A stretch of DNA of 32,000 nucleotides, taken from contig JASBSB010000007.1 in NCBI GenBank assembly GCA_030149205.1, positions 390,001-422,000 of the forward strand, in the 5' to 3' direction. The position numbers and the translations under genes were made by a program. This DNA comes from Candidatus Heimdallarchaeota archaeon (GTDB taxonomy: Archaea; Asgardarchaeota; Heimdallarchaeia; Heimdallarchaeales; Kariarchaeaceae). The number at the start of each line of letters is the position of its first letter. The stretch's first letter is position 1. This document shows, in pieces, positions 1 through 32,000 of the stretch. The notes under the pieces were generated by a model. The model was not told the origin of the DNA. It saw only the letters and a program-made list of their open reading frames with translations, and made no database searches.

Positions 1-424
1 CAAATCGATGAGCTCTTGCATCCCATCGTAGGTCAAGGCTCTTATCAACCAGAAAATCAACATTGATATTCAAAAGATATCTCTGTGCTATCAGTCCTTC
101 AATCTTGTATCGTGCTAACATTAGTAGGACTAAAACAGCGAGGCATAAAACAACAATGATTAAACTCAGACTCACCAATCCCTGAACGGACTGTATATTA
201 ACCCCAACCCTGGTGAAAAAGTCAATCCAGAACTTGTCTGTTGAATTGGTTGATATAGTTGGATTCCCTCCCGATCCCAAAAAGATCTCCTTTTTAATCT
301 CTTCAGCTATTAACAAAATTGTGCTTAGAAAGATGAGGTAGGTGGTTATAGTACCTATCTTTAAGACTTGTAAACTTTTCTCAAATTCATTTGCTGGCGT
401 ATTAATGTTCTCTTTTATTCTCAT
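1..424 (-). CDS. Hypothetical membrane protein, 3'-truncated by window edge (MRIKENINTPANEFEKSLQVLKIGTITTYLIFLSTILLIAEE...)
   Basis: Not in the ORF track; translated by hand. ATG at 424 sits directly after the TGA of the upstream gene and the frame stays open to base 1. At least two hydrophobic segments. Confidence 0.75.
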   Translation of the reverse strand, partial: MRIKENINTPANEFEKSLQVLKIGTITTYLIFLSTILLIAEEIKKEIFLGSGGNPTISTNSTDKFWIDFFTRVGVNIQSVQGLVSLSLIIVVLCLAVLVLLMLARYKIEGLIAQRYLLNINVDFLVDKSLDLRWDARAHRF

Positions 425-790
425 TCACTCACGCCCCCCAGAAAGCATGCTAAAAAGAACCTCGGTGACTCTCTCTCCCGCCTCAGTACATGCTTCTATG
501 AGTTTTAAGCAATTTGAGTGATTTTGGTTGAGTTGAACCAACTGATTCTTTTTACTAAGACTTTGAATATTAATTATATTTTCATTTTCAAGCTCTTCTA
601 AAGCTCTGTTTTTGTAGATGTACTTAGATTTTGGAGAATATCCAGCAATTAAAGAGAGTTCACTCGCAGTGACCCTCTTTGGATAAATATGAGCAAGTGC
701 CAAAATGAGTGATCGCTTAAATTCTCCCACTTGCTGCAAAAACATGATCAGCTCATACACCTCTGCAAGGTTTAATTTACTCTCATTCAT
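425..790 (-). CDS. Small winged-helix (wHTH) DNA-binding protein
   Basis: LILALA...VTASELS.IAGYS...ALEELENENII...LVQLN pattern fits a wHTH. ATGA overlap with the upstream gene. Confidence 0.6.
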   Translation of the reverse strand: MNESKLNLAEVYELIMFLQQVGEFKRSLILALAHIYPKRVTASELSLIAGYSPKSKYIYKNRALEELENENIINIQSLSKKNQLVQLNQNHSNCLKLIEACTEAGERVTEVLFSMLSGGRE

Positions 791-1212
791 CTCAAATTCA
801 GAGTGTATGGGGGGGTATTAAATGATTTCGCCATCCATACCTCAAATGTAATTGAGTCCGGTAATGCTAAAGGTTTCAAACTTTGCACTGTTTGATATAG
901 GGTTGGGGCATATGTCTCGACGTGTGATCCGGAAGTGATGGTGTGTTTGGTGACAACTTGAAGATCAATGGTTGAGAGACCCCATAGTTTTCCCTCATCC
1001 CCCAGTATGTGTGCGCTGAACAAAGAGGAACTTGGGGTTGTGATAACTAGCTGATTTTTGGTCTTAATCATCAATGTAATGATCACTTGATGCGTCTTTG
1101 TATCAAATTCTGCCTTGATGATCTCAAATACAAAATCTGTGGCGTTATAATTGACTGCTGCAATAACCCCTGCACTAATAATGATCCCGATCAAAAAGTA
1201 AGTATATTTCAC
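787..1212 (-). CDS. Membrane-anchored small beta-sandwich protein, possibly BsuPI-like (proteinase inhibitor fold)
   Basis: GTG start and N-terminal TM helix. LVITTPSSSLFSAHILGDEG...LQVVTKHTITSGSHVETY resembles the BsuPI pattern by eye. Confidence 0.45.
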   Translation of the reverse strand: MKYTYFLIGIIISAGVIAAVNYNATDFVFEIIKAEFDTKTHQVIITLMIKTKNQLVITTPSSSLFSAHILGDEGKLWGLSTIDLQVVTKHTITSGSHVETYAPTLYQTVQSLKPLALPDSITFEVWMAKSFNTPPYTLNLR

Positions 1213-1249
1213 AAGTAATCTTTTCTCATAAACTTATTTGACACTATTT

Positions 1250-1265
1250 GTGTACCTCTGTACAC
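1250..1265. promoter_or_regulatory. Perfect inverted repeat GTGTAC-N4-GTACAC, candidate operator
   Basis: Seen in the divergent intergenic region, 38-53 nt upstream of the GTG at 1212. Only one copy found. Confidence 0.3.
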
Positions 1266-1306
1266 TTATATCCATAGTTGCAACATGATAAAGAACTGAT
1301 GGAATT

Positions 1307-1328
1307 TTTATCGATTGTTCGATATATT
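1307..1328. promoter_or_regulatory. Candidate PadR operator TTTATCGA-N4-TCGATATATT (copy 1)
   Basis: ATCGA-N4-TCGAT palindrome upstream of the padR-like gene. 18 of 22 positions are identical to copy 2 at 1983-2004. Confidence 0.7.
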
Positions 1329-1378
1329 CTGTTGAGTAATCTCAATTCTTTTATAGATTTAAACAGTTTGAGGTTGAA

Positions 1379-1912
1379 ATGGATAATGGGACTTTATCTA
1401 ATGAATTTACCTCGAAAGAGATGAATATACTTCAGAACTGGGAGCGTCGACTTCAACGAGGATTCCTCTCATTTATTATTTTAAAGAATTTTATGAATCT
1501 TGAAAATGGTGAACCGATAAAGCTTAACGGTCAGGGAATTAAAAACAAGATTAAAACTCGAACAAGAGGAATGTGGTCTCCGTCTCCCGGCTCAATTTAT
1601 CCCATTCTAGCGGAAATGGAAAAACAGGGGATTATTCAACAAACAGAGTCAGAAAACAACAAAAACAAGAATTATGCGGCAACCGATTTTGGAGTCCGCC
1701 TTTACACCACCCTGGTTGAGAATGCCATGTTGTTTCGCCCTCCTATTCACGAATCATCCCCTTCAGTGATTGATATGAATAAATTGATCAGAAGAAATTT
1801 GGATTCATTATCGTTAAGAGAGGTCAAAACACTTTTTGAGGATTTAAAATCACGATTAGAATTTATGGAATCTTATTTAAAAGAGCGCATAATCACAGAT
1901 AAGGAATATTAG
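1379..1912 (+). CDS. PadR-family transcriptional regulator
   Basis: WSPSPGSIYPILAEMEKQGII...Y..T..G is the PadR signature. C-terminal helical dimerisation region. Confidence 0.9.
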   Translation: MDNGTLSNEFTSKEMNILQNWERRLQRGFLSFIILKNFMNLENGEPIKLNGQGIKNKIKTRTRGMWSPSPGSIYPILAEMEKQGIIQQTESENNKNKNYAATDFGVRLYTTLVENAMLFRPPIHESSPSVIDMNKLIRRNLDSLSLREVKTLFEDLKSRLEFMESYLKERIITDKEY

Positions 1913-1982
1913 GTAGGTATCTCACGCATTCGGTCTTTTGTTAAAGAGATATATCCAATAATCGACGGACAACTAATATATA

Positions 1983-2004
1983 TTTATCGAATAATCGATA
2001 TATT
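1983..2004. promoter_or_regulatory. Candidate PadR operator TTTATCGA-N4-TCGATATATT (copy 2)
   Basis: Same palindrome 16-37 nt upstream of the ABC ATPase ATG, overlapping the expected core promoter. Confidence 0.7.
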
Positions 2005-2019
2005 TAAATCCTTACAGAC

Positions 2020-3108
2020 ATGAGTTTTACTATGAATCAAATAGCACAAGAGGTTCAGCATCAGACTCATACTAGGCTGTCAGAGGTTTCCACAGAGGAT
2101 CTAATAGTCGACATCCATGGTTTGAAAAAGTACTATGGGGATGTAAAGGCTGTTGACGGAATAGATTTGCAAATACCGCGAGGAACAATCTTTGGATTTT
2201 TAGGACCAAACGGTGCAGGAAAAACCACCACAATTAGTGCACTGATAACACTGGCTAAACCAACCGCAGGAAGTGGTACGGTGGTGGGTTTTGACCTTCA
2301 TGATCGAAATAACATCAAGAAACATATTGGTGCTGTGTTTCAGGAGCAAACACTGGATGAAGAGCTTACTGGACTACAAAACCTTAAATTTCATGCAGAG
2401 ATGTATTTTCTGCCAAAACCTGTTGCAGAACAAAGAATTGAAGATTTAACAAAGATGGTCGGTATTCACGACCGACTGAGCGATAAGGTTATGAATTATA
2501 GTGGTGGAATGAGACGTCGTCTAGAAATTGCTCGGGGATTAATGACTGATCCTGAGATTCTGTTTCTTGATGAACCAACCATTGGCCTCGATCCCCAGTC
2601 TCGCGCTAACATTCTACAAAAGATCAAAGAGATGAATGAAGAGAAGGGATTAACGATCTTTATCACCACGCATGATATGGAAGAGGCTGAAAGTCTCTGT
2701 GATCAGGTCTGTATCATTGATCAGGGCAAGATAATTGTGCAGGGGACTGTAGATGAGCTAAAGAATTCACTTGGTAATGATTTTGTCATTATAAACTTTA
2801 ACTCACCAGATGAGATGAATCTTGCAATGAACCTTCTCAATGATCTTCCAGAGGTAAACGAGGTAAAATCATCCGGTTCAGTTTTACACATCGGAACCAA
2901 GAGTGGGTCAACAGCAGTAGTGAAGATACTCAACACCTTAAAGGAAAAGGTTGAGGTTAATTCTGTAGAGATCAAAAAACCCACGTTGAATGATGTCTTC
3001 CTGTATTACACTGGAAAAGAGCTTCGTGATGATGTTGCAGATTTATCAGACAGACTGAAGATGGTGGGAAGAAAAAAGGGAAGAAGAGGTATGATGAGGA
3101 GGCGATAA
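2020..3108 (+). CDS. ABC exporter ATP-binding subunit (DrrA/NodI-like)
   Basis: Walker A GPNGAGKTT, signature YSGGMRRR, Walker B LFLDEPT, H-loop TTHDM, plus a C-terminal extension. Confidence 0.97.
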   Translation: MSFTMNQIAQEVQHQTHTRLSEVSTEDLIVDIHGLKKYYGDVKAVDGIDLQIPRGTIFGFLGPNGAGKTTTISALITLAKPTAGSGTVVGFDLHDRNNIKKHIGAVFQEQTLDEELTGLQNLKFHAEMYFLPKPVAEQRIEDLTKMVGIHDRLSDKVMNYSGGMRRRLEIARGLMTDPEILFLDEPTIGLDPQSRANILQKIKEMNEEKGLTIFITTHDMEEAESLCDQVCIIDQGKIIVQGTVDELKNSLGNDFVIINFNSPDEMNLAMNLLNDLPEVNEVKSSGSVLHIGTKSGSTAVVKILNTLKEKVEVNSVEIKKPTLNDVFLYYTGKELRDDVADLSDRLKMVGRKKGRRGMMRRR

Positions 3109-3109
3109 G

Positions 3110-3976
3110 ATGTACGCAAGCACTTCAAAATCACAAGACTCTTACAATGGCTTTGGGATCTTTACCTTTATCCGATCCATCTGGACAGTTTACAAGCGGC
3201 AAAATGCCAGGTTGATAAATTCCAAGTCTCAGCTCATCTCAATTATGATTATGCCTCTACTCTGGTTGGTCATCATAGGACAAAGCTTCAATAACCTGCT
3301 AGGCAGCTCAAACCCTCTCTTCTCAGGAAATGTAAACTACATAACCTATATGACACCTGGAATTTTTGTGATGATAACCATGTTCTCCAGTCTCTTTGGG
3401 ATCATTTCATTGTTTTATGACAGAGATTCAGGCTACCTGAAGAACTATCTGCTTGCTCCCATCAGCAACACAGCAATCATATTTGGTTATGCAATGGGTA
3501 TCTACACCAGGGTGTTTATTCAGGTGTTGCTTATACTTGTAATCGCGATTGCCATAGGTGCAAACATTCCTATAACAGTGGGTTCACTCACAGCTATAAT
3601 ATTGTTCCCCGTTGTGGTCTCCTTCTTTCTTTCGGGACTAGCCATAACTCTTGCCTCCCGAGCTTCAAATGTGGAGACCTTCCAAGCAATTATCATGCCA
3701 ATAAGCATGCCATTGATGTTTCTCTCTCCAATTTTATACCCGATAAAGGCCCTACCAGACTATCTCCAATGGATTGCACAGATCAACCCCCTCTCAATGG
3801 GTGTTGAGGGATTGAGATTTGTTCTTTTAGGAAAGATCTACACTGATGGTGCAATAATTGACATTGCACAATTCAATGACCATCTTGCAATCTTTAACTT
3901 TGCCCTCCTCTTTCTGGTTGGCATAGTGTTCCTGATCATGGGGAGCAAGACATTCTTGAATTCTCTTTACAAATAA
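3110..3976 (+). CDS. ABC-2 type permease (DrrB-like)
   Basis: About 6 TM helices, YMTPGI, FYDRDSGYLKNYLLAP and INPLSMGVEGLR motifs. 1 nt after the ATPase stop. Confidence 0.95.
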   Translation: MYASTSKSQDSYNGFGIFTFIRSIWTVYKRQNARLINSKSQLISIMIMPLLWLVIIGQSFNNLLGSSNPLFSGNVNYITYMTPGIFVMITMFSSLFGIISLFYDRDSGYLKNYLLAPISNTAIIFGYAMGIYTRVFIQVLLILVIAIAIGANIPITVGSLTAIILFPVVVSFFLSGLAITLASRASNVETFQAIIMPISMPLMFLSPILYPIKALPDYLQWIAQINPLSMGVEGLRFVLLGKIYTDGAIIDIAQFNDHLAIFNFALLFLVGIVFLIMGSKTFLNSLYK

Positions 3977-4202
3977 AAGATAGGCATTGCTATTTTAATC
4001 ACTGACAGGTTTATTGAACAGCTATACATTTTACAAATATATAATAAACTATAGGGTAAAATTATTTGAGAAGTCATCAGTGACAATTAATAATAAAAAT
4101 CATTAATCAAATTGTTTAGCCCTGAAAAAATTTATGATGTTATTTAATATTTTTGTCTCAACAATTGAAAACTTTAAATTAAATAAACAATGTTCAATAA
4201 AT

Positions 4203-6401
4203 ATGATCAAAGGTAAATTTTACCTCATTTTAATTCTACTTTTGTTTTCTCTCCCTTATAGCACGAATCTAACGGTTGCGAAAACAATTAGAAAATCCAA
4301 GTCAGCAGAGCGAATTGTATCTCCCAGTGCTTTTTACACGGGGGCTTTTTACATTAATGGAAACAGTGAGTTTGCAACTGTTGCCTCAGCCAGAGGTTGG
4401 CAAGGTGATGGTAGTAAATCTAACCCATATCTTATTCAGAGTTTCTCCATAGATGGATTTGGCTCTGGAACTGGTATATTTATTGCAAATACATCTGTCT
4501 ACTTTCACGTTTTTAATATCAGTATTAGTCATTTATCGTATGCTGTACATCTTGTTAATGTTTCTCATGGTGAATTGTTGAATATAAGCTATAGACAAAT
4601 TTCATTATCACCTGCAATTTACCTGCAAAATTCTAGAGAAATTTCCATTAATGGTACGGATGGTTTATCCTCTGTTGTAGGGATTGAAGTTCAAAGTAGC
4701 AGTAATATTACATTTACAAATAATATGTTCGATGGGGGTGGATTTAGGATTAAATCAGTTTCTAATTTGATAATGAACAAAAACTTTGTTCACTATGCCA
4801 AATATGGAGTTTATGCAACAGATTCTAAAAGTTTATTCTTCAATTTCACTGTGATTTGGTATTCGGAAATTGCGGGGTTCAAGCTTTATAACTGTTCAAA
4901 TAGCTTGTTGTCTAACAACACCGTCTTTAACACACAACTTGATTCATATCGCATCAAACTATCACATAACACAACATTCATTTCTGACGTGGCAGATTTT
5001 GCCGTAAATGGCTTTGTTGCTTTAAACAGCTCTTATACATCATTTATTGGCTGTACTTCTAAACGGAACACATTAACAATCTCAGCGAGGTCAGTTTCAA
5101 CAGCCGTACTTGTGGGGTTTTATTTAAATAACAGTGATTATTCTTTCTTTAGAAATAACCTTGCATTTAAAAACATAAAAGAGGGTTTTTTGGTAGACAA
5201 TAGCCCTCATCTTACCATGGAAAATAATACAGCATCAACTAATGGAGATGGGTTCGTAGTGCTATCTAGTAATTCCAGCAAAATAACTCACAACCTTTCA
5301 TACAACAGTACCTTTTCTGAGTTTACGGCAATTTATAATTATAATTTGGATTTTTCTTTTAACCAAGCTAACACAAATCCAAATGGTCTTCTATCTACCC
5401 GCTATGAAGTATTTCATAATCCATCAAGTACTTACAGATTAAATAGATTGTTTAAAAATGGAATATCTGGGGATAGATATACCCTGAATTATATCGAAGG
5501 GATATCGGGAAATAATCTATCATTTGTTTTTATGGATGATTTTGCAACAAACTATTCCTTATACAACGGTAAAAACATGCTATATACCAAAGCTTGGACA
5601 AATGGTGTTATGGTTAATGTCTCATTTGATGGATATCGTGGAGGAAGCTATAATTTTACAATTGTGTTCAGAGATGGTTATGGATCCAATCTGACAATAC
5701 CTGTCCATCTTATAGTTATCGATCTGACGGCACCAGCACAGGTTTTAGGTTTATTAGCATCACCTCTCTCAACAACCAGTATCCAAATTTCATGGAATCC
5801 AAGCACAGCGCAAGATTTCTCACATTATAATATCTACAGATCAGGGATATTCATAAATCGTACAAAATCCACTTATTACATAGACACGCACCTTAATATG
5901 ACTACATCTTATGCTTATCAAATCACTGCTGTTGACAAAGCAGGAAATGAGGGAATGAAATCGTTCGCCATAAGTGTAATGACATTATCCCCAGACACAA
6001 CACCACCAACTATAACAATTCTTTCTCCTATTGGAACGGTTTATGATCCACTCAACATTACAGTTATCTCGGCAGATAATGTAAAGGTTGCCTCAGTAAA
6101 TTACAGGATAGATGGTGGAGGTTGGTCGAAATTGATTCAGAAGTCAGCTTTAATATGGGCGGTAATATTGAACAAAAACACAATAAAGGCAGGTAATCAC
6201 ACTTTGCTCATTAAGTCCATCGATACATCCGGAAATGTAGCGTATGGGGTGAGAACGTTTGAGTTAAGAATCAACAATACAACCAATGTGTCTATTTCCC
6301 CATCTTCAAAGGTGAATGGTGGCAGCTTTGTCCCCATACAGATATCTTCAGTGTTAATTGCACTTGTCGCTGTATTTCTTATTGAAAGGAAAAGACGATA
6401 A
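4203..6401 (+). CDS. Cell-surface protein: signal peptide, parallel beta-helix (NosD-like), fibronectin type III, Ig-like domain, C-terminal TM anchor
   Basis: MIKGK start at 4203 gives a clean signal peptide (track starts at 4134). GDGSKSNPYLI, repeated NN-containing beta-helix rungs, DLTAPAQV...ISWN...YNIYR...Y.ITAVDKAGNE fn3, and a hydrophobic tail ending KRR. Confidence 0.85.
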   Translation: MIKGKFYLILILLLFSLPYSTNLTVAKTIRKSKSAERIVSPSAFYTGAFYINGNSEFATVASARGWQGDGSKSNPYLIQSFSIDGFGSGTGIFIANTSVYFHVFNISISHLSYAVHLVNVSHGELLNISYRQISLSPAIYLQNSREISINGTDGLSSVVGIEVQSSSNITFTNNMFDGGGFRIKSVSNLIMNKNFVHYAKYGVYATDSKSLFFNFTVIWYSEIAGFKLYNCSNSLLSNNTVFNTQLDSYRIKLSHNTTFISDVADFAVNGFVALNSSYTSFIGCTSKRNTLTISARSVSTAVLVGFYLNNSDYSFFRNNLAFKNIKEGFLVDNSPHLTMENNTASTNGDGFVVLSSNSSKITHNLSYNSTFSEFTAIYNYNLDFSFNQANTNPNGLLSTRYEVFHNPSSTYRLNRLFKNGISGDRYTLNYIEGISGNNLSFVFMDDFATNYSLYNGKNMLYTKAWTNGVMVNVSFDGYRGGSYNFTIVFRDGYGSNLTIPVHLIVIDLTAPAQVLGLLASPLSTTSIQISWNPSTAQDFSHYNIYRSGIFINRTKSTYYIDTHLNMTTSYAYQITAVDKAGNEGMKSFAISVMTLSPDTTPPTITILSPIGTVYDPLNITVISADNVKVASVNYRIDGGGWSKLIQKSALIWAVILNKNTIKAGNHTLLIKSIDTSGNVAYGVRTFELRINNTTNVSISPSSKVNGGSFVPIQISSVLIALVAVFLIERKRR

Positions 6402-7035
6402 TTTTAGAGTGTTATAAATCTCCATATGCCCTGAGCAATTTCTTTGAAAGAAGACTACAATCTGTATAATCATAAATTCATAATATAAATCAATATGACG
6501 TCACACAACTCAAGTGTCTATCAAGGATTTCTCAGGAATTTTCACTCAAGAATATTCATTTTAATCTTGATATCTCAGGCCTTTTAGATTGCATTTTATC
6601 AACTTTATACAAGCATGTTCTCCAATATTTTCCTTCTTTGAATTCTATACACAACAAGGTTACTATTTGATGTAAGTATGCGTAGAATTATCCTGAAATC
6701 TTAAGATTTAGTATTTTCAATTTGAATTACATCATGTTGAGGTTTGGTTGTGAGATGATAATTCTTCTTTTCAATTTACTACTCTAGCAAAACCAAGCAA
6801 AATAATTGATTCTGTCAGTTTAGGTTACTTAACAAATCCAATTCACTGGGGGTAATATCCTATATTATTGCATATAGTAAAGACTACACGCCATTTTATG
6901 AAAATTGGACGTAGATTTATTGAGGACAATGAGGGGTCTTCTAGTGAAACAGTTAGAAAATCTTGAACAGGTTTCTTCAAAATATCAACATGGAGGTCCT
7001 ATTCACTTCTGTCAATGAATGAAAAGTTAAATTAC

Positions 7036-7671
7036 TTATTCAACAGAGGGAACTGAACTCTTCTTTTTATAGAAATAAATTTCCCAAATTCCTTGATTAG
7101 TCTTATCCTGTAAAATATACCCGCTCGAATCAAAAAGCTCTCTGATAATGTCCGATGAATGAACGTATGGTCTAAATCCATTTGCCAATCTTGTAAATAG
7201 GGAGGTGACAAAGAACAATGTTTGAATCACACGAGTTTTTTTAGGGATATTGAAGATCAAATATTTGGGCTCAAGAGCTATTGCTTTATCTAACATACCT
7301 TTGAGGTCCGGGTGGCAGTGAAGCACATTATTGAAACAAATAAGTTCTGCTGTGGGTGGATTTAGTTTGGTAAAATCTCCTTTAATAAACGTCGCACTTG
7401 TCAAATCACCAAAGAGTTCAAACCTTTTTCGGGCCAGCTCTATACCCTTTTGAGAAATTTCTATCCCAATTATTTTTTCAATGCCACTGTTTTGAAGAAG
7501 AAGTAATAACCCACCAGCTCCCATACCAACATCCATCACAGAATTTACATTTGTTGAGAGAATCTTGTCTATGAAATGCTTACCTACCTGATCAAAATTG
7601 CTATAATTGGCAGTCTTCGCCTCAGTTGAATAGCTTGAGTCAAACATCTTTGCAATATTTTCTTCTTTCAC
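7036..7671 (-). CDS. Class I SAM-dependent methyltransferase
   Basis: Motif I VMDVGMGAG, post-I IGIEIS, FIKGDF, VLHCHPD. GTG start; substrate unknown. Confidence 0.85.
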   Translation of the reverse strand: MKEENIAKMFDSSYSTEAKTANYSNFDQVGKHFIDKILSTNVNSVMDVGMGAGGLLLLLQNSGIEKIIGIEISQKGIELARKRFELFGDLTSATFIKGDFTKLNPPTAELICFNNVLHCHPDLKGMLDKAIALEPKYLIFNIPKKTRVIQTLFFVTSLFTRLANGFRPYVHSSDIIRELFDSSGYILQDKTNQGIWEIYFYKKKSSVPSVE

Positions 7672-7729
7672 TTAACTTGTTCTTTTTACCTTCTATATAT
7701 ATTTTTGTAAGGTCAATTTGAAGTGATTT

Positions 7730-8248
7730 CTAAAGAATCTTGTTTAGTGTTATGATGATATCTCGAAAGAACAAACCAATAAGCAGAGAATTAAAAACAA
7801 TTACATAGATCAAAAAGACAGTGAGTGAAACATCTGCCAGGTACAACATTACTGCCCCTATTAACTGAAAAAAGCTCAAGATGAGGTATATCAGCAGTTT
7901 AGGGACGTGATGATCAGCAACACGTATGTGGTCTGCAAGTTCCCCGAGAAGTACAGGGTTTCTCTCCCTGACAAAGTACTGCCCACTTTCTGTTTTATCT
8001 ATTAGTTCAAAGTTCAACAATCTGTTCAGATGGTAAGAAGCCAGTGACGGTGTCCCAAACTCCAAGGCTCTCTGAATCTCTCTTACTCCAAATCTTACGT
8101 TTGGGCTATCTGCTAAGAGATAGTACACCTTTAACGTGTTTCCTCTGATTTTCTCTGCTATCAGGTTCTCATCTGGTGATTCTGGGTACAGTTCCATATT
8201 CTTGTTCATGTCAATAACCTTGGGTCTTGATAGATCACGTTCACCCAT
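7730..8248 (-). CDS. Membrane-tethered wHTH regulator (N-terminal wHTH plus 2 C-terminal TM helices), copy A
   Basis: GNTLKVYYLL...GVREIQRAL...TPSLASYHLNRL...GQYFV is an archaeal wHTH pattern followed by two hydrophobic helices. TGATG overlap with the upstream gene; paralog at 27233-27784. Confidence 0.85.
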   Translation of the reverse strand: MGERDLSRPKVIDMNKNMELYPESPDENLIAEKIRGNTLKVYYLLADSPNVRFGVREIQRALEFGTPSLASYHLNRLLNFELIDKTESGQYFVRERNPVLLGELADHIRVADHHVPKLLIYLILSFFQLIGAVMLYLADVSLTVFLIYVIVFNSLLIGLFFRDIIITLNKIL

Positions 8249-16471: not shown

Positions 16472-17455
16472 TCAATGGATTTTATTCATTTTATAAATGG
16501 AGACAACTCCCGTTTGAAAATTATAGTCTATTCCCTCATAGCTTATCTGATAATCTCTGACTTTGCTAGTTTTGAGATTTGAAAACCCAGCCGATTTTGA
16601 CATTTGACGAAGGCTGTGTACAGACAGGGCTCCCGCAATACCACCACATTGAAACTCTGGATCATTCTTTAATTTGTCCGGAATGGCTTCCTCGGTAAAC
16701 TCATCTGCTATAATCAGTTTTCCTCCAGCTTTTAAGACCTGAAATGCATCTTTGAGAAACTTGGACTTGTCCAGAATGATATTAAACACATTGTTAAGAT
16801 AGACCAAGTCAACAGATTCATCTTCAACTTCTCTAAAGTCCCTTCCCACGATAAAGCTGAAATTTTTTCCTCCTATCTTATCATTCATCTCCTGAGCAAA
16901 AGCTATCATTGAATCAGTAACATCAACACCTATTAAGTTTAGACCAGAATGTTTCTTGTTAAGTTCAAAGAGATCGTGACCTGTCCCACACCCAAAGTCC
17001 ACAACAGTCATTCCGTCTGAGATTTCCAGGAGTTCTGCTAGATTGTATAATGTGGCAAATGAAGGTGTTTCATCCTTAAATCTGTCAACATCTGTTGTCT
17101 TACAGACACAGTGTTCGCTGCATGCCACCTCTATACCGTTTATTGCTCTATCTAATGCGGTTTTATATTGAGTTTTGATCAAAGCATAAGAGTCTACATT
17201 TTCAAATTTGGTTAATTTTGTTTCTTCGATTGTATCGATCTTAATTTGACAAGATTCACAACAACCTTGGAATGAGGAAAGCTCATCAGATATTCTTTCT
17301 GCATCAAAAGCAGAGGATAAAATAGAGCTTCCTTGAATATCGGTGTCTAACAGGGTAGTGCTTTCCATCTCCCCAATTTTCCTTTTAATGGCTGTAACAC
17401 ATCCCTCACAACTAACCCCATCAAAACGAGCAAGATATGTAACTAAAGTTTGCAA
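16472..17455 (-). CDS. HMA-like/Cys-rich N-terminus fused to an ArsM-like SAM methyltransferase
   Basis: FDGVSCEGCVTAI (HMA GxxCxxC), CCESC, CSEHCVC; VVDFGCGTG, IGVDVTDSMI, LKAGGKLIIAD, IAGAL. TTG start with AAGGA upstream. Confidence 0.8.
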   Translation of the reverse strand: MQTLVTYLARFDGVSCEGCVTAIKRKIGEMESTTLLDTDIQGSSILSSAFDAERISDELSSFQGCCESCQIKIDTIEETKLTKFENVDSYALIKTQYKTALDRAINGIEVACSEHCVCKTTDVDRFKDETPSFATLYNLAELLEISDGMTVVDFGCGTGHDLFELNKKHSGLNLIGVDVTDSMIAFAQEMNDKIGGKNFSFIVGRDFREVEDESVDLVYLNNVFNIILDKSKFLKDAFQVLKAGGKLIIADEFTEEAIPDKLKNDPEFQCGGIAGALSVHSLRQMSKSAGFSNLKTSKVRDYQISYEGIDYNFQTGVVSIYKMNKIH

Positions 17456-17565
17456 GTGGTATTCCTTAAATTTTGTTATCCTAAACTGTAATTAAAATTC
17501 TTTGATAGCAGACTTTAAATCATTCAGGTTAAAGCTCGATTTAAAAGTTGCCCATCTAAAAATAT

Positions 17566-19203
17566 TTAGAATTCAACTCTTATTCTGGGAAACATCACTG
17601 ATTTTGGTCTTCCATTAAGTCTAACCATCCCTTGTTTCATCAGTTCTGTGTATAATTCTTTGAGATTGACATCATTGAGGGGTGGTTTTATTTCCTTAGA
17701 CTTCACAGTAATGATCTTAAATTTCGGATCCTTCATTCCCTGTTCCTCTGCTACAAGGTTTAAAAAATCGTTGAATGGCAACACCCCGTCAACTAACCGT
17801 CTTTCTTCAGCTTGAGGAGCGATATACACCCGTCCTCTTCCCACACTATCCACCTCCTCAAAAGTCATATTTCGGTTTTTCATAACATGTGAGACAAACA
17901 ATTCATAGATTCTTTCGATGCTTGTTTTCATAATTTCCTTTTCTTTGTCATTCCATGGTCTATCAGCTGAGTTAATATCACTGTGCTCACCTCTTTTGAA
18001 GCTATATGGTTTAATTTGTTGTTTCTCAAGAAGTTCCTTTCTCACAAATTTACCGTTCAAGACACCAATGGATGCTGTGATGGTGGTTTGCTGAGCAAAT
18101 ATCTTATGGCTTGCCATTGCAATATAATAGCCTCCCGATCCTGCAACAGAATGGAAATAGGTGTAAATTGGCATCACCTTTGAAAGCTTGTTCAGCTCGT
18201 TCAACATGAGCTCTGATGCTGTGGCACTTCCTCCAGGTGAGTTTACAAACAGTATGCATGCCTTGTATCTCTTCTTCTCCTTGATGATCCTCCTCACCTT
18301 CTGCCCAAATGGGATATCAGCTAATATCTCGCCTTCCATAAGAGATCTTGGAAAAGGAGAATTTCCCTGACCATCTTCAATCGAACCTACTGCTGGAAGA
18401 AGTGCAAGCCTCTTTTTACCTCCTGGGATGCTAACTCTGGAAAGTGCATGTTTGTATGTCGTCAGAGGAAAATCAGATAGCTCTTCAGAAAGATCAGCAA
18501 TTGGAATCAGCTTAGTAACCCATCCTTGATCAACTGCGTCTTTGTCTGTCATAGGATTGTGGTCAATAAACTCTTTGATTTCATCAATTGATTTCTCTCT
18601 TCCTTTGGCGATTCCTTTTGTTAAGGTTTCAAACAGCGAATCTAACATCCAGTTTAACATTTCCTTCTCTTCTTCTGGCATTTCTTCCCTTCCAAGAAAA
18701 TTGGCAGCTGATTTGTAGGGACTGATCTGCGAAATCTGAAACTCTAAACCAAATTTAGCCAAAAATTGTTTATAATAGTTTATACTCAAACCAATCCCAG
18801 TGACATCAAGCATTCCTCCCTCAGTAAGGAATATCTTATCAGCTAAAGAGGCAAGGTAATAGGTTCCTATCCCATAATGATGACTGTAAAAGATAACCTT
18901 CTTCCCTGCATTTTTCCAAAGCATCAGGGTGTCCCGTAAAAACTCGAGATCGGTAAGCCCAGAAACGGAAAATTCACTGAGATGAATAACTATCCCCTTT
19001 ACTCTGGGATCCTTGATCAACTGCTCAGAATCTTGCCAGAATCCCAGAATAGAAAAATCTGCTTGTGGAAGTATCTGTCTTTCAATGAATGATTTCTTGG
19101 GAGGGAAGAACGGGATCTCTCCTTTAATTGTAAGAAACACATATCCAATTTTTCTTCTGATTATCTTTCGCTTAAAATTTCTGGTTCTTCTGATTAAACC
19201 CAT
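17566..19203 (-). CDS. sppA: Signal peptide peptidase SppA (protease IV, two S49 domains)
   Basis: SPYKSA (catalytic Lys), NSPGGS, GSGGYYIA (catalytic Ser), SIGV, GRGRVY. Start probably MGLIRR at 19203. Confidence 0.93.
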   Translation of the reverse strand: MGLIRRTRNFKRKIIRRKIGYVFLTIKGEIPFFPPKKSFIERQILPQADFSILGFWQDSEQLIKDPRVKGIVIHLSEFSVSGLTDLEFLRDTLMLWKNAGKKVIFYSHHYGIGTYYLASLADKIFLTEGGMLDVTGIGLSINYYKQFLAKFGLEFQISQISPYKSAANFLGREEMPEEEKEMLNWMLDSLFETLTKGIAKGREKSIDEIKEFIDHNPMTDKDAVDQGWVTKLIPIADLSEELSDFPLTTYKHALSRVSIPGGKKRLALLPAVGSIEDGQGNSPFPRSLMEGEILADIPFGQKVRRIIKEKKRYKACILFVNSPGGSATASELMLNELNKLSKVMPIYTYFHSVAGSGGYYIAMASHKIFAQQTTITASIGVLNGKFVRKELLEKQQIKPYSFKRGEHSDINSADRPWNDKEKEIMKTSIERIYELFVSHVMKNRNMTFEEVDSVGRGRVYIAPQAEERRLVDGVLPFNDFLNLVAEEQGMKDPKFKIITVKSKEIKPPLNDVNLKELYTELMKQGMVRLNGRPKSVMFPRIRVEF

Positions 19204-19310
19204 GATATACCAGATATAGAACAAGTTTTTAATGACTACCCCCCACGGATGATATTCTTCAATACAGGTTTAATTCATATGGTAATGAAATTAATTTACT
19301 TTTACCATCA

Positions 19311-19745
19311 TTACTCTTTCTCTAATGTCTGTTTTAATCTCTCCAAAGGATTTCCGTCCTCCCTCTGCAAGATTTTTGAGACTAAAGGTGCAATCAATCT
19401 TTTGAATCCAGTTCCCTTTATTGTTGCATATAATTCAACCTCTACCTCGTCACCTCTTTCTTTAAACTTGTAGGCATAGTCTGTTTTTATCCCAGAGTAG
19501 ATATTGGATATTGTTATCTCATCTGGAAACTCAAATTTGGTGATTTTTAATTCCATGGTGCTTGGTTTTCCCCGGATAAGTCTGGTTTCCCTAAATCTAG
19601 TCCCTTCTCTAACCTCTCCCTCATCAATTTTTTCAAATGATTCCAGATTGTCCATGATTTGTTTTGCCACATCCGGGTCAAATGTTGAATTAAACACTCT
19701 TTCTATGTTTGTTTTAATTTTGGTCTGTCTCCGAAACTGAGCCAT
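19311..19745 (-). CDS. SRPBCC (START-like) family protein
   Basis: IERVF...DP, GTRFRETR...KITKFEFP, final helix LERLKQTLE. Confidence 0.85.
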   Translation of the reverse strand: MAQFRRQTKIKTNIERVFNSTFDPDVAKQIMDNLESFEKIDEGEVREGTRFRETRLIRGKPSTMELKITKFEFPDEITISNIYSGIKTDYAYKFKERGDEVEVELYATIKGTGFKRLIAPLVSKILQREDGNPLERLKQTLEKE

Positions 19746-19939
19746 ATGCTTAAATTTCCAATAATTATATTAAGCATTGTTTGAAAAATTGTAGCATTTC
19801 ATTTGTTTTTTAGATCCATTTACTGGTCTAGGACTTTCAGGTCACAAATTATAGATTTTTCAAAGAATTCAAACAAAATAAGTCAGAAACAAGTCAGTTT
19901 GTAGCCAACCCTCATAAACACAAATCATAATGGGCATCA

Positions 19940-21577
19940 ATGGGATACCCACGAAGGGTCAAATTCATTCTTTCTGCATTTATAATTGTGTTTCTTGCCA
20001 ACATGTATGCTTTTATGTTTATAGAAAAATTGAGTTTCATAGATTCTTTGTATCTTATAATAGTAACAATTTCCACTGTGGGATATGGTGACTTTCGACC
20101 AACATTTGTTATCACGAAAATTTTAGACATCTTGCTAATCGTCACAGGGATATCTACAATTGCACTTCTCTCTGAGTCTATTGCAGATAAACTGATAAGA
20201 AGTGCGAATACAAATCTCTCACTTGACCATAAGCTTGAGTATAAAAATCACATAGTAATTTATGGGTTTGATGCTGTGGCAGAGCGAGTGGCAAGTATTC
20301 ATACCCAAAGAGGGTACAAGGTTATAATATTCGATGAAGACGAGGCAGATGTGCTCAAATCTATTGACTTAGGCTTTGAATCATATATGGAGGTTCTTTC
20401 CATCCCTAAAAATATCAAGTTAGCTAACATCAAAGAAGCCTCAGGTCTTTACCTATTTATTGAGAATGAAAACCAGTTGGTTCAGACCAGTCTTATTGCC
20501 AAGGCTCACAACCCAAAACTTTTGGTCTATGCAGTCACAGACCATAATCTGTCTATTGATGTTGGAAAATCATTAGGGATCAACAGAACCTACCACCTTG
20601 AGAGACTGGTCTCGTCAAGCCTTTTGGTCGGACTAAGAACCATAAAGGCATTTTCCTTCCCTAATCAGCAGCTAAATCCAAGGTCTCAATTTAGGGTGAT
20701 TCAGTTTCACAAGAGTTTTGATTATAAAAAAGAGTTTACTGATTTTTTAGAACTTGGCATTGCTATGAGAGATTTAACTGGGTTTGAGGAATTTTCGACA
20801 AAAAAGAGGTTTGAGCAGTTGCTTGAACAAAATTATGGAGTCATTGCAGTTGCCTCAGAAGAGCTTCAAAGGTTTTATGAAAGAAACGGGATTTCAGATG
20901 AAAAGTTCATACTTTCAGAGGAAGAAGCAGAGGTTTCTACCTTAATAATAACTGGATATAGTCGAGAAGCACAACATATTTTCGAAGAAATAGATCCACG
21001 ATTACTCCAAGGAGTCAAAACCGTAGCGGTCGCGTTTAGTGACGAAGAATATGAGAGGGCACAACAAGACGATTTACAGGTCGTCAGGTCAAACCGCGGA
21101 GGAATTGGTAATACGCTGGCTGAGCTAACTAAAGATGAAAAAGTGTTTATCGTAAATTTTTCAGATAAAATTACAGATTCTCTGCTTATCACGCAGGCAG
21201 TTACAAAGCTAGGCAAAGACACGCAGTTGTTACAGGTTGCCAGAAGTACTGTAGAGATAGAACTCTTTAGGGAATCTGGTGCTGACATAATTCTTATGCC
21301 TAACCTTCTGATGACCCGGGGATTATCACTAATCTTTTTAGCAGAAAGAAAAGAGACTCTATCTATCGTTTTTGGAAACAAACACATCTTTGAAGAGGTC
21401 ATCGATGAAAATTCTAGGTTTGTCGATTTGACTGTTAGAGGTATAGAAAAACAAAATTACAGGGTTTTAGCTGTTAAACCCCAAAATGAATCTCCTACAC
21501 GCAGGATAAATAATTACAGACTTAAAGCCGGAGATTCGATCTATCTCTCTTGTTCACAGGAATTTCTGTCCTTTTAG
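19940..21577 (+). CDS. Two-TM potassium channel with tandem RCK (TrkA-N) domains and an RCK-C domain
   Basis: Selectivity filter TISTVGYGD flanked by TM helices; two Rossmann starts HIVIYG and TLIITG; GADIIL; C-terminal LKAGDSIYL. Confidence 0.92.
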   Translation: MGYPRRVKFILSAFIIVFLANMYAFMFIEKLSFIDSLYLIIVTISTVGYGDFRPTFVITKILDILLIVTGISTIALLSESIADKLIRSANTNLSLDHKLEYKNHIVIYGFDAVAERVASIHTQRGYKVIIFDEDEADVLKSIDLGFESYMEVLSIPKNIKLANIKEASGLYLFIENENQLVQTSLIAKAHNPKLLVYAVTDHNLSIDVGKSLGINRTYHLERLVSSSLLVGLRTIKAFSFPNQQLNPRSQFRVIQFHKSFDYKKEFTDFLELGIAMRDLTGFEEFSTKKRFEQLLEQNYGVIAVASEELQRFYERNGISDEKFILSEEEAEVSTLIITGYSREAQHIFEEIDPRLLQGVKTVAVAFSDEEYERAQQDDLQVVRSNRGGIGNTLAELTKDEKVFIVNFSDKITDSLLITQAVTKLGKDTQLLQVARSTVEIELFRESGADIILMPNLLMTRGLSLIFLAERKETLSIVFGNKHIFEEVIDENSRFVDLTVRGIEKQNYRVLAVKPQNESPTRRINNYRLKAGDSIYLSCSQEFLSF

Positions 21578-21664
21578 GCTATAAATGCAAATCTACGTAT
21601 AATGACCGACAAATTAAATTTCACCAAAACAAACTAATATAATTCAAATCGTTACAATAGAGCT

Positions 21665-22243
21665 GTGTCTCTTGAAGAATTATTGGAACAAGGTGATATT
21701 GAAACTTTATCAAAGTTTCAAACAAAAATTTATTGGGAGGAAAAAGACCTAGTTAAGATGGTATCAACCACACAAAAAATTCTGAATACAATACAGGGTG
21801 GTGGCAAAGATCCATTTCTGTATAACCTGGCATCATTCACCTGTCCCTGGTGGAGTGACAGTTTACCAGTAAACCAAACAGAAGCAGAAACAGGGATGAA
21901 TGCAGCTCTAGAGCTTTTGGAACTTCGTCAAAGTCAGAAGACACCAGATACAAAACTAGCTGGTGCAAATTGGATACTCGCTGTTCATTACTTGTACACT
22001 GAGAGGAATTCAAAAGAGGCAATCTCTCATTTTCAGGAGTCAATAAAGCTCGTGAAAAATAATACAGATGAATTTTCAAAACTGGTTAATGCCAACTCCA
22101 TCGAGGGAATAGGGAGGGTTAAGGTGCTTTTACACAAGGAGGATCACCCAGAAGAGTTGGAATCTGCAAGAAATGCCTATATAGCTTCAAATGATGAATA
22201 CAGTCTCAAAGAACTAGAATATTTTCTTCAGAAAACCTCCTGA
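21665..22243 (+). CDS. Hypothetical helical (TPR-like) protein
   Basis: Helical repeat patterns (ANWILAVHYLY…EAISHFQESIKL). GTG start. Confidence 0.6.
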   Translation: MSLEELLEQGDIETLSKFQTKIYWEEKDLVKMVSTTQKILNTIQGGGKDPFLYNLASFTCPWWSDSLPVNQTEAETGMNAALELLELRQSQKTPDTKLAGANWILAVHYLYTERNSKEAISHFQESIKLVKNNTDEFSKLVNANSIEGIGRVKVLLHKEDHPEELESARNAYIASNDEYSLKELEYFLQKTS

Positions 22244-22380
22244 ATAATAAAATTTGCTTCTGATAGGATGTCAATTTTAGTGCCCTTTGTTTCAAAATGA
22301 CTTAAATTAGGGCTCAGTTGAAGCTATCAGGCATTCTAGTTTTATCCCTTTCCTCCCACCTATATTCAAACTAGAAAATC

Positions 22381-23331
22381 CTATTTTCTCCAACACTCGT
22401 AAATGAGCCTAACAACATTCTTCCATCGAATTTCGTCTGTCTCATCTTCACTTAGATTATATTCGGATTGAACTCTCTCAAACAAACCTGGGAGGTCAGT
22501 GATGTCTTTGATATCAGAAGGGAAGGGTGCACCATCTAGATCTGCACCAGAGTGAACATGCTCAATCCCAGCAACCTCAATTAACTTCCCATACATCTGA
22601 ATTGCACTGCTACTTCTGGCTTCATTTGGATCTGTAGAAAGAAACACGTTACAAAGGTTTACCCCTATGCTTCCGTTGGTATCAGCAACAGCCTGAACCA
22701 TCTCAATAGTCAGGTTTCTTTTATGGTCTGCCAGTTCTCTCAGGTTGGAGTGACTCGCCATAATCGGTTTATTTGTGTGCGAGATCACCTCCCAAAAGGA
22801 TTTATCATTTAGATGTGAGACATCAATTATGATTCCGAGTGACTCCATTGCATCTAACAGGTCCTTTCCCTCCTGGGTTAATCCTCTAGTTTCTCCCTGT
22901 AACTGCCCAGTGGCAAACCTGTTTGCCTCATTCCAGGTAAGACTCATCGATCTCAATCCACACTCATAATAGATGTATAACCTATTTAACTCTGAATCTA
23001 TACCCGCAGCACCCTCAAAGTGCAACACTGCTCCTATTTTTCTATTTCTGCTCTGATTAGACAAATAAGAATTAAGAAGTTCTTCGAAATCTTTTGTGTT
23101 ATTGATTCGCAAAAGTTTGTTTCGTGGTTCTTCTGTCATCTTTAGCCATCTCTGAACCATATCCTCTGTAACATATTGGTTTTCTGTTGGATACCCTGTG
23201 AAAAACCCACAGAGTAGATTTGCCTTTCTAGCCCTTTTTAGATCCACATGTCCAACCTTTGATGCCTCATGGAACTTTCTTTTTTCTCTTTGCATTGCCC
23301 ATAGGGTATCTAGGTGTGTGTCAATAAACAT
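22381..23331 (-). CDS. Membrane dipeptidase family (peptidase M19) metallopeptidase
   Basis: DTHLD, HFEGA, LTWN, IDVSH, ASHSN, RNL and GADLDG motifs. Confidence 0.93.
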   Translation of the reverse strand: MFIDTHLDTLWAMQREKRKFHEASKVGHVDLKRARKANLLCGFFTGYPTENQYVTEDMVQRWLKMTEEPRNKLLRINNTKDFEELLNSYLSNQSRNRKIGAVLHFEGAAGIDSELNRLYIYYECGLRSMSLTWNEANRFATGQLQGETRGLTQEGKDLLDAMESLGIIIDVSHLNDKSFWEVISHTNKPIMASHSNLRELADHKRNLTIEMVQAVADTNGSIGVNLCNVFLSTDPNEARSSSAIQMYGKLIEVAGIEHVHSGADLDGAPFPSDIKDITDLPGLFERVQSEYNLSEDETDEIRWKNVVRLIYECWRK

Positions 23332-23429
23332 GGATTGTAAAATAGAGAATTACAGTTATATATGTTGTCTAAACTAAGATAAAATTTTATCAATGTTTTA
23401 TTTTAAATTATCAGTAAGATATCTTGGTA

Positions 23430-25133
23430 TTAAATTGGTACTCCAATCTTCCACCCTCTGCTTAGGACTAAAAAAGTGAACATGTAAAATACTATGAAGG
23501 CAATCATAAAAACAAATCCAATAGACATGCTTCCTGGTGCTTCTAGTTTATTTGTATGCGCTTCTTCTTCTTCCACATTTGTTGGAATGGGACTATCAAA
23601 AGATCCCTCTTTATCTACCTTTTTACCAAAGAAAAGAGAAATTACAATCAAACCAACGAATAATGCACCCCCAGTCACCGTAATTATCGCACCAATTCCC
23701 AACAACCAAAGTCCTATTTGCCATGCAAAGGTATTTACCCCTAAGGAAGTGTAGTAATCATAGGTCGCTGTTCTTCGTGGTGCACCTTGGACTCCTGCTA
23801 TAAACATGCCTAAAGTAAGGATCGCAAGTCCTAATGCAAATAAATGAAGTTGAATTACTTTAAGATTACCTCCAATTATCTTTCTAGCGGGAATTAATTC
23901 AATAAAGTAATAAGCTAACCCCATAAACGCCATTGTTGTCCCCGCAACGACAGTTAGGTGGAAATGAGCATTTATCCTCAATGTATTGTGAGTAATCATG
24001 TTAAGTTGATATGTACCTTGAATACTTCCAAGCATGCCTCCAATCCCAAATAGGAGGATGCCCCATATAACCGCAGGTATCGCAGGTTCATTCCAGGGGA
24101 GCTCTCTAAGCCATGAAAATAAACCTTCACTGTGGTTCTTTTCTCTGATTTGCCTTTCCAAAGCTCCTGGAATAACGAATGCATGGATCAAAGAAGGAAC
24201 AGCCAAGGCCAAGGCAATTAATGTTGCATTAATCAACTTAAAAGGCATAGAATAAGCCGGATCCACAATTAAATGATGGGTTGCCACTGGTACAGTAAAC
24301 AAAAGATATCCCATGAATGCGAACCTAGAATACTTCTCATTTAAGGGTTTAGCACCTGTTGCTATATTAATTAAAATATACCACACTGCTGCTGTTGCAG
24401 AAATATTGATGTACTGAGCAGTATGACCGAATCCCCAAAATACCTGTTTCCAAAAATCTGCATTAGGGGCAGCAATTATGTCGTATGAATATAAATATGC
24501 TAGAATCATCACAATTGCACCATTTATAATCGCCTGAACAGCAATCACTACAGCAACGAATACCCCATAAACTGCTAAAGGGAGTGATTCATGAGGATAA
24601 CTTTTGGTTTTTTGCGCTTGATAAATTGTTAAGAAAAAGTTTATCCCTGCAACCAAAACCCCCACTGCGAAAAGTATATACCCTAGATAAAAAAACGGAT
24701 TGGCTTTTAATGGAACATAAGCAGTAAACATTACAGTAGAATTGGGGTGATCAAAGAAAATAGTCCATTCTAACATTAATGTTCCAAGGAGCATTAATGC
24801 AAATGCCCCCCACCCTAATCTCATTGAAGCCATTTTCGAATTTAACATAGCTGTAGATGCAAAATAGACCGCAGCTATTTCAAACCAGACAATCCACAGA
24901 ATCAACATATTAATGCCATGAATGTTAACCACTTGATAGTATGTTGAATTGTCAATGAAGGAAAACCTAATTGGCATCTTGTGAATACCCATAATAAGTG
25001 CAGCGACTCCGCCGATGGCCAAAGCCAGAACTGCAACAACAGCGTTGGCAATCATTAATGGTTCTGCTTTTCGAAAAACTCTAAAGTTAGTTTTTGGACA
25101 TACTCTAAACTCATCTTCATTTATTAAGCTCAT
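23430..25133 (-). CDS. Heme-copper oxidase superfamily subunit I (B-family/eNOR-related, Tyr retained)
   Basis: His ligands present: NIHG, GHTAQY, THH, HNT, HFH. Start MSLINE at 25133 forms an ATGA overlap with subunit II. Confidence 0.93.
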   Translation of the reverse strand: MSLINEDEFRVCPKTNFRVFRKAEPLMIANAVVAVLALAIGGVAALIMGIHKMPIRFSFIDNSTYYQVVNIHGINMLILWIVWFEIAAVYFASTAMLNSKMASMRLGWGAFALMLLGTLMLEWTIFFDHPNSTVMFTAYVPLKANPFFYLGYILFAVGVLVAGINFFLTIYQAQKTKSYPHESLPLAVYGVFVAVVIAVQAIINGAIVMILAYLYSYDIIAAPNADFWKQVFWGFGHTAQYINISATAAVWYILINIATGAKPLNEKYSRFAFMGYLLFTVPVATHHLIVDPAYSMPFKLINATLIALALAVPSLIHAFVIPGALERQIREKNHSEGLFSWLRELPWNEPAIPAVIWGILLFGIGGMLGSIQGTYQLNMITHNTLRINAHFHLTVVAGTTMAFMGLAYYFIELIPARKIIGGNLKVIQLHLFALGLAILTLGMFIAGVQGAPRRTATYDYYTSLGVNTFAWQIGLWLLGIGAIITVTGGALFVGLIVISLFFGKKVDKEGSFDSPIPTNVEEEEAHTNKLEAPGSMSIGFVFMIAFIVFYMFTFLVLSRGWKIGVPI

Positions 25134-25711
25134 GCTACAACCTCCAGAAATCCAAGCATTGTATGATGTCCAATCCCACAAAATTCATTACAAATAATCT
25201 GGAACAATCCGGTTGTGGTGGGTGTAAAATCAAAATAATAATCATATCCTGGAACAACTTGAAGTGAGATTATCCAATTGTCTCCCACAATTTGGAATCC
25301 GTGTAGCACATCAATAGACCCCAAATGCATCCGGTATGTTAATCCTACCTTGAATTTTACACCATTAGCTGTCGATCCATTTAAATCAGAAGATGGTGCA
25401 AACCATGTGAATCGTTGTGCAACTAAGTATATGTCCCCCGAAGTAAAGCGGTCTAATGAGGTGTTCCCATTTGAAAGTTTCCCTGGGAACACTCCTTTAG
25501 AAGCTACATTTTCAGAGGTTGCTGTGGAAAGAAAGTTTTCATTTGATATACTGGTAAATTTGTCTGGTGGATTTTGATCCCCTGTAAAGACCCATCCCAC
25601 TGTCATAGATCCCATCATCAGAATCATTAAAATAATGACTCCACTCCAGATTTTTTCATCCTTACCTAAAGGAACTTTCCACCAGTTTTTGTTTGGATTT
25701 GTAATTGACAT
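25130..25711 (-). CDS. Heme-copper oxidase subunit II (CuA)
   Basis: One N-terminal TM helix; DVLHGF and CNEFCGIGHHTM CuA motifs. Confidence 0.95.
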   Translation of the reverse strand: MSITNPNKNWWKVPLGKDEKIWSGVIILMILMMGSMTVGWVFTGDQNPPDKFTSISNENFLSTATSENVASKGVFPGKLSNGNTSLDRFTSGDIYLVAQRFTWFAPSSDLNGSTANGVKFKVGLTYRMHLGSIDVLHGFQIVGDNWIISLQVVPGYDYYFDFTPTTTGLFQIICNEFCGIGHHTMLGFLEVVA

Positions 25712-25721
25712 ATTTTTCCTC

Positions 25722-25850
25722 CTATATTTTGAATAAGATCTCTATCGCAATCCAAATCAACCAACCAACTGTGATTCCGGTTGCGATCCCTGCCTGTAAC
25801 CAAAGGTTATCGGCAAATCTAGCAAATCTTGATTTTTGTTCAACTGTCAT
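25722..25850 (-). CDS. Small single-TM accessory subunit of the oxidase (42 aa)
   Basis: MTVEQKSRFARFADNLWLQ…WLIWIAIEIL; first gene of the operon, 10 nt before subunit II. The track start at 25904 is probably too far upstream. Confidence 0.7.
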   Translation of the reverse strand: MTVEQKSRFARFADNLWLQAGIATGITVGWLIWIAIEILFKI

Positions 25851-26009
25851 GGTAGTATCTACCCGACTGCTATACAATGAGAAGTATTTAAAGTTGCTGT
25901 ACAAAATAAATTAATTTGTCACATTTCTTATCTTTGATCAGAAAATAGAAACTTAAAAAAGACTCATAAAATCTTGTGATATTCCACATCTTCTGCGAAA
26001 ATTAAATTA

Positions 26010-27218
26010 ATGAGAAATGAATTTTATCCTATGACCCACAAAATAAATACTGTACAAAGGGAAGTAACTGGGTTTTTTGGACTTGTTGGAATTTCTCTTG
26101 TTTTTTTTATCGGTGGAGTTTTTTTAGGCCCATTTAATGCCCTAAGAATGTCTGGATTGATCAATTTTCCAGAAATCCATTACATTCACTGGAATACAGC
26201 TTTGTTAGGCGGTGTAACTTTTATATTGTTGCTTCAATTTTTTGTATTCGTTAATTTAACAGTGGGTGTCCCAAAATATTTCCCGTTAGGAATTTTTGCA
26301 ATTTGGCTTTTAGCTATATTAATTAACTATCTGACCATATTTAACCTCGTGTCTCCAGTAGTCCCCAAAATCCTTTTTGTTAGTGTCGCTATTTTGTTAC
26401 TTTATATAGATTACAGGTTGTTAAAACTCCCTTATATTCAACCCTCTGAAGGCTTACACCTTTATTTTGTTGCTGGAACATTCTGGTTAATGATTGGAAT
26501 TATAAACTTTGAATCTCTATTCTATATGAATTCGCTTTTTCTTTTCAGCTATGTTTACGGTTTCTTTACAAACTTTTTATTTGGTGGGTTATTCTTTTTT
26601 GTTCCGATACTCTACTCTCAAAAATCACCAAGTCTGACTTCAATTAAATTACACAATGGGTTCTTAAACTTGGGAATAATTTTTGGATTTATTTTCGAAT
26701 ATTCCAAAAAACAGGGTGGGATCGAATTTGGATGGGCCCTTGATTTGGTAAGCACGGTGTTTTGGTTTTTGGCTTTTGCAATATTTTTCTTTTGGTTTGC
26801 AGATTTAATTTACAAGGCTGGTTTAAGTGTTTCAATTTTTGGTTTAATTGTTGGTATGATAATGTATGGTTTATTTTTATTTGATAGTTTTGTGGGAGCA
26901 ATTTTACCTGCTTGGGTAGGACTGAGACATGTACATTTAATGTTTGTTGGAGTATTCGTTATAACCATTTCTTCCATAGGATTAAAAATTATCCGAATTG
27001 AGTCCGGGAGGGAAAACAATGAAACAATTGATTGGGACTTTCAAACTCTTAAGACCATAAATAAAGTAAAAGCAGTCCTCTTATCCTTTGTTATTTTAGG
27101 TGTTGCAGGAGTCTTATTTTCATTTACCATACAAGATTACCTCTGGCTTGCTTATTCTGGATTTTTTCTTATAATTTTTTTCTCTATCAACATTTTTTAT
27201 GTTATACTAAATTCTTAA
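26010..27218 (+). CDS. Polytopic His-containing membrane protein (about 12 TM), NnrS-like
   Basis: His residues at helix starts (HYIHWN, LHLY, KLHNG, RHVHLMFVG) and YGF..NFLFG...FVP. Divergent from the oxidase operon. Confidence 0.55.
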   Translation: MRNEFYPMTHKINTVQREVTGFFGLVGISLVFFIGGVFLGPFNALRMSGLINFPEIHYIHWNTALLGGVTFILLLQFFVFVNLTVGVPKYFPLGIFAIWLLAILINYLTIFNLVSPVVPKILFVSVAILLLYIDYRLLKLPYIQPSEGLHLYFVAGTFWLMIGIINFESLFYMNSLFLFSYVYGFFTNFLFGGLFFFVPILYSQKSPSLTSIKLHNGFLNLGIIFGFIFEYSKKQGGIEFGWALDLVSTVFWFLAFAIFFFWFADLIYKAGLSVSIFGLIVGMIMYGLFLFDSFVGAILPAWVGLRHVHLMFVGVFVITISSIGLKIIRIESGRENNETIDWDFQTLKTINKVKAVLLSFVILGVAGVLFSFTIQDYLWLAYSGFFLIIFFSINIFYVILNS

Positions 27219-27232
27219 TTAGATCAAGTAGT

Positions 27233-27784
27233 TTACTTAGAAAGGATTTTAGAAACTACATAGCGTAAATCTAACAACAAACCGATCAAAAGTACCAGGT
27301 TGAAAGCAAATGTAAAGATCAACCACGTAAATCCACTGACGTCATTGATGTAAAGTATAAAACCAGCGATCATGGTCAGAATCACGTAGATCATATACAG
27401 GAATATCTTAGGGACATTCCTATCTGCAACTAAAATATGATCGGCCAGCTCGCCTAGGAGGGCAGGATTACTGTCTTGAACAAAATATTTCCCATTTGCT
27501 GTCTTCTCAACCAATGAGAAAGTATAGAGCCTTGAAAGATGGTAAGCAACAAGCGATGGTGTGCTATATCCCAACTCTTTTTGTAGCTCACTGACCCCAT
27601 GTAATTTTCCAGGACTGCTTGCCAAGAAGTGATAGATCTCCAAGGTTTTTCCCTGAATCTTTTCACTGTAATCAATCTCTGGCTCTGGGTACAAATCCTT
27701 GTCTGTGAGTAAATCTTTTACTAAAGGTTTGGCTAAACCATCTGATGAAAAAGCCTCATCATTCTTTTTTTGATTACCAGCCAT
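27233..27784 (-). CDS. Membrane-tethered wHTH regulator, copy B
   Basis: GKTLEIYHFL…GVSELQKEL..STPSLVAYHL…GKYFV; shares NPxLLGELADHIxVADxxVPK with copy A; two TM helices. Confidence 0.85.
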   Translation of the reverse strand: MAGNQKKNDEAFSSDGLAKPLVKDLLTDKDLYPEPEIDYSEKIQGKTLEIYHFLASSPGKLHGVSELQKELGYSTPSLVAYHLSRLYTFSLVEKTANGKYFVQDSNPALLGELADHILVADRNVPKIFLYMIYVILTMIAGFILYINDVSGFTWLIFTFAFNLVLLIGLLLDLRYVVSKILSK

Positions 27785-27785
27785 C

Positions 27786-29522
27786 TTAAACCCTCCTCAC
27801 AGTCTCAATGTAAAGTCCAGTTGATACTTTAGACTTCAGGGTTAAGACACCCATGTACACGATTTCAAGCTTGTCTCCCATCGAATTAAACGTGATAAGT
27901 TTAGCAAAAGAGACCCCTGTAATATCTCTTTTTATTCCTGTATCGTCACAAGAATATGAAGTTCCTCTTTCAGGACCAAGGACGGGAGAAATTGCTGATA
28001 GGTTGTACGTGTTGTTGGTCACAGATCCAGTAACTTTAACTCTGGTTAGAAATTCACCAATTGAACTACCACAATTACCTATTGAGGGTAAATATGTGTT
28101 ATTTACCTTGTAAAGTTTACTATAAACCATTAATTCAATACGATTGGGATCGGTATTTAACACATCAACAAACGTCCTTTCACTCTTCATATAGTTCGGA
28201 GAATACGCCGACCCCTGAACCAAAATCGAAGAGTTAAGTCTTGGGAAGGAGACTGAACTGTTTGCAAACGAGAGGTAATTTCCGTTGGTTGGATGAGTGG
28301 GGTCAAACAAGGAGAGCTGTAATCCAGACTTACTGATTTTGTTCAAAAATATATTGTCATTGTAACTCTGACTTCGGTCCCAATTTGAAACATTTTGATA
28401 AAACCCGTTTAAGTTTGCTGAGTTGAAAAGAACTCCAAAAAAACTTCCAACCTCAAATATTTGCAGTGTTTCAAGAGCTCCACCTGTGACAAATGGATAT
28501 GGTAGCAACTGCCAGTAATAGCTTTTGTTTAAAGTTGGGTCAATCATAACATAATTTGCCCTGTTTAACCCAGAATAATTTCCTTCAAGATTATTTACAA
28601 TTGTCCCTGATCCAGTTAGGTGTATTCTGCCCTTTGAATCGATCAAATTGACTTGGGAGTTAGTCATATTTATCACCCCAAAATTATCAACTGTTTTGGG
28701 AGTCCTTAAAATTTCTCTGAAGTCTATTTGTAGGTGTGTATTGTTTAACAAGCCAAACTTGACAGGAGATCCTTGAGACAATTTGTCAGGATTCATCAAC
28801 TTCTGATAAATCTTTGATGAAATCGTGTAATAGGTTTTTTGTTCTCTAAAGTTTGAAATTGGACCGGTTTGATTTATCTCATTAAATAACAAAAGAAATT
28901 TTTGTTTTCCATAGTAATCTAGGCTGGCAACACTCATATTCCCTGTTGGAAGCCTGTAAACAAGAGATTTGAGATCAATAGAAACGCTTGGTTCGACTTT
29001 TATGGGGAGATAGAATGTTCTCTTAATATACTCCGCAGGAAAACCACGATAAGTGAAGCTGGAGTTATATCCCTGGGAGAAGGTAATGTACTGAGACTCT
29101 TTTATTGTAAGAAGTATAAGCGACTTGTTGATTCCCATTAGAGAAAAAGCATAGAATATTGTGTGATTCACCTCTGATGCGGTATTGTCTATACCCATAA
29201 TAGGTTGTAAATAATCAAATAAAGGCAGTTGTGTAATCTTCTTAGTAAAGGTGTCATGCTCTATAAGAATATATGAGTATTTCTGGGTGTTGTTTACCCC
29301 CGATTTTGAATTGAATTCAAATCCAACCCAATAATTTTTGTCGTTGACCGTTATAGCCTTAGAAACTGGATAGAAGTTCGTGTTGGCCACAGGTTGATAG
29401 CTAGGGTTGAAATTATCTGCGACATAAATCACAGTACTGGTTATTACAATGGAAAGAACTACTAAAGAGAGTGCCTTTCCAGTTGGAAATCTCATCAATG
29501 ATATAACCTTCCAAGATTGCAT
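27786..29522 (-). CDS. Single-pass membrane protein with a large extracellular domain, copy B
   Basis: Start reassigned to MQSWK at 29522 by alignment with copy A. Shared blocks FPTG, YPVS, NYWV, LIDSKGxIHxTG, IDP…YWQL, NGFYxNxSxW, SFANxxxSFP. Confidence 0.8.
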   Translation of the reverse strand: MQSWKVISLMRFPTGKALSLVVLSIVITSTVIYVADNFNPSYQPVANTNFYPVSKAITVNDKNYWVGFEFNSKSGVNNTQKYSYILIEHDTFTKKITQLPLFDYLQPIMGIDNTASEVNHTIFYAFSLMGINKSLILLTIKESQYITFSQGYNSSFTYRGFPAEYIKRTFYLPIKVEPSVSIDLKSLVYRLPTGNMSVASLDYYGKQKFLLLFNEINQTGPISNFREQKTYYTISSKIYQKLMNPDKLSQGSPVKFGLLNNTHLQIDFREILRTPKTVDNFGVINMTNSQVNLIDSKGRIHLTGSGTIVNNLEGNYSGLNRANYVMIDPTLNKSYYWQLLPYPFVTGGALETLQIFEVGSFFGVLFNSANLNGFYQNVSNWDRSQSYNDNIFLNKISKSGLQLSLFDPTHPTNGNYLSFANSSVSFPRLNSSILVQGSAYSPNYMKSERTFVDVLNTDPNRIELMVYSKLYKVNNTYLPSIGNCGSSIGEFLTRVKVTGSVTNNTYNLSAISPVLGPERGTSYSCDDTGIKRDITGVSFAKLITFNSMGDKLEIVYMGVLTLKSKVSTGLYIETVRRV

Positions 29523-29560
29523 AATTAAATTATACTGATAAAATTTAAGAAAAAATGGGT

Positions 29561-29577
29561 TTGAAAGGGGTTGAAAG
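29561..29577 (-). promoter_or_regulatory. Direct repeat CTTTCAA-N3-CTTTCAA upstream of module B
   Basis: ttgaaag at 29561-29567 and 29571-29577 (10-bp period). The first copy begins 39 nt from the ATG at 29522. Confidence 0.5.
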
Positions 29578-29647
29578 ACAAAAATAATCCAAAATAATCT
29601 ATCAATTTTATGATTTTTTTTCATTTATGTTGGGTGGTATCTTATTT

Positions 29648-30484
29648 CTATATCTTATTCCCACACACTGTACAATACAAATCACCTGTGATTTGAGCAC
29701 CACAGGAGGGACAAAATCTTTCAACCCTATCTTGAATTATTATGGGAATCTGAAGTGTGTAATCCTTTTTTAAAGCCCTGTCAACCACGAACTTGAAAAA
29801 ATAATCTATCTGAAAGTTTATTCCCCTAATAGTTTTTATTCTCTTTGGTAAAAGAAATGGTTTTTGGAACTCAAGGTCAACACTTTGAGTGGAAATTCTT
29901 TCTGTGTTCATATAACCTTCTCCCCTCGCTTGTCCTAAAATAAACCTAAACAAATCCAGCCTTAACGCTCTGAACCCTTCGAAGAGGTTCAAAATAAATC
30001 TGTATTTTACAAGGTCTCCTGATGAGTAAACATTTTGTGGCAATTCAAAAGTGACAAACTTAGTCTCAGTTTTAATGGGGGTAATTTTGTTGTTATAGAG
30101 GTTCCTGACATCTGTTGGGTAGTAATACCGTTGATCTGGTTTCCATTTTTGGTCTAATTCCACCTCGATACCATGAAAAACATTCACATTCTCCGAATGA
30201 TAACTTCCAGCGACATCTAAAGGGATAATCACAGAAATTTTTCCTCTGTAAATATTTTGGCCTTCAACTGGTTGAATTGTAATAGAATTGGCATAAAGGT
30301 CTATCTCTTCCATTGCAGTGTATGAGTGTTTTCCAGACCTAATCTTAAATCTCACAGTTTCCCTACCATACAGGTTAATTCGAACCTTTCGTACTTCATT
30401 ATTTCTGTCTTGGATGGCTACCTCTGCGTTCATCGTTTCCCCAGGGAGATAATACTCCTTATCGAAAGTCACTTGTATGTTCAT
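29648..30484 (-). CDS. Arrestin-fold (arrestin N and C lobes) protein with C-terminal Zn ribbon, paralog 1
   Basis: FDKEYYLPGET…VRINLYGRETV (arrestin-N/SpoOM-like), second lobe LPQNVYSSGD…IDY…LQIPIII, and CPSCG…YCTVCG. Confidence 0.78.
   Translation of the reverse strand: MNIQVTFDKEYYLPGETMNAEVAIQDRNNEVRKVRINLYGRETVRFKIRSGKHSYTAMEEIDLYANSITIQPVEGQNIYRGKISVIIPLDVAGSYHSENVNVFHGIEVELDQKWKPDQRYYYPTDVRNLYNNKITPIKTETKFVTFELPQNVYSSGDLVKYRFILNLFEGFRALRLDLFRFILGQARGEGYMNTERISTQSVDLEFQKPFLLPKRIKTIRGINFQIDYFFKFVVDRALKKDYTLQIPIIIQDRVERFCPSCGAQITGDLYCTVCGNKI
29682..29718. repeat. 37-bp exact repeat (Zn-ribbon codons), also at 30882-30918
   Basis: tcacctgtgatttgagcaccacaggagggacaaaatc is identical at both sites, 1200 bp apart. 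Confidence 0.95.
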
Positions 30485-30507
30485 CTAAATTAATTTTATG
30501 TATTCGC

Positions 30508-30528
30508 ATATAAATTTGTAGGAAATAT
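30508..30528 (-). promoter_or_regulatory. Core promoter (TATA TTTATAT plus upstream element) of arrestin paralog 1
   Basis: 20 of 21 nt identical to 31710-31730. TATA lies 24-30 nt upstream of the ATG. Confidence 0.65.
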
Positions 30529-30847
30529 CTTGGTCTATTGCTTGATTATTTGTAGATGTTTTGATGACATCATTATATAATTTTGATATTATAATTTTGA
30601 TATCAAGGGTAAAGCATCTGATAAAAATATTCATTGTTCTTGTCATCACAATGGATAGAATTAATGAAGAAAGAGTCTCCCTCTCTGGAAAATTTTTGAC
30701 TGATTTAAGATATGAAGAGAGCTTAATTAAACCAGTTAAAATCTCGGTAAAAATGAGGTTGAATGAGCTTAAAGGCTAAAAAAAATACCTTAAATTATAA
30801 ATTAGTACGATAAACCTCAATCTTTTAATTGAATATAATATCTACTA

Positions 30848-31687
30848 TTAAAGCTTATTTCCACACTCTATACAATAAAAGTCACCTGTGATTTGAGCAC
30901 CACAGGAGGGACAAAATCCTTCATCCTTCTCTTCAATTACTATAGGAATGTCTAGTCTGTAATCTCTTTTGAAAGCTCGGTCAACAATAAATCTTAGAAA
31001 ATAGGAAACTTGGAAATTTTTCCCCTTAATGCTCTTCGCCCCCTGTGGTAACAAATAAGGCTCGTTAATCTCCTGATTTATTATCTTAGTAGATATCCGT
31101 TTACTTTTTCTGTATGCATGCCCATGTGCGTTCCCTAGAGTTGATTGATGTAATTCCAACCTCAGTCCCCTGAATCCCTCATACAGGTTCATAAAATACC
31201 TGTATTTAATCAAAGCCCCTGATGAGTAAATATTTTGTGGCAAGTCAAACGTGACAAATTTGGTTTCTTTTTTTATGGGTTTGACTTCTTGGTTATAGGT
31301 TCTTTTTACTATGGTTGGGTAAGAAAACCTCTGATCCAGTTTCCATTTCTTGTCCAATTCAATCTCAATCCCATGAAAAACCTTTGCTATATCAGATTGA
31401 TAACTCTCTACAACATCAATTGGGGTGGTTATAGAGATTTTTCCCCTATAGTTGACCAGGTCTTGAACAGGTTGAATAACTACTTTATTCGAGTAGAAGT
31501 ACACCTCCTCGCTTGCGGTACTTTGATATTCTCCAGATTGATATTTAAAGGTCACAGTTTCTCTTCCAAACAGCTTAATTTGAATCTTTCTGACACTAGA
31601 ATTGACATTGCCTTGCATGGATACATCTGCATTAATGGTTTCCCCAGGGAAATAATACTCTTTATCAAAGAGCACCTTAACATCCAT
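30848..31687 (-). CDS. Arrestin-fold protein with C-terminal Zn ribbon, paralog 2
   Basis: Colinear paralog of 29648-30484. Start at MDVK (31687) fits the promoter spacing; the track uses 31693. Confidence 0.78.
   Translation of the reverse strand: MDVKVLFDKEYYFPGETINADVSMQGNVNSSVRKIQIKLFGRETVTFKYQSGEYQSTASEEVYFYSNKVVIQPVQDLVNYRGKISITTPIDVVESYQSDIAKVFHGIEIELDKKWKLDQRFSYPTIVKRTYNQEVKPIKKETKFVTFDLPQNIYSSGALIKYRYFMNLYEGFRGLRLELHQSTLGNAHGHAYRKSKRISTKIINQEINEPYLLPQGAKSIKGKNFQVSYFLRFIVDRAFKRDYRLDIPIVIEEKDEGFCPSCGAQITGDFYCIECGNKL
30882..30918. repeat. 37-bp exact repeat, copy 2
   Basis: Identical to 29682-29718. Confidence 0.95.
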
Positions 31688-31709
31688 GATCATAATTTAT
31701 CATAGAAGT

Positions 31710-31730
31710 ATATAAAATTGTAGGAAATAT
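31710..31730 (-). promoter_or_regulatory. Core promoter of arrestin paralog 2
   Basis: Near-identical to 30508-30528, at the same spacing from the start. Confidence 0.65.
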
Positions 31731-31791
31731 GGCATGTAATTGATTTTTTCCAGTAAAATTTTTCATGATCTAAACCATTTTGAATAGAGAT

Positions 31792-32000
31792 TTAGTAATT
31801 ATAGCCAAAGAGATTCAAGTTGATCAGCAGATAAAGGTTCAAGATATTCACAGCTAAAAATATTAAAAAGTACAGTTTTTCAACTCTACTGGTCTTCAAT
31901 GTTTTTCTCGCAAGGATCAGATATAGAACCAACCCCACTAATAGTATTGTAGTAAAAAGTGGGATGGTGAGGATAACTCCTACCATGAGAGGAATCCCTT
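31792..32000 (-). CDS. Membrane protein, probably 5'-truncated by the window edge
   Basis: Two hydrophobic helices. The frame stays open upstream of the ATG at 31986 (…GIPLMVG…) to the window end. Confidence 0.5.
   Translation of the reverse strand, partial: GIPLMVGVILTIPLFTTILLVGLVLYLILARKTLKTSRVEKLYFLIFLAVNILNLYLLINLNLFGYNY

What the first reader, a model, noticed from the sequence alone, without database searches (positions are those of the whole stretch)
23430..25850. eNOR-like heme-copper enzyme that retains the O2-reductase active-site tyrosine
Seen: helix VI reads FWGFGH-T-A-Q-Y-IN (His codon 24423-24425, Tyr codon 24411-24413), so Tyr is at His+4, the cross-linked position in A- and B-family O2 reductases (GHPEVY, GHPIVY). 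The rest of subunit I (FRxCxxT N-terminus, NMLILWxxWFE, EKxSRxAF, IHAFxIPGxLE, GLFxWLxxxPW, QLNxxxHNT), the WW-containing CuA subunit II and the small upstream subunit match my recollection of the eNOR family. As I recall, eNOR has GHxSQQIN with Gln at this position and reduces NO. Inference: an O2 reductase sister to or nested within eNOR, i.e. a possible intermediate or reversion in the O2/NO transition, in a probable Asgard archaeon. It may belong to an already named B-derived subfamily, which I cannot check.
Basis: partly seen in the sequence, partly recalled or inferred. Interest (0 to 1): 0.8.

Follow-up and report, generated by a model that had tools for sequence, protein, structure and literature searches.

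The report
Tyrosine-keeping sister of eNOR in Asgard
A Heimdall-group (Asgard) archaeon carries a complete respiratory enzyme that is the nearest relative of the eNOR nitric-oxide reductases yet keeps the active-site tyrosine needed to reduce oxygen, and among relatives it occurs in the same genomes as a nitrite reductase, so it is a natural test case for how oxygen reductases became NO reductases.

Summary
Subunit I (window 23430-25133, minus strand) reads FWGFGH-T-A-Q-Y-IN, with His at 24423-24425 and Tyr at 24411-24413. All 17 close homologues from Kariarchaeaceae/Hodarchaeales MAGs have the Tyr. All 80 named bacterial/archaeal eNOR-type loci, and 91 of 92 next-tier database hits that carry the motif, have Gln there, the residue that defines eNOR in the literature.

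In the trees Gln-eNOR is monophyletic (100/100 and 100/99) and excludes the Heimdall clade. That clade is either its direct sister (95/84) or part of a small Tyr-bearing sister group (AU p=0.25). So Tyr is ancestral, and this is not a reversion. All six metal-binding His, the CuA site and the K-channel analogue are intact, and the rest of the pocket is eNOR-like.

New here: across 83 Heimdallarchaeia genomes the enzyme, a linked 12-helix His-rich membrane protein and NirK occur only in the same five genomes. A- and GHPVVY-type oxidases are widespread in the family. The genome has no other NOR, Hcp, NirS, NosZ or NarG.

The best reading is a micro-oxic O2 reductase that also removes NirK-made NO. 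A 2019 preprint already names an uncharacterised "K family" of O2 reductases next to eNOR, and this enzyme probably belongs there or beside it. Function is untested.

The parts
23430..25133 (-). Catalytic subunit I (567 aa, P0004). It is a B-derived heme-copper enzyme of the Tyr-retaining sister lineage of eNOR.
   Evidence: PF00115 scores 212 bits. The best PDB matches are B-family ba3 oxidases, E 1e-39 to 1e-43. It matches P0004 at 100%. The heme and CuB histidines H72, H237, H286, H287, H390 and H392 (P0004 numbering) are all present.
24411..24425 (-). Helix VI active-site segment H-T-A-Q-Y. It holds the CuB ligand His (24423-24425), the clade-specific Gln at His+3 (24414-24416, which aligns with ba3 V236) and the cross-link-position Tyr (24411-24413).
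25130..25711 (-). Subunit II (193 aa) with one N-terminal TM helix and a CuA cupredoxin domain.
   Evidence: PF00116 and TIGR02866 hits. The CuA ligands are H137 and the motif CNEFCGIGHHTM at 174-185. Its stop codon overlaps the subunit I start codon (ATGA).
25722..25850 (-). Small single-TM subunit (42 aa from the ATG). Its position and size are like subunit IIa of ba3 oxidases.
   Evidence: It is 56% identical to the 44-aa ORF at the same position in the Hodarchaeales locus L129. A small ORF precedes subunit II in every related locus. The comparison with IIa is from my own knowledge of the Thermus cbaDBA operon.
26031..27218 (+). Divergently transcribed 12-helix, His-rich membrane protein (395 aa, P0273). 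It is a linked partner specific to this clade, with invariant H50, H53, H143, H300 and H302.
   Evidence: Homologues lie beside the operon in G054 (divergent, L136), in L127/L128 (upstream, same strand; 30% id, E 2e-41) and in L143/L144 (downstream; 31% id, E 5e-39). Among 83 class genomes it occurs in the four that hold the enzyme plus one more, G049. It has no Pfam hit. The fold is nearest NnrS (TM 0.61) and cNOR NorB/CcoN (TMq 0.56-0.59, E 0.02-1), from a model with pLDDT 70.
25868..25907 (.). Two copies of TGCT[AG]TA[CT]A in the divergent promoter region. The second extends to the 12-mer GCTGTACAAAAT, which is shared with the nirK upstream palindrome. This is a weak lead for co-regulation.
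   Evidence: The 12-mer occurs 3 times in the 3.3 Mb genome, and one copy is in the nirK promoter. The 9-mer occurs 78 times genome-wide, twice within 30 nt here. It is only partly conserved in the sister species G054.

Best explanation
**What is shown.** The locus encodes a complete, intact heme-copper terminal reductase built like a ba3-type (B-family) oxidase. It has a 42-aa single-helix subunit, a CuA subunit II and a 13-helix catalytic subunit I. It belongs to a Tyr-retaining lineage that is the sister group of the Gln-type eNOR nitric-oxide reductases.

**Inferred mechanism.**
- Electrons enter at CuA, probably from one of the genome's three plastocyanin-type blue copper proteins, since no c-type cytochrome was found.
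- They pass through the His/His low-spin heme to a high-spin heme/CuB site that carries the His-Tyr pair.
- Protons arrive through a K-channel analogue (Y241, Y252, S314, H317, with E266 at the entrance; P0004 numbering).

**What I think it does.** It is a micro-oxic O2 reductase whose eNOR-like ligand pocket (Gln for ba3 V236, Asn for W239) also lets it turn over NO. In these archaea it serves as the sink for NO made by NirK.

It is part of an accessory module (enzyme, 12-helix His-rich partner protein, NirK) that only some Kariarchaeaceae/Hodarchaeales carry, on top of their A-type and GHPVVY-type oxidases. The identity and phylogenetic position are well supported. The O2/NO dual role is inference.
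For: **Identity**
- PF00115 scores 212 bits, and ba3 oxidases are the best solved relatives.
- All six metal-ligand His, the CuA ligands and the His+4 Tyr are present.

**Position in the tree**
- In the careful IQ-TREE of 86 sequences the Heimdall clade is 100/100 and Gln-eNOR is 100/100.
- The two are sisters at 95/84, and the whole group is separated from canonical B at 100/100.
- The reduced 63-row tree keeps eNOR monophyletic at 100/99.
- The AU test allows one Tyr family as sister of eNOR (p=0.25).

**Residue comparison**
- Only two positions are derived in eNOR relative to all Tyr lineages and B: Y241Q and L310A.
- Q240, N243, E85, H317 and E266 are shared by the Heimdall clade and eNOR but not by B.
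- The Tyr is conserved in 17/17 Heimdall homologues and in four other Tyr lineages.

**Link to NO**
- Among 83 Heimdallarchaeia genomes the enzyme is in G000, G054, G047 and G079.
- The partner protein is in those four plus G049.
- NirK is in G000, G054, G047 and G049. None of the three is in the other 78 genomes.
- The same-genus genomes G053 and G055 (89% complete) have A-type and GHPVVY-type oxidases but none of the three.
- The NirK has all T1/T2 copper ligands and the catalytic Asp/His (read directly; TIGR02376 284.6 bits).
- There is no cNOR/qNOR (only 3 PF00115 genes), and no Hcp, NirS, NosZ or NarG.

**Cofactor supply**
- Heme O and heme A synthase genes are present.

**Literature**
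- Tyr marks O2 reductases, and B-family oxidases reduce NO slowly (PMC11214002).
Against: - No activity, expression or metal data exist.
- Every described HCO-type NOR family lacks the Tyr (PMC11214002), so a physiological NO role for a Tyr enzyme has no precedent beyond side activities.
- Many nirK carriers have no NOR at all, so co-occurrence need not mean coupling.
- The co-occurrence rests on five related, incomplete MAGs. G079 lacks NirK and G049 lacks the enzyme as assembled. Kin are not independent.
- nirK is not linked to the operon on any contig examined.
- In one lineage the operon carries a heme O synthase gene, as ordinary oxidase operons do.
- The shared promoter motif is weak and not conserved in the sister species.
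Confidence: 0.5

Rival explanations
1. It is a dedicated NO reductase. Functionally it is an eNOR that has not (yet) lost the tyrosine, working with NirK in a truncated nitrite -> NO -> N2O pathway. In this reading the Tyr serves a structural or proton-delivery role at the top of the K-channel rather than O2 chemistry.
For: - It is the nearest relative of eNOR, and its pocket is the same at every clade-specific position except Y241 and L310.
- Its phyletic pattern matches NirK, not the A- and GHPVVY-type oxidases.
- It is the only plausible NOR in a genome that makes NO.
- Its partner protein has an NnrS/NorB-like fold.
- A rare 12-mer is shared with the nirK promoter.
Against: - Six independent HCO NOR families all lost the Tyr (PMC11214002).
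- Here the Tyr is invariant across lineages that are only 35-42% identical to the query enzyme, which argues for selection on O2 chemistry.
- The R. marinus eNOR, which cannot reduce O2, has Gln at this position (the family's defining residue, PMC8756737).
- The fold evidence for the partner is weak (E 0.02, pLDDT 70), and it has no NnrS sequence match.
Confidence: 0.25
2. It is an ordinary high-affinity terminal oxidase (a divergent B/K-type O2 reductase) with no functional tie to nitrogen oxides. NirK, the partner protein and the enzyme co-occur only because related MAGs from similar oxic-anoxic interface habitats share accessory genes.
For: - The Tyr, all ligands and the proton channel are intact.
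- In one Heimdall lineage a heme O synthase gene follows subunit I, and the same is seen in a Tyr-type relative.
- A relative's operon is followed by a cupredoxin and a Crp/Fnr regulator.
- nirK is never adjacent.
- Co-occurrence among kin overstates association.
Against: - The genome already has an A-type and a GHPVVY-type oxidase, and same-genus genomes do without this third one exactly when they lack NirK.
- The ligand-entry residue that is Val in ba3 is an invariant Gln, as in eNOR.
- No other NO sink was found.
Confidence: 0.2
3. It is a decaying or non-catalytic relic of a horizontally acquired eNOR-type operon.
For: - The distribution in Asgard is patchy: 5 of 400 genomes, one of them (G051) a distant J-type hit, not this enzyme.
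- Copper-less, non-catalytic paralogues exist in the wider clade.
Against: - The reading frames are open, with translational coupling.
- Every cofactor ligand is conserved across 16 full-length homologues at 65-81% identity.
- The accessory genes are conserved.
Confidence: 0.03

Closest known systems
eNOR family of heme-copper nitric-oxide reductases (Rhodothermus marinus enzyme; Hemp & Gennis 2008; Murali et al. 2024, PMC11214002; PMC8756737)
   Same: - 40-47% identity over the full length.
- The same small-II-I operon with a CuA subunit.
- The same clade-specific residues: N-terminal FRxCxxT, E85, Q240 (His+3), N243, E266 and H317.
- The same K-channel analogue.
- Sister position in the tree.
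   Different: - It has Tyr, not the family-defining Gln, at the cross-link position, and Leu, not Ala, at position 310.
- It lies outside the monophyletic Gln clade (100/100).
- It has its own 12-helix partner gene, which is absent from 80 bacterial eNOR loci.
- The copper-less HCO paralogue seen beside a bacterial eNOR (locus L044; earlier scan notes e1-2999802, e1-4147767) is not in this window.
'K family' of heme-copper O2 reductases (named only in Murali, Hemp, Orphan & Bisk 2019, bioRxiv 10.1101/592808)
   Same: It is described as an O2-reductase (Tyr-bearing) family that 'clusters closely together' with eNOR, with conserved residues around the gas channel in the helix III-IV loop. The present clade has Tyr, is sister to eNOR, and has T137/Y139 in that loop.
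   Different: No K-family sequences, HMM or residue list were available here, so membership is untested. The preprint gives no host range, gene context or function. T137/Y139 are also present in eNOR and B, so they do not discriminate.
B-family (ba3-type) cytochrome c oxidases, e.g. Thermus thermophilus ba3 (1EHK/3S8F) and Aquifex aeolicus (7DEG)
   Same: - Best solved-structure relatives (E 1e-39 to 1e-43).
- His-Tyr on helix VI.
- A single K-type channel: ba3 Y248 and S309 are conserved as Y252 and S314.
- CuA subunit II plus a small IIa-like subunit.
   Different: - It lies outside canonical B with 100/100 support.
- ba3 V236 is Gln, W239 is Asn and T312 is His, and there is a buried Glu85 in helix II.
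- Identity is only about 27-32% to canonical B-type cluster representatives.
NnrS (PF05940), heme/copper membrane protein of NO-response regulons (for the partner gene only)
   Same: About 400 aa and 12 TM helices, with conserved histidines. The nearest named cluster by predicted shape has TM 0.61/0.58 and by language-model features scores 0.87.
   Different: It has no Pfam match even at E 10, and PF05940 finds nothing in the genome. It is about as similar in shape to NorB/CcoN. The model has only moderate confidence.

Membership tests
eNOR | Gln at the position of the cross-linked Tyr on helix VI (His+4), as used to define the family in PMC8756737 sec. 2.7.1 and Table A4 | tested here: not met
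   Tyr (TAC, 24411-24413) in this protein and in all 17 Heimdall homologues. Gln in 80/80 named eNOR-type loci.
eNOR | Falls inside the eNOR clade in a subunit I phylogeny | tested here: not met
   Gln-eNOR is monophyletic at 100/100 (86 rows) and 100/99 (63 rows), and excludes it.
eNOR | CuA-type subunit II and B-like K-channel residues | tested here: met
   The CuA motif is intact. Y252, S314, H317 and E266 are conserved with eNOR.
eNOR | Reduces NO but not O2; contains heme As | not testable with these tools
   Only the presence of heme O and heme A synthase genes could be shown.
B-family (ba3-type) O2 reductase | Six His ligands plus helix VI His-Tyr (GHPxVY) | tested here: met
   H72, H237, H286, H287, H390, H392 and Y241 are present. 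The motif, however, reads GHTAQY, not GHP[ILV]VY.
B-family (ba3-type) O2 reductase | Groups with canonical B sequences | tested here: not met
   It is separated from canonical B by a 100/100 branch and groups with eNOR, the copper-less paralogues and the J family.
K family of O2 reductases (bioRxiv 10.1101/592808) | Tyr-bearing family that is the closest neighbour of eNOR in the superfamily tree | tested here: inconclusive
   The topology fits. At least three Tyr lineages sit next to eNOR (Heimdall; P0102/P0124, Thermoproteota; P0126/P0130), and I cannot tell which of them the authors called K.
K family of O2 reductases (bioRxiv 10.1101/592808) | Best match to the authors' K-family HMM or alignment | not testable with these tools
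NnrS (partner gene 26031-27218) | Match to PF05940 | tested here: not met
   No hit at E<=10 for four homologues, and none in the genome. There is only fold-level likeness.
Copper nitrite reductase NirK (C2:43222-44595, outside the window) | TIGR02376 match and T1/T2 copper ligands with catalytic Asp/His | tested here: met
   It scores 284.6 bits, just under the 296.3 cut-off. The motifs HSIDSH, YHCASPHIPTHISKGM, FHMIGG and VDHA are present in the translation.

The most novel reading that the evidence does not exclude
The Tyr-bearing enzyme is the physiological NO reductase, or a truly bifunctional O2/NO reductase, of a NirK-based nitrite-to-N2O module in Heimdallarchaeia. It would work with a new 12-helix HCO/NnrS-fold accessory protein. 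It would then be a living intermediate in the O2-reductase-to-NOR transition, separated from eNOR by essentially one active-site substitution (Tyr to Gln, plus Leu310 to Ala). It would also give close relatives of the eukaryotic host lineage a previously unrecognised nitrogen-oxide respiration or detoxification route.
Probability: 0.3. Interest if true: 0.8.

Novelty: new member of a known kind. Interest (0 to 1): 0.58.

Why it matters
Heme-copper NO reductases are held to have arisen several times from O2 reductases by small changes at the active site. So far the evidence is comparative, between families that differ at many positions.

Here the Tyr-bearing and Gln-bearing sister groups share all other clade-specific pocket and channel residues. 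They differ consistently at only two derived positions. A Tyr-to-Gln swap (and the reverse swap in R. marinus eNOR) would therefore directly test what converts O2 chemistry into NO chemistry.

The host matters too. Published work on Heimdallarchaeia respiration describes A-type oxidases. A third, eNOR-related enzyme that travels with NirK suggests some of these archaea handle nitrite/NO at oxic-anoxic interfaces.

The family itself was probably already seen by specialists (the 'K family'), which limits the novelty.

Tried and rejected
- **Reversion from eNOR:** rejected, because Gln-eNOR is monophyletic without the Heimdall clade.
- **Ordinary ba3 member:** rejected on a 100/100 split and clade-specific residues.
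- **Contamination by a bacterial contig:** rejected. The contig is 633 kb with arrestin genes, and homologous contigs carry actin, Arf/Ras and S26e genes.
- **Denitrification cluster in the window:** none. The neighbours are GNATs, a methyltransferase, an S49 peptidase, a TrkA-type K+ channel and an M19 dipeptidase.
- **nirK adjacent to the operon in relatives:** not found within +/-10 kb on four contig types.
- **Partner protein as a divergent copy of subunit I or of the copper-less eNOR-cluster paralogue:** hhalign gave nothing.
- **Partner protein in bacterial eNOR loci:** none in 80 loci.
- **Partner protein homologue search:** The search for homologous proteins returned only three proteins.
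- **Shared operator with nirK:** a rare 12-mer and 9-mer enrichment exist in this genome. The palindrome is absent from the sister species' loci, so this stays a lead only.
- **Literature not reachable:** Murali 2022 (BBA) and the PNAS supplements, which may define the B subfamilies or the K family, could not be read.
- **Reference sequence not obtained:** R. marinus eNOR was not among the 80 loci returned. The Gln clade is therefore tied to eNOR through the published Gln criterion and host taxa, not through the characterised protein.
Full report
**1. Observation**

On the minus strand the window carries three co-oriented genes:
- a small ORF at 25722-25850 (42 aa from its ATG);
- a 193-aa subunit II at 25130-25711;
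- subunit I.

The listed subunit I ORF starts at a TTG at 25181. The database version (P0004, 567 aa, 100% identical) starts at the ATG at 25133. That ATG overlaps the subunit II stop codon as ATGA.

Reading 24460-24380 on the minus strand gives FWGFGHTAQYIN, with CAT (His) at 24425-24423 and TAC (Tyr) at 24413-24411.

Subunit I matches PF00115 at 212 bits, and subunit II matches COX2/CoxB models. Subunit II has a complete CuA site: H137 and CNEFCGIGHHTM at 174-185.

The best solved relatives are B-family oxidases, Aquifex 7DEG and Thermus ba3, at E 1e-39 to 1e-43. The helix VI motif aligns without a gap to FWWFGHPIVY, so the Tyr aligns with ba3 Y237.

**2. What eNOR is, and whether this is one**

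PMC8756737 (sec. 2.7.1, Table A4, after Hemp & Gennis 2008) defines eNOR by a conserved Gln where O2 reductases have the cross-link Tyr. PMC11214002 states that eNOR and the other new NOR families all lack that Tyr, and that the R. marinus eNOR reduces NO but not O2.

A word-indexed search of 5.8 billion proteins gave two tiers.
- **Tier 1:** 17 proteins at 65-81% identity, named Kariarchaeaceae, Hodarchaeales or Heimdallarchaeota where named. All have GH[TSA]AQYIN.
- **Tier 2:** about 100 proteins at 39-47% identity, from Chloroflexota and other bacteria. Of the 92 that carry the motif, 91 have GHxxQQ[IVL]N and one (P0102) has GHDAQYVN.

A scan of one genome per GTDB species returned 80 named loci (Anaerolineales, Gemmatimonadota, Comamonadaceae, Nitrospirota, one Hydrothermarchaeota and others). 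All 80 have Gln. So this protein is eNOR-like in sequence but fails eNOR's defining residue.

**3. Phylogeny**

An exhaustive HMMER search of 1.84 billion cluster representatives found 84 hits at E<=1e-30. Their helix VI motifs sort them into groups:
- the Heimdall Tyr clade;
- three further Tyr lineages with GHxxQYVN: P0124 with P0102, then P0126 and P0130;
- Gln eNOR;
- a roughly 480-aa group that keeps GHxLQY but lacks the helix VII His pair. These are the copper-less paralogues of eNOR clusters already noted in this scan;
- a group with Tyr in place of two His ligands, the 'J family';
- canonical GHP[LV]VY B oxidases.

A careful IQ-TREE (LG+C20+F+G4, 86 sequences, rooted on the genome's own A-type enzyme) gave the following:
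- Heimdall clade 100/100;
- Gln-eNOR 100/100;
- the two as sisters, 95/84;
- then P0102+P0124 (87/44);
- then P0126+P0130 with the copper-less group (97/96 for the 60-row clade);
- then the J family (100/100);
- canonical B outside.

A reduced 63-sequence tree rooted on B keeps eNOR monophyletic (100/99). It joins the Tyr lineages only weakly (47/46). An AU test does not reject Heimdall+P0102+P0124 as one clade (p=0.25).

The robust statements are these. Gln-eNOR is one clade that excludes this enzyme. This enzyme is either its direct sister or part of a small Tyr-bearing sister group. With Tyr also in B, the Tyr is ancestral and Gln arose once. 'Reversion' is rejected and 'sister' is supported.

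**4. Active site in detail**

I compared 16 Heimdall, 31 eNOR, 4 other Tyr-type and 12 B sequences. Only ten positions are fixed differently between the Heimdall clade and eNOR. At only two of these is eNOR the odd one out against everything else: Y241Q and L310A (P0004 numbering). L310 lies one helix turn above the K-channel Ser on helix VIII. Contact with residue 241 is plausible but not verified.

The Heimdall clade shares many residues with eNOR that canonical B lacks:
- Q240 at His+3. B has Val here. In Thermus ba3 this is V236, the target of the V236T and V236N mutant structures listed. That those mutants probe ligand access is from my own knowledge.
- N243, where B has Trp.
- H317, which aligns with ba3 T312 in the K-channel.
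- E85 in helix II, where B has Ile.
- E266, and the N-terminal FRxCxxT.

ba3 Y248 and S309 are conserved as Y252 and S314. So the enzyme is an eNOR scaffold with the oxidase tyrosine still in place.

**5. Genome context**

The window is C8:390001-422000 of a 3.3 Mb genome in 12 contigs, 93.5% complete.

Present:
- three HCO catalytic genes: an A-type next to heme O synthase, a divergent GHPVVY-type, and this one;
- a short CtaA-type heme A synthase;
- a NirK-type nitrite reductase with an extra N-terminal cupredoxin and all copper ligands;
- three plastocyanin-type cupredoxins.

Not found:
- a PF13442-type cytochrome c;
- NosZ, NarG, Hcp or NirS;
- any cNOR/qNOR.

So the organism can make NO from nitrite and has no recognised NO reductase other than, possibly, this enzyme.

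**6. Distribution**

Among 400 Asgard genomes the enzyme is found only in G000, G054 (same genus), G047 (same family) and G079 (another family of the class). A fifth hit at 30% identity (G051) is a J-type enzyme.

Among the 83 genomes of the class, NirK is found only in G000, G054, G047 and G049.

The divergently transcribed 395-aa membrane protein next to the operon is found only in G000, G054, G047, G079 and G049. G049 is 68% complete and G079 is 80% complete, so the two mismatches may be assembly gaps.

A-type and GHPVVY-type oxidases are present across the family. That includes G053 and G055, same genus and 89% complete, which lack all three genes. These genomes are kin and few in number, so this is a pattern and not a statistic. 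Still, the enzyme tracks NirK, not aerobic respiration as such.

**7. The partner protein**

It has 12 predicted helices and five invariant histidines, including PEIHxxHW and HxH.

Homologues sit beside the operon in three different arrangements:
- divergent, in G000 and G054;
- upstream on the same strand, in L127/L128;
- downstream after a heme O synthase gene, in L143/L144.

This argues for functional linkage. It has no Pfam match, and nothing like it lies in the 80 bacterial eNOR loci.

An AlphaFold model (pLDDT 70) is nearest in shape to an NnrS cluster (TM 0.61). Among solved structures it is nearest to cNOR NorB and cbb3 CcoN (TMq 0.56-0.59, E 0.02-1). Language-model features also list NnrS (0.87).

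I treat 'HCO/NnrS-like fold' as a lead. Family membership is not established.

**8. A possible regulatory link**

The perfect palindrome GCTGTA-N5-TACAGC occurs only twice in the genome. Both copies are upstream of nirK, which has a divergent HxlR-type regulator.

The 12-mer GCTGTACAAAAT, half of one of these palindromes, occurs three times in the genome. One copy is at window 25896-25907, in the 180-nt region between the operon and the partner gene. A second related 9-mer lies 27 nt away.

The palindrome is not seen at the corresponding loci of G054. Only TGCTATACAAT is kept in the intergenic region. This remains a weak lead.

**9. Comparison with what is known**

Published work on Heimdallarchaeia respiration describes A-type oxidases (bioRxiv 10.1101/2024.07.04.601786: 'primarily' A-type; 10.1101/2025.11.07.685452). 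NirK has been listed in one Heimdallarchaeia MAG (PMC11193907). I found no description of an eNOR-related enzyme in Asgard archaea.

However, the FIND preprint (bioRxiv 10.1101/592808) reports new O2-reductase families I, J and K. It states that K and eNOR 'cluster closely together', with conserved residues near the gas channel. That is most simply the Tyr-bearing group seen here, or one of its lineages.

No K sequences or HMMs were available, so I could not test membership. The follow-up paper that may define the family (Murali 2022) and the PNAS supplements could not be read.

**10. Verdict**

Function is open. The invariant Tyr and complete cofactor set argue for O2 reduction. The eNOR-like pocket, the NirK-matched distribution and the absence of any other NO sink argue for a role in NO removal.

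I favour a micro-oxic O2 reductase that also handles NirK-derived NO (0.5), over a dedicated NOR (0.25) or an oxidase unrelated to NO (0.2).

The family was probably already glimpsed by specialists, so I file it as a new member of a known kind. Two additions are new: the NirK/partner module and the two-residue difference from eNOR. Together they make the O2-to-NO transition directly testable.

Noticed in passing
L096 1477-3153 (-) (genome G051, same family): This is a heme-copper subunit I with FHIIHY on helix VI, 'YH' instead of the CuB His-His pair and 'YIH' instead of HFH. Tyr therefore replaces two metal-ligand His, the 'J family' pattern of bioRxiv 10.1101/592808. It lies next to a UbiA/heme O synthase gene. 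It forms a 100/100 clade with six database representatives.
   Followed up: partly
G000 C2:43010-43213 (L007 800-1003), upstream of nirK (L007 1012-2385): Two perfect GCTGTA-N5-TACAGC palindromes, the only two in the 3.3 Mb genome, and a third half-site precede a NirK gene. The NirK carries an N-terminal TM helix and an extra cupredoxin domain. A divergent HxlR-type regulator lies at L007 346-747.
   Followed up: partly
window 29648-30484 (-) and 30848-31693 (-): Two paralogous proteins with arrestin N- and C-domains, one of them with a C-terminal zinc ribbon. They are eukaryote-signature-like proteins of Asgard archaea.
   Followed up: no
L133 9262-14696 (metagenome contig, GC 31%; cluster mate named Thermoproteota archaeon): Two tandem small-II-I operons, both of the Tyr type (GHSAQYVN and GHDAQYVN, 56% identical). 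They are separated by an HTH_10 regulator and followed by DUF2249/cupin and DUF59 genes.
   Followed up: partly
L044 (Halioglobus sp. MAG locus): Besides the eNOR gene, this locus encodes a 623-aa member of the copper-less GHxLQY group (no helix VII His pair, HYH instead of HFH). This agrees with earlier scan notes on eNOR clusters.
   Followed up: no
L127 11819-12239 and L129 11879-12491: Conserved small TM ORFs (45, 90-95 and 48 aa) follow subunit I in other Heimdall lineages. They are absent from this window, where an M19 dipeptidase gene follows directly.
   Followed up: partly
L003 1405-2955 (G000 C2:435999-437357): The genome's third HCO (GHPVVY motif, 516 aa, with its own CuA-like subunit II) sits on a very long branch (3.4 substitutions/site). 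It joined the A-type outgroup in the tree, so its family is unclear.
   Followed up: no
window 4134-6401 (+) and L127 14842-17163 (-): Large NosD/beta-helix-domain surface-type proteins lie within 3-20 kb of the operon in two lineages. They are only weakly similar to each other (E 6e-7), so this is probably coincidence.
   Followed up: partly

What the first reader, a model, noticed from the sequence alone, without database searches (positions are those of the whole stretch)
29648..31687. Tandem two-lobed arrestin-fold proteins ending in a Zn ribbon instead of a PPxY tail
Seen: both genes show arrestin-N and arrestin-C style strand patterns followed by CPSCG-x6-YC-x2-CG. Established: the arrestin clan includes alpha/beta-arrestins, Vps26 and bacterial SpoOM; alpha-arrestins recruit NEDD4 ligases through PPxY tails. 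Inference: prokaryotic arrestin adaptors with a Zn-ribbon module, lying directly upstream of signalling module B on the same strand. They are candidates for binding membrane-protein tails and are relevant to the origin of eukaryotic cargo adaptors.
Basis: partly seen in the sequence, partly recalled or inferred. Interest (0 to 1): 0.7.

Follow-up and report, generated by a model that had tools for sequence, protein, structure and literature searches.

The report
Tandem Asgard arrestins with zinc ribbons
Two neighbouring genes of a Heimdall-group Asgard archaeon really do encode arrestin-shaped adaptor proteins with a small zinc-binding tail, but this family was already catalogued in these archaea in 2023, and I found no support for a tie to the neighbouring genes or a special place at the root of eukaryotic arrestins.

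Summary
Observation confirmed, with one slip: the motif is CPSCG-x7-YC-x2-CG, not x6. Two intact minus-strand paralogues (278/279 aa, 57% identical, dN/dS about 0.2) each carry a copy of the same promoter-like element. Pfam Arrestin_N/C pass cut-off. The AlphaFold model (pLDDT 95) matches Vps26 (Z 18.5) and alpha-arrestin ARRD-6 (Z 17.5) over both lobes, Spo0M over one lobe only.

The host is a Kariarchaeaceae (Heimdallarchaeia) archaeon. The pair sits in a Heimdall arrestin clade (100/99) in which 19 of 26 rows end in the ribbon. Two ribbon-bearing members are already listed as Arrestin_C signature proteins in Eme et al. 2023. The same ribbon occurs on 20 ORFs of this genome, so 'instead of PPxY' is not shown.

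The link to module B is unsupported: module B appears to have its own promoter and no homologue locus has it nearby. Trees place eukaryotic alpha-arrestins nearer Thorarchaeia, but sisterhood with this clade is not rejected (AU p 0.19). Most likely these are monocistronic cytoplasmic peptide-binding adaptors with unknown partners. The scan noted related arrestin-ribbon genes on other DNA before.

The parts
29648..30484 (-). Arrestin paralogue 1, 278 aa: N-lobe about aa 1-128, C-lobe about 129-253, Zn ribbon 258-275
   Evidence: ORF; Pfam; AF2 model; fold searches
30848..31687 (-). Arrestin paralogue 2, 279 aa from ATG 31687 (in-frame ATG also at 31693), same architecture
   Evidence: ORF; 57% identity to paralogue 1; Pfam; dN about 0.29, dS about 1.37; not folded separately
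29660..29713 (-). Zn ribbon of paralogue 1, CxxCG-x7-YCxxCG (C258, C261, C271, C274)
   Evidence: Sequence; weak Pfam Zn_Ribbon_1 hit (E 0.008, below cut-off); zinc binding inferred from the 4-Cys pattern
30860..30913 (-). Zn ribbon of paralogue 2, same pattern; the tail region is 76% identical between paralogues against about 56% for the lobes
   Evidence: Sequence
30508..30528 (-). Promoter-like element ATATTTCCTACAA followed by a TTTATA box about 25-30 nt before the ATG of paralogue 1 (leaderless-type spacing)
   Evidence: the 13-mer occurs exactly twice in the 3.3-Mb genome, 44 and 43 nt upstream of the two ATGs; promoter function inferred
31710..31730 (-). The same promoter-like element upstream of paralogue 2, duplicated along with the gene
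27233..29577 (-). Neighbouring module B (membrane-anchored surface protein from ATG about 29522, then a wHTH-TM regulator), with its own TTCAA repeats and AT-rich box upstream. A neighbour, not shown to belong to the arrestin unit
   Evidence: paralogy with module A; three regulator copies in the genome; only this one is beside arrestins

Best explanation
The two genes are a local, old tandem duplication of a Kariarchaeaceae/Heimdall-clade arrestin, each copied with its own promoter and kept under purifying selection. Shown: two-lobed arrestin fold, no transmembrane or signal segment, C-terminal 4-Cys ribbon, clade membership, repeated upstream element. Inferred from how alpha-arrestins, beta-arrestins and Vps26 work: each is a soluble cytoplasmic adaptor whose beta-sandwich edges or concave faces bind short, possibly acidic peptides such as cytoplasmic tails of membrane proteins. 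The basic C-lobe of this pair (net +7 and +10) fits that but is not a family trait. The flexibly tethered ribbon is a generic zinc_ribbon_2-type interaction module that this lineage appends to many membrane-associated proteins; it would supply a second docking site rather than a specific PPxY equivalent. Cargo and downstream partner are unknown and are not encoded reliably next door.
For: Fold and family: (profile hits ARRDC3 E 8e-23, ARRD-6, TXNIP, Vps26C). Duplication and selection. Clade: 100/99; 99/99. Ribbon in 19 of 26 rows of the clade, 0 of 17 Thorarchaeia rows, and a few other prokaryotic rows; the same pattern on 20 ORFs of the genome. Neighbourhood not conserved. Alpha-arrestin basic regions bind acidic patches of cargo (PMC9105457).
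Against: No binding or expression data exist here; a shared fold shows no function. The basic C-lobe is not conserved (clade median net charge 0). Some arrestin-fold proteins bind soluble partners (TXNIP with thioredoxin, 4ll1). The family was not found in most Heimdallarchaeia searched (16 of 83 genomes), so it is probably not a core trafficking part.
Confidence: 0.55

Rival explanations
1. The ribbon functionally replaces PPxY: it binds ubiquitin or an E2/RING E3 in trans, making these alpha-arrestin-like ubiquitylation adaptors.
For: The genome encodes ubiquitin next to an E1-like ORF and an E2. The ribbon spacing resembles NZF/RanBP2 fingers and a few homologues show CxxC-x3-N-x6-CxxC. Atabeyarchaeia arrestins carry a ribbon followed by a RING-like Cys/His cluster (P0059, L049).
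Against: The NZF ubiquitin-binding TF pair (own knowledge) reads GA here and is not conserved in the clade. The same ribbon is on 20 ORFs of the genome. Ubiquitin is in 77 of 83 class genomes but the arrestin in 16 of 83, so distribution gives no link. No ubiquitin-system gene was recognised beside any homologue examined.
Confidence: 0.12
2. They are scaffolds or regulators for soluble proteins, possibly with the Cys4 ribbon acting as a redox or zinc sensor, unrelated to membrane cargo.
For: TXNIP, an arrestin-fold protein, binds soluble thioredoxin (4ll1). Two-lobed arrestins also occur in bacteria and non-Asgard archaea (Atlas clusters). Patchy distribution.
Against: Most characterised arrestin-clan members act at membranes. 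Two clade members carry a C-terminal hydrophobic helix (P0006; RS678 homologue in L012), which points to a membrane site of action.
Confidence: 0.17
3. They are Vps26-like cargo-recognition subunits of a retromer-like coat.
For: The top structural match is Vps26 (Z 18.5). Like Vps26 they are short and have no PPxY tail. Retromer-subunit homologues are reported in Asgard archaea (PMC10307638).
Against: No Pfam Vps26 hit for either copy. Vps26 and ARRD-6 are tied within 1 Z. No Vps35 match in the genome (uninformative control). No retromer genes recognised nearby.
Confidence: 0.09
4. They are dedicated adaptors of the adjacent module B, or of the upstream membrane-anchored beta-lactamase-fold protein, in one signalling unit.
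For: Same strand and short gaps (24-126 nt to module B depending on its start; about 105 nt from the upstream gene).
Against: Separate promoter-like elements. Module A and the third regulator copy have no arrestin beside them. No shared neighbour in nine relative loci or four metagenome/genome loci.
Confidence: 0.05
5. They are recently transferred bacterial Spo0M derivatives.
For: A faint Spo0M Pfam hit for paralogue 2 (15.2 bits). The AU test does not reject grouping the pair with Spo0M on the N-lobe alone (p 0.096).
Against: The hit is below the cut-off of 23. Spo0M 5cl2 aligns to one lobe only (109 residues). The pair lies in a Heimdall clade at 99/99 and Spo0M forms its own 100/100 clade. 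Gene GC is 36.8% against 35.5% for the genome. Homologues occur in 8 of 11 other genomes of the family.
Confidence: 0.02

Closest known systems
Asgard Arrestin_C/N eukaryotic signature proteins (Eme et al. 2023, PMC10307638, supplementary file 5; earlier Zaremba-Niedzwiedzka 2017 as cited in 10.1101/2021.04.02.438162)
   Same: Same family. The listed entries Kariarchaeaceae FT_008 (matches the G005 homologue in L011) and LC_3 HeimC3_37580 (P0019) are in the same clade as this pair and also end in the 4-Cys ribbon.
   Different: This pair is a long-branched tandem duplicate only 22-31% identical to those entries and other relatives. The ribbon is not discussed in any paper I found.
Eukaryotic alpha-arrestins / ARTs (ARRDC3, TXNIP, C. 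elegans ARRD-6)
   Same: Two-lobed arrestin fold; best profile hits (E 8e-23 to 7e-20); Z 17.5 to ARRD-6.
   Different: No PPxY tail; no WW or HECT partner found in the genome (uninformative controls); Zn ribbon instead of a disordered tail; not grouped together in ML trees.
Vps26A/B/C (retromer, retriever)
   Same: Compact two-lobe fold of similar length, no PPxY; top VIA match (Z 18.5).
   Different: No Pfam Vps26 hit; no Vps35 found; extra ribbon; 12-18% identity.
Spo0M (B. subtilis 5cl2; PF07070)
   Same: One arrestin-type sandwich; same clan (PMC2515105).
   Different: Only one lobe aligns; Pfam score below cut-off; separate clade.
Thorarchaeia and Atabeyarchaeia arrestins
   Same: Two lobes, often in tandem arrays. 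The Atabeyarchaeia forms also carry a ribbon.
   Different: Thorarchaeia forms lack the ribbon and end in acidic-aromatic tails; some Atabeyarchaeia forms add a RING-like domain; different clades.

Membership tests
Arrestin clan (CL0135) | Arrestin beta-sandwich fold, two lobes | tested here: met
   AF2 pLDDT 94.9; Foldseek E 5e-14 to ARRD-6; VIA Z 18.5 over 244 residues
Arrestin clan (CL0135) | Pfam Arrestin_N or Arrestin_C above gathering score | tested here: met
   both copies
Asgard (Kariarchaeaceae) arrestin signature proteins of Eme 2023 | Same clade as catalogued entries, in a Heimdallarchaeia host | tested here: met
   Trees (98; 100/99); entries FT_008, RS678 and LC_3; congener S012_26_esom listed under Kariarchaeales in one table
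Alpha-arrestins / ARTs | [PL]PxY motifs in a C-terminal tail | tested here: not met
   Regex on copy 1; translation of copy 2
Alpha-arrestins / ARTs | NEDD4-family WW-HECT ligase partner in the host | tested here: inconclusive
   No WW or HECT match in G000 (93.5% complete), but no control genome rang either
Alpha-arrestins / ARTs | Phylogenetic grouping with eukaryotic alpha-arrestins | tested here: inconclusive
   ML tree separates them; AU p 0.194 for holding them together
Alpha-arrestins / ARTs | Binds membrane-protein tails and drives their ubiquitylation | not testable with these tools
   Needs experiment
Vps26 | Pfam Vps26 (PF03643) match | tested here: not met
   No hit at E up to 1 for either copy
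Vps26 | Vps35 partner in the host | tested here: inconclusive
   No PF03635 match, control uninformative
Vps26 | Phylogenetic grouping with Vps26 | not tested
   No Vps26 sequence was available by reference for the tree
Spo0M | PF07070 above cut-off | tested here: not met
   15.2 bits against 23 for copy 2, no hit for copy 1
Spo0M | Single arrestin lobe plus a different C-terminal domain | tested here: not met
   The model has two arrestin lobes; 5cl2 aligns over 109 residues only
Spo0M | Nests within the Spo0M clade | tested here: inconclusive
   ML tree places the pair outside (99/99 and 100/100), but AU p 0.096; seven proteobacterial Spo0M rows only
Beta/visual arrestins | Long C-tail with clathrin and AP2 boxes | tested here: not met
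   The proteins end 3 residues after the ribbon
Beta/visual arrestins | Polar core / phosphate sensor | not tested
NZF ubiquitin-binding zinc finger | TF residues after the first CxxC (own knowledge) | tested here: not met
   GA in both copies; variable across 19 clade ribbons

The most novel reading that the evidence does not exclude
The Heimdall arrestin-ribbon clade is a ubiquitin-pathway cargo adaptor: the arrestin body binds membrane-protein tails and the ribbon recruits ubiquitin machinery in trans. It would then be a working archaeal precursor of, or sister to, alpha-arrestins and Vps26 from before NEDD4/PPxY existed.
Probability: 0.08. Interest if true: 0.8.

Novelty: new member of a known kind. 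Interest (0 to 1): 0.3.

Why it matters
I found no biochemical study of an Asgard arrestin in the papers searched. These are small, soluble, confidently modelled proteins from Heimdallarchaeia, the class closest to eukaryotes, in a host with ubiquitin, an E1-like enzyme and E2. That makes them convenient test objects for whether archaeal arrestins bind membrane-protein tails. The survey adds that Asgard arrestins form several clades with different tails: a ribbon (Heimdall clade), acidic-aromatic (Thorarchaeia) and ribbon plus RING (Atabeyarchaeia). The finding itself is another member of a family already listed as a signature protein.

Tried and rejected
Word-index homologue search found only the query itself; phmmer against PDB with the single protein found nothing useful. 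Profiles were needed.

Co-folding paralogue 1 with the host's ubiquitin gave 'no answer' (score 0.00). It is not used as evidence either way. Co-folding with neighbouring membrane-protein tails was not run: only one job is allowed and no conserved linkage singles out a partner.

NCBIfam gave no family. The two lobes show no BLAST similarity to each other. A basic C-lobe as a family trait was rejected. A genome-wide regulon for the shared upstream 13-mer was rejected: only two exact copies.

The taxonomy of most metagenomic 'ProkDR' and 'ProkUnk' tree rows could not be established, so no transfer direction is claimed. Paper searches for arrestin + archaea + zinc ribbon and for Asgard + arrestin-like found nothing relevant; the library lacks most subscription papers.

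Full report
Observation. The interval holds two intact minus-strand ORFs, 29648-30484 (278 aa) and 30848-31687 (279 aa; an in-frame ATG also lies at 31693). They are 57% identical over their whole length. Synonymous sites are near saturation and non-synonymous change is low (dS about 1.37, dN about 0.29, simple counting), so this is an old duplication with both copies under purifying selection. A profile search finds no third arrestin of this family in the genome. Neither has a PPxY motif.

Fold. Both copies pass the Pfam cut-offs for Arrestin_N and Arrestin_C. An 84-row alignment gave an AlphaFold2 model of copy 1 with mean pLDDT 94.9: two beta-sandwiches and a short ribbon. Foldseek's top hits are ARRD-6, Vps26A/B/C and TXNIP, then beta-arrestins. 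The exhaustive aligner gives Vps26 Z 18.5 (rmsd 3.1, 244 residues) and ARRD-6 Z 17.5 (270 residues), which count as tied. Spo0M gives Z 10.6 over one lobe only, and unrelated folds stay at or below 9.9.

Host. A same-genus genome is Heimdallarchaeota S012_26_esom, listed under Kariarchaeales in one table of Eme et al. 2023. Two same-family homologues match that paper's Kariarchaeaceae entries FT_008 and RS678. The host is therefore a Kariarchaeaceae member of Heimdallarchaeia. It encodes ubiquitin beside an E1-like ORF, and an E2 elsewhere. No WW, HECT or Vps35 match was found, but those searches had no positive control.

Distribution. The family profile hits 16 of 83 Heimdallarchaeia genomes, including 8 of 11 others in the family. 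Arrestin_N hits 94 of 400 Asgard genomes, and tandem pairs or triplets are common in Thorarchaeia, so tandem arrangement is ordinary. The ribbon is present in 19 of 26 rows of the Heimdall clade (at least one row without it is cut by a contig end), 0 of 17 Thorarchaeia rows, 0 of 5 rows of a second Hodarchaeales type, 4 of 6 other Asgard rows and 5 of 39 unassigned prokaryotic rows. Two ribbon-bearing members, LC_3 HeimC3_37580 and Kariarchaeaceae FT_008, are already in the Arrestin_C signature-protein list of Eme et al. 2023. I found no paper that comments on the ribbon.

The ribbon. The same CxxCG-x7-11-[FYW]CxxCG pattern occurs on 20 ORFs of this genome, 9 C-terminal and 8 N-terminal; several look like membrane proteins from their N-terminal sequence. 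It lacks the TF pair of ubiquitin-binding NZF fingers (own knowledge). It is best read as a mobile interaction module. Because PPxY works through WW-HECT ligases that are not known from archaea (own knowledge), its absence is expected and says nothing about replacement.

Context. Each gene has the element ATATTTCCTACAA followed by a TTTATA box, 44 and 43 nt above its ATG. The 13-mer occurs only at these two places in 3.3 Mb, so the promoter was duplicated with the gene and each copy is probably monocistronic. Module B has its own TTCAA repeats and AT-rich box between the arrestin stop and its likely start near 29522 (noted earlier in e1-5423698). Nine relative loci share no neighbour with this window apart from generic ABC ATPases and a methyltransferase. 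Four further loci also differ. The module's regulator has three copies in this genome, and in the two congeners with an arrestin it lies on another contig. The adjacency looks incidental.

Phylogeny. In a 62-row IQ-TREE analysis (LG+C20 PMSF, 274 columns, unrooted) the pair falls in a Heimdall clade at 100/99. Eukaryotic alpha-arrestins (100/98) lie with Thorarchaeia and a few others in an unstarred group (92/91); FastTree on 111 rows agrees. Forcing the Heimdall clade together with eukaryotes costs 12 log-likelihood units and is not rejected (AU p 0.194). On the N-lobe alone, seven Spo0M rows form their own long-branched clade away from the pair; forcing them together gives p 0.096. Limits: identities near 20%, several long branches, eukaryotes sampled only from an amoebozoan, stramenopile, fish and unnamed set, no Vps26 or beta-arrestin rows, and homologues gathered with a profile seeded on this clade. 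The result is no support for a special tie to eukaryotes, no formal exclusion, and no sign of recent transfer from Spo0M.

Mechanism. Shown: fold, architecture, selection, repeated upstream element. Inferred (about 0.55): soluble adaptors that bind short peptides, plausibly cytoplasmic tails of membrane proteins, on the arrestin body, with the ribbon as a second docking site. The pair's C-lobes are basic (+7, +10), as in alpha-arrestins that bind acidic cargo patches (PMC9105457), but the clade median is 0. Two relatives carry a C-terminal hydrophobic helix, which mildly favours a membrane site. Rivals: soluble-protein scaffold (0.17), ubiquitin-recruiting ribbon (0.12), Vps26-like coat subunit (0.09), module B partner (0.05), Spo0M transfer (0.02).

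Verdict. A real, well-supported pair of Asgard arrestins, and a new member of a family already catalogued. The ribbon tail appears undescribed in text but is a common appendage. Interest 0.3.

Noticed in passing
L041-L070 (Thorarchaeia arrestin loci): Thorarchaeia arrestins lack the ribbon and mostly end in acidic-aromatic tails (such as DDFSW, SIFDF, FAFGFY), reminiscent of coat-adaptor-binding motifs.
   Followed up: no
L049 (G086:C1:2027776-2031255), P0059, P0041: Atabeyarchaeia carry tandem arrestin + ribbon + RING-like fusions; already reported by the scan.
   Followed up: partly
L111:1459-2682 and 2739-3161 (G000:C2): Ubiquitin (GG followed by a 3-residue extension) directly upstream of an E1-like gene, with a small multi-pass membrane ORF convergent on it. 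Ubiquitin homologues are in 77 of 83 class genomes.
   Followed up: partly
L083:7393-8984 (LC_3): The LC_3 arrestin-ribbon gene is divergently adjacent to a Ras/Roc small GTPase; single case.
   Followed up: no
L012:1438-2486 (G010, RS678) and P0006: The RS678 homologue is split into two ORFs and ends in a hydrophobic helix; P0006 has a ribbon followed by a hydrophobic helix. Possible membrane-anchored arrestins.
   Followed up: no
L081:8001-9245 (P0026), P0025: Clade members of 414-445 aa with a 125-160 residue N-terminal extension and no ribbon; P0026 lies upstream of Nop and fibrillarin genes.
   Followed up: no
L095-L100 (Hodarchaeales family f5): A second, very divergent ribbon-less arrestin type in 6 of 22 genomes of this family.
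   Followed up: partly
G000 whole genome: Twenty ORFs share the same 4-Cys ribbon, including a 2133-aa protein (C7:443467-449865) and a 333-aa SPFH-like protein (C8:55615-56613).
   Followed up: no
window 31792-32000 and L005:6793-8742: The upstream 649-aa protein has a class C beta-lactamase-like fold far below cut-off, lacks the SxxK motif and has C-terminal hydrophobic helices; already noted by the scan.
   Followed up: partly
tree: Spo0M attaches on a very long branch among Thorarchaeia arrestins (98/94); probably long-branch attraction.
   Followed up: no
window 14397-15655: Another tandem pair of similar small ORFs (153 and 154 aa) on the minus strand, so local tandem duplication recurs in this region.
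   Followed up: no
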